Source: Rhodospirillales bacterium (GTDB lineage Bacteria > Pseudomonadota > Alphaproteobacteria > Bin95). Taken from it: DNA of 64,000 bases. Location: positions 1,760,894 to 1,824,893 of the forward strand of contig JAYQLI010000035.1 of the NCBI GenBank assembly GCA_038143065.1. The letters run 5' to 3'. The position numbers and the translations under genes are program-made. The notes under the pieces are model-generated. The model had not been told where the DNA came from. It searched no databases and was given only the letters and a program-made list of their open reading frames with translations. Below are positions 1 through 64,000 of the stretch, in pieces. Position 1 is the stretch's first letter. Each line of letters begins with the position of its first letter.

Positions 1-720
1 TGTAACAATTAGGAGGTCGTTTCCTAGAAGGAAGCCAGTGGCCGCAGCTGCCCAACCCGAATAACTGTTCAGCATTGATACGACGACGGGCATGTCCCCA
101 CCGCCAATGGCCATGACCAAATGGGCACCAATCACCAAAGCAATCAACGTCATCAGATAGAGCGTCCACGATCCGGCGCCCTGGATGTAAAGGATCATCA
201 GCACAACCGATGCAACGACCATGGATATATTCCAGGCGTGGCGCCCCGGCAGTATCAGTGCCTTGCCGTCAATTTTTCCTGAAAGTTTTCCGTAAGCAAT
301 GATTGAGCCCGTAAAGGTGATTGCACCAATGAAAACACCAAGAAAAATTTCAACTTCGTGGATGATTTGCTCGGCGTAGGAGGGAAAGTCATGCGCCGTC
401 ATATCGGAATTGAGACCAATAAGCACTGCAGCAAGACCAACGAAACTGTGCAGTGCCGCTACGAGTTCTGGCATGCCCGTCATCTCAACACGCTGAGCGA
501 CAATCACGCCTATGATAGCGCCGACGGCGACGGTCAGAACCAAGACTATGTCGATGGTGACGCCGGGTCCAAAAATAGTTGCGAAGAAGGCTACCGCCAT
601 ACCAATAATGCCAAACCAAACGGCTCTCTTCGCACTTTCTTGGTTTTTCAAGCCGCCAAGGGCAAGAATGAATAAAACAGTTGCGGCGATGTAGGCGGCA
701 GTTTGGAATTCAAAAGACAT
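1..720 (-). CDS. pntB: NAD(P) transhydrogenase subunit beta (5' part; runs off window start)
   Basis: Manual translation from ATG at 720: MSFEFQTAAYIAATVLFILALGGLKNQESAKRAVWFGIIGM...MPELVAALHSFVGLAAV...AIGGGDMPVVVSMLNSYSGWAAAA; lies directly downstream of pntA. Confidence 0.95.
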   Translation of the reverse strand, partial: MSFEFQTAAYIAATVLFILALGGLKNQESAKRAVWFGIIGMAVAFFATIFGPGVTIDIVLVLTVAVGAIIGVIVAQRVEMTGMPELVAALHSFVGLAAVLIGLNSDMTAHDFPSYAEQIIHEVEIFLGVFIGAITFTGSIIAYGKLSGKIDGKALILPGRHAWNISMVVASVVLMILYIQGAGSWTLYLMTLIALVIGAHLVMAIGGGDMPVVVSMLNSYSGWAAAATGFLLGNDLLIVT

Positions 721-735
721 TTTTGCTGCGCCCAA

Positions 736-2304
736 TTAAGATTTCTGGAACATCTGCAACATTCGTCGGGTTACCATAAAGCCCCCAACAATGTTGATCG
801 TGGCGATTAAGACCGAAATACCCGCCAGAATTGTTACAATCGAAAGATCAGCGTCCAACTGCAAAAGAGCGCCAATAATGATGATACCTGAAATTGCGTT
901 GGTAATTGCCATCAGTGGCGTGTGCAGGGAGTGCGAGACACCCCAAATAACTTGAAATCCAACAAATACAGAAAGCACAAAAACAATAAAATGCTGCATG
1001 AAGGCGGGAGGGGCAAAAAGCCCAATAATGCCCATAAGCACTGCTCCAGCGACAAGAAGCATGACCTGCTGCCTGCCCTTCTTAGCCATAGCGGTTGCCT
1101 CTGCTGCCCTCTTCTCCTCGGCCGTTTGTTCTTTTGGCTTTTCCCTTTTTACTGCCGCAATCGCTTGAACTTTTGGAGGTGGAGGCGGAAAGGTAACGGC
1201 TCCATCGAAAGTGATTGTAGCCCCTCGGATTACATCATCTTCCATGTTGTGAACAATTACGCCGTCCTTTTCAGGGGTCAGATCTGAGATCATATGACGA
1301 ACGTTGTTCGCATAGAGTGAGGACGCCTGCGATGCCATCCTACTGGGAAAGTCAGTGTAACCTATAATTGTGACACCATTCTCCGAGATGAACTTGTCAT
1401 CAGGTACAGTGAGCTCGCAATTGCCGCCGCGCTCTGCTGCAAGATCAACAACGACTGAGCCGGGTTTCATAGCCTCAACCATGTCCGTAAGCCAAAGTTT
1501 TGGCGCATCACTGCCGGGTATAAGGGCCGTCGTAATGATAATATCGACGTCTGGAGCAAGTTCCCTAAACTTGGCTAACTGTTTCTCTCGAAACTCAGGC
1601 GAAGACGGTGCCGCATAACCACCCGTCGCCGCGGAATCCTGGTTTTGTTCAAATTCGAGGAATACGAATTCTGCCCCCATAGATTCAATCTGTTCGGCCA
1701 CCTCTGGGCGAACATCAAAGGCGTAGGTGATTGCACCTAAAGACGTTGAAGTACCAATGGCGGCCAAGCCAGCTACCCCCGCCCCTATGACCAAAACTTT
1801 GGCGGGCGGCACTTTTCCTGCCGCCGTCACCTGGCCCGTGAAAAAGCGGCCAAAGTTATTTCCTGCTTCGATGACTGCCCTATAGCCAGCAATATTAGCC
1901 ATCGATGACAGTGCGTCCATTTTCTGGGCGCGACTAATGCGCGGAACCATGTCCATCGCAATAGCGGCAGCGCCCTGGGCATTGGTCAGTTCAAGTAAGT
2001 CAGCATTCTGGCCTGGATAGAAGAATGAAATTAGGGTTTTATTGCCTGAAAGAAGCTTTATCTCTGTCTCAGTTGGAGGTCTGACTTTGACTACTACCTC
2101 CGCATCATTCCAAAGTTGGCTTTCCTCTGTAACTACAGTGACGCCTGCCTCTTCATAGGCTTTGTCAGAAAAACCTGCCGCCAAACCTGCGCCAGATTGG
2201 ATGAAGCAACTGTGGCCAAGTTTCTGAAGATCCAGTGCAGAAGATGGGGTCATTGCAACCCTATTTTCTCCTGGAAACGTCTCTTTAGGAGCTCCAACCT
2301 TCAA
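736..2304 (-). CDS. pntA: NAD(P) transhydrogenase subunit alpha (fused, E. coli-type)
   Basis: RVAMTP, RISRAQKMDALSSMANIAGYRAV, GAGVAGL, and C-terminal membrane part HTPLMAITNAISG; GAGGAGG RBS before a TTG start. Confidence 0.97.
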   Translation of the reverse strand: MKVGAPKETFPGENRVAMTPSSALDLQKLGHSCFIQSGAGLAAGFSDKAYEEAGVTVVTEESQLWNDAEVVVKVRPPTETEIKLLSGNKTLISFFYPGQNADLLELTNAQGAAAIAMDMVPRISRAQKMDALSSMANIAGYRAVIEAGNNFGRFFTGQVTAAGKVPPAKVLVIGAGVAGLAAIGTSTSLGAITYAFDVRPEVAEQIESMGAEFVFLEFEQNQDSAATGGYAAPSSPEFREKQLAKFRELAPDVDIIITTALIPGSDAPKLWLTDMVEAMKPGSVVVDLAAERGGNCELTVPDDKFISENGVTIIGYTDFPSRMASQASSLYANNVRHMISDLTPEKDGVIVHNMEDDVIRGATITFDGAVTFPPPPPKVQAIAAVKREKPKEQTAEEKRAAEATAMAKKGRQQVMLLVAGAVLMGIIGLFAPPAFMQHFIVFVLSVFVGFQVIWGVSHSLHTPLMAITNAISGIIIIGALLQLDADLSIVTILAGISVLIATINIVGGFMVTRRMLQMFQKS

Positions 2305-2527
2305 ACGCCGCCCTCCTCAAAAAGCACCTCAGCCATGAAAACTGCCGAAGATACTGCCTTCTGGAAAACCCTTTTGATAATAGACTAACACCTTACTCAT
2401 TTAAATTTCTACTTCTACATTTTGTCATTTTTGAGTGTTCGTTAATAAAAATTTCAAGTGATTATGGCGACGTTTAAACTAAAAATGAGCTAGGCTTCCG
2501 TAACTATTAAAAGTTGGAGGCTATCCA

Positions 2528-3439
2528 TTGGGCACGCACGACTACTTAGACGACCCGCGAAATGCTGAAATTTTAATAGACATTAATGGCGAACATAAAC
2601 GCCGGGCAGAAGCAACTGTCTCCGTTTTCGATTCAGCATTCATGTTGGGGGATGGTGTTTGGGAAGGTATTCGCCTTCACAATGGAGGCTTAGCATTCCT
2701 CGATGCGCACCTTGATCGCCTCTGGGAAGGCGCGAAGACGCTCGATTTTGAACTTGGGCTCTCAAAACAAGAATTAGCCAAACGCATTATGGCCATTTGC
2801 GAAGCAAATGGCATGGAGACGGGGGTTCACATCCGCCTCATGGTTTCTCGCGGATTGAAGTCGACGCCTTACCAGCACCCGCGCGTTACAATTTCGGGGC
2901 CAACAATTGTAATCATTCCTGAGTGGAAGGCGGCGAAGCCTGAGACGGCGACTAAACCTTTGAACCTTCACACAGTTCATATACGCCGCGGCGCGCCTGA
3001 TGTGCAGGATCCGGCACTTAACACACACTCAAAATTGAATTGTATTTTTGCATGTATTCAGGCCGACAAGGCGGGTGCAGATGAAGCCTTAATGCTTGAC
3101 CCTCAAGGGTTCGTAGCCACGTGTAATTCAGTGCACTTCTTTATAGTCCGGAAAGGCGAAGTTTGGACGTCCTCCGGGGATTATTGTTTGGATGGAATAA
3201 CTAGAAGAAATGTAATCGATATTGCGAGAGCAAACCAAATCACAGCCCTGGAAAAAAACTTCAGCCTAACTGACGTGTATAACGCTGATGAGGCTTTCGT
3301 AACGGGCACCTTCGCTGGCGTGGCGCCCGTCGGGATCATTGATGGGCGCCAGATTGGTAATGGCAAGAGAGGTCAGATGACCGAGAGACTTCAGAAATTG
3401 TATCTAAATTTGTTAGACCAAAGCGTACTCAAGGCCTAG
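2528..3439 (+). CDS. Aminotransferase class IV (branched-chain/D-amino-acid aminotransferase family)
   Basis: GDGVWEGIR, PLP lysine region THSKLN, LDGITR, ADEAFVTGT. Confidence 0.85.
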   Translation: MGTHDYLDDPRNAEILIDINGEHKRRAEATVSVFDSAFMLGDGVWEGIRLHNGGLAFLDAHLDRLWEGAKTLDFELGLSKQELAKRIMAICEANGMETGVHIRLMVSRGLKSTPYQHPRVTISGPTIVIIPEWKAAKPETATKPLNLHTVHIRRGAPDVQDPALNTHSKLNCIFACIQADKAGADEALMLDPQGFVATCNSVHFFIVRKGEVWTSSGDYCLDGITRRNVIDIARANQITALEKNFSLTDVYNADEAFVTGTFAGVAPVGIIDGRQIGNGKRGQMTERLQKLYLNLLDQSVLKA

Positions 3440-3499
3440 CCAAGGAAGAAAACAACGCCAGCTCTTAGCTATCTAAGACACAAAATTTCTTTGCTAGAG

Positions 3500-4126
3500 C
3501 TAGAAAGAATGCCTTATTCCGATGAGCCCGCTTGTTGATCGAACCTTAAAAGTGCGAGTTCCGCCTGTAGATACGTCAAGGTCGAAGTCAGCAGTCTGAA
3601 AATACCTAGTCTCTAAGAAGACATTCGTATCTGCAGTGATTTTATAATCAACGCCAAACATGACTTGGTACGCAAAAACCTCTTCATTTGCATCCTGGTT
3701 AGGGTTTGGACCAACAAAGTGGCTCTCCACATTAGCCATCCCAAAGCCAATGCCAGCGTATGGATTTATTTTTTCACCGACGTACGTGCCTAATTTCAGA
3801 ACTGTATTCACCATCCCCGATATGACGTCGGTGTCTCCTGATCCTGGATTACCGTTTGAAATGGAATCTACAGTATTGCGACGATAACCAACCTCTCCTT
3901 CAAAACTAATGAGATCGTTGACTGCAATTCCAACTGCAATGCCGGCTGCACCGCCAAGGTCATAGTTGATCGTCGAAGTTGCTGCTGTACTAGTAGCATC
4001 TTCATCGTAGATATAATTGAGCCCGCCCCACGCAGAGACGTACAGGTCTTTCGCTGCGACTGGAGACGAACAAATGCAAACAAAACTCAAAAAGGTCGAT
4101 AAGACTAGTAGAAGGTTTTTCTTCAT
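3500..4126 (-). CDS. Small outer-membrane beta-barrel protein (opacity/OmpA-membrane-domain-like)
   Basis: Signal peptide, NPYAGIGFG and FAYQVMFGVDY strands, terminal Phe. Confidence 0.75.
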   Translation of the reverse strand: MKKNLLLVLSTFLSFVCICSSPVAAKDLYVSAWGGLNYIYDEDATSTAATSTINYDLGGAAGIAVGIAVNDLISFEGEVGYRRNTVDSISNGNPGSGDTDVISGMVNTVLKLGTYVGEKINPYAGIGFGMANVESHFVGPNPNQDANEEVFAYQVMFGVDYKITADTNVFLETRYFQTADFDLDVSTGGTRTFKVRSTSGLIGIRHSF

Positions 4127-4351
4127 GATTTGTCAGGGCCCTTTTTTTAAAAAGCCACTTATTTATTCCCATAAATATGTTTTTGGCAATTGTCTCTTGA
4201 ACGTCAACTTCAAAGCAGCGCCCTGGGACAAATAACACAAAGGCTTCATCAGCACGCCGTATGTCCGCTGGAAGAGAATGCGAGATACTAAAACTGACCA
4301 TATTTATTGGTGTTGATTATGACACCAACGAGGGGCCACTAACTTTTCTGA

Positions 4352-5438
4352 TTACCCGCGCGCTAACTCTGTCGTGATGTGTTTCACTGATGGTGTAAGA
4401 ATACCCATGAAAAGAGCCTCTCGCTGACGACGATTGCTTTCAGAGCCAATCATATAACCACTAGCCCCAGCCTGGAGTGCTCCTGACTGCGCCGCTGACA
4501 TCGCTAATTCTGCAACCTTAAGACGCGCTCGCAAGACATCCAGAAAAGCCCCTCTGCTAGTGTCGCCTGACGATCCTGCTAATTGTGCGGCAGTCGCCTC
4601 CAATTCAGAGACGCGATCAAGGATCATGTTGGACGTCAAAGGCAGCCATTGTGCATTTCTTGCGGTCGCAACCTGCTTGACCATGTTGTTGGCAACGCCC
4701 CTTGCCAACCCAAGTCCCATTCCGAATTGCAGCAGGACAAAACCCTGCCTTATCTTGGGAATGAATTCGGCGACATTTTCTGAAATAACATCGTCATTGG
4801 GTATGAATGCATCTTTAAGAAGGACCGTGTATGTGCCAGTGCCTTCAAGCGCAATAAATTCAGAACTATTTGAGAGCTTAAGCCCGCTGCATTTGCATTA
4901 ACAATCGACATAACGCGCCTGCCGTCGGACAGTTCGAAAATAGCCGCAAAAATATGGTTAGGTCCTACATTAGATACCCACGGCAACCGACCAGAAACGC
5001 GATATCCGCCAGATACTTTTTCACCTCTAAGAGCTAGCTTTTCTATGCCGGAGAAGGACTTCATGGGATTGGACAGACCTGTCCCCCAAGCTGCTCTCCT
5101 CCTGCAACTAGATCTAGGAGGCGCTTCCGCAGGCCAGTATTTTCACTAGAAGCTAAATACCAAACTAGTGCATCTTGGCACCAAGTGCAGAACCCCGTCG
5201 ACATGCAGACTTCGCTGATTGTGGCCATATCAGCTACAGCGGCCGGTAAGCCCGTAGATGGTGATTGAACTGCATGCCGACTAAAGGCACCAGCCTCCCC
5301 CAATTCCCTAAGGGCACCTTCAGGATAAAGGCCCTCACGGTCGATTTTTCGGACAATCGGGTCGATTGCATCGCTTACAATCGATCTAATTTCTTTGGGG
5401 CCATCATTAACAGGCCTAACAGCGACTGCTACTGACAT
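4352..5438 (-). CDS. Acyl-CoA dehydrogenase-family flavoprotein (three fragments joined across frameshifts at ~5075, ~4880, ~4750)
   Basis: Fragments read CMSTGFCTWCQ, GGTGLSNPMKSFSGIE, SGRLPWVSN, GMGLG, RRQREALF..TPSVKH as one continuous protein. Confidence 0.8.
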
Positions 5439-5445
5439 CTTGAGC

Positions 5446-5994
5446 CTACTTAGATGCTATTGAAATTGGAGTAGTATTTTGAAGTGTGTTCAAAACGGGA
5501 GACCATTTTCTTACGTGTTGGATCACTTCGACCACCTCTTCTTCTGTTGCTCCATCTACATCCAGCTTCACATTCATTCGGATTGATGAGAGGCCAGGAT
5601 TTTTAGGCCTTAAATCACCCGTGCCCCACACAGCAGTGATATTAATGTCGCCTTCGAGTTCGACCTCAATTCCTTTAACCGTCCATCCACGAGCAACGGC
5701 ATTCGCCTGCAAGCCAACTGATACGCACGTACCAAGCGCAGCGAGAAGAGCTTCTGGCGGATTGGGTGCAGTATCATCGCCAAGCAGACCAGGTGGTTCA
5801 TCGACAATGTGAGGAGGTAAGTCTCTCACATAATTCAGGTGGCGAAACTTTTTACCTTCAGCAACGGTTCTACACTTTGCCGTGCGGACAACTGTATTGT
5901 CCGCTTTACCTTTTTGACCAAGCGCAGCAAGTGCATCTGCGTCAATCACATCAAATTCAGCAGTCTGTATCTGCTGCGCACTGTTAGTAGTCAT
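5446..5994 (-). CDS. OsmC/Ohr-family protein (second catalytic Cys absent)
   Basis: DEPPGLLGDDTAPNPPEALLAALGTC; WSPV at the usual CPV site. Confidence 0.85.
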   Translation of the reverse strand: MTTNSAQQIQTAEFDVIDADALAALGQKGKADNTVVRTAKCRTVAEGKKFRHLNYVRDLPPHIVDEPPGLLGDDTAPNPPEALLAALGTCVSVGLQANAVARGWTVKGIEVELEGDINITAVWGTGDLRPKNPGLSSIRMNVKLDVDGATEEEVVEVIQHVRKWSPVLNTLQNTTPISIASK

Positions 5995-6023
5995 TTCAAA
6001 AACTCTCCAAGTATTATCGATTT

Positions 6024-6848
6024 TTAGGAAGCAGGAACCCAGCTCGCCCTTTTGAGCGCGCGGAGCAATACAAAGTCGAGGCCAAAACCAATCAGTCCAA
6101 TTAACAAAATCAGAGCGGCCAGAACGTCGTAGGAAAGAGTGTCTCGAGCATCATTGATGGCATACCCAAGCCCGGAGGTGACACCCAGATATTCGGCAGG
6201 AACAAGAACAATCCAGGCGACTCCAAGAGCCAACCTTATTCCTGTTAAGAGGTCTGGTATAACGGCAGGTAAAATAATCCGATGGATAATGCCAACGGGG
6301 CTACCACCATGACTTCTGCCAACGATTATCCAAGCAGGATCATCTCGTTTAACACCGGCAGCAGTCGAAAAAATGATTGGCCACACGGCGGCAGCCGCGA
6401 TGAGAAATATTATTGCCGTATCCCAGGTAGGGAATGCCAATACTGCTACTGGCATCCATGCTAGAGGCGAAATCATTCGTAAAAATTGAAATGGAACTTG
6501 CACTGATCGTTCCAAAATGGGGTACAACCCGATTGCCAAACCGATAGGCGCGCCAATCAAAAAGGCTGCAAGAAGTCCGCCCCCAACCCTCAGCAAGCTA
6601 GGCCATGCCGCCTCTAGAGCTGCCCCCGAAGATAAAAGGCTTTTTAAGGCAACAAGTGCTGCACCAGGCGCAAAGTCGGCAAACACTGAAAAGCTGGCAG
6701 AGGAAGCCATCGCCTGACATCCAATCTGCCAAACGGCAAACAAGCCAAAGAGGCCGACTAGGGGCGGCGCAAGCCGCCCAAGTGCCAGGCCTCCTGCATA
6801 AAGTGGGGCCAGAACGCCAGTGTCGGTATGTCTGACCAGCTGTTTCAC
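6024..6848 (-). CDS. ABC transporter permease (nitrate/sulfonate/taurine family)
   Basis: LRMISPLAWMP, AWIVLVPAEYLGVTSGLGY. Confidence 0.9.
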   Translation of the reverse strand: MKQLVRHTDTGVLAPLYAGGLALGRLAPPLVGLFGLFAVWQIGCQAMASSASFSVFADFAPGAALVALKSLLSSGAALEAAWPSLLRVGGGLLAAFLIGAPIGLAIGLYPILERSVQVPFQFLRMISPLAWMPVAVLAFPTWDTAIIFLIAAAAVWPIIFSTAAGVKRDDPAWIIVGRSHGGSPVGIIHRIILPAVIPDLLTGIRLALGVAWIVLVPAEYLGVTSGLGYAINDARDTLSYDVLAALILLIGLIGFGLDFVLLRALKRASWVPAS

Positions 6849-8089
6849 AGAGTTAACAATTCTTTGCGCTCGAAAGGAGCGGAAGCGTCAACGCTTGGGT
6901 CTAGTGTCCAGCTAGGGTTCTCCTGCAGGGCTTTACGCACAAAGCGGTAATCGACCAAGTCGTTGGCTACAAATTCTGGATCCAAATTGTCCAAGAATGT
7001 TGCATCGCCAGACACCAGCGTCTTTGTCATTGCACCGATGATTAATTTGGTTGCTGACGGATAGGGCCAAGGCTGAAAATCAATGCGTCCATTGCCCCAG
7101 TCTCTATGTTTAATAGCGCCCTGTTGCACGTACTGGTCGCCATAATCGGTCATAGCCTTACGAACAACTGCCGCAGGCATTGGCAGTGCACCACTGCCAT
7201 CCTTTGAGATAAGCTTCGCCACTTCAGACTTATTCTGGCTCGCGAATATCTGCGCCTTCACAATCGCATTGATAACTTTTTGGGTCCACTCAGGCCGCTC
7301 GACGGTGTCTGCTTGATGCGCAGCAACTACACAGCAAGGGTGGTTCTTCCAAATATCCCCCGTAAAGCGCAGCATGCGCGCCTTTACCTTAATCTCACCC
7401 AGTGCATTGAAGGGTTCAGCAACGATGTAACCGTCAATCTTCTTTGCGGCTAGGGCGAGCGGCATTTCAGGTGGGGGTAGGATTTGCAGGGCCACTTCAT
7501 CCTTACCAACTGGACCATTTGTGATCACAGGCTTCAGGCCAACTTCACGAAGTCCGTACTGGAGGACTATGTTGTGCATTGAATACCAGTAGGGAATGGC
7601 AATCCGCGTACCGCCTAAACCAGCCAAGTCCTTAACGCCAGTGTGTTCTCCCACAACTAAGCCAGAGCCATTGGTGTGCGCCCAGGCAAGAATTTTTACT
7701 GGAAATCTGTTGTTGTATCGCATCCAAACTGGGATGGGCTTCAACAAGTGAACAAGATTAAATTTTCTGGCGGCAAAGCCTTCAACCAGTGAAGACCAAG
7801 AGCGAATAAGTACGGGCTTTTCGGAAGCCAATCCTTCTTCTTTAAAAAATCCACCATAGTGGGCAACTAGCAAGGCAGTTGCATCCGTAATTGGAAGATA
7901 CCCAATGCGGACTACCTCATCGCGCTTATCACTTGCCCGTGCTGCTCCCGGGAACCCCATACTCATTGCTGCGGCCGCTAAACCGCCTTTAGCCAACAAA
8001 TCAAGAGTTTCTCGGCGGGTCCAATCGCTTCGAGACCACTCGTACTTCCAAAGATCTTTGATGTCTTTATCGACCATTTTTATTTCCAA
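6845..8089 (-). CDS. ABC substrate-binding protein (NrtA/CmpA/NMT1-like) with Tat signal
   Basis: TRRETL twin-arginine leader, RIGYLPITDA, AEPFNA, WKNHPCC. Confidence 0.85.
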   Translation of the reverse strand: MEIKMVDKDIKDLWKYEWSRSDWTRRETLDLLAKGGLAAAAMSMGFPGAARASDKRDEVVRIGYLPITDATALLVAHYGGFFKEEGLASEKPVLIRSWSSLVEGFAARKFNLVHLLKPIPVWMRYNNRFPVKILAWAHTNGSGLVVGEHTGVKDLAGLGGTRIAIPYWYSMHNIVLQYGLREVGLKPVITNGPVGKDEVALQILPPPEMPLALAAKKIDGYIVAEPFNALGEIKVKARMLRFTGDIWKNHPCCVVAAHQADTVERPEWTQKVINAIVKAQIFASQNKSEVAKLISKDGSGALPMPAAVVRKAMTDYGDQYVQQGAIKHRDWGNGRIDFQPWPYPSATKLIIGAMTKTLVSGDATFLDNLDPEFVANDLVDYRFVRKALQENPSWTLDPSVDASAPFERKELLTL

Positions 8090-8118
8090 TCGATTTGGCG
8101 ACGGCTTTGCGGGCCTAA

Positions 8119-8784
8119 TTAAGCTACATTTTCTAACGGGCTGAGGGATTGCACTTCAGCCACAGGTGTAAGAGCTAACTCCCGATGACAAAGGGCACTG
8201 GCATCGGATTTGTCGTGCGTTACAAGGACTACAGTGACGCCCTTCCGCTCACTTACTTGCGCTATGTCATTGCGAAGGGCGGACCGCATCGCAGGGTCGA
8301 GGGCTGAAAAGGGCTCATCAAGGAGAAGAACTTTGGGGTCGTGCGCGAGGGCTCTCGCCAAGGCCACTCTTTGTTGCTGACCGCCAGAAAGCATGTGAGG
8401 CAAAGCATCCTTACGGTCTGCAAGGCCCACCTGCGCCAACAAATCTGAGGCGCGCCCATTTCTCTGCGCCTTCGGAAAACCAGCAAACTTTAGGGCGAGG
8501 CCAACATTTTCCATAGCCGAGGCCCAAGGAAGAAGAGCGGGGCGCTGCTGCATCAGGGCTACTGATGCAGAAGGCCCCGTTACGACAGTATTTCCAACAC
8601 GTACTTCGCCTTTTGATGGCTGTATAAGTCCGGCAATTGTTAGAAGGAGGGAAGACTTCCCAACTCCTGACGGGCCTGTGATTGCTAACCGCTCTCCCCC
8701 CGGAATTCTAAAGCTGAGATCGCTAATGACAGCGCGACGGCCGCGCGACACCTCGAGGTTAGAGATTTCAATTGAGAGAGACAT
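8119..8784 (-). CDS. ABC transporter ATP-binding protein
   Basis: GPSGVGKS, LSGGQQQR, LLLDEPFSALD. Confidence 0.92.
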   Translation of the reverse strand: MSLSIEISNLEVSRGRRAVISDLSFRIPGGERLAITGPSGVGKSSLLLTIAGLIQPSKGEVRVGNTVVTGPSASVALMQQRPALLPWASAMENVGLALKFAGFPKAQRNGRASDLLAQVGLADRKDALPHMLSGGQQQRVALARALAHDPKVLLLDEPFSALDPAMRSALRNDIAQVSERKGVTVVLVTHDKSDASALCHRELALTPVAEVQSLSPLENVA

Positions 8785-8800
8785 GGAAAACACCAAACAT

Positions 8801-8885
8801 AGAACGAATATTAAAATTACCGTGTTTTAATTGAACATAATTCTATTTATTGCTATAATTTCTTTTGTTTTCTGAACAATGTTTT
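8801..8885. promoter_or_regulatory. Divergent promoter with three phased Lrp-type boxes
   Basis: AGAACGAATATTA (8801), TGAACATAATTCT (8832), TGAACAATGTTTT (8873). Confidence 0.4.
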
Positions 8886-8901
8886 GTTTTTGGATTTAAG
8901 A

Positions 8902-9399
8902 ATGGAAATAATTAAATCAGAAATTCTTGATGAAGGAATAACAATCCCTCTTGATGAAGCAGATTTTGCTCTTCTTCGCATTCTTCAGAAGGATGCCACA
9001 CTTCCACTAGGGCGACTTGCCGATAAAGTTGGCTTATCAAAGACAGCCGTGTGGAACCGCATTCAGCGCTATCACGCCACCGGCGTGATTGATCGCCAAG
9101 TAGTGGTAGTTGATCCTAAGAAAGTAGGTATTTCGGAGACTTTCTTTGTCGCCGTTCGCACGAATAATCACAACGCCAAATGGTTCGCAGAGTTTATAAA
9201 GATAATTTCAAAATTCCCCGAAATCACCGAAGCACACAGGATGGCGGGGCATATTGATTATTTTTTAAAAGTTCAGGTGAAATCCACTAGGGAATTCGAC
9301 TTGTTCTACAAAAGACTAGTGAAGGAAATCGACCTATTTGACGTGAATTCCAGCCTATCAATGGAAGTATTGAAAAATGAGACGGCACTGCCGTTGTAG
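8902..9399 (+). CDS. Lrp/AsnC regulator, DecR/YbaO-like
   Basis: N-terminal HTH; H..W, RMAG..DY, FYKRL and ETALPL tail resemble E. coli DecR. Confidence 0.85.
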   Translation: MEIIKSEILDEGITIPLDEADFALLRILQKDATLPLGRLADKVGLSKTAVWNRIQRYHATGVIDRQVVVVDPKKVGISETFFVAVRTNNHNAKWFAEFIKIISKFPEITEAHRMAGHIDYFLKVQVKSTREFDLFYKRLVKEIDLFDVNSSLSMEVLKNETALPL

Positions 9400-9474
9400 C
9401 CTAAATATATAATGCGGCAAAAAACCCTGCAGCCACACCCCATTATCAACTCTCAACTCAAAGTCGGTTAATAA

Positions 9475-11277
9475 CTATCCGTCGCTCATCTTAAGAGCTG
9501 CAATGAATGCACTTTGGGGTATTTCTACTTGGCCGAAGGCGCGCATGCGTTTCTTGCCTTCCTTCTGCTTTTCCAACAGCTTTTTCTTGCGCGTGATGTC
9601 GCCGCCATAGCATTTGGCCGTAACGTCCTTGCGCATCGCTGAGACGGTTTCTCGGGCAATTACCTTTCCACCGATGGCAGCTTGCACTGCGATCTTGAAG
9701 AGTTGCCTTGGGATTAAGTCCTTTAAACGTTGGCAAAGGGCGCGGCCTCTCGATTCCGCTTGAGAGCGGTGCACGATCGCTGCTAAGGCCTCGACGGGCT
9801 CGTTATTAACAAGGATCGACATCTTTACCAGGTCGCCTTCCTCATACCCATCAATTTGGTAGTCGAAACTGGCGTAACCTCGGCTGATAGATTTCAGGCG
9901 ATCATAAAAATCGAAGACCACCTCATTTAGGGGGAGGCGATACACCAGCATCGCCCTCTCACCAACATAGGTGAGCTCTTTTTGAATGCCGCGACGCTCT
10001 TCACACAGCTTAATTACCCCGCCAAGGTGTTCGTCAGGAAGCATAATTGTAGCCGTGATCCAGGGCTCTTCAATCATTTCTATTTTGGTGACGTCAGGCA
10101 TATCGGCGGGATTATGAAGCTCGATAATTTCGCCCTTCTGCATGTGTATCCGGTAGACGACGGAGGGACTTGTCGCGATCAAGTCCAAGTCAAACTCTCG
10201 ATCGAGGCGCTCTTGAATGATCTCTAGGTGAAGAAGACCCAGGAAACCACAACGGAAACCAAATCCGAGAGCCGCTGAACTTTCCGTCTCAAATTCAAAG
10301 CTAGCATCGTTTAGGCGAAGCTTTGCCAGACTTTCACGAAGACTTTCAAAATCCGCAGCATCCGCCGGAAAGAGACCACAGAACACTACTGGAAGGTTTG
10401 GCTTGAAACCTGCGAGAGGCTTTTCAGCGGGCTTTCTATCATTAGTAATGGTATCGCCGACAGAACAATCGGCTACTGCCTTGATAGAGGCAGAAACATA
10501 TCCAAGCTCTCCTGGGCCGAGGCTATCACGCTTAGTACGCTTAGGGGTAAATACGCCTACCTCATCAACTTCGTATGCGGCGCCGTTTGCCATCATGCGA
10601 ATGCGCATACCTTTTTTGACTTCGCCATTGATGACACGAACAAGAGTAACCACGCCAAGATACTGGTCGTACCAACTATCAACTAAGAGTGCCTGCAGCG
10701 GCTCTTCTGTTTCGCCAACTGGCGGTGGCATTTGGGTAACGATGGCTTCTAAAACCTCTGGAACACCGAGGCCAGTCTTGGCAGATATTTCAATTGCTTC
10801 AGACGCATCAAGGCCTATGACTTCCTCAATTTGCGCCTTCACCCGCTCTGGATCCGAGGCAGGTAAGTCTACTTTATTTAATACGGGTACGATCTCTAGA
10901 TCGTTCTCCAGAGCCAAATAAACATTTGCAAGGGTCTGCGCCTCAACACCCTGCGTCGCATCTACCACGAGCAAAGCGCCTTCACACGCGGCGAGGCTTC
11001 GACTTACTTCATAAGTAAAGTCAACGTGTCCAGGAGTATCGATCAGGTTGAGTTCATATTCCTGACCATCTTTTGCAGTGTATTTAAGCTGAACTGTCTG
11101 TGCCTTGATGGTGATGCCGCGCTCACGTTCTAGGTCCATCGAGTCGAGGACCTGTTCTTGCATTTCACGGTCCGTCAGACCACCGCACGTTTGTATTAGC
11201 CTATCAGCCAACGTCGACTTGCCGTGGTCGATGTGTGCAATGATTGAAAAATTACGGATGTGGCTTAGGTCAGTCAT
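9475..11277 (-). CDS. lepA: Elongation factor 4
   Basis: [44 protein letters not shown]. Confidence 0.99.
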
Positions 11278-11498
11278 GGCCGTGCCATTTCACTCTTTCC
11301 TGCAGGTAGAACCCGTGATCTAGCGCAGTCCAGAGCTTAAGGGAATACAAGGATTGCAGTATGCTCTAAAATTAAATAGCTGAAGGCTTATTTTTCAGCA
11401 TTTGATGTTTTTTGGAAACTAATTAAACCTACGATAGTTTTCTAATCGCCGCGTGCAAGCTGATACAGCGCGCACCTAAAAACAATAAGGATTGTCTT

Positions 11499-12380
11499 AT
11501 GAGCAAATTGCCTGACTACACCCCACCCAAGATTTGGAAGTGGGAAAACGAAAATGGAGGCCAATTTGCTAATATCAATCGGCCCATTGCTGGTCCAACC
11601 CACGAGAAAGAGCTCCCCAGAGGCAAGCATCCTCTCCAGCTATACTCCTTAGCAACGCCAAATGGGGTGAAAGTAACCGTTATGTTGGAAGAGCTGTTAG
11701 CAGCTGGCTATTCCGAAGCTGAATACGATGCCTGGCTTATAACAATTCGCGAGGGCGAACAGTTTGGCTCAGGGTTTGTTGGAGTTAACCCAAACTCTAA
11801 GATTCCTGCCCTGATGGATTACTCGACGACGAAGCCGACGCGCGTATTTGAGTCAGGTTCGATCCTCTTGTACTTAGCCGAAAAGTTTGGGGGGGCATTC
11901 CTTCCCAACGATCCTGGGGATCGAGCTGAGTGCCTATCATGGCTTTTCTGGCAGATGGGAAGCGCGCCTTATCTTGGTGGCGGCTTTGGTCACTTCTATG
12001 CCTACGCCCCGGTCAAGATTGAGTACTGTATCGATCGCTACACCATGGAAACCAAGCGACAACTTGATGTTCTGAATCGACATCTTGAAAACAACAAATT
12101 TATGTGTGGGGATGAATATACCATTGCTGATATGGCAATTTGGCCATGGTATGGGGCCGCTGTTTCAAACAGCATCTACGATGCCGCTGAATTTCTCGAT
12201 GCAAAAATATACACCAATGTCATTCGTTGGGCTGAAGCAATTGCGGACCGGCCTCAGGTAAAACGTGGGCGGATGGTTAACCGCGCCACCGGTCCTTTAG
12301 AAAAACAGCTCTGGGAGCGTCATGACGCCAGCGATTTTGATACAAAAACCCAGGACAAATTGCAGTCCACAAAGGACTAA
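11499..12380 (+). CDS. yghU: Glutathione-dependent disulfide-bond oxidoreductase (Nu-class GST)
   Basis: NINRPIAG, SLATPNGVKV, ERHDASDF. Confidence 0.93.
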   Translation: MSKLPDYTPPKIWKWENENGGQFANINRPIAGPTHEKELPRGKHPLQLYSLATPNGVKVTVMLEELLAAGYSEAEYDAWLITIREGEQFGSGFVGVNPNSKIPALMDYSTTKPTRVFESGSILLYLAEKFGGAFLPNDPGDRAECLSWLFWQMGSAPYLGGGFGHFYAYAPVKIEYCIDRYTMETKRQLDVLNRHLENNKFMCGDEYTIADMAIWPWYGAAVSNSIYDAAEFLDAKIYTNVIRWAEAIADRPQVKRGRMVNRATGPLEKQLWERHDASDFDTKTQDKLQSTKD

Positions 12381-12382
12381 TC

Positions 12383-13167
12383 TTGGAAGCCTTTGAAATT
12401 GGCCTTCTTGCCATAGCAGCTTTTTCGACCTCGGCACTGACTGCAGTTGTTGGTGCTGGGGGCGGTACAGCACTCATTGCTTTGATGCTATTGATCATGC
12501 CTCCTGCCGCCGTGATCCCAGCGCACGGCGTCGTTCAACTGGCAGCAAATGTAACGCGTTCCTGGCTTTGCGCAGATATCTGGCCTGGCCAATCATTTGG
12601 CGCTTTTCCCTTCTTTTACCGCTTGGCGTTGTTCTTGGGTTGTGGTTTTTTCAAGGTTTACCAGCAGCAGTTATCCAGCTTTTGATTGGCGGCTTCGTTC
12701 TTATCACTCTTGCGCTCCCTACATCAAACAAATCGGCATTAGAGAAACGCCACTCTGGGCTTTTATTCCAGTCGGATTCGTAACAGGTTGCTTAAATATG
12801 ATTGTTGGTGTGATAGCGCCTATTCTCGGAGCTATCATTGTTCGGCGAGATCTAAAAAAAGAGGAGATAGTAGGCACTCTGGGATTTTTTGGAGTTATAG
12901 GTAATCTCTTCAAAATAATCTGGATTTACGTTCGTTGGTTTTAGTTTTGCAAAATATTGGCCTTTACTGGCAGTGATGGTTCCTGCCGCCGTAGTAGGTG
13001 CGCGCGTCGGGCGCTTGTTGCTCTCGATGGTAGACGAGCGTTTATTTCTAATTTGTTTCCGTCTTATGTTGGGTATGCTTGCACTCAAGCTCATCATAGT
13101 GGACGGCTTGAGTGCATTTTTGTTGACTTCAATCGGATTGCCTCAGGCATTTGATATCCTGGCGTAG
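12383..13167 (+). CDS. Sulfite exporter TauE/SafE family (frameshifted)
   Basis: VVGAGGG, PAHGVVQL; successive hydrophobic fragments in changing frames. Confidence 0.75.
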
Positions 13168-14217
13168 ATTTAGAAAGCGCCACTTCATCTTGTCCATATC
13201 TTCTGGCACGCCCTCGAACATAGGCGATGACAAATACCTTTCTCCTGTATCAGGCAACATACAGAGGATTGTCGATCCCTTTGGTGCCTTCTCTGCAACT
13301 GCAATCGCAGTCGCAAAGCTAGAACCACCTGAAATACCAGTAAAGATGCCTTCCTGCTGCGCCAATTTCTTGGACCAGGATATACCATCTGCTCCCGCAA
13401 CGGGCAGAAGTTCGTCGTACAGATTGTTGTCAATTGCTTCCTGCAAAACATAAGGAATGAAGTCAGGAGTCCAACCCTGGATTGGATGAGCCTCCCAGTC
13501 GGGGTGGCTAGATGCTGGTGAATTATCTGCAGTTCTATCCTGAACCTTGCCACCACCTAAAAGTTGAGCATTAGCAGGTTCGGTTAAATAATTTTCGTAT
13601 TAGGCATTTCCTTACGGAGGATCTTGCAACCCTGTAACTGTTCCACCGGTTCCATATCCAGAGACGAAATAGTCAAGCTTTTTGCCTGCAAAATCCGCAA
13701 CTATTTCGCGCCCGGTGGTGTTCTCATGGATCTTAGCGTTGTCGGCTGTCTCAAACTGGCGCGCAAGGAACCACCCATTTGCCTTTGCGAGTTCAACTGC
13801 CTTGTTGTACATGCCCGAACCCTTCTGGGCACGAGGGTCAAAACAACCTTAGCGCCAAGAAACCTCATGAGTTTGCGCCGTTCAATAGAAAAGCTGTCAG
13901 CCATTGTCACGAACAAGTGGATACCCTTTGGCCGCACAGACCATAGCCAGCCCAATCCCTGTGTTACCGCTGGTTGCCTCAACTACAGTCTGACCGGGTT
14001 TTAGGTCTCCCGTTTCTCTGCTTCCTCAATAATACTTGTAGCAAGACGATCCTTTGACAGATCCCGCAGGGTTAAAGAATTCAGCTTTTACGTACAAGTT
14101 AATGCCTTCAGGGGCGATTTTGTTAATACGTACGCAAGGAGTGTCACCCATCGTATCCACTATTGAGTCGAAAACTCGTCCTTGACCATTAGTAGTGCGG
14201 CTATTGCTATCTGACAT
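13129..14217 (-). CDS. cysK: Cysteine synthase A (several frameshifts)
   Basis: [16 protein letters not shown](DR), [31 protein letters not shown] across fragments. Confidence 0.85.
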
Positions 14218-14350
14218 TAACGTCTCTCCCTTTTATAACGTATTCTATGGCAACCCTAAAAAGTACTGTACACGTGATAATCAGCGTTTCCAAAGAAGAC
14301 ATCAAAACAAAAATCATTCATTCTTTTCATCGTGAAGGATCAGTCATCAT

Positions 14351-15180
14351 ATGAGCGTCTCAAGTTTCTCAGACAAAAGTCTCCTGACTGATGTTGAGGA
14401 GCTTTCAAACTGTCTTGATAGCGTGACTTTGCTAGATCTTCGACCAACAGATGATTACGCTTTAGGTCATATTCCAGGTGCTAGACACATAGGTATCTAT
14501 GACATTAGCCGTAATGACACCTCCGAGGCACCATTAGAGGCCTTTCTTTCTATTTTTAATGTTCTTTTCGGCTCGCGTGGCGTTCAAGCTGGAAAAGCCA
14601 ATAGTTGTATACGACCATGAAAGCGGGGAGCGAGCGGCTCGAGCAGTTTGGTTGCTTTCGGTTTTAGGGTCATTCAAATGTTAGATTGTTGACGGTGGCA
14701 GTAGTGCCTGGAGACGTTCAGGACGCAGTTTAGTCAGTGTGGGATTTGCGGATGCGCCGATAGCGCCAGATAAGGCCCCACCTTTCGCGATTAGAACTGC
14801 TTGCAACCCGCTTTGACGTCCACGAGGCAATTAAGCGTGACGATATGATCATCCTTGATGTTCGTCGTGAAAGTGAAAATAGAGGAACAGAAAAGCGGGC
14901 CCGACGTGCCGGCGCAATCCCTGGATCTGTTCACATCTTTTGGCGTGATCATTTAGACGCCGATGGCAAAATTCGACCTGTCGATGAGATCCGTTCCCTC
15001 TACGAAGCAAATGGCGTCACGCCCGATAAATCAATTATTGCATTCTGTCAGGGCGGCTATAGGTAAGCCAACACATTTATAATTCTCAAATCGTTAGGAT
15101 TTCAGAACGAGCGAAACTATGTTGGCTCTTAGGGTGAGTGTGGAAATAGCGACGATTCCATCATCGTAAAGCCAGAATAA
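14351..15180 (+). pseudogene. Tandem-rhodanese sulfurtransferase, disrupted
   Basis: GHIPGA, GAIPGS, active-site FCQGGYR followed by in-frame TAA; YVGS*GECGN where the family has GSWxEW; also indels. Confidence 0.7.
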
Positions 15181-15183
15181 TCA

Positions 15184-16188
15184 TCATTCTGGACGTTCAA
15201 TCCGACCATTTGGCAATCGAGCAAAGCGACCCTCCCAATGGATGCACTGGATCTTGCTGGGGCCACGGCCATCCTCCAAAAGCTGTTTGTCGATAGTCTG
15301 CAAAAGCAGCAGAAAGCTCATCCCGACTATTCATTACAAAAGGTCCATGTTGAGCGACAGGTTCTCCAATAGGCATTCCTTGCAGCATGAGTAGTTCAGA
15401 TGACTGACCACCTTTTTCAATATAGGGAATGACCCGCATTTACTTGGGCAACATTTAACATCGACTTGTTGACCATCAAAGGAGATGGGTCCACCGGAAA
15501 AGAGATAAAGGCAACGTCCAACATCGGCGTTCGTTGCAGGCAATGTCCACTCAGCCCCAGGGTCTAATTTTATTGTCCAAATCGCAACATTATGAGCTGG
15601 ATTGGGCCCATGAACTTGGAGGTGGCGCTGGAGGCTCCTGACCATCTGGCAACGCGCCAGCGTAGCTTACAAGCTTTACCCCATCAGAAGACAACATGCT
15701 TGGGATTTTATTCTTCCAGAACATACTGAAGTGCGGCTGAGCCATTTTAGAAACAGCCGGCAAATTCAGCCAAATCTGAAAAAGTTCGGTTGGGTTGCGG
15801 GTGTCCTGGCTTAAAAGTGGAAACATTTCAGAGTGAACGACGCCCTTACCAGCTGTCATCCACTGCAAATCACCTTCCCCAAAACGCGCAGCGGCGCCCA
15901 AACTATCACAGTGATCAATATACCCTTGGCGCGCGACGGTGACAGTTTCAAAGCCTCGGTGTGGGTGCTGAGGAAAGCCAGGAACTGTACTCACCGTGAT
16001 ACATACTCCAACCATCTTTACCGCCAAAATCATGCCCGATGGACCGCCCTTCGAGGCTTGCCTTTGGGCGCATCTCTCCATCGCCTTCAGGGATAGTTAT
16101 CATCGTGGTGCACACAGAAGAGAAAAGGGTCGAGGGTTGGCCAAGGACCCTCGGGCAATGGAGCAACTGCTAAAATGGTCTCTGACAT
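15184..16188 (-). CDS. Pirin family protein (frameshifted)
   Basis: [43 protein letters not shown]. Confidence 0.85.
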
Positions 16189-16255
16189 CGACACACCTAT
16201 TTTGATCAAATCTTGACTTTAAATAGCTCGCCAAGAGAAGTTGGACCAATATAAA

Positions 16256-16583
16256 TTAAGGATGTGGCCCCCAAGGCGCAGCATGTAGCAGTTTTACTTC
16301 CTGGTTCATGACTAGAGGACGGAAGCGAGCTGCAAAGTCCTCAACAAAAGCCTTGTTCGAAAAGACAGAGGCCCAGTGTGCTCGACGATCTGCATCATCT
16401 TCAAACTTCCAAAGATGGACTATTTGATTGATAGTTCCTGTGTCTCCTTGAAAATATCCAACTAACTTATCATCGTGACCACCGGATTGCAGCGCTGGAA
16501 ATCCATATTTTTTGATAAAGGTCGACTGCCTCGCCCATTTTTCCAACATAAAGCGTGTAAGTTCTAAGTTCGTAAAGAGCCAT
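16256..16583 (-). CDS. NIPSNAP family protein (one frameshift in an A-run near 16510)
   Basis: MALYELRTYTLYVGKM joined to NQIVHLWKFEDDADRRAHW. Confidence 0.85.
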
Positions 16584-16605
16584 ATCAAACAACCTTTCAG
16601 CATTT

Positions 16606-17408
16606 TTAAATTTTCAGCTGGCCAGTCCAGCCACCATCAATTGGTAAAACTGCACCCGTGATATCATCGCCAATAGAGCTGCAGAGAAAGGCTACCATGG
16701 CTGCAACATTTTGCATGGCAACAAATCTTCCAGTCGGATGGCGCTCAGAAATATATTTCTTCTCGACATCAGCAAGCGTGGCCCCCTGGACCGCGGCCAT
16801 ACTTTGCAACTTGGTCATAATAGCCGGCGTTGGAACTGAACCAGGGGAAAGAGCATTAGCTGTCACGCCTGAAGCAGCCGTCTCAACCGCAATCCCTCTT
16901 GTAAGCCCGATAAGAGCCGTTTTAGTAGTTACATAGTCAATGCGTTCAGACGCTCCCCTCCAACCAAAGACAGAAGACATATTTATGATACGTCCCCAAC
17001 CCCTGGCCTTCATATCTGATAAAACTCAGGCGGACAGCATGAAAGGCTGCTGATAAGATTAACAGCTATGGATTGGTCCCATGCTTCTGGCTGCAAATCC
17101 TCAATTGCCGAAAAATTTCGAACAACAGCATTATTAACAAGAATATCAATGGACCCAAAGCAACTAATGCCATTGTCGACCATACGCTCAATCTGTCGAA
17201 GATCACTTAAATTCCGGGATCAAAAATTGCATCGACATTATTCCGAAGAATTTTTTCTGCCGCTTTGATGCCCTCTTCTGCCGACTTCCAGTCCATTCAA
17301 AACAATGTTCGCGCCTACAGCAGCGAGGCTTGCCGCAATTGCATTTCCAAGGCCTCCAACAGAGCCAGTTACTAGAGCCGTGCGACCATCAAGATATCTA
17401 TTGGACAT
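16606..17408 (-). CDS. Short-chain dehydrogenase (3-hydroxybutyrate dehydrogenase-like; frameshifted)
   Basis: ALVTGSVGGLG, NNA motif, YVTTK, IDGGW; ATG overlaps the upstream TGA. Confidence 0.8.
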
Positions 17409-18766
17409 CATGGATCCCCAGCAGCTGCCAACCGAGCAATGGTGCCTGCATCTTCCAGCGTATCAAGCATCCAAACCGCCTCGATTAGCCTATCAACATT
17501 TCCGTTAAAGCCTGCTCGCTCAGATAATTCCCAAACCTTGTTCTCAATGTCTTCATCAGAAAATGGATTTTTTGCCCCACCGCGCGCAGCATCAATACGC
17601 ACATGAATTGGTGATTGATCCTCAAGTTCGACCGTCATGTCTACTGAACCTATATCGTAAGTGTCGTCGTCAATAAATGTGATTTTGGGACGTCCCGCGG
17701 CCAGCGTTTGTTGCGCTGCAGTATCATTAAACTCATCCAAACCAGCCTGGCCTCGTTGAAAGGCTATAGAAACCGCATGCTGCGCTGAAACCTGCGCCTC
17801 CCGGCCTGTTGCAACATAAGGTCGATCTGTACGTTGGCGGAGCAAAGAATGGCCTTTAAGTGTTACAGATTTTACAATGCTGGTCTCAAAGCCTTGCCTT
17901 GATTCAATCTCTAAACTTGCGTCGATGACAGGGTTTTCAAAACCACACCAGCTGGGATAAGGCTTATAAGTATTTTTACTAATTTCCCAGATATCTCCCC
18001 AGATCTGCCGTTAAGCGATTAAGGTTAGGATTGTCGCAGTAAACTCTCAGAAATCCTCGTTGACCTGTCAGTGGTGCTGAAGGCCCATCAAAATTAGCCT
18101 TTGCAAGCAGTGCTGACATCATTCCCAAGACGCGCAGCATTTCCCACACTCAAACTTTTTGCCATGTAGCCAAGGCCTTCGACTAATCCAGCTGACTGAA
18201 CAGCCGCGTTTCCAGCTGCGTAAACAAATTGATTACGTGTTAATTTTAAAAGTGCACCTACTCCAAAGGCTGCGCCAAAAATCCCGCATGTGGATGTAAT
18301 GTGCCACCCTCGCGCATAATGATAAGGTGAGATAGCGTTGCCTAATCTGCATTCAATTTCTCCTCTAGAATAAAGGCGCGGATCAATTCATTTCCAGACA
18401 AACGGTTAGCCTCTGCTTGAGCCAAAATCGCGGGCACCAAGGGTGCCGATGGATGAATTATGGTAGCAGGATGATTATCGTCATAATCAAAAATATTAGC
18501 GGACATGCCGTTAATAAACGACGCGAGTTGTGGATCAGTGCGCTCTGGGCGTCCAATAAGACTGCAGGAAGCATTGCACCTGAATAAGGCCCATGACACT
18601 CAATGGCCTTATCAACTGCAGGCTCCTCACATCCAGAAATTGCTGTTCCGATAATATTAAGATTGAGCGCTTTGACTTCATGACAGATGGTTGCTGGTAA
18701 TGTCAGACCAATTCAACCGGTTTGAGCAAATCAGCTAATTTTTTTCCAGAAGGAGTTAATCATCAT
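17408..18766 (-). CDS. MmgE/PrpD family protein (many frameshifts)
   Basis: FINGMSANIFDYDDNH..TIIHPSAP, GWHITSTCG, KPYP.G, AQVSAQH. Confidence 0.8.
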
Positions 18767-18971
18767 CCGATCCAATCAAAAAAAATCATTCACTCAAATT
18801 TCAAATGGATTTTTACTTAAATTGTTATCTTTATTAATTTAACCCAAATATCATAATTGGTATTTAATTTTTTGATGCATTCTTGGCAAATCCAAAAACT
18901 TCAATAATTTTAAAATCTTCAGAAGAATTTGTTTACCCCTTGCAACCGAATTCAAACGTTTTTAAATGATT

Positions 18972-21900
18972 TTATAGTCCCCCTGTTACCTCTGAGGAAC
19001 TATCAAAATGAGTGATTTCATTGACCACATCTACAGACCCAGATGATGCATCAATTGTCACAGCAACGCCACGTATTTCCAAGTCCCTCAGTTGGGGGGA
19101 CAACTGCTTAATCAGGGTTCCATTAATGATTTTAAATCCTCCATTTGCAGCCCTCTGCAAAGTGCCACCTTGATTGATTTTGAAGAATGATATCGTCTTC
19201 GGTTATCTACGAAGGATGTTGATTGCTTATGTTTTCTCCTGTAAAATTAAACAGGCTTGCAGTGTATTGATTAAAGCCCCGAATTGAATGCTCCAATTCT
19301 TTGCTCAGAATCAGTTTTACAAGAACCGGTGCAATCATTCTCTAATCGTCACATCAACTGCCAAGTCATTCACTAAAAACACGTGGAATGTCCCACCGCC
19401 TGAGCCATCAGGGCCATTGAGGTGTGCATCCAAATCAACCAAGCTTGATCTGGACCAATCAAATTCAATAAATGTTGCGCAAAGTCACGTCGATGACTTA
19501 ACTGCCTCGTGGACAGCTTGTGTCGCGCTGTCCAATTCAACTGTATTTTACTAATTCATTATCAATTTCGAGCTCTGAAAATTGAAGTTCTTTGATCAAA
19601 CGTGTTACTTGCCTAACGTCCAACATCTGGTTGATGGATTTAATTTGAGCCGTGGCAGGATCGATTTTTGCTGCCAACCATGTGTTTCCAGAGCCATTTT
19701 GAGGAGGATTAAAGCGGTCAACCGTCGTTCCACCAGATACCTCTGATCCGCCCGCAGATGTGCGCTGCAGCGTTCCGCCTTGTATTGAAGTTGATGGATA
19801 TATTGTTTGATTGTCAACGATAGCAGTTTGGAACCATTCGCCCCAGCATGATATTCCGACACCATACAGGCCGGATCCAGAATTTAAACTACTGATTGAA
19901 ATACCTCACTACAATTAGCATTGCATCGCAATCCCTTGGTCGAGATTAATTTCGGGATGTATTGGGAATTTTGTGATGATGCAGAGATTAAAAATGGTTG
20001 AGAGTTTGTATCTTCACCAAACAAAAACCCGTCTAAGTCTATCAAACTGCTATTTTTCCAATCAAATTCAACATGAAGGCCAAGAGAAATATCGTTAATC
20101 GTTGCTGTTTTGAATATTGAATTTCAGTTTCAACGAGTTGCAATTTAGATAACTCAGCAAATCCAGTGATTTGAATTATGTCATTTTCAACATCAACAAT
20201 CTGGTTGATGGATGTAATTTCACCAGTCACTGGATTTATTTCAGCTGCAATCCATGCATCGCCAACGCCCATCACTTGGAGGGGCAAATTCTCGAAGAGT
20301 CACCCCACCTGAAACTTCAGAACCACCGCGAGACGTCCGCTGTAAGGTCCCTCCTTGGTTAACCCTAAGAACAAATTTGAATTAGTTAGCGATATAACAT
20401 TCGGCCCATTATTATCTGGGTCCAGGTGCATTCCAACGCCATAGAGACCTGTATTTGGGAAGCTATCGATTATGATGACTTCACTGCATCTAGCGACAAT
20501 ACAGTTCGTATCCAGCCTTATAGTTGGATGAGAATTTGCAATCTCCTCATCACCAATAATCAGAAATGGGTTCGTTGTTGCTCGTGAATCCGTTCCAAAC
20601 AGGAATCCATCAACGTCGATTAAATTTGACGCTGTCCAATCAAACTCAATGAATGCGCCTGCGTTAATGTTAAGGTCCGTCCCGGAGAAGCGACTCACTG
20701 TATCCTCAACACTTTGAACATCATCATTGATGATTTGAGTTAAATTATCTACCGGCAAATCGTCATTTGGGCCAGTAACCCCTGGCCCAACAGCCCCAGG
20801 TGGTCCAAAGCCCAGCGGTATGGATATCGCGATATCAACACCTGGACCCGCAGCTTCCTCAACATTTATGGCTGCAAACACAGGCATCTCTGGGGCTGGT
20901 GCCGGGGCCAGAGCAGGGGCTGGTGCCGGGGCCAGAGCAGGGGCTGGTGCAGGGGCTGGTGCAGGGGCAACATCTGCACCCGCACCATTGTCAGGCCCAC
21001 CAGCTACTGGCGCTTCAGCAGGAGCTGCAGCAGCATCATTACCGGCACCACCTACAGGGCCTGTCTCTCCAGGCTCGTTATCACTTGCACTTGCCACGAC
21101 CGTGTTATCTGAACCTGCTGGCCCTTCAGACGCCCCATCGCCACCTTCATTTGTTGCAACAGGTCCATCACCACCTTCTGCCGGCGGGCCGCCTTCACCA
21201 TTAGCAGCTGTACTTTCGCCACCCTGACCACCTTCACCCTCTTGGTTCTGGGCAGTTTGCTCGCCACCTTCACCCTCTTGGTTCTGGGCAGTTTGCTCGC
21301 CACCTTCACCTTCTTCTTGGTTCTCGGCGGTTTGCTCGCCACCTTCACCTTCTTGGTTCTCAGCAGTTTCCTCGCCACCTTCACCTTCTTGGTTCTCGGC
21401 AGTTTCCTCGCCACCTTCACCTTCTTGGTTCTCGGCAGTTTCCTCGCCACCTTCACCTTCCTCTCGCCACCTTCACCTTCTTGGTTCTCGGCAGTTTCCT
21501 CGCCACCTTCACCTTCTTGGTTCTCAGCAGTTTCCTCGCCACCTTCACCTTCTTGGTTCTCGGCAGTTTCCTCGCCACCTTCACCTTCTTGGTTCTCGGT
21601 GGTTTCAGGTGACTTATTGACAAAGAGATTGGATATTTCAGCAGGAACGGGAATTAAATCTCCAGGAGGTTGGTTGACTTCACAAAAAAACCAACGCCAG
21701 CCTTATCTACCGTCTGAGACCCGTATTCATTCGCAAATTCAATTTTTGATGGCGGTAAACCCACATTGTTGTCTGGGCCTGGGCCTACTAACCCCATGAA
21801 AAATGACTGCCCCTGCTCTCTCTCCACAATAATTGTGGATGTACCCCTAATACCCATAACCCCAACAGGCGTTTTAATTTTGAACTGCGGCTTACCCAGA

Positions 21901-22268
21901 GCGGATGAACGACCAGACACAAAGCGAAGCGAGCCACGAACCATGTTCGCCACCATTTCTCCTGAACCTTTGTTGGGGTCATAAACAAATTTATCTATTG
22001 TTAAAGAACTGTTTGGCCCGAGGGTCAGGGCCGTTTCATCTACCAGCAAGGCCTGCATACGAGCGTTTGCACTGGTACTCAAAGTATCATTGGTGAGGAT
22101 TTCCCCACCAGACTTTATAATTTGTGGGCCAGGACGGTCGTTACCCTCAATCGTCGCCTTTCCCGTAACTCCAGCAGCAACCCCAGCCTGAACAGCAAAA
22201 GCATTGGCTCCAATTAAAGTACAGATAGCAAACAGAGTAATTGGGCCGGCGAGCCTTAAACTAAGCAT
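18972..22268 (-). CDS. Large exported FecR-domain protein with acidic tandem repeat and three YfaP/DUF2135-like domains (reconstructed across frameshifts, ~1100 aa)
   Basis: Signal peptide MLSLRL..ANAFA; FecR motifs DETALTLGPNS, GSLRFVSG, KTPVGVMGIRGT; EGEGGEETAENQ repeats; three EFDW..L[IV]D[LV]D motifs. Confidence 0.7.
20888..20985 (-). repeat. Ala-Pro coding repeat (APAPAPAL; 24-nt unit plus 12-nt subunits)
   Basis: ggggctggtgccggggccagagca x2 followed by ggggctggtgca x2. Confidence 0.85.
21229..21605 (-). repeat. 36-nt coding tandem repeat, ~10 units plus one 20-nt truncated unit
   Basis: ttggttct anchors at 21242, 21278, 21317, 21353, 21389, 21425, 21481, 21517, 21553, 21589. Confidence 0.95.
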
Positions 22269-22337
22269 CAGTTGCCTCGAGGATTGATCTTGTGATACCT
22301 GCATAAATACTGTGGTTTTTTGAGTGGAGCAACTTTA

Positions 22338-23684
22338 ATGCGTGCCAGATCACGCATACGCATAACCATTGCATCCTTTATTTTGATTGCGGCGGGACTC
22401 CTGCCGTCCCTATCGCTCGCCCAAAACTCCGAGCCAAGGATCACCTATGCGCAGATACTCGCTGACCCCGACAACATAGAATTATCAGTGAAGTATGCCC
22501 AACAACTCATAAATGGTGGTGAATTTCAGAAAGCTACAATTTCTTTAGAGCGCATATTGTTATTGAATCCGGAAGTGGACAAAGCTCGATTATTAATGGC
22601 TCTTGTATTTTTTCGTTTAGGAAGTTTTTCAGAAGCTGAAAGTGAACTGAACTTTCTTAAAACAAGAGAACTTTCTGATGAAGATGCTGTTGTAGTCGAA
22701 AAATACTTAGATTTAATTTATGAGAAAAGAAAATTATGGTCGGCTACGAGCTTATTTAGCTTGGGGATACACTACGATACAAACAAAAACAGCAATCCTT
22801 CATCGTCGCAAATAAGACCCATCGACTTAGCTTTTGACAACACAGGTGAAGATGAAGATGACGTTGGCCTTCTGTCTTTGATCGGCTTTGAATATAGAAC
22901 AAAATTAAATCCGGTTGATCCCATAGAAGTATCTTTCGGATCAGCTTTTATCTTTGATAACCAAGAAAAATTAAACAATGTCGACACAGTCGCCATTGCT
23001 CCAAAGGTTGGGGTCAAGACCATTTGGAGAACCTTTGACCTGTCGACTTCTATTGGACTAACAAATGTACGCGTCGACGATGTAGAGTTCATGAACATCT
23101 ACGACATCAAATTTGGTGGCTCCCGGGTCTTTGATTATTCGAACACACAATTCACTCTCTCTAACGAGGTATCTGTAGCTCTTGAAGATTTTCAAAATAC
23201 GGCCAGAACCACAACGGGTAACGAAAGTGATGGCTATAATCTTGGAGTAAAATCAGGTTTTGCTATCCCTTTGACCCCTGAACTTCAGTTTGACTCAACA
23301 ATAAAATTTTCCAGAAAAAATGCTGATGTAGATTTCAATAGTTTCACTCAGTTTGGCTACGCCTCTAACTTTACGGGACCTATAAATAACACAGCCATGG
23401 CAAGCTTAAGATTAAGCTTTGACTAAAAATTTTTCGACGACCCCGATCCGTTTGTTATAAGCACAGAAGAAAGATCCGATATTAGTTATGGTGCAGGTTT
23501 AAACATCTTGCTTAAAATGGATCAGATTTTAGAAGACTTAGGTTGGCCAAATCATAGTACGTTTTCATCAGGCTTGATTGGATCACTGGGAGCGACTTAC
23601 AAAAAAAACACTTCAAATATCGAGAATTTCCGATTTGAAAATGAGAGGCTACAGTTTTCATTAACCAAACAGATAGCCTTTTAA
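22338..23684 (+). CDS. TPR plus outer-membrane beta-barrel protein, Slam/DUF560 (type XI secretion)-like; in-frame TAA at 23424-23426
   Basis: Signal peptide, TPR (LERILLLNPE..ARL), GIHYDTN.N, and after the stop the same frame gives DPDP..RSD, NTSNIENF and terminal QIAF. Confidence 0.7.
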
Positions 23685-23839
23685 TTAGATTAGCGCACCA
23701 AAAGAAAAATCTTGATGTCAACGAGCACATTATTTGAGAGATGCTGAGATCCAATTTTGTTTAAAAAATTTGATAAGAGGTATTTTGAAATTTATTTGCA
23801 GCCAAGAAATGCAGCAGATCCCGTTTACTTCTAAAAAGA

Positions 23840-25432
23840 TTATGTGAACGTAAACCCTGAATATTTTTCCGCCTCGCACATACGCAGCTCCTCTCGATAA
23901 GCGTCGGCATCCGGATAGTTAAGTAATTGGCGCTTTTTTCCTGGAATATTTGCGCCCATGTACCAGGAATCCGTTTGGCCAAATAAGGTACTCTGCGCAA
24001 GCCCTGCTAAGCGTTCTGTCCATGATTCGGCTGCTTCTTGAGAGGAATCGAATGTTTGATGTCCTTGTCGCCTCATCCAATTCAGAAACCTTGTGGCCCA
24101 TTCGCCCTGAAATTCTGCACAGGTTGGGCCATTGCAGAACGCGGTTGCACTTTGGGGGCCATACAGCATCAAAAAATTTGGAAACCCTGGGATTGCCGTT
24201 CCCATGTGCGTATCAACACCATTAGACCAAGTCTGCGAGAGAGTTTGTCCTTCTGCTCCACGAATATCCATGTTGATTAACCCCCCAGTGTTAGCATCAA
24301 ATCCCGTCGCCAACACCAAAACGTCTAGATCAAACTGGGCAGCGGTAGTTTTAACGCCGGATGGCATAATAGTTTCAATGGGCGTTGAAGAGATGTCCAC
24401 GAGCTCAACATTTTTCTGATTAAAGCAGTCATAAAAGTTCTGCTCTAAAGCAGGCCGTTTGGTGCCAAATGGATATGGTGGCTCCATTGGCGCCAGCTTC
24501 TCCGCAACCTCTAAATTATCAATTCGGGATCTCGTTTTATCTCGCCAAAAATTGTAGGCCGCTCGGTTGGAAGCTTCATTAGTCAAAATGTCATTGAAAG
24601 TACCAATCCAGAAATTAAACCCTCCCTTTTCCCAAGCTGATTCAAAAACATTCAAGCGATCTACGTCGGAAACATCGAATGCCCCCTTATCAAGACGAAC
24701 GATGTCACAAAAATTTCCTGGGGGAGAGCTCCTAAGAGAAAACAATTCAGGGTAATTTTTCTTCGCTAATTCCTGCTCTGATACACTGAGTTTGCGCTGC
24801 TGCATTGGAAGAGCTGTCACAGGTGTTCTTTGGAACACCACCAATCTTTCAGCAATCGGGGCTGCCTCTTGTACTATCTGGACACCACTCGCTCCAGTTC
24901 CAATTATACCAACTTTTTGGCCTCCGAAATCTACCCCTTGCTGAGGCCAGTGAGCTGTGTGGTGGCAGATGCCTCTAAAATGATCCAGGCCAGTAATGTC
25001 TGGAGTATAAGATTTACTGCCAAAGCCAGTGCACATAATCAAAACCCTGGCATCATAAACACGGTCATTTTGGGCTTTTATTTGCCATCGCCCGTCTTGG
25101 CCAAAATGACATGCTTCAATTCGGGTCGAAAGATCCACATCCTTTCGCAAATCAAGTTTGTGAACCACATGTTCAAAATAAGCTACTAGTTCTTCATGCC
25201 CAGGGAACCGCTCAGTCCAGGACCAGTCCCGCCAGCAATCATCTAACGAGTATTCATAATTCGGGACGTGTGAATCTACTCTTGCTCCAGGGTAACGATT
25301 AGCCTGCCAGCCCCCACCAAATCCATCTTGCGCTTCCACCAAACGCACTGAAAATCCTTCGCCTCTAAGACGGTACAAAAGGTAAAGCCCACTAAAACCC
25401 GCGCCAACAATTACAATATCGAATTTTCTCAT
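23840..25432 (-). CDS. Type I Baeyer-Villiger monooxygenase
   Basis: GAGFSG, FRGICHHTAHWP fingerprint, GTGASG, ATGF, SWYMGANIPGK. Confidence 0.92.
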   Translation of the reverse strand: MRKFDIVIVGAGFSGLYLLYRLRGEGFSVRLVEAQDGFGGGWQANRYPGARVDSHVPNYEYSLDDCWRDWSWTERFPGHEELVAYFEHVVHKLDLRKDVDLSTRIEACHFGQDGRWQIKAQNDRVYDARVLIMCTGFGSKSYTPDITGLDHFRGICHHTAHWPQQGVDFGGQKVGIIGTGASGVQIVQEAAPIAERLVVFQRTPVTALPMQQRKLSVSEQELAKKNYPELFSLRSSPPGNFCDIVRLDKGAFDVSDVDRLNVFESAWEKGGFNFWIGTFNDILTNEASNRAAYNFWRDKTRSRIDNLEVAEKLAPMEPPYPFGTKRPALEQNFYDCFNQKNVELVDISSTPIETIMPSGVKTTAAQFDLDVLVLATGFDANTGGLINMDIRGAEGQTLSQTWSNGVDTHMGTAIPGFPNFLMLYGPQSATAFCNGPTCAEFQGEWATRFLNWMRRQGHQTFDSSQEAAESWTERLAGLAQSTLFGQTDSWYMGANIPGKKRQLLNYPDADAYREELRMCEAEKYSGFTFT

Positions 25433-25591
25433 TCTTAAGACTTGTTCAACCCGTTTTCTTCATTTCACCTTGAGGACCAAGATTATCTGTTAACAATGCC
25501 ACATCGAAAGTGGATAAAATTTTCACAAGCACCTTGTGATGCCAAAAAACATAAACATCAAAAAAAGCTCCACCTCAGGAAAACAATTAAA

Positions 25592-26161
25592 ATGAGAAGC
25601 TTGATTTCAACTTTAATTCTAACCGTCCTACTACCCATGTCACAAACCAGCGCGGCTGCAGATAAGGACTTTTGGGGCTTATTGCATTCGGGCCATCATC
25701 TGGCTCTGATCCGTCACGCGTTGGCACCTGGATTTAGTGACCCAAAGGGCTTTGACTTGGGGGAATGTAATAGCCAACGGAATTTAGACTCTCGAGGACG
25801 CACTCAATCAAGGAACATTGGAGCTCTCTTCCGATCAAACGGTGTTGATAAAGCTTCTATCTATTCAAGTCAGTGGTGCAGATGTCTTGAAACAAGTAAA
25901 TTGATGAACCTTGGAAAAGTTAAAGAGTTACCAGCTCTCAATTCATTTTTCGAAAACTTTGAGCGAAAATTTCTACAAACGGACCAATTACTATCTTGGA
26001 TCAATACAGAACCATTAAATCACCCAACAATCCTGGTAACTCATCAAGTGAACATATTCGCTTTGACCGGGCATTCTACTTCGTCCGGCGAAATCGTTTT
26101 TGTTCGAAGGAACCCTGATGGAACGGTCACAGTAGTCGGAAACATTTCCACTTTGCCCTGA
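25592..26161 (+). CDS. Exported histidine phosphatase family protein
   Basis: Signal peptide, RHA, QRNL, SSQWCRCLET, LVTH. Confidence 0.85.
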   Translation: MRSLISTLILTVLLPMSQTSAAADKDFWGLLHSGHHLALIRHALAPGFSDPKGFDLGECNSQRNLDSRGRTQSRNIGALFRSNGVDKASIYSSQWCRCLETSKLMNLGKVKELPALNSFFENFERKFLQTDQLLSWINTEPLNHPTILVTHQVNIFALTGHSTSSGEIVFVRRNPDGTVTVVGNISTLP

Positions 26162-26172
26162 AAAACCTCAAA

Positions 26173-26418
26173 CTAACTCTGGTCTTGTTCAGTCTTGGGT
26201 GAGCCATCCCCAAGCATGGTTCCTTTGGGACGAATCTGAAATTCACCTTTTTGCCCACACGAAACGCAGGTTGGTTTTATTCCAATAAATGTTCTATCGC
26301 CCTTACCTCCAGCGATCAAAGCCTCAAGATCAATTGGCTCAAACCGCATACAATCCATGCAGTGCGCCTCCAAGCAAAGGCTATTCTCCAGAAGCTGACG
26401 ATAAGTTTGGATAAGCAA
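26173..26418 (-). CDS. Small putative Zn-ribbon protein
   Basis: CMDC...CVSCG in 81 aa. Confidence 0.6.
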   Translation of the reverse strand: MLIQTYRQLLENSLCLEAHCMDCMRFEPIDLEALIAGGKGDRTFIGIKPTCVSCGQKGEFQIRPKGTMLGDGSPKTEQDQS

Positions 26419-26501
26419 TGCAACTGCCCAATCGATCTAGAATATAGGGAATGTGTTTTTATCTCTTTCAATTAAAGATTTTTAAAAACGCTTTTAGGCT
26501 A

Positions 26502-26576
<75 letters not shown>

Positions 26577-26800
26577 AAAGTTCAAAGTTAGCCAAAATAT
26601 TGGATGGCAAACTCAATTTATTACCTGAGACTGTCGCAGGTAATCAAACAAGAAAACTAGCAGTTCTCTTCGCCTCATGAACTACTTTAAGGCTTTAGCC
26701 TCCAATAAGGACATTTGGCAATCTTTTAATGAATTGATTCTGGAGAATTTGAGAGCCAGCAAATGCCATAAGTCAGATGATTCCTTGATTTTTTAAAACA

Positions 26801-29500
26801 CTAAGTCTTATTTTCCCAATCACTTACAAGGTCTGCCAACTCATAAAGCAGGTTCATTGATTCTCTAGGCGTCAATGTATCAATATCGGTTTTTCTTATC
26901 TTTTCCAAAGCACTCTTAGCCCCCTCTGAGATAGGTGAAGTTGAAGGCCTATCAGAGGCTGGGGGAGTTGAGCAAAAAGTGGCATTTCGATTTTGAGTTT
27001 CGTTCCATCTGGTCCTTCGCCAGCTTCGAGGTGGGACAAAACACTAGCTGCTCTGCGAACAACATCGGACGGAAGTCCAGCCAAACGCGCTACATGAACC
27101 CCATAAGAACGATTTGCGGCTCCAGGCATCACCTCATGCAGGAACGCAATATCTCCTTCCCATTCTTTAACACGCATAGACACTAAACCCAGACCATCTA
27201 ACTTCTCAGCAAGCGCTGTTAGCTCGTGATAATGTGTAGCAAAAAGTCCTCTACACCGGTTTTTTTCGTGGAGACGCTCGACTGATGCCCAAGCTATCGA
27301 GAGCCCATCATATGTAGCAGTACCGCGTCCAATTTCATCCAAAATGACCAATGATCTATCACTAGCTTGATTTAGAATTGCGGCTGTCTCTAACATCTCA
27401 ACCATAAAGGTTGATCGCCCTCGAGAAAGGTCATCAGCTGCTCCAACACGGGAAAACAGCTTATCAACAACACCAATGTGGGCCTCGGCGGCTGGCACGA
27501 ACGAGCCTATTTGGGCAAGAATAGCAATAAGCGCATTTTGTCGAAGGTACGTGCTTTTGCCCGCCATATTAGGGCCTGTGACAAGCCATAAGCGCTTAGC
27601 TGTTTCAACAGAAACATCACAGTTGTTTGGAACAAATGACCCAGAAGACAATCCCATCTCGACTACTGGATGACGGCCATCTTTTACATTGAATGCTAGG
27701 CTTTCATCGACCTTAGGCTGAACATATCCCCTCTCCATCCCTAGTTGAGCAAGGCCTTCAATTACATCTATCAGTGACAGAGAATCAGCCACTCTCGCAA
27801 GCGCTTCTCCTTGTTCCAAGATGTTTTGTACGGAGCTCTGTGAAAATCTCGAGTTCCCGTGCAAGAGCGCGGTCAGCGGCTTGTCCAATTTTTGCCTCTA
27901 AATCGGACAGTTCAACTGTCGAAAAACGAACAGCATTTGCCAATGACTGCCTACGAATAAACCTCTGATCGCCCACAAGTTTAGTCTCTTGCAGTGATGT
28001 TACTTCGATAAAGTATCCGAGTACTGCATTGTGTTTAAGCTTAAGGTTTGGAATATCCGTTTCTTCTTGATAACGGGTCTGAAGAGACGCAATTAGTTTG
28101 CGGCTGTTATCTCGAAGACTGCATAGATCATCAAGCTCATGATCATATCCATGCGCAACAAATCCCCCATCCCTCGCAAGCAGAGGCAAGCTATCATCCA
28201 GCGCATTCGTTAACTTAGCAGCAAGCCAGTCGTGACCTACTAGCTTGGCAGCTGCGTCTTTTAGAAGAAAAGGCTGCGTATTATCTGATAAACTCTCAGG
28301 ACTCTTTTCCAATAATTCTGCAACCTTTGTTGCAATATTGAGAACCTTCGCAACAACCTCTAAATCTCGAGGGCCGCCTCGGCCAAGAGATAAACGAGAG
28401 AGAGCACGGGCAAGATCTGAGGACCCATGCAAGATGCTACGCAGACTGCTAGACAGTTGGGGATTTTCAAACAAGTAAGCAACAGCTTCTTGACGCCGGT
28501 GGATCGCTCTAGTCTCTGCGAGCGGGGCCGCTAACCACCCTGCCAGAAGACGAGCACCAGCACTCGTACTAGTTCTGTCTATTGAATTCAGCAGACTTCC
28601 TTGACGCACGCCCGATGTCGTTCGAAAAAGTTCCAAACTATTTCTCGTAGCGGGGTCAATCTGCATCACACTCCCAGGCTGAAAGCGTCGAGGAGGATCA
28701 AGACGGGCTATCTCGCCTTTCTGCGTTTGATCAATGTAATCAATTAATACTCCAGCCGCCGAAAGTTCAGATTTTTCAAAGGCACCAAAGCCATCCATTG
28801 CCTCCACGCCAAACGCTGTTTTCAGACGGCGTTCTGCATTTCTACTGTCAAATCGTGCAGAAGGAAGATCTGTTAACGTAGCTGATACTTCACTGAAAAA
28901 TTGCTGGAATTCGGAACGTAGTAGCAGCCTGTCAGGTAACAATAATTCCTTTGGCTCAACTCGGGCGAGCGCCTCAGCCATCTCCGCAACTTTTAATTCT
29001 TGGGTCTCGAAAACTCCAGTTGAAAGATCTAACCAGGCTAGGCCTAGTTTGCCACCAGTTTCAGATAAAGCCGCGAGAAAATTATGGTGACGCGCTTCTA
29101 GAAGGGTTTCTTCGGTTAGTGTGCCTGGCGTCACCAATCTGACAACATCACGATTAACAAGGGTCTTACCAGGACGCTTCTTAGCCGTGGCGGGATCTTC
29201 AGTTTGTTCACATATGGCAACCTTAGCACCAGATCGGATCAATCGCTCAAGATAGCTTTCATGGCTCTTGACTGGCACACCAGCCATAGGAATGGGTTCA
29301 CCGCCATGTTGGCCTCGCTGTGTCAATGTAATATCTAAAATTTCGGCAGCTTTAACAGCATCTTCAAAGAACAGTTCGTAAAAATCACCCATCCTGTAAA
29401 AAAGCAGATAGCCCGGATGCGCCTCACGGATGGCAAGATACTGCGCCATCATTGGTGTCGCATTTTCGATTAACGCAGGTTTCACCGTGTTACCGTCCAT
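26801..29500 (-). CDS. mutS: DNA mismatch repair protein MutS (frameshifts at ~27830 and ~26960)
   Basis: [42 protein letters not shown]-terminal DIDTLTPRE. Confidence 0.95.
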
Positions 29501-29569
29501 AGCCTCTGGCTCAATTTCACTGTATGATTCTTAACACAAATCTACACAATTTTTGAGGACCCGTCGCAA

Positions 29570-30739
29570 ATGCCTGTGATCAATTCCATCGCCGCCCTAG
29601 AAGAGGACATGACTGCTTGGCGTCGTGATTTCCACATGCACCCTGAACTTGCCTATCAAGAGGAACGCACCTCACAGATAGTTGCTGAAAAGCTGAAATC
29701 TTGGGGCATAAAAGTAAAGACAGGGCTTGGAAAAACAGGCGTCGTTGGAGTTATTGAAGGATCAGGTGAAGGTCCATCAATTGGCCTGCGCGCAGACATG
29801 GATGCACTCCCCATAGACGAAATGAACGACATTGAGTGGAAGTCACAGAACCAGGGTGTTATGCATGCCTGTGGCCATGATGGGCACACCACTATGTTGC
29901 TTGGCGCTGCCAAGTACCTTGCAGAGACCAGAAATTTTGCGGGCACTGTTCACGTAATTTTTCAGCCCGCTGAGGAAGGCTTTGCTGGCGCTAAGGCCAT
30001 GATTGACGATGGGCTTTTCGAAGAGTTTCCATGTGATCAGGTTTATGGCCTCCACAATTGGCCAGAAATGCCTGCCGGTCAGCTTGCGGCAGTCCCGGGA
30101 CCAATTATGGCCGCTGCAGACAAATTTGTTATTAAAGTAAAGGGAAAGGGTGCTCACGGCGCAATGCCACACAACGGGGTCGATCCAATAGTTGTTGGAA
30201 GCCAAATCGTGACAGCTTTGCAAAGCCTTGTGAGTAGATCCAAAAACCCAATTGAAACTGCTGTAATTTCCACAACTATGTTTCACGCAGGGTCTGCGTT
30301 CAACGTCATCCCTGAAGAAGCGGAGCTGTCTGGCACGGTCCGCACTTTTAATCCAAAAGTACAAGACATCGTTGAAGCTGGGATGAAGAGAATTGCTGAG
30401 GGCATTTCAGCTGCCATGGGAGCCATGGCAGAGATCGACTACCGCCGAGGTTATCCAGCTACCATCAATCATAAACGTGAGGCAGATCTGGCCGCAGAAG
30501 TTGCCGCTAGCATAGTTGGCTCTGAAAACGTGCGGCGGGATGTTAATCCTACAATGGGGGCAGAAGATTTCTCTTTCATGCTTAACGAGAAGCCTGGTTG
30601 CTACTTGTGGTTGGGACAAGGTGGTGGAGCCTCATCAGAGAATGTCCACCATCCACAATATGATTTTAACGATAAGGTACTACCGATTGGCGCTAGTGTG
30701 CTGGCGAAGCTAGTCGAAGACCTTCAGCCCAGGCGGTAG
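29570..30739 (+). CDS. M20D amidohydrolase (HipO/aminoacylase-like)
   Basis: HPEL, RADMDALP, MHACGHDGH, FQPAEEG, GAEDF. Confidence 0.92.
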   Translation: MPVINSIAALEEDMTAWRRDFHMHPELAYQEERTSQIVAEKLKSWGIKVKTGLGKTGVVGVIEGSGEGPSIGLRADMDALPIDEMNDIEWKSQNQGVMHACGHDGHTTMLLGAAKYLAETRNFAGTVHVIFQPAEEGFAGAKAMIDDGLFEEFPCDQVYGLHNWPEMPAGQLAAVPGPIMAAADKFVIKVKGKGAHGAMPHNGVDPIVVGSQIVTALQSLVSRSKNPIETAVISTTMFHAGSAFNVIPEEAELSGTVRTFNPKVQDIVEAGMKRIAEGISAAMGAMAEIDYRRGYPATINHKREADLAAEVAASIVGSENVRRDVNPTMGAEDFSFMLNEKPGCYLWLGQGGGASSENVHHPQYDFNDKVLPIGASVLAKLVEDLQPRR

Positions 30740-30747
30740 GTGCTTCA

Positions 30748-31752
30748 ATGGAAATTAAAAAACCCTACGCCATTTATTTAGGTGACGTGCCAGATCAACT
30801 AGCCGCTAAAACTGGGGATGGGATAGCTGATTGGCGCCCAGATTGGTGCATTGGCCAAGTACGTTTGCCAGGCTGCGGAGCTGATTGTCGGCTGCCAGAG
30901 ATGGCAATAGCCGAGGCCGCAGCCAATGGTGCCAAAACTTTAGTTATTGGCGTTGTTAATCAAGGTGGCTACCTACCAGAACATTGGATTAAAGATATCG
31001 TAACTGCAATTTCTGCCGGCATGGATGTAGCGTCTGGTATGCATATGCGCTTGGAGGATTTTCCAAAAATTAAGGCAGCTGCATCACAGAATAGTCGTCA
31101 GCTCCACAATCTTCGCCACCCAACACAACAATTCAAAACCGGCAGGGGCGAGTGGCGAACAGGAATGCGAGCCCTGACTGTCGGCATGGATTGTTCCATC
31201 GGCAAAAAATATACCGCTCTTGCAATAGCTCGGGAAATGGAACGCCGCGAAATGAATGTGGATTTTCGCGCGACGGGTCAGACAGGTGTGCTTATAGCGG
31301 AACGAGGTATAGCTATAGATGCTATAGTTTCGGACTTCATCGCTGGTGCAGCTGAGTGGCTCTCACCCGCAAATGATCCTGGCCATTGGGATATAATCGA
31401 GGGTCAAGGGTCTCTATTTCATGCCGCCTATGCGGGAGTAACTGTTGGTTTGCTGCACGGCTCCCAGCCGGACGCCTTGATACTATGTCATGAACCAACG
31501 CGAACCCATATGCGAAACTTACCGCATATGCCAATTCCAAAGCTTGAAGCAGCGTTTGAGCCCTACTTGACGCTTGCTCGGCTAACCAACCCAAAGGCCC
31601 GTTTCGCCGGAGTGTCGGTTAATACATCTAATATCTCAGAAAAAGAGGCGGACCGACTTCTCTCTGAAATTGAAGGTCGCTTCGGCCTTCCTGCTATTGA
31701 TCCGATCCGTCATGGCCCAGGCAAGATTGTAGACGAGTTGCTCAAAATATGA
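30748..31752 (+). CDS. dgcN: D-glutamate N-acetyltransferase (DUF1611)
   Basis: VGMDCSIGKKYT, ATGQTG, IEGQGSLFH, LLHGSQPD. Confidence 0.85.
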   Translation: MEIKKPYAIYLGDVPDQLAAKTGDGIADWRPDWCIGQVRLPGCGADCRLPEMAIAEAAANGAKTLVIGVVNQGGYLPEHWIKDIVTAISAGMDVASGMHMRLEDFPKIKAAASQNSRQLHNLRHPTQQFKTGRGEWRTGMRALTVGMDCSIGKKYTALAIAREMERREMNVDFRATGQTGVLIAERGIAIDAIVSDFIAGAAEWLSPANDPGHWDIIEGQGSLFHAAYAGVTVGLLHGSQPDALILCHEPTRTHMRNLPHMPIPKLEAAFEPYLTLARLTNPKARFAGVSVNTSNISEKEADRLLSEIEGRFGLPAIDPIRHGPGKIVDELLKI

Positions 31753-32732
31753 CGATCACAATTCAGGTAATGGAAGAGACTTTTCCCGTTCGTGGGGTCT
31801 TTCGCATAAGCCGGGGTTCAAGAACAGAAACGCACGTTGTGACAGCAAGAGTGCATGATGGTGCAAAAGTTGGTCAGGGCGAATGCGTACCTTACGCCCA
31901 CTACGGCGAAACAACTGAGTCAGTAATTACTCAAATCAAATTAGCCAATTCAGCACTTGCCAAAGGCGCTAAGAGGGAGGACCTGCAAGAGATTATGCCA
32001 CCAGGAGCTGCTCGGAATGCCATTGACTGCGCTCTTTGGGACTTAGAGGCCAAGCAAACCGGTAAGCGGGCATGGGAACTGGCTGGATTGGCTGAGCCAT
32101 GGATTAAAGAAACGGCCTTTACCTTGAGCCTTGATAAACCATCCGCAATGGGCCTGGCCGCCAAGGAAGCAAGCGATAGACCTCTCTTAAAAATCAAACT
32201 CGCCGGCAAAGATGATATCGAACGCGTAACAGCTATTCGTTCCAACGCGCCTAATGCCCGATTGATCGTAGACGCCAATGAGGGTTGGACGCCGGAAATG
32301 GTATTACCATTTTCGTCTAAGTCAGCTGAACTTGGCGTCTCAATGATTGAGCAACCTTTGCCGGCCAATAACGATGCGGTCCTCGCTGAAATACCACATC
32401 CAGTTCCACTATGTGCCGATGAAAGCGCACACACCACTGCTGATATAGAACAGCTCAAAGGCCGTTATGATATTGTGAACATCAAATTGGATAAGACGGG
32501 CGGTCTAACAGAAGCACTTAAATTCCGCGATGCCATTTTATCTGCAAATATGGGCGTAATGGTTGGGTGTATGCTCGGTACATCTCTTGCAATGGCACCC
32601 GCTATGTTGATCGCCCAAAATGCAATGTTCGTTGATTTAGATGGACCTCTGTTATTGGCAGAAGACCGAAAACCTGGTCTCTGCTATACGAATGCTCAAA
32701 TCGCGCCACCCTCCACCCAATTATGGGGTTGA
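31749..32732 (+). CDS. dgcA: N-acetyl-D-Glu racemase / dipeptide epimerase (enolase superfamily)
   Basis: FRISRG, KIKL, VDANEGW, NIKLDKTGGLT, DLDG; overlaps dgcN. Confidence 0.85.
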   Translation: MTITIQVMEETFPVRGVFRISRGSRTETHVVTARVHDGAKVGQGECVPYAHYGETTESVITQIKLANSALAKGAKREDLQEIMPPGAARNAIDCALWDLEAKQTGKRAWELAGLAEPWIKETAFTLSLDKPSAMGLAAKEASDRPLLKIKLAGKDDIERVTAIRSNAPNARLIVDANEGWTPEMVLPFSSKSAELGVSMIEQPLPANNDAVLAEIPHPVPLCADESAHTTADIEQLKGRYDIVNIKLDKTGGLTEALKFRDAILSANMGVMVGCMLGTSLAMAPAMLIAQNAMFVDLDGPLLLAEDRKPGLCYTNAQIAPPSTQLWG

Positions 32733-32764
32733 TTAGCGCTTAGTTATCCCGAGGAAATTGATAA

Positions 32765-33871
32765 ATGGGTTTTAATTGTGGGATCGTCGGCCTGCCAAAC
32801 GTAGGTAAGTCGACGCTGTTCAATGCACTAACCGCTACAGCTGCTGCCGAAAGCGCTAACTATCCGTTTTGTACTATAGAACCCAATGTCGGCCGCGTAG
32901 CAGTGCCTGATTCTAGGCTCAGTGAGTTATCTAAGATCGCAAAATCCGCAAAGGTCATACCGACTCAGCTTGAATTTGTTGATATCGCAGGCCTTGTCCG
33001 TGGGGCGAGCCGAGGTGAAGGTCTCGGAAACCAATTCCTCGGAAATATTCGGGAAGTTGACGCCATCGCGCACGTTTTACGGTGCTTCGAAGGTGGTGAC
33101 ATCACACACGTGGAAGGCTCAATCGACCCCGTTCGCGACGCAGAGACTGTTGAAACCGAGCTTATGCTGGCTGACTTAGAAAGCCTCGAACGCAGATTTG
33201 ATCAAGCCAGGAAACGAGGACAAACTGGTGATAAGGAAGCTCGTCTCCTAGCAGACGTGATGGCGCCGCTTGTAGAGGCTTTGAAGGAGGGGCGCCCAGC
33301 CCGAACTGTGAGGGAAAAATTTGACTCCCACGGCCATAAAATTGCTAAAGGGCTTCAGCTTCTTACATACAAACCCGTAATGTATGTCTGCAATGTTGAG
33401 GAAGAAGCTTCGGCCACAGGCAACTCATTATCTGACCAAGTTCGAGCTAAGGCGGAAACTGAAGGTGCTGGTCACGTGGTAGTCTCAGCTGCGATTGAGG
33501 CCGAAATTTCTCAACTGGAAACTGACGAAGAGAAGCGTGAATTTCTTGAAACAATCGGCCTAGAAGAACCAGGTTTGAACCGCGTAATTCGCTCTGGATA
33601 CGACCTTTTAGGTCTACTTACTTATTTTACCGCTGGTCCCAAAGAAGCACGAGCATGGACTGTGCGAGCCGGTGCAGCCGCGCCGGAGGCAGCGGGAGAG
33701 ATTCACTCTGATTTTGAGCGTGGTTTTATTGCTGCAGAAACAATTAGTTTCACTGACTATATTACTCTTGGGGGAGAGCAAGCGGCCAAAGATGCCGGAA
33801 AGATGCGTCAAGAGGGGCGCAATTATGTAGTTAAAGACGGCGACGTCATGCTGTTCCGTTTCAACGTATAA
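32765..33871 (+). CDS. ychF: Ribosome-binding ATPase YchF
   Basis: [33 protein letters not shown]. Confidence 0.98.
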
Positions 33872-34075
33872 AAATTGAAACTATTCATCGCCAGGCCTCG
33901 GGGAATGCTAATCAGCTGCAGTAATTTTCGTTTCGAATTACCAAAGGATCCATGGCTCGCTGCGGTGAAGTTAAAACTCTAGAAACAGAGACGGTCACTC
34001 AGCCCAATGTAATTTTGAAGTTCAATTATGCTATGCTCCAGATATGACGCGCCCGAATTTCTGGTAACTATATCC

Positions 34076-35398
34076 TCATACGGTCAAAGCCTGGGCTTTC
34101 TCTAAAAAGCTATTATTAACCGCACTATTGGGCCTGAAGGCTAAACGTTCATTGACCAAGGAAAGAGCAACACTTCGATTTTGTGCGCGAATAGCAGCAA
34201 CGAGGGCAGTCCACTCTATCAAGTCGCGTTGAGCAATACTCCCGCCCATCCAACTTAATTTGGGCATTACTCCTAGAAGGCTTTCACAAGCAGATACGTA
34301 ATCACGCTCAATGAAAGACGCCATTGCCTCCGCAATTGGTATCGCACAATCTTGGTAAGCCATCGCAAGCTCACCTCCATCGGCAGCAGAGCGTTTCATT
34401 CCTTCAAGGATTTTATCGTAGGCTGATCTATTGTCAGCACTGAGCGCAGCAATGGCCCCATGTATTTCATTGAAAGGACTTACCATACCCGTCAACTGCT
34501 TTTGCCAATGCTCGAACTGCGCTTCCCAACGATTGCCTGCATCACAGCCAAGAGTCTGAAGTCGCCAGAGAAGTGATGTGGGATTACATAGTTGTGTGCC
34601 AACTGGCTTCATAAGTGAAAGAATTTCGTTGTCATAGAGCTCAAGAGCTTGATCAAATTCTCCTGTCTCTATGTGAAAAAGAGCCTTATGCCAGTATATG
34701 TGAACTCGATTATTGCATTTTTGGTCCGACCAAAAAGGCAGTCGGTCGTTCATCCAACTAATGCCTTCATCTGGTCGTCCAGTCATCTCTAGAACATGCG
34801 AAACCGCATGGTGTGGCCAGTAGCCATAAGGCTCTATCTCTGCGGCCTCACGAGAAACATCTTCCGCACGACCAAAATTACCAAGCTCTTCAAGTCCAAA
34901 GCCAAAAAATGACAGCATTATCCCATAGCCAGGATCATGCTTAGACCAAAATGGAAGAGCCCTTGACGCCCTTGATGCCTCTCTAGCAAAGCGCCCAAGG
35001 TATCCATCTAGACGAAGTGCACACTGGTGGGCGGCAAGATCAAATGGGTCCTCCAAAAGATGACGATCAAGAACATCAACCGCAGACAGCCATTGCCCCG
35101 CTAACGCCAGCCGCAAGGCTATGAGATTTTGCCCCTCCCTATTGGTAAGCCTTGCCTCATCAATATGTTGAGTGATCTCTGATGCTTTCTTTAAGTTAGA
35201 GCTATCATTCGTAAGTGCCAGAATCCAAGCCTGCAAAATATCGGGCATTTGAGCCATAGGGTCTGCTTCGCGGGCTTGAGATATACCGATATTTGGATCA
35301 CCAAAATTCAGCGTGAAAGCTCTTATTGCGTCCTCAATACAAAACTTTGCTTCTGAATTAGCGTTCCAAAATTTCCGATCGGTCAATCTTACCTCCAA
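34076..35398 (-). CDS. TTC38-like tetratricopeptide repeat protein
   Basis: FGLEE, WPHHAVSHVLEM, HIYWHKALF, SLLWRL, GGSIAQRD. Confidence 0.8.
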   Translation of the reverse strand: MEVRLTDRKFWNANSEAKFCIEDAIRAFTLNFGDPNIGISQAREADPMAQMPDILQAWILALTNDSSNLKKASEITQHIDEARLTNREGQNLIALRLALAGQWLSAVDVLDRHLLEDPFDLAAHQCALRLDGYLGRFAREASRASRALPFWSKHDPGYGIMLSFFGFGLEELGNFGRAEDVSREAAEIEPYGYWPHHAVSHVLEMTGRPDEGISWMNDRLPFWSDQKCNNRVHIYWHKALFHIETGEFDQALELYDNEILSLMKPVGTQLCNPTSLLWRLQTLGCDAGNRWEAQFEHWQKQLTGMVSPFNEIHGAIAALSADNRSAYDKILEGMKRSAADGGELAMAYQDCAIPIAEAMASFIERDYVSACESLLGVMPKLSWMGGSIAQRDLIEWTALVAAIRAQNRSVALSLVNERLAFRPNSAVNNSFLEKAQALTV

Positions 35399-35524
35399 AA
35401 CCTATCTGAGAAACTCTAAAAGGGCAGAGTTTACCCGTCCTATGCACGGCTCAAGCAATGAACTCATTTCTACAGGAGAGATCATCTTAAAAAAAAGATT
35501 ATCGAATTAAATTTTAGGTGTCAT

Positions 35525-36258
35525 TCATGTGTTTAGAATGATGTAAAGCCCTATGAACAGTAAGGCTCCAAAGAAGGCTTTTTTAAAAGTTTGTTCTGAT
35601 AATTTTTGACGAATTTTTTGACCAATAACCATACCTATCACTGCAGGGGGCAAGCCCGTTAGCGAGGATAATCCCAATTCCATAGTCAGAAACCCTTTCT
35701 CAGCTAGAGTAAACGCGAGGGCAACCGTCGCGAGGCTAAAAGTATTCCCATCGCTTGCACTAATGCATCGCGAGGTAGACTAGTAGAATTTAGATACAAA
35801 ACGCCCGGGACAACAAAAGATCCTGTCATGCCGGTGAATATCCCGTTGCAGACTCCAAAACCTGGAGCTGCCCAAAACTGGTTTTTATCTCGAATGGTCA
35901 ACCCCCATCCTAGAATACCTATCAGGGCATAGCTGGCGATAAGGAGCCCGAGAAATTTTGAAAGCCAACTCGTATCTGCTTCTGATAGGAGAATGCCACC
36001 CAACGGAACTGAAATAGTCGCCGTTAAAAAGAAGGGCCAAAGTCGTTTCACTAGGTTTAGACCAAAACCTCCGACTACAGCTTGCCAGACATTGGTAACA
36101 AATGATGGAATCAGCAAGAGTGTCATTGCACTTGTGAGATCCATGGCAATGGTAAGAATTGCAAGACTAACCGTAGGTAGTCCAAGACCAATTATGCCTT
36201 TAACTGTTCCTGCAAGTAGGAACACCAAAATTATTATCGATAGTGTTGAGATATCCAT
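35525..36258 (-). CDS. Sulfite exporter TauE/SafE family (frameshift near 35745)
   Basis: AGTVKGIIGLGLPTV, PSFVTNVWQ; continuation GQKIRQKLSEQTFKKAFF. Confidence 0.8.
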
Positions 36259-36467
36259 AAGGCTTTGCTTTTTCCTTAGACGAACTTCTAATTTACAAAA
36301 AACACGGTTAACGAAGAATAGTGAAACACTAATCCTGGGAGTTTTTACAAAAAAGTTTTTAGGATCCTGTTCCCAAAGGGCCGAAAGACTTTTTAAATTT
36401 CAGAAGTTATTCTTCTTTGTTGCTTACAGTAGTGATCCAAAAATATACGCCAAACAAAGGCAGATAA

Positions 36468-36827
36468 ATGCTCACATGTCCCACAATTGCATTACTCACA
36501 TTCGGGATGACCTGCTCTGTGCAAGTAGAACGCGTAATTGATGGCGATACATTTAAGGCAGCCTTTGGGGAAAAGAACGTTTCAGTTCGGGTCGTTGGAA
36601 TCAATACACCAGAGAGAGGCGAAAAGGGCTTTGCTGAAGCAACACAAGCCGCCAGAGAGTATTTCCAGGGCGCAACAGTAACACTGCACATAGGGGGTGC
36701 AAAAAGTAAGCATAAGGGAAAATGCCTCGGCCAAGCAATAATCGACAAGTATGGTCGAGTGTTAGCAGCGGTGTCGGACTGGCCAACCGTAATTAGTCCT
36801 TGGGACAAAGGACCATGGTGCCGCTAA
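36468..36827 (+). CDS. Short thermonuclease (SNase-like) protein
   Basis: RVIDGDT, VRVVGINTPE, DKYGRVLA. Confidence 0.75.
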   Translation: MLTCPTIALLTFGMTCSVQVERVIDGDTFKAAFGEKNVSVRVVGINTPERGEKGFAEATQAAREYFQGATVTLHIGGAKSKHKGKCLGQAIIDKYGRVLAAVSDWPTVISPWDKGPWCR

Positions 36828-37099
36828 CTATTCCTTATCCACCTCTTATGATCCAGCTAACCTCTCGGCAATCAAAACATCGACTAAAAGATTGAAACTA
36901 TTTGTAGGCGCAAAGGGACTATAATCAATGACCCGCTGAACAAGGGTTTGCTGCTCTACAGACTGAGGTATGCGGCCTCGTTTGGGAGCCAGAAGGTAGA
37001 TTGGGAAAATAAGCCTTCAATATTATTCAAGGGGTTGCATAAGGCGCTTAAGAGAGAGACCTTTAGTTTTACTTAAAATTGGTTTTGTCAGGAATCTTC

Positions 37100-37774
37100 A
37101 TGTCCCGCATCGTCGATCTTTCCGTCACAATTCAGGCTGGTCACTTTCGGTGGCCAACACAGCAAACTTTAGACAAAAGTTTTGAAGAAGGCGCATTTGT
37201 TCAAGCAACACGCATTAATGTCTCGTGTCATGCTTTCACGCATATGGATGCTCCACGCCACTTTGACCCAAAAGGTTATTCAACCGACAGCCTTCGTCTA
37301 GAACAGACTATCGGACCCGCAGCTGTAGTAGATGTATCATCTGTTGGGCCAAACGCGCCTATTCAAGAGAAACACGTCGCTGAAGCCGGAGGTCACATTC
37401 AAGAAGGCGACATTGTTCTGTTGCGCACTGGTTGGGACAAGCATGAAAGCATTGAAAAACCAGAGTTCTGGACTAGAGCTCCTTGGGTTGAGGAAGACGC
37501 TGCAGAGTGGCTTTTTAGTCGTGGCATCAAAGCAATTGGATACGACTTTCCTCAGGATTATTGTATTCGAAACCTTGTACTAGGCGATCGAAAGCCAGCG
37601 CCTGAAGAGAACATTACTCATGAGATTCTTCTAAAGAGAGGCGTTATTATGATGGAATATCTATGCAACATGACATCTATCAAAGGAATGCGTTGCGACG
37701 TCTTTGGCCTGCCCATTAAAGTCCCTAATTCGGATGGTGCACCAGCGCGCATCATCGCAATCGAAGAGGACTAA
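37100..37774 (+). CDS. Cyclase family (kynurenine formamidase-like) metal hydrolase
   Basis: HAFTHMDAPRH, GDIVLLRTGW, DGAPAR. Confidence 0.85.
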   Translation: MSRIVDLSVTIQAGHFRWPTQQTLDKSFEEGAFVQATRINVSCHAFTHMDAPRHFDPKGYSTDSLRLEQTIGPAAVVDVSSVGPNAPIQEKHVAEAGGHIQEGDIVLLRTGWDKHESIEKPEFWTRAPWVEEDAAEWLFSRGIKAIGYDFPQDYCIRNLVLGDRKPAPEENITHEILLKRGVIMMEYLCNMTSIKGMRCDVFGLPIKVPNSDGAPARIIAIEED

Positions 37775-37779
37775 AATCA

Positions 37780-38541
37780 ATGCAATTGGCTAATTATAAT
37801 ATTGAAATCCTCGTGACGGGGTTTCCAGGCAAGTCTGTTTGCCATGGTTCACTCGGCTGGAGTACGATTGCATTAATTCGTCATAAAGATCGCTTAGCTC
37901 TAATTGACGTCGGAGCGTTTGGACATCGGAAGCTCCTTTTATCGGCATTGGAAGAGCGCAATCTATCTCCCTCTGACATAACAGATGTTTTGTTAACACA
38001 TTCCCATTACGATCACGCACTGAATTGGGTTTTATTTCCTAAAGCGAGAACAGTAATTGCAGATATTGAGATGAATTGGGCTCTAGAACAGCCATGGGGA
38101 GAAACACCAGTCCCCGAACTTTATGTCAGAGAACTTAACCTTCTACCAAGCCTAGTTCGCGCAAAGGACGGAGAAGAGGTATTTCCAGGAATAACTATGC
38201 ATTTAGCACCCGGTCACACTCCAGGCTGTGTAGCATTTAAGCTAGCTGGGGCAGAGCACGATATCATTTTTACAGGGGATGCAGCTAAAAACCGAGCTGA
38301 ACTGGTTAGTCGCGATACAGATATGACCTATGATCCCATGGTGAGCGCTAATTCTATCGAGATGATTTGGAACCTTTGGACCGCTCGTGGCGGTAATATT
38401 GTGGTCCCAGGCCACGATGTTCCAATGGATCTAGACCCGGACAGGAATCCACGGTACCTCGCCAAGCGTGAAGCTGCAATTTCTGCATGGTACGGAGAGA
38501 CTATAGACGAGACTACCATCATCAATCTCGTTATTGATTAA
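37780..38541 (+). CDS. MBL-fold metallo-hydrolase
   Basis: THSHYDH, PGHTPG, TGDA, PGHD. Confidence 0.85.
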   Translation: MQLANYNIEILVTGFPGKSVCHGSLGWSTIALIRHKDRLALIDVGAFGHRKLLLSALEERNLSPSDITDVLLTHSHYDHALNWVLFPKARTVIADIEMNWALEQPWGETPVPELYVRELNLLPSLVRAKDGEEVFPGITMHLAPGHTPGCVAFKLAGAEHDIIFTGDAAKNRAELVSRDTDMTYDPMVSANSIEMIWNLWTARGGNIVVPGHDVPMDLDPDRNPRYLAKREAAISAWYGETIDETTIINLVID

Positions 38542-38596
38542 ACTTTTCTCCATCGCCTCCAAAACCATCTAATAACTATTTTATCATCACTCGCAT

Positions 38597-38626
38597 CTTG
38601 TGTGACTAAAAAGTCACACCATATCT
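38597..38626 (+). promoter_or_regulatory. Putative RpoH (sigma32) promoter of clpB containing a perfect palindrome
   Basis: CTTG-N18-CCATAT with TGTGACT-AAAA-AGTCACA as the spacer. Confidence 0.55.
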
Positions 38627-38713
38627 CCTGGAGCAGGGATCGCATTGCCCAAAAGGGCATGGGGTTGCCACCAAGTGGGACTCCAAAACAGACGATTGCC
38701 ATAGGAGAGATAA

Positions 38714-41306
38714 ATGAATTTAGAGGTATATACAGACCGCTTGCGCGGCTTTCTTCAAAGCGCACAAAATTTAGCAGTCCGATTAAATCACTCCCAACTC
38801 ATGCCTGAGCATTTGCTTAAGGCATTTCTGGAGGATGACCAAAACTTCTCTACCGACCTTGTTAAAAAAGCAGGTGGCGACTGCGAACGCGCAGCCGTTT
38901 TACTTGATGAAGCGCTTAGTAAACATCCACAAATTGGTAAAGCTGAGCAAAGCAATCTCCGTCTTTCAAAAGAATTTTTAGAACTCGCTGAAACTGCTAC
39001 GCAGGTTGCAGAAAAATGGGGCGACAGCTTCATTTCTGTAGAATGTATGCTGCAGGCGTTTGCTGGACTCCAGAAAACCGTAACAGGTCGAATTTTGAAA
39101 GAGGTAGGGTTAGACCCTGAGAAGCTCCACAGGGCCATCTCAGGAATGCGTCAAGGTCGTACAGCTGAAAATGCTTCTGCTGAAGAGCACTACGGCGCTC
39201 TTAAAAAATATTCACGCGATCTTACAGAGATCGCGCGCGCTGGCAGAATTGACCCCGTCATCGGTCGCGATGAGGAAATCCGTCGTACAATTCAAATATT
39301 ATCACGTCGCACCAAGAATAACCCAATCTTAATTGGAGAGCCTGGCGTCGGTAAAACCGCAATCGCTGAGGGTCTTGCAATTCGCATTGTAAACGGGGAC
39401 GTACCCGAAAACCTCAAAAACAAACGTCTGTTAGCCCTGGATCTAGCAGCACTTATCGCAGGCGCCAAATTTCGTGGTGAATTTGAAGAACGTTTGAAAG
39501 CTGTGGTCCAGGAAATACAAAGTGCCAATGGTGAGTTCATTCTCTTTATCGATGAGATGCACACACTGGTTGGAGCAGGTAAAGCCGATGGTGCAATGGA
39601 CGCGTCAAACATGCTGAAGCCAGCGTTAGCAAGAGGTGAACTCCGCTGCATTGGTGCAACCACACTCGATGAATACAAGAAGAATATTGAAAAAGACGCT
39701 GCACTGGCTCGACGTTTTCAAACAGTCTTCGTAGCTGAACCATCAGTTGCTGACACTGTATCAATACTACGAGGGTTAAAGGAGAAATACGAAGTTACAT
39801 CATGGAGTTCGTATCGCTGATACGGCAATTGTTGCCGCCGCATCTCTATCAAACCGTTATATCACTGACCGATTCTTACCAGACAAGGCTATTGATTTAA
39901 TTGATGAGGCTGCAAGCCGATTAAGGATGCAAATTGATTCTAAACCAGAAAGTTTAGATGAACTGGATCGACGAATAATCCAATTAAAAATTGAGCAAGG
40001 AGCTTTAAAGAGAGAAACTGATCCAGCCTCTGCAGCTAGACTAATTAAGATTGAAACTGAACTTGCAGAACTCGAACGTCAATCATTAAATCAGTCGACA
40101 ATTTGGCAGGCAGAGAAGGATAGGCTTGCATCAACTAACAAACTTAAAGAAGAGTTAGATAATGCTCGCTCTGAACTCGAAAGCGCTCAGCGTCAAGGCA
40201 ACCTCGCTCGTGCTGGTGAAATTGCCTATGGAATCATTCCAGAACTCGAACAAAAACTTATAACTGCTGAGGAGGCTAACGAAACTAGTATACTCGCAGA
40301 ATTAGTGGAGGATGATCATATCGCTGGAGTGGTATCTCGGTGGACAGGCGTTCCAGTTGAGAAGATGCTAGACGGTGAACGCACAAAACTCCTCGAAATG
40401 GAAGCATGTCTTTCCTCCCGCATCATAGGCCAAGAAGCTGCTATCAAAGCAGTTTCAGAAGCGGTCCGGCGAGCGCGCGCTGGCATTCAAGATCCGAACC
40501 GCCCAATTGGTTCATTCCTCTTTTTAGGACCAACCGGCGTCGGCAAAACAGAACTAGCTAAGTCTTTAGCGGAATTTCTGTTTGACAACGAACAGGCAAT
40601 GCAACGTATCGACATGTCCGAGTATATGGAGAAACATTCAGTAGCTCGCCTTATCGGCTCCCCGCCCGGCTATGTTGGTCATGAAGATGGCGGATCGCTG
40701 ACTGAAGCCGTCCGCAGGCGCCCATATCAAGTAATACTGTTTGATGAGGTTGAAAAAGCACATCCAGACGTTTTGAACGTACTTCTTCAGGTATTGGACG
40801 ATGGACGGCTTACTGATGGGCAGGGCCGCACGGTCGACTTTCGAAATGCTCTGATTATCTTGACATCCAATCTTGGCTCGGAGCACCTAACACATCTGAC
40901 GGAAGACTGTGATTTAAAAGCTGTATCTGAACTTGTTATGGAAACAGTTCGTCAGTCATTCCGTCCAGAGTTCTTAAATCGACTTGACGACATACTAATA
41001 TTCCGTCCACTGGCGCGCTCAGATATGGGCACAATCGTGAAACTCCAGCTCCAAAGACTGGAAACTCTACTTAAGGATCGAAATATCCTATTGGATGCAG
41101 ACAACAGAGCGATCGATTGGTTGGCGGAGAAAGGCTTCGACCCTTCTTACGGCGCCAGACCTCTTAAACGTGCCATTCAAAGGGAACTTCAAAATCCGTT
41201 AGCCTCGATGATACTGTCCGGAGATATAATGAATGGCCAGACCGTACTTGTCTCTGCTGGCCATGATGGAATAGTGATCGGAAATATCGCAGCAAATGCT
41301 GCGTAA
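38714..41306 (+). CDS. clpB: Chaperone ClpB (one frameshift near 39796)
   Basis: [17 protein letters not shown]-domain; EVHHGVRI broken by one extra base. Confidence 0.96.
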
Positions 41307-41363
41307 GTGTTTTGACCCTGCTATAAATTTTTCTGCTGGTTAGGAAAAAAGAGAACTTCCCGC

Positions 41364-42158
41364 ATGGTTGAAATATCCGCTGAAACTATCGCCACATATC
41401 AAAGTGATGGAGCTATTTTACTGAAGGGCATCTTTAACGATTTTGTCGAAGATGCCCGTCAGGCAATCGAGGAAAACAAGGCTAATCCCTCTTGGCGGGA
41501 GCGGACTTATCATCCCGATGATGGAAGCACGCCATTTTTCCAGGACTATTGTGTTTGGGATAATTTTGATGGGTACAGGAAATTAGTGATGACGTCGCCA
41601 ATGGCCAAAATTGCGGCGACGCTCATGGAGTCAAAAACCGCCCGTTTTTTTCATGATCACGTTTTGGTTAAGGAACCCGGGAACTCAAATGTAACTCCCT
41701 GGCATCAAGACCAACCTTATTATCTCGTCGAAGGAATGCAGTCTGCATCTTTCTGGGTCCCTCTCGACCCAGTGCCCAAGAATAGATCTATCGAGTTTGT
41801 ATCTGGCTCTCATAATTGGAATAAATCATTTCGCCCTACACGATTTGATGGGACACCTCTTTTTGAAAATGATTCGTCAGATGCAGTTCCAAATATCGAT
41901 AAAGAAAGAAGAAATCTTAAAATCCTGAGTTGGGCAACTGAACCTGGCGATGCAGTTGTTTTCTCTTTCCGGACCCTGCACGCTGCTGCTGCTAACGCCT
42001 CATCAATTCGACGCAGGGTTATTTCGATGCGCTGGGTAGGAGATGACGCACGTTTTGCAGCTCGTCCAGGCAAAACATCTCCTTACTTTCCTGACTTGTC
42101 GTACACGCCAGGATCTCCATTTCAAGGGCCAATGTTTCCATTAGTCTTTGAAGAATAG
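41364..42158 (+). CDS. Phytanoyl-CoA dioxygenase family (Fe/2OG)
   Basis: TPWHQD, WVPLD, PGDAVVF..RTLH, RR..S.RW. Confidence 0.87.
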   Translation: MVEISAETIATYQSDGAILLKGIFNDFVEDARQAIEENKANPSWRERTYHPDDGSTPFFQDYCVWDNFDGYRKLVMTSPMAKIAATLMESKTARFFHDHVLVKEPGNSNVTPWHQDQPYYLVEGMQSASFWVPLDPVPKNRSIEFVSGSHNWNKSFRPTRFDGTPLFENDSSDAVPNIDKERRNLKILSWATEPGDAVVFSFRTLHAAAANASSIRRRVISMRWVGDDARFAARPGKTSPYFPDLSYTPGSPFQGPMFPLVFEE

Positions 42159-42256
42159 TGATATATTTTACTCATACTGAGTGATTCTGGGCGCTTGCAT
42201 AAATGCCTCTCACTCGGCTATCCATAGAGCTTGAAACGAAGATCAGGAAAAAACCA

Positions 42257-42589
42257 ATGGCGGCCAGAGAGGCCAAATTCGGTATTGGAGACGTAGTACG
42301 CCACCGTCGGCACCCGTTCAGAGGTGTAGTGTTTGACGTGGACCCCGTCTTCTCAAATACAGAAGAATGGTGGCTACAAATTCCGCCTGAAATGCGTCCT
42401 AGTAAAGATCAGCCCTACTATCACTTGTTCGCAGAAAATTCTGAAACAACCTACGTGGCTTACGTTTCCGAACAGAACCTACTTCCTGATGAAACTGGAG
42501 AGCCATGCAGGCATCCGCGTATCAAAGATATGTTTGAAAGCACAAATTCAGGCCACTACGCACTTCGCGACGCTAGATTTGCCAATTGA
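42257..42589 (+). CDS. hspQ: Heat shock protein HspQ
   Basis: AKFGIGDVVRH, FRGVVFDVDP, YVAYVSEQNL. Confidence 0.92.
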   Translation: MAAREAKFGIGDVVRHRRHPFRGVVFDVDPVFSNTEEWWLQIPPEMRPSKDQPYYHLFAENSETTYVAYVSEQNLLPDETGEPCRHPRIKDMFESTNSGHYALRDARFAN

Positions 42590-43770
42590 AAACCAGCACC
42601 CTGCTCAAGTTATTATAGTCGGGGCAGGTCCAGCCGGTTTAACTGTGGCAGCTCTGCTAGCTGAGGCAGGAGTTTACGCTACTGTTTTGGAAGCAGAATC
42701 AGAACTCCCAACAAACCTTCGTGCATCAACCTTTCATCCACCAACGCTTCAAATGCTCGAGCGTTTTGGTGTGACCGACAAATTGGTTTCTGAAGGATTA
42801 ATTGCTCCAACTTTTCAGTTCCGAGATCGCTTTGTTGGCAAGCTAGCTGAATTTGATTTTGGAGAGCTAAAAGATGTTTGCTCTCGCCCCTATCGCCTCC
42901 AATGTGAGCAATACAAGCTCAACTTTGCTCTTAAAGATTATATTAGCGGGAAGGATTCCGTGGACCTCCGGTTTGGGACCAAAGTTAGAACAGTAGAGCA
43001 AACGCCAGGTGGGGTTTCAGCAACTTTAAGTTCGGGCGAAAAAATCTTTGGTGAATATTTGTTGGGCGCAGATGGTGCTCGTAGTGCTGTGAGACAATCG
43101 CTGAATATCCCGTTTGAAGGTTTTACATGGCCCGAAGCATTTCTTGTGGTTTCAACCCCATTTCCGTTTGAAAAACATATGGATGACCTCTGTTGGGTAA
43201 ATTATTTTGCAGATCCTGAAGAGTGGTTCTTCTTGTTACGTGCTCCTGATTTTTGGCGTGTAATGTTTCCTGTAAACGCAAACGCTAATGAGCGGGAAAT
43301 TTTTGATCCTTCAGCTGTGCAGCGCCGACTACAACGGGTTTTTCAAACTGAGTCTGACTACGAGGTTGCGCACACCACTCTCTACCGTGTCCACCAACGA
43401 GTAGCCAAAAAATATAAAAAGGGTCGGGTTTTTTGGCGGGAGATGCTGCTCATATAAACAATCCTTTAGGGGGATGGGTATGAATGGTGGAATCCATGAC
43501 GCATTCAACCTAGGAGAAAAGTTAGCAGCCGTAATGACAGGAACTGCTAAAACTACTGTCCTCAATGATTACGAGGCTGAACGAAGACCTGTAGCCCTAG
43601 AATATGTGAACAAAATAACAATTAAGAATAAAAAAAATCTTGAGACTAATGATCCACTGGAGCAAAGAGCTTTTCGTAAAATGTTAGAGGAAACAACTGA
43701 GGATCCAGCAAAGCGACACTTGTATCTTCTGCGCGCCTCCATGCTAGCCAGCGTAGGCATTCAAGGATAA
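42579..43770 (+). CDS. FAD-dependent monooxygenase (frameshifts at ~43430-43475)
   Basis: GAGPAG, GADGARS, GDAAH..NP.GG.GMN.G. Confidence 0.85.
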
Positions 43771-43842
43771 ATAATACTCCTAACGGTCAAATGCCGGGCA
43801 AGTCACAGCCGCACCAAAGGCTGAAAGAAAAGGGTTTTTATA

Positions 43843-45189
43843 ATGCCACGAAAGCTTTTCGGAACTGATGGCGTTAGGGGAAGGGCGAATTTAGAGCCCA
43901 TGACAGCCCAAACCGCGCTAAAGCTTGCCATGGCAGCTGCTAAAGTATTTGTTCACCCTGGCAGACAGAATACAGTTGTTATTGGAAAAGATACCAGGCT
44001 TTCAGGGTACATGATGGAGTCCGCTATGTTGGCGGGGTTCACTGCAATGGGAATGGATGTCGTAGCTACCGGCCCCATCCCAACCCCAGCCATTGCGATG
44101 TTAACCCGATCACTGAGAGCAGACCTCGGTGTGGTCTTATCCGCATCTCACAATCCTGCAACTGACACGGGAGTCAAATTTTTTGGCCCTGATGGCTACA
44201 AACTTTCCGACGCGATCGAAGCACAAATTGAGAGCTATATAGAATTAGTTGCAAAAGATCTTGCACCAGCTGAGGAGCTTGGGCGAGCTCGACACCCCGA
44301 GGATCTAACTGGAAGATACGTAGAATACGCTAAAAGTGCTTTTCCGCGTGGCTTAAGGTTAAACGGACTGCGCGTCGTCATCGATTGTGCAAATGGAGCA
44401 GGCTACAAAGCCGCGCCGGCTGCATTTTGGGAATTAGGTGCAGAGGTGGTTACCATTGGCAACAAACCAAACGGTACAAATATCAATGAAAACTGCGGCG
44501 CAACTAATCCGCAAACTTTGATTGACGAGGTTCTTCGCCAACGCGCTGACTTTGGGGTGGCTCTAGATGGCGATGCAGATCGGGTGCAGCTAATAGATGA
44601 AAAAGGCTCCTTGATTGATGGTGATCAGCTGCTCGCCTTGATTTCAGACTCAGCAAAAACCGCTGGCACTCTAAGAGGAGGCGGTGTTGTTGCAACTTTA
44701 ATGTCTAATCTTGGGCTTGAAAGATATTTAAAAGATCAAGGACTACATCTAGCACGCACTCAGATCGGTGATCGATATGTGGTTGAACATATGCGCTCAC
44801 ATGATTTCAATGTTGGCGGAGAACAGTCAGGGCACATAGTGCTTTCTGATTACACAACAACCGGGGATGGTCTGATAGCCGGACTTCAAGCAGCCGCCGC
44901 TATCCAAAAAGCAAATCAACCGGCAAGTGAAGTGCTGCATCGCTTCACCCCAATGCCTCAAATTTTGAAAAACGTACGATACCAAGGTGAAGTGCCCTTA
45001 ATGCTTGCGCATGTAAAAAAAGCGATAAAGGAGGCCGAAACCCAACTTAAGCAAAGTGGGCGTCTCTTAATTAGAAAATCTGGAACAGAACCACTGATCC
45101 GGGTTATGGCAGAGGGAGAAGACTTGGAATTAATTAAAACTGTTGTTGAAGAACTCGTCAGCATAATTGAACGGACCCAGCAGGCATGA
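43843..45189 (+). CDS. glmM: Phosphoglucosamine mutase
   Basis: [27 protein letters not shown]. Confidence 0.97.
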
Positions 45190-45992
45190 AAGGACGAGTA
45201 CTCATAATAGCGGGTTCTGATTCTGGTGGTGGCGCAGGAATTCAGGCTGATATAAAGACCGTTAGTGCGTTAGGCGGTTATGCCATGACTGCAATAACAG
45301 CACTCACTGCACAGAATACTGAGGGCGTCTTTGGGGTTCATGCACCTCCACCAAAATTCGTCGCAGATCAAATACAAGTCGTCCTTGAGGATATCGGTGC
45401 AGACTGCATAAAAATCGGTATGTTGCACAATGTTGGCGTCATCGAAACGGTTGCCAGTGCTTTGAACGATTATGCGGCAGGAGTACCTATCGTTTTAGAT
45501 CCTGTCATGGTTGCCAAAGGAGGAGCTGCTTTACTCGAAAATGACGCCGTAGAGACCTACAAATCTTTACTGCCAAAAATGGCAACAATATTGACACCAA
45601 ACCTCCCAGAAGCGAGCGTGCTCACTGGACTTGAAATTCATTCGACTGCCGATCAGGAGAATGCCGTGGAAGCCCTGCGCAAACTTGGTGCTACAGCGGT
45701 CCTTTTGAAGGGCGGCCATCTTGAAGGTAATTCTGTCAGAGATCTCCTGATTGAAAAGAATTCCGTGACTGTATTTGAAAATGATCGCATTCAGTCCCGG
45801 CATACACATGGAACGGGTTGTACTCTAGCATCAGCCATCGCCTCAGGAATCGCTGATGGAATGGAGATTTCCTCTGCTGTTTCCAGAGCAATTGCCTATG
45901 TGCAAAAGGCTATCCAATTAGCGCCAGGTTTGGGCAAGGGGCATGGGCCTTTGAATCATGGCCATACCGTGAACTCTTTTGGCAATTCATGA
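45186..45992 (+). CDS. thiD: Hydroxymethylpyrimidine/phosphomethylpyrimidine kinase
   Basis: [21 protein letters not shown]. Confidence 0.96.
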
Positions 45993-46210
45993 TGATTTTT
46001 AGATCGGTTGACTGTTTATCTATCGAGCCGGGAAATATCCCAAATCTTCCTGGATAGCACCTTCTTGCTAGGAGGCTTCTCTTTCAACGTGAAATAAATA
46101 AGCTTCAGTAGTATTGGTAAACAATCCAAACCCTTGATTGCAAAGGCCTATTGAAGATAGACCAAGTCAAGACAACGCAAGATTTTCTCAGTCTCAGGAG
46201 TAATTATTCA

Positions 46211-47065
46211 ATGCAAGTTGCCAAAATACTGCTCTTTGTTGTCCTTGGTGGTCTTCTTGGCTTCTTGGCAAGTCAATACACTGGCAGAGATACAACTAGA
46301 GCAGATCAGCAGGAGAATAATGTTGCAGGATCTGAGTTACAACTTTCTGATATAGGGATTGATAGCAAAAGCTCATTGGAGAACTTAATTTCTTCAGGCG
46401 TTTCTAAGTTCCTTGAAGAGAAGCCTGAAGCTGTTGTAGCGGCCTTGGAAAAATTTCAAGAAAACCAAGCAAAAATCGCAGAAGAAGACCGTGCCAAATT
46501 ACTACGAAGCCTAAACGATCCATTGTTTAGCCAACCAACCGACCCCTCCATAGGGGCTACAGCGTCTGAAGCAGATATATCAATTGTTGAATTTTTTGAT
46601 TATCGCTGCGGATATTGTCGGCGTGCTCATTCCAGCATCGTGGAACTAATTAAAACCGACAGTAAAATCAGAGTGGTAATGAAGGAATTTCCAATTCTAG
46701 GACCAGACTCTGTGTCCGCTGCAATAATTTCTCTATCTGCCAACATGATAAACCCAGAGAAATATGCAGATTTACATGAACGTCTCATTCAGCATCAAGG
46801 CCCGTATGATGAGGCCACACTGCTAGCCCTGGCTGCAGATGTTGGATACGACCCTGCAGGCATTCAGGCTGCTATGTCAAATAAAGCCCTCACTGCTCAA
46901 ATTGAAAACGCGCGGCAGATCGCCGAAGCACTCAACATCCGTGGGACACCAGCGTTTATCATAGGAGATAAAATTATTCCTGGTGCCGTTCCACTTCAAC
47001 AGCTCCGAGCAGCCATTGAAGAGGCAAGAACCCGCGCAGAAAAAAGCTGGTTAATTAAAGATTAG
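46211..47065 (+). CDS. DsbA family thiol-disulfide oxidoreductase (Com1/ScsC-like)
   Basis: EFFDYRCGYC, KEFPIL, GTPAF. Confidence 0.9.
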   Translation: MQVAKILLFVVLGGLLGFLASQYTGRDTTRADQQENNVAGSELQLSDIGIDSKSSLENLISSGVSKFLEEKPEAVVAALEKFQENQAKIAEEDRAKLLRSLNDPLFSQPTDPSIGATASEADISIVEFFDYRCGYCRRAHSSIVELIKTDSKIRVVMKEFPILGPDSVSAAIISLSANMINPEKYADLHERLIQHQGPYDEATLLALAADVGYDPAGIQAAMSNKALTAQIENARQIAEALNIRGTPAFIIGDKIIPGAVPLQQLRAAIEEARTRAEKSWLIKD

Positions 47066-47784
47066 GTGGCGTTAGCACGCCCGATAGTTACACCACCGCA
47101 AATGAATAAAACTTGGCCCGTAACAAAGCTAGATCGGTCATCCATAAGAAAGGCAACACCATTGGCAATGTCGTCAGGTGTTCCAAAACGCTGAACAGGA
47201 ATACGCTGCCTATAAGCCTCCCACGCTGGGGAACCTTCACCGTAAACCTCTTTGAGCATATCTGTCTCAATGGGTCCGGGGCCAATAGCATTTGAGGTGA
47301 TGCCGTAGGATCCTAATTCCTCAGCCCAGGTTTTCGTGATACCCACGACGGCTGCTTTAGTGGCAGAATATACAGTCTGTGTAGCGGCACCCAGAGCTGA
47401 ACGGCTTGCAATATTAATAATTCGACCAAATCCCGCAGATTTCATGCCTGGCACAAGCGCACTTGTGATCTCTATATAGGAACGCACATTTACCGACATT
47501 AATTTGTCGAAGGTTGCCGCATCCGCATCTTCCACATTATGAGTTGCTACAAGCCCTGCGCAGTTAACAACCCGTGTGATTTCTCTCCCATCTAGCGCCC
47601 ATGCCATTGCCTGAGATACAGCAGCGGAGTTGGAGAGATCAACCTTACGAAATTCACCTATAGAAGGGTCTTCTGGATCAACGATATCCAACATAAGAAT
47701 ATCGTAACCATCATTTTTTAACCGCGAGGAAATTGCTTTCCCTATATTCCTCGAGGCTCCGGTTACTAAAACATATTTACTCAT
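47062..47784 (-). CDS. Short-chain dehydrogenase/reductase
   Basis: TGASRNIG, YSATK. Confidence 0.88.
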   Translation of the reverse strand: MSKYVLVTGASRNIGKAISSRLKNDGYDILMLDIVDPEDPSIGEFRKVDLSNSAAVSQAMAWALDGREITRVVNCAGLVATHNVEDADAATFDKLMSVNVRSYIEITSALVPGMKSAGFGRIINIASRSALGAATQTVYSATKAAVVGITKTWAEELGSYGITSNAIGPGPIETDMLKEVYGEGSPAWEAYRQRIPVQRFGTPDDIANGVAFLMDDRSSFVTGQVLFICGGVTIGRANAT

Positions 47785-47801
47785 AATCTACCCCTAGCCA
47801 A

Positions 47802-49897
47802 CTAGTGTATGTGCTTCTCGAAAAGACACTTTTTTGTCGGCAAGTCGGCGCAATAGATCAGAAGGTGCCCACCGATCACCATATGCCTGGTGCCAAGCCG
47901 CAATCTGGTTGTAGCCTGCAGAACACCTATGTCGTCAGCCCAATACATCAATCCTCCACGGTAGCGTGGAAAGCCAAATCCATAGAGCCACATAATGTCG
48001 ACATCTGAGGCTCTATAGGAAATTTTTTCCTCTAAAATTTTGCATGCCTCATTCACTGAAGAAAAAAGTAAACGCTTCAATATTTCTTCATCCGTGAAAC
48101 TACGAGGCGTATTACCCATATCCTTTGACATTGAATTGATGAGATCTGTGACTATTGGATCGGGGTGAGGCGTACGATCACCTTTTTCATACTTAAACCA
48201 GCCCGCACCAGTCTTCTGACCTAGTCGCCCCATCTCCACTAACTTATCGGCGATTGGCAGCGTTCGATAATTTGGATCAGCTTCCGCGCGTCTCTTACGA
48301 CCTGCATACCCAATGTCCAGTCCAGCCAAATCACCAACAGCAAAAGGGCCCATTGGATAGCCAAATTCAACCATGACTTTATCGACTTGTTCAGGGAGAC
48401 ACCCCTCCTCCAACATAATCACCATTTCTGAATTAAAGGGTGTACGGCTTCGATTAGCCAAGAAGCCATCGCAGTTTCCGCAAGCTGCTGGAGCTTTGGA
48501 TATTAATTTACCCAATGCCATTGTAGATGCAGTAACTTCAGGAATTGTCTTGGCTCCTTTTACAACCTCCAAGAGCTTCATAACGTTGGCAGGACTAAAG
48601 AAATGCGCGCCACCAATCTTCTCTGGACGAGATGTAGATTCTGCAATCTGATCTATGTCTAAGGCCGACGTATTTGTTAGAAGAAGAGCATCTGGCTTCA
48701 TAACGCGGTCAATTTCTTTGAAGACCTGCTGCTTTACCCCCATCTCCTCAAACACCGCCTCAATTACTACGTCCGCCTCGGCAATCTGCTCATAAGCAGT
48801 TGCTTTAGAAATCAAAGCGACTCTCTTCTCCATTTCAGCCGCTTCAAGGGACCCACGTTTCACACTAACTTCATAGTTATTGCGAATGCGCTCAAATCCT
48901 TTTTCAAGTGCTTCTTCAGAAATTTCCAACACTTGTACTGGGATCCCAGCATCAGCGAAGCACATCGCGATGCCTCCCCCCATAGTGCCGGCCCCCACAA
49001 CAGCAGCAGTTTTGATTGTCTTAACCGGGGTTCCCTTGGGGACGTCGGGCAACTTTTGTGCCTCTCGCTCAGCAAAGAAGGCGTATCGAAGCGCTTTTGA
49101 CTCGTTAGAATTAACAAGCTCCTCAAAAAGCTCCCGTTCTCGCTTTAATCCATCATCAAACTGCATTTCAACGGCAGCTTGAACCGCCTTGATATTGTTA
49201 TACGGCGCTATCTGATTACGTGCGCGGCGGGATATTTCTTTTTCTTTGCCTCGAATATATCTTCGCCTTCAGGCAACTCTGCCACAATATCTCTAATGAG
49301 CCTTAAAGGCCTTTTATCAGATATCTCGTTCGCGAATTTTATTGCTTCAAATTTTAGGTCAGAATCAGATGGGACAACCCTGTCCAAGATACCAAGCTCA
49401 GCTGCCTCCGGAGCTGGGACATGGCGACCTGATACAATTAGATCAAGCGCTGCTTTCGGACCAATCAGTCTTGGGAGCCGCTGCGTTCCGCCACCGCCAG
49501 GCAAAAGTCCAATGAGTACTTCTGGCAAGCCAACCTTCGCTGATGCAACTGCAATTCGATAATGACATGCAAGTGCATTTTCCAAACCGCCTCCCAGAGC
49601 ATATCCATGGATTGCAGCTACGATTGGCTTGGATGATTGCTCATAGGCATCATAAGGCTTACGAGCTAAAGGCGGTCGTCCCTTCCCAAACTGCCTGATG
49701 TCAGCGCCTGCAATAAAACTTCTACCTGCTCCAATTACCACCATTGCTTTGATAGCTGGATCAGCCGCTCCGGCATCGATGTGTTTTACAATTCCTTCAG
49801 GAACTCCAGGAGATAAAGCGTTCACAGGTGGATTGTCGACAATAACAACACCTATATCTCCGTGCCTCTCGAAGTAGACGAGATTTTGCTCGGTCAT
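47802..49897 (-). CDS. Enoyl-CoA hydratase/3-hydroxyacyl-CoA dehydrogenase (PimF/FadB-like; frameshifted)
   Basis: AGADI, GGGLE, PEV; GAGTMG, TNTS, HFFSPAN. Confidence 0.9.
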
Positions 49898-49924
49898 AAT
49901 TTCATCCCTAGATTTTATAATGCT

Positions 49925-51181
49925 TTATCCAACTTGGTTGCGCGGAACATCGCGGAAGGGTCGATCAGTATCCGTCCTGTTTTCTTTTGGCATTTTTAAA
50001 ATGCGTTCCGAAATAATGTTTCGCTGAATTTCGTCTGTCCCACCTGCAATAGAGATAGCTGGGGTTGAAACTAAAATTTCTGCAACGACACCGCCGGCTT
50101 CATCCTCATCACCTGTAAGCATAGCATTTGGCCCAGCTATCTTTGTGTGAGTTAAATTCGCTGAGCGGGCTACTATTGAAGCTGCTAGCTTACCTATAGA
50201 GCCCTCAGGCCCTTGCGGTTTTCCCGCTTGAGACGCGGCCCGAGCTCTCCTAGCGGTCCATTCAGCAGACTTAGCAATAGTAAGAGTTTTTGCAATATCC
50301 TGACGAATATCTGGATCATCCCAGACACCCATCGCTTTGGCTCGCTCAACTAAAAGATCAACCCGGCCCGTGCGCTGAGGATACCAAGTATAAGGAGCCA
50401 TAACAGTAGCAATTTCTTGCCGCTCTTCCTCGTAAATGCGCTCTGGTCGATCCGTACCACTCTCATAACGACGGGCAGAGTCCGCACCACGGCGTTCATG
50501 CATCAGGGTTGTGGTTGCTATTTTCCAGCCTTCACCGAGCTCACCTACCTGCATATTGGCCTCAACAACAGCATCAGTAATGAAAACCTGGTTGAATGAA
50601 GCATGGCCATTCATTTGCCTGAGCTGGTGAACCTGCACCCCCGGTTGGTGCATATCGAGAATAAAGTAACTTAGCCCTTTGTGCTTGACGGCATCCCAAT
50701 CCGTCCTAGCCAAAAGCAGCGCATAGTCAGCGTGGTGTGCACTTGTTGTCCACACCTTCTGTCCATTGATAATCCACTTTCCATCCTTAAAGTCAGCTCG
50801 AGTTGCTGCGCCTGCCAGGTCAGAACCTGATCCTGGTTCGGAAAAAAGCTGACACCAAGTTTCCGTCCCTGTCATAATTCCTTTCAGATATTTTTCTTTC
50901 TGAAGGTCTGTTCCGTGCTCGAGGATCGTCGCTGCTGCGAGCACACGGATTCCCATTTTTGCTGCACCTACTGCGCCAAATTTATTGAACTCCTCATCAA
51001 CGATTGCTGTCATGCCAAGTGGCAAGCCTCTACCCAGCCAATCCTTAGGCCAATGAGGCATACCCCACCCAGATTCTGCGAGCATCTCACGCCATTCCGA
51101 AAGCCCCCGGTTTGGGTCCCAATTGGCTTCTAGGTATTCTCGAACCTGGCTGCGCAGCTCATTTTCAGTAATTTCAGTCAT
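49925..51181 (-). CDS. Acyl-CoA dehydrogenase, catalytic-type subunit
   Basis: WCQLFSEPGSGSDLA, GQKVWT, GGTDEIQRN. Confidence 0.9.
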   Translation of the reverse strand: MTEITENELRSQVREYLEANWDPNRGLSEWREMLAESGWGMPHWPKDWLGRGLPLGMTAIVDEEFNKFGAVGAAKMGIRVLAAATILEHGTDLQKEKYLKGIMTGTETWCQLFSEPGSGSDLAGAATRADFKDGKWIINGQKVWTTSAHHADYALLLARTDWDAVKHKGLSYFILDMHQPGVQVHQLRQMNGHASFNQVFITDAVVEANMQVGELGEGWKIATTTLMHERRGADSARRYESGTDRPERIYEEERQEIATVMAPYTWYPQRTGRVDLLVERAKAMGVWDDPDIRQDIAKTLTIAKSAEWTARRARAASQAGKPQGPEGSIGKLAASIVARSANLTHTKIAGPNAMLTGDEDEAGGVVAEILVSTPAISIAGGTDEIQRNIISERILKMPKENRTDTDRPFRDVPRNQVG

Positions 51182-52299
51182 GAATTGTCACCCCAGTTTT
51201 GCAACATACGCTCTCGGTTTTGGTTGGCATCACCCAGAAACACTTCGCTGGCTTTAGCTCGCTTAAACCAAAGATGGGTATCATTGTCGTAGGTAAAGCC
51301 TATTCCACCGTGCATCTGGACAGCGTGAACTGCTGTCTGGATGTATGCATCAGATGCACCCGCCTTGGCCAAAGCTACAACCCCACGCGCGTCTGTGTCG
51401 CCATCATCTATCGCAGCGGCAGCGTAATACGCAGCAGACTTTGCAAGCTCCACATCCAAAAGCATATCAGCCGCTTTATGCTTTGTGACTTGGAAGGAAG
51501 CGATTGACCGCCCAAATTGCATTCTCATTGAAACGTATTCCAGTGCGTCCTCTCGAAGACGCTCTGCACCACCGACCATCTCACTTGCAAGACAAGCTAA
51601 AGCAATATCAAGGGTGCGTTCGTAGGCTTCATTACTGTTGTCGGCTGTTAGTAACACCGCTGGTGTTTTAGCGAAGGAAACAGTGGAGAGTTTCCGTGTT
51701 GGGTCCATTGAATTCTGAGGCTTCCGCGAGACAGTATTGTCACTTGCATCGACAATAAACATACCAAGCGCACCATCTGGCTTCCTTGCCACAACAACTA
51801 ATAAAGAAGCGGTCATGCCATCAACAACATGACTCTTAGTGCCGGTTAGTTGATAAGCATCTCCGCTCTTTTCAGCAGACATCGAGATTGAGTCTGCAGC
51901 CCAACCCCCGCGGCCTTCTACGGCGCAGAGCGCCCCTATAGTTTCACCCGACGCAAATCCGGGTAGGAAATGTCGCTTTTGATCATCTGAGCCGGCTTCG
52001 CGTATTGCTGTAGCGGCGAGAACCACAGACCCGAAATAAGGTGAACAAAGTAAAGCGCGCCCCATTTCTTCGCATGCGATTGCCAAATCCGCTATGCCAA
52101 AACCGGCACCCCCACATTCTTCAGGAATGTGAAGGGAAGCGAGCGCTAATTCTTCGCACATCTGTCGCCATAAGCCAGGATCATAGCCTTGGTCCGTTTG
52201 CATCTGCTTGCGAACTTCTGTGGTTGGTGATTTCGCCTGCAAAAAGCGTCTTAGCGCAGTTCGGAACTCATCTTGTTCCTCTGAAAAACTAAATTTCAT
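51178..52299 (-). CDS. Acyl-CoA dehydrogenase, partner-type subunit
   Basis: RMQFGRSIASFQ, QMHGGIGFT; lacks the SEP and catalytic Glu motifs. Confidence 0.88.
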   Translation of the reverse strand: MKFSFSEEQDEFRTALRRFLQAKSPTTEVRKQMQTDQGYDPGLWRQMCEELALASLHIPEECGGAGFGIADLAIACEEMGRALLCSPYFGSVVLAATAIREAGSDDQKRHFLPGFASGETIGALCAVEGRGGWAADSISMSAEKSGDAYQLTGTKSHVVDGMTASLLVVVARKPDGALGMFIVDASDNTVSRKPQNSMDPTRKLSTVSFAKTPAVLLTADNSNEAYERTLDIALACLASEMVGGAERLREDALEYVSMRMQFGRSIASFQVTKHKAADMLLDVELAKSAAYYAAAAIDDGDTDARGVVALAKAGASDAYIQTAVHAVQMHGGIGFTYDNDTHLWFKRAKASEVFLGDANQNRERMLQNWGDNS

Positions 52300-52569
52300 T
52301 CGATAACACGTCCTGATGAGAGGGATTCTTCTTCAGAAGACCACTAATCAGAAGCTGCAAGAAAGTGAGCACTTATGCAAGGATTAGCAGGTGGAATTTC
52401 TTTTTTGCCCTTAAAAAGCAAAAGGGTAAAAAGTGCTCCATGCACATCATCACTCGATCCGATTGAAATATTCTTTATTAAAATTAGCTCCCACTCTGGT
52501 CAGAAAGTTGACCAAATCGTTCCAGAGCCTGACACTGGTAGTCGATTTAAAAATTATCAGGAAGTTCTC

Positions 52570-53490
52570 ATGGCCATGTTGGATGGAAAAGTAGCAATCT
52601 GCACCGGTTCCGGCCGGGGAGTGGGCGCAGAAGTCGCTAAATTGATGGCGGCAAATGGAGCTAAGGTTCTAATTAATGACCCTGGCGTTGGAGGTGGGGG
52701 CGAAGGCGGGGACACAGCCCCTGCACAATCAATTGTCGATCAAATCAAAGCGGCTGGCGGCGAAGCTGTTGCCAACTTTGGCTCCGTGACCACTTTTGAG
52801 GACTGCCTGGGAATGGTCGAACAAGCAAGAGACGAACTGGGGGGATGTCATGTAGTTTTCAACCCGGCAGGAATTCTACGCGATCGAATGTTCCATAAGA
52901 TGTCGCCAGAAGATTGGACTGATGTGATCAACGTCCACCTTAATGGCCACTTCAATATCAACCGTGCCGCAATTAACTTGTTCAGAGAACAAGAGTACGG
53001 GCGCATGATTATGGTCTCCTCGACGTCTGGCGTTCTTGGAAATGTGGGACAAGCAAATTATGGTTCCGCCAAGATGGGGATAGTGGCTTTGACACGCATT
53101 GTCGCTATGGAAAATGCCAACAAAGGAATTACTTCTAACGCTATATTGCCATCAGCCGATACTAGAATGACCCGCTCTGTTCCAACACCAAAAGATCCCG
53201 ATGCCGCAAAAATCCGTGAGGAGCGCCTTCGTTTAAGCCCTGCTGATGCGATTGCACCTCTTTGTGTTTTTCTTGCCTCTGAAGAAGCGTCATATGTCAA
53301 TGGTCAAGTTTTCCATCAACGTGGGGCTGAGCTGACTCTATATGGCGCTATGAGGCCTGTGAGAATGGTGCATCGGAATCATGGATGGACTCCCGAATCT
53401 ATCGCTGAAAATGGAATGCCCGCTTTAAAGACAGGTTTTGTTAATATGGGTGACAGCAGAGCGATGCACCCCGGGCTACCTCTTGAATAG
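52570..53490 (+). CDS. SDR oxidoreductase (MFE-2/3-hydroxyacyl-CoA dehydrogenase-like)
   Basis: TGSGRGVG, AGILRD, GQANYGSAK. Confidence 0.88.
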   Translation: MAMLDGKVAICTGSGRGVGAEVAKLMAANGAKVLINDPGVGGGGEGGDTAPAQSIVDQIKAAGGEAVANFGSVTTFEDCLGMVEQARDELGGCHVVFNPAGILRDRMFHKMSPEDWTDVINVHLNGHFNINRAAINLFREQEYGRMIMVSSTSGVLGNVGQANYGSAKMGIVALTRIVAMENANKGITSNAILPSADTRMTRSVPTPKDPDAAKIREERLRLSPADAIAPLCVFLASEEASYVNGQVFHQRGAELTLYGAMRPVRMVHRNHGWTPESIAENGMPALKTGFVNMGDSRAMHPGLPLE

Positions 53491-53502
53491 GAATCTTTAT
53501 AA

Positions 53503-54666
53503 ATGACTGTGTTCGCAGAAGAAGAACGGATGTTACTGGATCTTGTCGACAAATTTGTTGACAACGAACTGATGCCTTTGGAGAAGGCCGTGATGGCTCG
53601 CGAAGCTCAAGGAGGCGAGGTTGCACTTTTGCCAGAGGAGGCAGAGCCACTACTCGCTAAATGCAAAGAGCTTGGCCTTTGGGCTTTGGACGCCCCTGAG
53701 GAAGTTGGTGGATCAAATATCCGCACCTCTGTGATGCTTGCTATACAAGAAAAGCTGAAAAGTACTGTTACGCCTTTCATATTTCCACCAGACAGCCCAA
53801 ATCTCCACATGCTGATGGCTGTGGGTTCACCTCAACAGAAAAAGCAATACATGGAGCCGTATGCTCAGGGGAAACTGAAGTCCAATATTGCAATCTCTGA
53901 ACCCGGTGCTGGGGGTGATCCTGCACACATGAAAACTCGAGCCATCAAAGACGGCGATGACTGGATTATAAACGGTCGAAAAATTTGGGTCTCAGGAGTA
54001 TCAAGAGCCGATTTTTTAATAGTGATGGCCTCAACCGATCCTTCAAAAGGCGCTCGGGGAGGTATAACCGCGTTTATAATGGACACTGATACGCCAGGTT
54101 TCTCTATTGAAAGAGAAATTCCCATGCTTGCTGGTGCTAGAACATACGAACTCGTGTTTGACGATGTTCGATTGCCAGACTCCGCAATTCTCGGCGAGGT
54201 TGGCAGTGGGTTTGCCCCGATGCAGAAACGCCTAAATGTTCGACGTCTTGAAATGGGCGCGATGGGGGTAGGCATGGCAGAGCGTGCTCTGAAAATGATG
54301 TGTGAGCACGTTCAGCAGCGTGAGACTTTTGGGCAAAAGCTTTCAGACCGACAGGCCATTCAGTGGTGGATTGCTGATGCAGCCACTAAAATACATGCTA
54401 CTCGCCTAATGGTTATGGATGCAGCAGCCAAGCAGGAAGCTGGTAAGGATGTTCGTACAGAAGCTTCGATGATTAAGATCTACGCTACTGAGATGGCTAC
54501 CGAAGTGGTAGATAATGCCATGCAAAGCTTTGGAGCCATGGGTATGACCCGTGAACTTCCATTTGCCATTATGTCTCAAAGGCTACGTCTATCTCGGATT
54601 TACGAAGGGCCAACCGAGGTGCACAGGATGGCCATTGCTCGGCGAATGTTAAAAAAATACCAGTGA
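53503..54666 (+). CDS. Acyl-CoA dehydrogenase
   Basis: SEPGAGGD, RETFG, IYEGPTEV. Confidence 0.9.
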   Translation: MTVFAEEERMLLDLVDKFVDNELMPLEKAVMAREAQGGEVALLPEEAEPLLAKCKELGLWALDAPEEVGGSNIRTSVMLAIQEKLKSTVTPFIFPPDSPNLHMLMAVGSPQQKKQYMEPYAQGKLKSNIAISEPGAGGDPAHMKTRAIKDGDDWIINGRKIWVSGVSRADFLIVMASTDPSKGARGGITAFIMDTDTPGFSIEREIPMLAGARTYELVFDDVRLPDSAILGEVGSGFAPMQKRLNVRRLEMGAMGVGMAERALKMMCEHVQQRETFGQKLSDRQAIQWWIADAATKIHATRLMVMDAAAKQEAGKDVRTEASMIKIYATEMATEVVDNAMQSFGAMGMTRELPFAIMSQRLRLSRIYEGPTEVHRMAIARRMLKKYQ

Positions 54667-54720
54667 CGATCGAGCTAATTCAGTAGACAGCAAGAATTGG
54701 TAGCTTTCTGATCTGGATGT

Positions 54721-54769
54721 AGTGAGAGCACAGGCGCTCTGCAAGCTTGCAGGCGCGCCCGCTCCCACT
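54721..54769. terminator. Long hairpin between convergent genes
   Basis: Outer stem AGTGAGAGC...GCTCCCACT with central palindrome CTGCAAGCTTGCAG. Confidence 0.5.
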
Positions 54770-54794
54770 CTTTGAGTGTTTCAAATTCCGAAGA

Positions 54795-55196
54795 TCAAAT
54801 ACCCATCTCGTCGAAAACTTCCTTTGCAGTCTTAAAGGCACTAACGGCGGAAGGAGCGCCAGCATAAACAGCAGCCTGTAAAAAAACTTCAGCAATTTCT
54901 TCTTTCGAGCAACCATTGTTTATAGCTCCTCGAGTGTGCAGTCTGAGCTCTCCCTCACGGCCAAGCGCAGCAAGCATCGCCAGATTCAACATACTGCGAG
55001 TTTTCCGATCTAACCCTTCACGCAACCAGACGGTTCCCCAGGCTGTCTCTGTAACAAACTGTTGCAAAGTGCGGGTAAAATCATCCTTCGCGCCATTCTC
55101 CACTGATTTTCCTACATACTCTGAACCAAGAACTTCTTCTCTAACCTTTAATCCAGCAAGAAAAGCCTCATTGGCGTTGTATTTTGATGTATCCAT
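54795..55196 (-). CDS. Carboxymuconolactone decarboxylase family protein
   Basis: GLKVREEVLG, AWGTVW.R.GL, HTRGAINNG. Confidence 0.88.
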   Translation of the reverse strand: MDTSKYNANEAFLAGLKVREEVLGSEYVGKSVENGAKDDFTRTLQQFVTETAWGTVWLREGLDRKTRSMLNLAMLAALGREGELRLHTRGAINNGCSKEEIAEVFLQAAVYAGAPSAVSAFKTAKEVFDEMGI

Positions 55197-55291
55197 AAAA
55201 AAACTCCTATCTGGGATTGAAACTAGTTGAAATAAAAACTGCAGCAGAAGAATTACGGACTATTTTGGTCGCCTCTAAAGCATTTTTAATT

Positions 55292-56212
55292 TCAGATTAA
55301 ACCCAATCGCTGGCGAAGGTCGTCTCCATCTTCCACAAGGCTCTGAATCGCTTGACGAAGCTCATCCGATATCTTTTCAGGAAGCTTCACTGACAAATGT
55401 ACAAATTGATCACCGCGCTCTTTAGTATCACTACCCTTAGGGATCCCCCTACCTTTTAGCCGAAGCACTGCGCCAGATTGGGCACCTTCAGGAACTGTAA
55501 GCATTACCGGGCCATCAATAGTTGGTGCCGAAACCCGGGCACCCAAAGTTGCTTCTTTCAATGTTATTGGCAACTCTATTTTGATATCTGAGCCTTCACG
55601 ACGAAAAAATTTATGAGGCATTACAGTAATTTCAACTATGGCATCGCCAGCCTTGTTATTACCCGTACCGACCTGGCCAAGCCCACTTAGCCGTAATGCT
55701 TGACCAGTTTCAGTGCCCGCTGGGACACGAACATCGACCGTGCGCCCAGTTGGCAAGCTTACTCTTTTGGATGAACCCCTGGCCGCTTCAAGAAAGGTTA
55801 CCCGCAAGGAAACGCGAATATCTCTGTTGCGTGGTGTTTCCCTTTGACGACGCCCCCCAAAATTTTCAAAAAGCTCACTAAACAGGTCATCCGTAGCAAA
55901 GCGCCTATTTCCAGTTTGGCTAAAACCACCTGCTCCAGGATGACCCCTCTGTCCAAAGCCTCCGCCGAAGGTTGAGGATCGAAAAGTATCCTTCCCATCA
56001 GAATCAATTTCACCAGCATCAAAACGTCTGCGCTTTGAGGGGTCTGATAAAAGATCGTATGCTGCGTTCGCTTCTTTAAACCGACGCTCAGCATTAGCGT
56101 CACCAGGGTTGGCATCAGGATGAAGGCGTTTCGCAACTTTTCGGAAGGCTGATTTAATCTCTGACTGGCTGGCGTCTTTTTCCAAACCAAGGATGGCATA
56201 AGGGTCAGGCAT
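55292..56212 (-). CDS. DnaJ-class chaperone (CbpA-like, no Zn finger)
   Basis: J-domain HPD, G/F-rich region, DnaJ C-terminal domain. Confidence 0.9.
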   Translation of the reverse strand: MPDPYAILGLEKDASQSEIKSAFRKVAKRLHPDANPGDANAERRFKEANAAYDLLSDPSKRRRFDAGEIDSDGKDTFRSSTFGGGFGQRGHPGAGGFSQTGNRRFATDDLFSELFENFGGRRQRETPRNRDIRVSLRVTFLEAARGSSKRVSLPTGRTVDVRVPAGTETGQALRLSGLGQVGTGNNKAGDAIVEITVMPHKFFRREGSDIKIELPITLKEATLGARVSAPTIDGPVMLTVPEGAQSGAVLRLKGRGIPKGSDTKERGDQFVHLSVKLPEKISDELRQAIQSLVEDGDDLRQRLGLI

Positions 56213-56221
56213 ATTCCAAGC

Positions 56222-56731
56222 TCACGCGTCTAAAACTTCCCAATCTCCATTGGCTTTGCGACAAGCAATTCGATTGGCCTGTCGAGGCTCCTTCCCCTCA
56301 GGAGAGATGGCCACTTTTATATTGCGACATTGTTTTTCCGAAGTAGTGCCTACATTTTCCGCATAGGTAGGGCCAGGGGTAACTTTACCAGAAATTCCAG
56401 TATCCGGATTAGACCAGGAAGTAGTCTGGCCTGGTTCATTGTTCTCTAATGCTTCTTGAGTTGCGGCTTGAGCAATTATTTGATCCTCTCTTGAAAGATA
56501 TTCCCCAAGCTCGCCTCCCAGCCAGCTTCCCACCGATGCAAGACCTATAGTGGCCGCCGCTCGACCAACACCAGAGCCAATTTGTGATCCTAAAAAAATC
56601 CCAGCTGTAGCGCCAATAATTGAGCCAACTTCGCGACCGGTGGGCTCCCTCGAGCATCCTGCGAGGGTAACGCCTATCGCAGCAACTATAGCCAACTTTC
56701 GCAAAGAGATATCACTCAAATCTAAATCCAA
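56222..56731 (-). CDS. Glycine-zipper lipoprotein, 17-kDa surface antigen (RT0821/Lpp0805) family
   Basis: Lipobox LAGC, Gly zipper, WSNPDTG, ACR..GDW. Confidence 0.82.
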   Translation of the reverse strand: MDLDLSDISLRKLAIVAAIGVTLAGCSREPTGREVGSIIGATAGIFLGSQIGSGVGRAAATIGLASVGSWLGGELGEYLSREDQIIAQAATQEALENNEPGQTTSWSNPDTGISGKVTPGPTYAENVGTTSEKQCRNIKVAISPEGKEPRQANRIACRKANGDWEVLDA

Positions 56732-56763
56732 TCATCTTAACGTCACCTGGGTACGCCAAATTA

Positions 56764-57444
56764 TCAAGAAATAACCGGCAGAGCCTCAACCCTGTAGGCA
56801 TGCTGTAGAGTGCGATCGTGAGCAGGATCAAAAAGGCGCATAGCAAAAGCCTCGCCGCCCTTGATCTCCCCAATTACTGGAATAGTACCCAAAAAAAGGA
56901 CGGTTCCTTCAGCCAATTCATCTGCTCCCGTGTAAAGTTTGATCATCTCTTCTGGGCGTCTGCAAGAACCGAGGACACCATCTTGATAGTCAACTGTTTC
57001 ACCAGCTTGCTCTTGTGCAGACTGCAAACAAATTTCATCCCAAACAGCCAAAACTTCATTAAGCCGCCAGGCTTGGGAAGAAATTGGCTTGCAACATAGC
57101 TGCTTGGATAAAGCGACCGACCAAGCTTCGGCCTTACGATCGGTGTGATCAGAGCCAACTGCAACCAAAGTACCTGTCGCAGTACCAATTAATACGGCCT
57201 CCACCTCTCCCGAACCACCATCACCGACGGTTTGGATGTATGGAGACTGTGTGAGAAGTTCCACGCCAACACGATAAAACAATGGTGTCGTCGATGGAGC
57301 TGGCACACCAATATCTGCTAATTCGTCAATATGATGTTGTACTGCAGCCTGGTCTCGGCCTGTCCAGCCCCCAATGACAACCTCTGTCACGTTGACCTCG
57401 ATTACAGTTTCATCACCGCTCAGCTCCTGAACATGGAAGCGCAT
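56764..57444 (-). CDS. DUF2848 family protein
   Basis: GWTGRD..AVQHHIDEL, SGEVE, GSDHTDR. Confidence 0.8.
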   Translation of the reverse strand: MRFHVQELSGDETVIEVNVTEVVIGGWTGRDQAAVQHHIDELADIGVPAPSTTPLFYRVGVELLTQSPYIQTVGDGGSGEVEAVLIGTATGTLVAVGSDHTDRKAEAWSVALSKQLCCKPISSQAWRLNEVLAVWDEICLQSAQEQAGETVDYQDGVLGSCRRPEEMIKLYTGADELAEGTVLFLGTIPVIGEIKGGEAFAMRLFDPAHDRTLQHAYRVEALPVIS

Positions 57445-57620
57445 AAGGCTCTCTCCTCCAATTTTTGGCAGCAGTTTTTTTGCAATAACAAGATATATGC
57501 AAGAAGTAGGTTGATCTACGTTGAATAAGCTAGAATTTGCTGTGACCAGTTCTAGCTGAGTGGATTTGTCTATTAAACTGCTTCCATAGCTGGCCGGCTT
57601 CAGCTAGTTAAGGGTTATGT

Positions 57621-57696
57621 GCGCCCGTAGCTCAGTGGATAGAGCGTTCGCCTCCGGAGCGAAAGGTCAGAGGTTCAGATCCTCTCGGGCGCGCCA
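57621..57696 (+). tRNA. tRNA-Arg(CCG)
   Basis: GCGCCCGTAGCTCAGTGGATAGAGCGTTCGCCTCCGGAGCGAAAGGTCAGAGGTTCAGATCCTCTCGGGCGCGCCA cloverleaf. Confidence 0.95.
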
Positions 57697-57752
57697 TATA
57701 CCGAAAATAACCGTCTAATTTGTAAAGCAATCGACGGCTTAGATTAATCCGA

Positions 57753-58232
57753 TCACTTGTTATCACTTGATTCAGAGCTGCTTGACTGCATTTTTTGATA
57801 CAAATCGCTGAAATCAATTGGATTGATTAATAAAGGCGGGAAACCCCCATCTCGCACTGCATCAGCTAAAATAGATCGAGCAAATGGGAAAAGCATACGA
57901 GGCCCTTCAATCATAACCAAAGGGCGGACATGTTCTTTCGCAACGCCTTCTGCAACCATGCAGACGCCTCCATAACTTACCTCGGCAACGAAGAATACAT
58001 CTTCATCCCGAGACGCCGTCGCCCTGACGTGCACCATCGCCTCGAAATACTGACCGCCAAGCTCTCTAACTTCCACATCCACATCCACACTAATTGCTGG
58101 TGGCGGATTTAAGTTAGTTAGGCTCTGCGGCGCATTGGGATTCTCGAAGGATAGATCCTTAAGGTATTGAACCGTTAAAGTGAGAGGCGCTGTCTCAGTG
58201 CTTAGGTCCGCTTTATTTTCTGTGTCAGCCAT
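57753..58232 (-). CDS. secB: Protein-export chaperone SecB
   Basis: QYLKDLSFENP, LFPFAR, GGFPPL.INPIDF. Confidence 0.96.
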   Translation of the reverse strand: MADTENKADLSTETAPLTLTVQYLKDLSFENPNAPQSLTNLNPPPAISVDVDVEVRELGGQYFEAMVHVRATASRDEDVFFVAEVSYGGVCMVAEGVAKEHVRPLVMIEGPRMLFPFARSILADAVRDGGFPPLLINPIDFSDLYQKMQSSSSESSDNK

Positions 58233-58339
58233 TATGGCTGTCTCCCTTTATGTAAAGTCGACGAAATTCTGGCTTCATCCCGCAGAAGATTTTTATTTTG
58301 GAGCGGGAAACATAATTCCAACCTCAAACACAGGCCACC

Positions 58340-58906
58340 TTAGGTTGGTGGTTTTATGGTCGGGCGAGGATCATGTTTCACAAATTCACCGTTTTTCAGC
58401 AATTGTCCACTCATTACACGAATAGTGCCCCAATGGCACACTACTAGAGTTTCATTCCAATCGCTCTCGGCCGCCAGGCGCTTTCGAAATTCAGAAACTC
58501 GGGCAAATAAATTACTCTCAGGTTCATCGAGCCCTGAATTTTTTGGGTCTCCCGGGAATGCCCACCAGTTTGGTAATAAAGAAGAAAAATCTAGATTAGG
58601 CCAACGTGTGGCAAGGTCATTTGGGCTACTACCAATGTCGCAGGAAAAGCCAGCCAACTCGCGCACACAAGCATCCACTTGCACGTCTAAACCTAAACGA
58701 TCTGCAACTATTAAAGCGGTTTCAATAGCTCGAGTATATGGGCTAGTTATAATCCTTGAAATCGGCTTCAAAGCCAGCAAATTCGCTGCATTCGCTGCCT
58801 GTTCTCTGCCTACCTCAGTTAAAGCAGGGTCCGGAATGCCTGGGTCAAACCTATTTTTTCCAAAATGGAGATTAAATACTGTCTGCCCATGGCGAAGAAG
58901 GATCAT
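58340..58906 (-). CDS. Histidine phosphatase family protein
   Basis: LRHGQ, SPYTRAIET, VCHWG. Confidence 0.85.
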   Translation of the reverse strand: MILLRHGQTVFNLHFGKNRFDPGIPDPALTEVGREQAANAANLLALKPISRIITSPYTRAIETALIVADRLGLDVQVDACVRELAGFSCDIGSSPNDLATRWPNLDFSSLLPNWWAFPGDPKNSGLDEPESNLFARVSEFRKRLAAESDWNETLVVCHWGTIRVMSGQLLKNGEFVKHDPRPTIKPPT

Positions 58907-59373
58907 TGATCATCCAAATTTTTTTTGAGTTGATGACTGTTTCTGTCTGTTTCAGACCTTGGATCACTTTTTTCCGAAAAATCCCCTTCAATGATTATAT
59001 CTTCAAATTCATTACCGCGACGCCGCTGCCAAAATCTAACAAAAACATGAGCCCAAAGTAACCTAGTGGGACGGAATACCAAGGAGAGCCCGAGTGCGTC
59101 AGTAATAAACCCTGGAGTTAGTAAAAAAATAGCTCCTATAAATATTGCGGCCGCATCTACAAGTGCTAGTGCCGCGTTCGCAGAGTTAGCCGCAGCAAGC
59201 CGCTGCATTGCTGCACGTCCCTCTGCACGAGCTAGGGAGGCACCGACCCCAGCAGTCAAAATAATAAGAAAAATTGTAGGCCACAGCCCAATTGCTTCAC
59301 CGGCACTGATCAGAACAGCAATCTCAGCAATTGGAAACCCAACAAATAAAAGAAAGAAAATCCAAGGCATGGT
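58903..59373 (-). CDS. fxsA: FxsA family protein
   Basis: PIAEI, LLTPGFITD, IIEGDF. Confidence 0.88.
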   Translation of the reverse strand, partial: TMPWIFFLLFVGFPIAEIAVLISAGEAIGLWPTIFLIILTAGVGASLARAEGRAAMQRLAAANSANAALALVDAAAIFIGAIFLLTPGFITDALGLSLVFRPTRLLWAHVFVRFWQRRRGNEFEDIIIEGDFSEKSDPRSETDRNSHQLKKNLDDQ

Positions 59374-59559
59374 TGCTTTAACACTCTCCAACGCTATGGT
59401 GATTTTTAATTATAAAATTACTTGGGACTAGCGATTTACCACCGCAATACCCAAATATAAAAGCCTAAGTGACCTTAATGGTTTTGGGCATTCATTAATC
59501 TATTGCGGCAGATCTAACCGCAGGCGCCTTCGTACAGAAGGGCAAAGGGAGTACTTCGG

Positions 59560-60219
59560 ATGGGCAACAATGACGCCCTAATCGAAATAATAATCCTAGC
59601 AGTTGTGGCGGGATTTTTAATCCTTCGCTTAAGAAGCGTGCTGGGCAAGCGTCATGGGCACGAGCGACAAAGGTACGAAGAAAGCGAAAATTACTCACCC
59701 AAAACCAATAGCGAAGAAGGCAACAACGTCACTCCATTCCCTACGCGCGTTGATGCAAGCCCTCCATCAGCAGGGTCTGAGGCCATTAAAATTCACTCAC
59801 TTGATCCCAACTTTTCAGAGGACGAGTTCCTTGGAGGGGCACAAGAAGCGTTCCGGATGATTTTAGCCGCATATGGCGGATCGGATCGTGAAACATTACG
59901 CGCACTTGCAAGCGATGAAATTTATGAAGAACTTGATGAAGCTATAACCGGCAGAGAAGATCGTGGGGAAACACTCGACGCAACATTGATCGGCATTCAA
60001 TCAGCAAGCATCGATCAAGTGGAAACAGTTGGATCCATCGCACGCGTTACAGTTCGTTTCGAATCTGAACAGACTAACATTACTCGAAATTCCGAAGGGC
60101 AACCTATCGATGGCGCGCCTAATCAGGTTGAAAACATAATAGATCTTTGGACTTTTGAACGCGATATGTCTAATGACGACCCTAATTGGAAGCTAATCGA
60201 GACAGAAGCCGGCGAGTAG
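59560..60219 (+). CDS. Tim44/TimA family protein
   Basis: LRSVLGKR.G, FLGGA..AF, DLWTFER, PNWKL. Confidence 0.9.
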   Translation: MGNNDALIEIIILAVVAGFLILRLRSVLGKRHGHERQRYEESENYSPKTNSEEGNNVTPFPTRVDASPPSAGSEAIKIHSLDPNFSEDEFLGGAQEAFRMILAAYGGSDRETLRALASDEIYEELDEAITGREDRGETLDATLIGIQSASIDQVETVGSIARVTVRFESEQTNITRNSEGQPIDGAPNQVENIIDLWTFERDMSNDDPNWKLIETEAGE

Positions 60220-60220
60220 A

Positions 60221-61373
60221 ATGAGGCGCTATGCCTACCTGCTACTGTTAACGACCGTCTTGGCAAATTGTGGAGGCTCAGAAACGCTTCCCAAATTTCC
60301 CTCTGAAACCAATAACGATAAATTGGTCAGTACATCTTTTTCAAAATTACCTAACTGGCCTGAAGCAAATCTCTCTCCCGGGCTTTTTGCTTTCCAAAAA
60401 GCTTGTAAGCGCTTCTCACTTAAAAAAGCATCTTCAAAAGTATCAAAAGCCTGGCAAGAACTTGGTACGAATGGCGAATGGGCCTCCATCTGTAAACAGG
60501 CTCAGTCTGCTGACGCATCGAATGCGAAGGAATTCATTGAAAAGCACTTTCGTGTTTTTGAGGTAAAAAATCCGGCGAATGAGGGTTTGTTTACAGGTTA
60601 TTTCGAACCCGAATTTGAAGGCTCACGGCGTCAAAGCCAACGCTATCAACACCCTTTATACAAGCTGCCAGGTGATGTCATAACGGCCAATCTAGGGGAT
60701 TTTGAAAAGGCACTAGGAGATAAATTGATCTTCGGTCAATTAAAGGAAAAACCTTTAAGCCCTATTACAGCAGAGCTGAAATCGCTGATGGAGCGTTGCA
60801 AGGGAAGGGCCTAGAACTAGTCTGGTTAGCTGATCCAGTTGATAGCTTTTTTATAGAAATACAGGGTTCAGGGCGGATCAAGTTAGCGGAAGGCGGCTGG
60901 ATGCGTATCGGATACGCAGGAAAAAATGGAAGACCCTACAGAGCGATAGGTCGAGACCTTATTCAAATGGGAGAAATCCCTTCAGAAAAGATGTCAATGG
61001 CAGCTATTCGCACCTGGGTGAGCGCGAATTCAAGTCGCGCCCAGAGTGTCATGAATAAAAATCCCTCTTACATATTTTTTAAGGAACGACATGGCGACGG
61101 ACCAATCGGTGCTGCTGGAACAGCCCTAACACCTGGCTACAGTCTTGCGGTTGATCCATCTTTCACTCCTCTGGGAGGCTTGGTTTATCTGGATGCCGAG
61201 CATCCTGATAAAAGTCAGCCTCGGATCCAGCGACTTGTTGCTGCTGAAGATACAGGTAGTGCAATCAAAGGCGCTCAACGTGGCGATCTTTTTGGGGCAC
61301 TGGAAGTGCTGCTGGAAAAAATGCAGGTCACATGGCAAGTAAGGGGCGCTATTATCTTCTATCGCCAAAGTAA
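60221..61373 (+). CDS. mltA: Membrane-bound lytic murein transglycosylase A (frameshifts at ~60750 and ~61290)
   Basis: Lipobox, FTGYFEP, IQGSG, NPSYIFF, DTGSAIKG. Confidence 0.9.
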
Positions 61374-61391
61374 ATTTAATTGGAGCCCAAT

Positions 61392-62012
61392 ATGAAAATC
61401 TATGGCCGCGTCACATCTAGCAACGTCATGAAAGTCCTTTGGGCTGCGGATGAACTTGGACTCGATTATGACCGAATTGACGCCGGGATGAATTTTGGAG
61501 TTGTAGATTCTGAAGAATATCGCTCCATGAATCCTAACGGCAGGGTTCCTACTCTTGTCGACGGCGATTTAGTTCTTTGGGAATCAAACGTGATAGTAAG
61601 GTATCTGGCAGCCAAACACGGCAAAGGAACATTGTGGCCAGAAGAACTTTCTACTCGCGCAGACCTCGAACGATGGATGGACTGGCAACAAACTGTTCAA
61701 AACATAACCTTTACACCGGTATTTTGGGGTCTGGTCAGAACACCACCAAGTGATAGAGACCAATCTGCGATCGATGCAGCTGTTATTCAGTCAATTGCTG
61801 CGATGCAAATTCTGGAAACGCACCTTCAGGGCAGAAATTGGATTGGTGGAGACAAACTCACCATGGCAGACTTCCCAGTAGGCCCAAACATTCATCGCTT
61901 TTTTAATTTGCCTTTCGATCGTCCAGATCTCCCTAATTTGAAAAAGCTTTATGATCGGATGTGCGAACGGCCAGCTTACAGTAAAAATATCGCTTCCATC
62001 CCCATTTCTTAG
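61392..62012 (+). CDS. Glutathione S-transferase
   Basis: SSNVMKVLW, NPNGRVP, LWESN. Confidence 0.9.
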   Translation: MKIYGRVTSSNVMKVLWAADELGLDYDRIDAGMNFGVVDSEEYRSMNPNGRVPTLVDGDLVLWESNVIVRYLAAKHGKGTLWPEELSTRADLERWMDWQQTVQNITFTPVFWGLVRTPPSDRDQSAIDAAVIQSIAAMQILETHLQGRNWIGGDKLTMADFPVGPNIHRFFNLPFDRPDLPNLKKLYDRMCERPAYSKNIASIPIS

Positions 62013-62040
62013 GGAACTGTCTGCACTGCAGGAGCAAACG

Positions 62041-62511
62041 ATGGCAGGTCCAGACATTCACGATCTTTACGAACGCCTATGGTATGCAGTTCAAAAGGAG
62101 CAAATTGAGCTGGAATTTGACTTGAAGCTTTTGAATAAGCCTGGCAGTCCAGTGTTTAGCGCTCGTGATGCAGTTTTACCCTGGGCTGCAACATTTTTGC
62201 TTGGAATTGTGGGATGGCGGTTAGGTGGTTGGATAGGTTCAGTGGTCGCCATTTTAGCAATGCTGATCCTTACCGCGACCACAATTAATTACTCAGTGAT
62301 GAAGCGACTACGCGAGCGCGCACAAGCGCACGCGCTAGCTGGATATCAAAGCTTTGAAGAATTGTGGAATGCGGGTGCAGTATCGCTTCGCATGGTTGGT
62401 AGCGAGAGTTCTGAATTCAAAGGCCCGAACCTCCAGTGGACAGCTTTTGCTGAAGGCCTGCCAAAAACTGAAGCTGAAAAATCAGAAGATAGAACGGGTC
62501 GAAAAAAATGA
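62041..62511 (+). CDS. Hypothetical membrane protein
   Basis: ORF with two hydrophobic segments, co-oriented within the operon. Confidence 0.6.
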   Translation: MAGPDIHDLYERLWYAVQKEQIELEFDLKLLNKPGSPVFSARDAVLPWAATFLLGIVGWRLGGWIGSVVAILAMLILTATTINYSVMKRLRERAQAHALAGYQSFEELWNAGAVSLRMVGSESSEFKGPNLQWTAFAEGLPKTEAEKSEDRTGRKK

Positions 62512-63040
62512 TTGGCCGCGGTCGAAGGGATAGACGTGCATCAGATGCCGAACTTGAACTTTGGCAGAGAGCCGTTTCAGATGCCGTACCAATTACCAAA
62601 AACATTGCAGCTACTGCTCGGAAGCAACGGACAAATATCCATGTCTCCAATCAAACACCTAAAGAACCAGCCCTCCCATCAGCAGGTAGAGCAACTAAAA
62701 CACAGCCAATTGATAGAAATACACTAACCAGACTAAGGAAAGGTCGTATAGAAATTGAGGGAAGACTTGATCTACACGGCTTGAGCGCTTCGCAAGCTGA
62801 GCAAGCTCTGAAACGCTTTCTTCTCTCTAGTCATGCAATCGGGCGAAAAGCTGTTCTGGTAATAACAGGACGCGGCCTTAACCCAGATACTAATGGTCCT
62901 GGTATTTTGAAACGAGAAACACCTCTATGGCTGGATAAAATGCCGGAAATTGTTTCCTCATATGCCCAGGCAGACAGACGTCACGGGGAGAGGGTGCATT
63001 ATACGTGCGCCTCAGACGTAAAAGAGAGCGATTCCGATAA
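62508..63040 (+). CDS. Smr domain protein (frameshifted)
   Basis: Manual translation: ELELWQRAV, LDLHGL, LVITGRG, HGG.GALYVRLRR. Confidence 0.85.
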
Positions 63041-63041
63041 A

Positions 63042-64000
63042 ATGACCCCCAGCGCAATTTTAGCCGCAACAATTGAGATTATGGAGCAACAAGTGGAGCG
63101 GTCAGGTCCTTTAGACCTAATTACTGGCCGCTACCTTCGCCAACGAAGATACATCGGCTCAAAAGACCGGTCATCACTCATGGTTCGTGTCTTTGGACTA
63201 GCTCGCAGGCATTTTCGAATTGGGTGGCGCTTAGAACAGGCCGGTGCACCTACGACACCTCGCGCTCGTGTTATTGCGGACCTGTTACTTACTGACGACC
63301 TGGAGTTGGATACTATTTCAGATCTATTTAATGGAGAGGGTCATGCTCCAAGAGCCCTAGATTCTTCTGAATGGAACTGGCTACTTCGGTTAGGCTCACC
63401 GCCTCTGGAAACTAGTGAAATGCCAGCGCCAGTGCGACTGGAGTGTCCGGACTGGGCTTGGGACGGCATGAATAAGGCTTTCGGCGAAAAAACCGAGATG
63501 CAACTTCACTCCCTTCTTCAGGAAGCTCCACTAGATCTCAGGGTTAATACACTCAAAACTGATACAAGAAGAGCTTTAAATGCAATTAAAAAAGCAGGTT
63601 TTCTTGCGGAATACACCCCCCTTTCAGTCACAGGCATAAGGCTAGAGCAGAGAGTAGCGCTTGGCCGACTGCCAGGACTACTAGAGGGATCTGTTGACCC
63701 CCAGGATGAAGGTTCTCAATTAGCAGCAGCGGCCCTGAACCCACAGCCAGGCGAACGGATCGCTGACTTTTGTGCAGGTGCAGGCGGCAAGACCCTCGCT
63801 ATGGCTGCCGCCATGAGAAATAAGGGAAGAATCCTCGCCCTTGATGATGACCAAAGGCGCCTGGACCGAGCTGCCCCCAGATTGGCAAAAGCTGGCGTAG
63901 ATATTGTAGAGAGGCGACTTCTTACGCCAGGTCGAGATACTTGGCTTAAGCGACAGGCTGGCAAATTTGACGGCGTTCTTATTGATGCTCCCTGCTCCGG
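63042..64000 (+). CDS. RsmB/NOP family RNA m5C methyltransferase (runs off window end)
   Basis: RYIGSKDR, LRVN, QDEGSQ, DFCAGAGGKT, DAPCS. Confidence 0.9.
   Translation, partial: MTPSAILAATIEIMEQQVERSGPLDLITGRYLRQRRYIGSKDRSSLMVRVFGLARRHFRIGWRLEQAGAPTTPRARVIADLLLTDDLELDTISDLFNGEGHAPRALDSSEWNWLLRLGSPPLETSEMPAPVRLECPDWAWDGMNKAFGEKTEMQLHSLLQEAPLDLRVNTLKTDTRRALNAIKKAGFLAEYTPLSVTGIRLEQRVALGRLPGLLEGSVDPQDEGSQLAAAALNPQPGERIADFCAGAGGKTLAMAAAMRNKGRILALDDDQRRLDRAAPRLAKAGVDIVERRLLTPGRDTWLKRQAGKFDGVLIDAPCS

Follow-up and report, generated by a model that had tools for sequence, protein, structure and literature searches.

Two adjacent, divergently oriented genes in the 64,000-nucleotide stretch of DNA analyzed here (the window) were found to encode an outer-membrane barrel protein whose profile shows distant kinship with the DUF560/Slam (type 11 secretion) proteins, and a Sec-exported, non-lipidated partner consisting of a FecR-fold head, an acidic disordered linker and three TerD-fold, YfaP-like domains. 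On balance, though narrowly, the two were read as one conserved envelope module, a type-11-like display or tether pair, on the basis of homology, folds, architecture and co-occurrence. The features are as follows (positions are those of the window).

22338..23684, + strand: barrel gene, 448 codons plus stop; product distantly related, by homology, to the DUF560/Slam outer-membrane proteins; reading frame interrupted in this assembly
22338..22421, + strand: putative Sec signal peptide, residues 1-28, SLSLA before QN, read from the translation
22446..22730, + strand: TPR-like helical region, predicted periplasmic, residues 37-131, helices in the AF2 model
22737..23681, + strand: beta-barrel with about 14 strands in the AF2 model; residues 134-448, the last one Phe
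23424-23426, + strand: in-frame TAA, codon 363, within model strand 353-366
22269..22337, no strand: short region between the two divergent genes, 69 bp with a partner start at 22268 and 33 bp with a start at 22304
18972..22304, - strand: FecR-head partner gene, about 1100 codons conceptually; 15 frame changes in this assembly
21600..22193, - strand: FecR-fold head, roughly residues 26-222 by the numbering of the orthologs; the first frameshift falls within it, at about 21680-21690
20700..21600 (approximate), - strand: low-complexity linker, acidic, Gly/Glu/Gln-rich and Ala/Pro-rich
20177..20697 (approximate), - strand: C-terminal domain copy 1 (TerD-fold, YfaP-like), from P0020 506-680
19599..20145 (approximate), - strand: C-terminal domain copy 2, from P0020 702-883
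18975..19563 (approximate), - strand: C-terminal domain copy 3, from P0020 895-1088

The barrel frame runs on the + strand from the ATG at 22338 to the TAA at 23682-23684, and the length of about 449 codons given in an earlier note on this DNA applies to it only when the TAA at codon 363 is read through. Intact orthologs are 448-449 aa long (63-99% identity), and the domain descriptions of both proteins were built on intact orthologs (99% and 92%). The signal peptide, TPR and barrel-like C-terminus described in that note were all recovered: the translation carries the motifs HYDTNKN, DDPDPFV..EERSD and NTSNIENF and the terminal Phe, the signal-like N-terminus was modelled by AF2 as a helix (2-20) followed by a low-confidence segment (22-31), and weak TPR matches were obtained (TPR_19, E 2.7e-4, 21.6 bits against a Pfam cut-off of 25). 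In the model the TPR region is followed by 14-15 strands at residues 134-447 (pLDDT 82.5 overall, mostly 80-96 in the strands). With Foldseek, the model was best matched by the OmpG and CymA barrels (TMt 0.60-0.69), and further best solved matches were the TPR-plus-barrel exporters PelB, BcsC and PgaA; the structure searches returned no solved Slam structure for direct comparison. The strand number of the Slam barrel is 14. A barrel of about 14 strands could equally mean a porin or a receptor.

Slam-type proteins, for example Neisseria Slam1/2 and Xenorhabdus NilB/HrpB, combine PF04575 (DUF560/SlipAM) with PF24575 (TPR_Slam). In Pfam searches, the window barrel gave no match to PF04575 at E up to 10, either as pieces or as the read-through, and was on its own below match level for TPR_Slam; PF04575 was matched by 2 of 16 barrel relatives and TPR_Slam by 4 of 16 barrel-family members, and the PF04575 cut-off (22 bits or more) was reached by 11 of 54 FecR-linked barrels. 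A search of the whole genome likewise yielded no PF04575 match, but it carries no information, as its controls gave a match in 0 of 14 genomes. When 15 close barrel orthologs were aligned by hhalign with 20 Pfam-positive DUF560 proteins, a probability of 99.3% (E 2.3e-20) was obtained over 369 columns (query 44-446, template 106-482 of 483) that span the TPR and the whole barrel, and in the reciprocal search the barrel-family HMM matched 18 of the 20 bona fide DUF560 ORFs (best E 1.7e-18). The proposal that the barrel is Slam/DUF560-like is supported by this profile homology and by the fold, but the window protein itself misses the Pfam family. The window barrel thus resembles the type 11 proteins in its signal peptide, periplasmic TPR and C-terminal barrel, in homology across its whole length and in having a Sec-exported protein encoded next to it, and differs from them in lying below the Pfam threshold.

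The partner frame on the - strand starts at 22304 or 22268, stops at 18972-18974 and crosses at least 10 separate stop-to-stop ORFs. Correction of the indels, as the earlier note had advised, was carried out by frameshift-aware alignment to the intact ortholog P0020 (1088 aa), which gave 15 frame changes, no in-frame stop and 748 identical codons of 1030 aligned (73%). The protein of about 1100 aa described before therefore exists conceptually, only after these corrections, and other intact orthologs are 888 aa (P0021), 1130 aa (P0022) and 1011 aa (P0023) long. The previously given divergent spacing of about 70 bp is that from the 22268 start, and no match to a sigma-70-like promoter or a terminator was obtained in 22150-22450. 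In the window and in the orthologs the signal ends with NAFA before VQAG, with no Cys; a lipobox-like motif occurs in 1 of 70 partner ORFs (start sites set crudely), and in most of these ORFs the signal ends in an Ala-x-Ala type motif, behind which AGV(A/S)AAV is conserved.

The head was assigned to the FecR family, as proposed earlier, both by Pfam (PF04773, E 2.9e-12, 47.3 bits against a cut-off of 24, in the window) and by fold, the head in the ortholog-family model matching the periplasmic domains of FecR-type anti-sigma regulators (4m0h_A, Z 15.3; 6ovm_R, Z 15.2). Head residues 28-125 also matched the cell-surface anchoring domain of MpIBP (5ix9; rmsd 2.2, 75 of 76 residues, 20% identity) with modest strength, at Z 7.5, a range in which VIA-align matches may be mere common arrangements. 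Behind the head, the linker contains tandem repeats (36-nt units at 21228-21606 and a 12/24-nt repeat at 20892-20968); EGEGGEETAENQ repeats and an APAPAP run are seen in its translation, and the equivalent segment of the P0024 model (226-307) is disordered (pLDDT below 50).

The boundaries of the three C-terminal copies were set in P0020 and mapped to the window via the frameshift-aware alignment. In the P0024 model the C-terminal domain (residues 306-472) has a TerD fold (2qz7_B, Z 13.1; 2kxt, Z 11.1), and hhalign aligned it with DUF2135-bearing domains (95.7%, E 1e-8, 74 columns) around the core W..DLDLH...D.D..G.(G)PE...G.Y; the nearest named Atlas cluster was also DUF2135 (0.87), a lead only. 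Pfam TerD was not matched by the intact partner orthologs, and PF09906 (DUF2135) was matched neither by P0020, P0022 and P0023 at E up to 1 nor in the organism's own genome at E up to 1e-5 (0 matches; E. coli control positive). The repeated YfaP-like C-termini of the earlier note accordingly stand as profile homologs of DUF2135, not as Pfam members, and they differ from the TerD and YfaP families in being extracytoplasmic, C-terminal and repeated 2-4 times. The same note had found no TbpB barrel in the partner, and this was upheld by the TerD assignment and by the lack of a PF01298 match (TbpB-like barrel) in three intact partner orthologs at E up to 1; by phmmer, the C-terminus had no similarity to the TbpB-like domain of the Magnetospirillum locus L087. 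A TbpB-like C-terminal barrel was found in the partner only at three Magnetospirillum loci (L087, L053 and L055), where the barrel's neighbor, as in Slam systems, carries a TbpB_B_D barrel (E 3.2e-12) at its C-terminus, a domain that is canonical for Slam cargo. The window partner is unlike type 11 cargo in its TerD-fold C-terminus, in not being a lipoprotein and in that what is conserved in it is the FecR head at the N-terminus, in place of an 8-strand barrel at the C-terminus; a non-lipidated type 11 cargo, hemophilin, has been described. The known type 11 cargo share a TbpB-like barrel, and its absence from the partner's C-terminus counts against display.

The pairing of barrel and head is far above chance, because a FecR-head ORF adjoins the barrel at 62 of 66 related genome loci, which include kin and are not independent (about 20 are Thalassospira); each of the remaining four is cut on one side by a contig end. 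The same divergent head gene was present at 4 of 4 metagenome loci with an upstream flank, and at 0 of 20 ordinary DUF560 loci was a head ORF found within the 1.5-kb flanks, so that the co-occurrence survey suggested by the earlier note came out in favor of the pair. At 33 of the 66 loci a CHASE2 adenylate/guanylate cyclase gene lies beside it. The genome analyzed here has two CHASE2 (PF05226) matches, at C35:2.82 Mb and C35:1.07 Mb, and with the pair at C35:1.782-1.785 Mb these are about 1.0 and 0.7 Mb away, leaving none within about 0.7 Mb. A Pfam scan of 19 ORF pieces of 80 aa or more at 12.3-26.2 kb detected only TauE, PALP, rhodanese, pirin, NIPSNAP, SDR, MmgE/PrpD, FMO and His_Phos_1, and no ECF sigma, TonB receptor, CHASE2, heme oxygenase or TbpB-like gene; the statement that no sigma factor, TonB receptor or CHASE2 cyclase is adjacent was thus confirmed, and the lack of an adjacent TonB receptor is a further difference from Slam loci. 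Since CHASE2 is the usual context of the family, the window copy is no isolated case but a form, lacking CHASE2, of a more widespread module, and its C-terminal domain is expanded. No description of the barrel and FecR-head pairing was found in the literature searched, and the main texts of two large T11SS surveys (PMC8406197, PMC12282271) mention neither FecR nor CHASE2.

For the display or tether pair we infer docking, threading and surface display as follows. The barrel would handle the partner encoded beside it at the outer membrane. The FecR head, which alone is conserved throughout the partners, may dock from the periplasm, on the TPR or at the mouth of the barrel; the linker, which is disordered, would run through the barrel, and the C-terminal domains would then be displayed, tethered, on the cell surface. 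A comparable arrangement is reported for the LapA retention module (for which 5ix9 served as template): the module sits as a plug in an outer-membrane pore, and a flexible segment runs through that pore. The partner shares with LapA/MpIBP, which are type 1 secreted adhesins tethered to the surface, the order of a small N-terminal beta domain, a flexible segment and further domains, and differs in its proposed route, Sec plus the barrel instead of type 1 secretion through a TolC-like pore.

A rather unlikely alternative is that the partner is not secreted and instead binds, in the periplasm, the TPR of a barrel that acts as receptor or channel, a surface signal being passed inward; the CHASE2 cyclase would receive it in other lineages, and the pair would resemble FecA-FecR signaling or NsrA-CyaK of Sinorhizobium meliloti. 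Long acidic linkers and repeated C-terminal domains, both present in the partner, are typical of surface proteins more than of periplasmic adaptors, which argues against such an arrangement, as do the canonical Slam-cargo barrel of the Magnetospirillum partners and the lack of a CHASE2 gene near the window pair. It is favored by the cyclase neighbors at half of the 66 loci, by the likeness of the head to the periplasmic signaling domains of the anti-sigma regulators PupR and BDI_1681 (Z 15), and by the C-terminal domains, which are not conserved across the family, so that no common export signal is evident there. Also in its favor, CHASE2 cyclases of S. meliloti are reported to require an outer-membrane barrel protein, NsrA, for their signal input; the barrel of the much larger NsrA, however, lies at residues 600-1200, and NsrA is therefore a different kind of protein. 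Tested members of the type 11 family, to which the window barrel is homologous, are reported to export proteins encoded next to them, and this again speaks against the periplasmic alternative. It is highly improbable that the partner is a classical iron-type FecR anti-sigma factor whose Slam neighbor serves to export a hemophore or TbpB-like lipoprotein encoded elsewhere. FecR genes have been reported near type 11 hemophilin loci as FecI/FecR regulators, and the head does match PF04773 and the periplasmic fold of FecR/PupR-type regulators (6ovk/6ovm, 4m0h). Unlike them, however, the partner begins its head at about residue 26, directly behind a predicted cleavable signal peptide, lacks both a cytoplasmic anti-sigma segment and a membrane anchor before the head, and continues into the linker and three TerD-fold domains. 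This placement of the head ruled against the classical assignment, from which the earlier note had also set the protein apart, and none of the ECF sigma, TonB transducer or receptor, heme oxygenase and TbpB-like genes of such a system was seen in the pieces scanned.

The interruptions of both genes bear on whether the proteins are made at all. The TAA at codon 363 would cost the barrel its last three strands and the C-terminal Phe, a truncated product of 362 aa (P0007) is on record for this assembly, and another CHASE2 gene of the same genome has an in-frame TAG; together with the 15 frame changes, these are what a decaying relic with real mutations, neither protein being made, would leave. 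Nor are the frameshift sites clearly tied to homopolymers (8 of the 15 have a run of at least 3 nearby; among random sites the share is 38%). The relic is nevertheless improbable. The 3.3-kb partner gene contains indels only, and near-identical barrel proteins exist intact: Tyr occupies position 363 in both 99%-identical proteins (P0002 and P0284), two independent relatives that also have three further residues in common, all differing from the window barrel. Every gene in the stretch of about 10 kb at 12.4-22.3 kb is fragmented, including nine or more unrelated neighbors (TauE in 3 frames, rhodanese in 2, MmgE/PrpD in 4), and the rest of the window is intact. The first frameshift, in the FecR head, is a 1-nt deletion, and an extra base at 21680 that restores the frame was present in contigs from each of 4 public runs, which belong to 3 studies. 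One public contig is about 99.6% identical to the window over 21590-23900, and another differs from it by 86 mismatches and 35 gaps at 19622-20921. Because all genes of the stretch are fragmented and the public short-read contigs contradict the indels that they cover, the TAA and the frameshifts are probably errors of a low-quality assembly stretch and not gene decay; the TAA at 23424-23426 could be real in this strain.

The pair in the window, read as a display or tether module, belongs to a family in which the same two genes are, in many other lineages, wired to an inner-membrane CHASE2 cyclase, and the probable role of the barrel and head family is therefore that of an arm for sensing or display at the outer membrane.

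The two genes analyzed here are laid out as follows.

22338-23684, plus strand: barrel gene with ATG at 22338 and stop codon at 23682-23684 (448 codons), an open frame with an in-frame TAA at 23424-23426 (codon 363).
22304 or 22268 (alternative starts) to 18972, minus strand: FecR-head gene, encoding a FecR domain (PF04773, E 2.9e-12).

The genes are separated by 33 or 69 bp, depending on whether the FecR-head gene starts at 22304 or 22268, and a scan of this intergenic region for promoters and terminators gave no sites. The motifs ascribed to the barrel protein in the earlier note (HYDTNKN, DDPDPFV..EERSD, NTSNIENF and a terminal Phe) were all found in the translation. The sense of the FecR gene was spread over at least 10 different stop-to-stop ORFs down to 18972; in a frameshift-aware alignment with an intact ortholog of 1088 aa (P0020), 15 frame changes and no in-frame stops were counted, and 748 of 1030 aligned codons were identical.

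Splitting of this kind was characteristic of one stretch of the window. Every gene between 12397 and 22300 (about 12.4-22.3 kb) was split in the same manner, and the remainder of the 64-kb window consisted of long intact ORFs. The split genes were those for TauE (3 frames), PALP (a fragment), rhodanese (2 pieces), pirin, NIPSNAP, SDR (a fragment) and MmgE/PrpD (4 pieces), together with the FecR gene. At the first FecR frameshift the window was 1 nt shorter than three orthologous loci, and the base missing at 21680 was present in Logan contigs of all four of four public runs (3 studies); Logan contig coverage was absent over parts of 18900-20600 in some runs. One public contig was aligned with window positions 21590-23900 with 8 mismatches and 1 gap, and another with positions 19622-20921 with 86 mismatches and 35 gaps. 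Extra letters relative to the public contigs were present in the window at many sites of alignment-placed frameshifts. A homopolymer run of at least three was near 8 of the 15 frameshift sites, as compared with 38% of random sites, the placement of sites by alignment being imprecise; the lack of a clear link to homopolymers counts against assembly error. Two independent proteins, P0002 and P0284, each 99% identical to the barrel protein (443 of 448 residues for P0284), had Tyr at codon 363 and also agreed with each other at three further positions unique in the window. The TAA position corresponds to strand 353-366 of the barrel model described below, and, if the TAA is real, the predicted product would stop short of the final three strands and the terminal Phe.

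The stretch 12397-22300 looks like a poorly polished part of the assembly. The 15 FecR frameshifts are very probably assembly errors, and the same is probable, with somewhat less confidence, for the TAA of the barrel gene. The gene pair looks broken because about 10 kb of assembly is probably of low quality, and the practical message of this window is caution over apparent gene breaks in low-quality assembly. A second CHASE2 match of the same genome, on the same contig (G000:C35:1073884-1074558, L090), contained an in-frame TAG and may represent another broken gene or another low-quality stretch. P0002 was labelled as a Flavobacteriaceae MAG protein, the other relatives being all alphaproteobacterial or similar, and its contig was probably mis-binned.

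When the window proteins were scanned against Pfam and NCBIfam, weak TPR matches and the FecR domain were obtained, with nothing further accepted; in the window barrel, the Pfam TPR matches were sub-threshold and PF04575 (SlipAM/DUF560) was not matched even with the stop read through. Intact barrel orthologs (448-449 aa, 63-99% identity) were obtained from marine and estuarine metagenomes, together with more distant relatives (25-27% identity), one of them with a precomputed PF04575 match. Among 16 aligned family members, SlipAM was found in 2 (best E 2.2e-10) and TPR_Slam (PF24575) in 4. Of 301 genomes sampled across the phylum, 37 were positive for DUF560, and 20 Pfam-positive ORFs from these formed a reference set. 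Comparison of 15 close barrel orthologs with these 20 ORFs by hhalign gave a probability of 99.3% and an E value of 2.3e-20 over 369 columns, spanning the TPR through the last strand, and in the reverse test 18 of the 20 reference ORFs were matched by the barrel family HMM. The DUF560 relationship proposed in the earlier note was upheld by both profile comparisons, although the window protein itself is without PF04575, and the window barrel is a distant Slam-family barrel.

An AlphaFold model of the barrel (20-sequence alignment, pLDDT 82.5) contained helices at residues 37-131 and 14-15 strands at 134-447. Its best solved matches were the OmpG and CymA barrels and the TPR-plus-barrel exporters PelB, BcsC and PgaA; no Slam entry was among the top Foldseek matches. 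A PDB sequence search with the barrel family profile returned 8 matches at E up to 1, which were unrelated TPR proteins (best 0.0043) and included no Slam. At one locus (L059:6419-8263), the stop-to-stop frame with the Slam-like barrel opened with a CsgG-like segment (PF03783, E 4e-14); either a fused protein or a separate, unrecognised gene upstream in that frame may account for it.

Four intact orthologs of the partner protein, P0020 (1088 aa, with a head 92% identical to that of the window), P0021 (888 aa), P0022 (1130 aa) and P0023 (1011 aa), were composed of the following regions.

Signal peptide: ends NAFA before VQAG, with no Cys.
FecR head: follows the signal peptide; the only domain recognised by Pfam in the orthologs.
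Linker: acidic EGGE/ENQ repeat region, then an Ala/Pro-rich tract.
C-terminal domain: about 180 aa, in two to four copies.

P0021 is encoded on the same 14.7-kb contig as the intact barrel ortholog P0004. A single C-terminal copy of the roughly 180-aa domain was present in partners of 470-570 aa (P0024, P0026, P0027 and P0028) and in the partners at loci L026, L038, L041 and L049. Both the copy number of this domain (2, 3 or 4) and the number of 36-nt acidic repeats (window 21228-21606) differed between the close orthologs P0020-P0023. Metagenome contigs regularly stopped inside the acidic repeat, as at L019 and L021, where the head frame leaves the contig within it; the linker is thus length-variable and assembly-breaking.

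In the model of P0024 (60-sequence alignment, pLDDT 81.4), the head (26-222) was superposed on the anti-sigma periplasmic domains of BDI_1681 (Z 15.3) and PupR (Z 15.2), the linker (226-307) was disordered, and the C-terminal domain (306-472) was matched to TerD homologues (2qz7_B, Z 13.1, rmsd 3.0, 145 residues; 2kxt, Z 11.1). Head residues 28-125 were also superposed on 5ix9, the domain by which MpIBP is anchored at the cell surface (Z 7.5, 75/76 residues); this structure has served as the template for modelling the LapA retention module. The YfaP-like character attributed earlier to the C-terminal domain was recovered at the profile level, by hhalign against DUF2135-bearing domains from 10 loci (95.7%, E 1e-8, 74 columns), but PF09906 (DUF2135/YfaP) was not matched. 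LipL45 (27.6 bits, cut-off 350) and Lsa33 (25.5, cut-off 420) were rejected as identities of the FecR protein, the FecR domain being all that was shared. When an HMM of the C-terminal domain was iterated, it levelled off at 20 copies in 12 proteins or ORFs, and it did not recover the TerD/YfaP-like domain in the partners of Thalassospira and most other loci. The TerD-fold, YfaP-like domain also formed the very C-terminus of many proteins with lengths of 156-875 aa (P0143-P0281), some of which may be metagenomic fragments. No FecR was found by Pfam in 23 of 29 tested proteins with such a C-terminal domain, and 22 of those 23 were without any match. The domain behaves like a mobile C-terminal module.

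A locus survey with one genome per species yielded 66 loci with barrel relatives at 23-29% identity, from Thalassospira, Magnetospirillum, Marivibrio, Ferruginivarius and other Alphaproteobacteria, and also from MAGs labelled Elusimicrobiota, Omnitrophota and Deltaproteobacteria. The expectation that the pair would recur in other genomes was borne out, a head ORF (local FecR-head HMM) adjoining the barrel in 62 of the 66 loci and a CHASE2 ORF being present in 33, counts that overstate independence because the loci include many close kin. In each of the four loci with no head ORF (L028, L048, L051 and L079), one side was cut by a contig end. As a control, 20 ordinary DUF560 loci were scanned over flanks of only 1.5 kb, and none contained a head ORF. 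CHASE2 and Guanylate_cyc were confirmed by Pfam in all three of the CHASE2 ORFs checked. The head ORF shared the strand of the barrel, lying either downstream or upstream of it, or was divergent (L036, L038, L041 and L049); it was divergent, as in the window, in 4 of 4 metagenome loci having upstream flank. Two barrel-head pairs were placed back to back in four loci (L081, L084, L085 and L086, e.g. L086:743-8299). One of the two pairs had a large partner (910-1130 aa), with a C-terminal region that was not TerD/YfaP-like. For the SlipAM scan, 54 of 70 barrel ORFs were taken; those omitted belonged to 10 Thalassospira loci that were near-duplicates (L061-L068, L077 and L043) or were partial or fused (6 ORFs: L048, L075, L079, L080 and both L085 copies); SlipAM was found at E up to 0.01 in 18 of the 54, and at or above the 22-bit cut-off in 11. 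A lipobox-like motif was found in 1 of 70 partner ORFs, whose starts were crudely set, several N-termini being clearly misplaced. The partner is a secreted head-linker-domain protein and a near-constant companion of the Slam-family barrel.

The TbpB_B_D barrel is the hallmark, canonical domain of Slam cargo. Magnetospirillum partners at three loci (L087:8230-9933, L053 and L055) ended in a TbpB_B_D / FHBP_C barrel (E 3.2e-12 in L087), which connects the FecR-head proteins with the classical cargo of type 11 systems. Immediately after two Pfam-positive DUF560 genes (L108:2454-3839 and L110:2454-3839) came a CHASE2 ORF, the short flanks showing no FecR head, and the DUF560-CHASE2 link may thus extend beyond the FecR-linked clade.

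The constant part in all partners was the head, not the C-terminus, and the linker was always present and disordered. These features favour an arrangement in which the barrel would export or tether the neighbouring partner, with the head docked on the periplasmic side, the linker passing through the barrel pore and the C-terminal modules, which vary, exposed outside the cell. Its chief competitor is a relay confined to the periplasm: the head would bind the TPR and a signal would be passed inward, to the CHASE2 cyclase in other lineages. The CHASE2 link of the barrel-head loci favours this relay, which is compatible with all the computed results. NsrA of S. meliloti, with a barrel spanning residues 600-1200, is an outer-membrane barrel that CHASE2 cyclases need. 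The export or tethering arrangement may be extended to a tentative proposal, possible but rather doubtful, that FecR-head proteins form a new type 11 (Slam-like) client class recognised through the N-terminal head instead of a C-terminal barrel. The head would then be a periplasmic retention plug, the disordered linker would run through the 14-strand barrel, the interchangeable modules (TerD/YfaP-like here, TbpB-like in Magnetospirillum, others elsewhere) would be held at the surface, and, where CHASE2 is present, the tether would be an outer-membrane input arm.

A literature search for DUF560 together with FecR found no paper. In passages from preprints on T11SS/Slam secretion, the sole role given to FecR is that of the FecI/FecR iron regulator close to hemophilin loci. 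FecR and CHASE2 are absent from the main texts of two T11SS surveys (PMC8406197 and PMC12282271), and their supplements may list co-occurrences. The passages covered of the literature on FecR with CHASE2 mention no Slam-like barrel.

The window pair is real and conserved; it represents a variant, apparently undescribed, on the theme of type 11 secretion, its function being putative, and the window copy is a CHASE2-less form with an expanded domain. To our knowledge, nearly all known cases of type 11 secretion are in host-associated bacteria exporting TbpB-like lipoproteins and hemophores, and the inputs of CHASE2 sensors are largely unknown. A widespread environmental branch, always paired with a FecR head and often wired to CHASE2, would widen the range handled by the type 11 family. 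It would also provide a concrete hypothesis, open to testing, for the connection between CHASE2 sensors and the cell surface. If the client-class proposal is true, the tether in CHASE2-linked lineages would be the outer-membrane arm, long sought, through which CHASE2 signalling receives its input.
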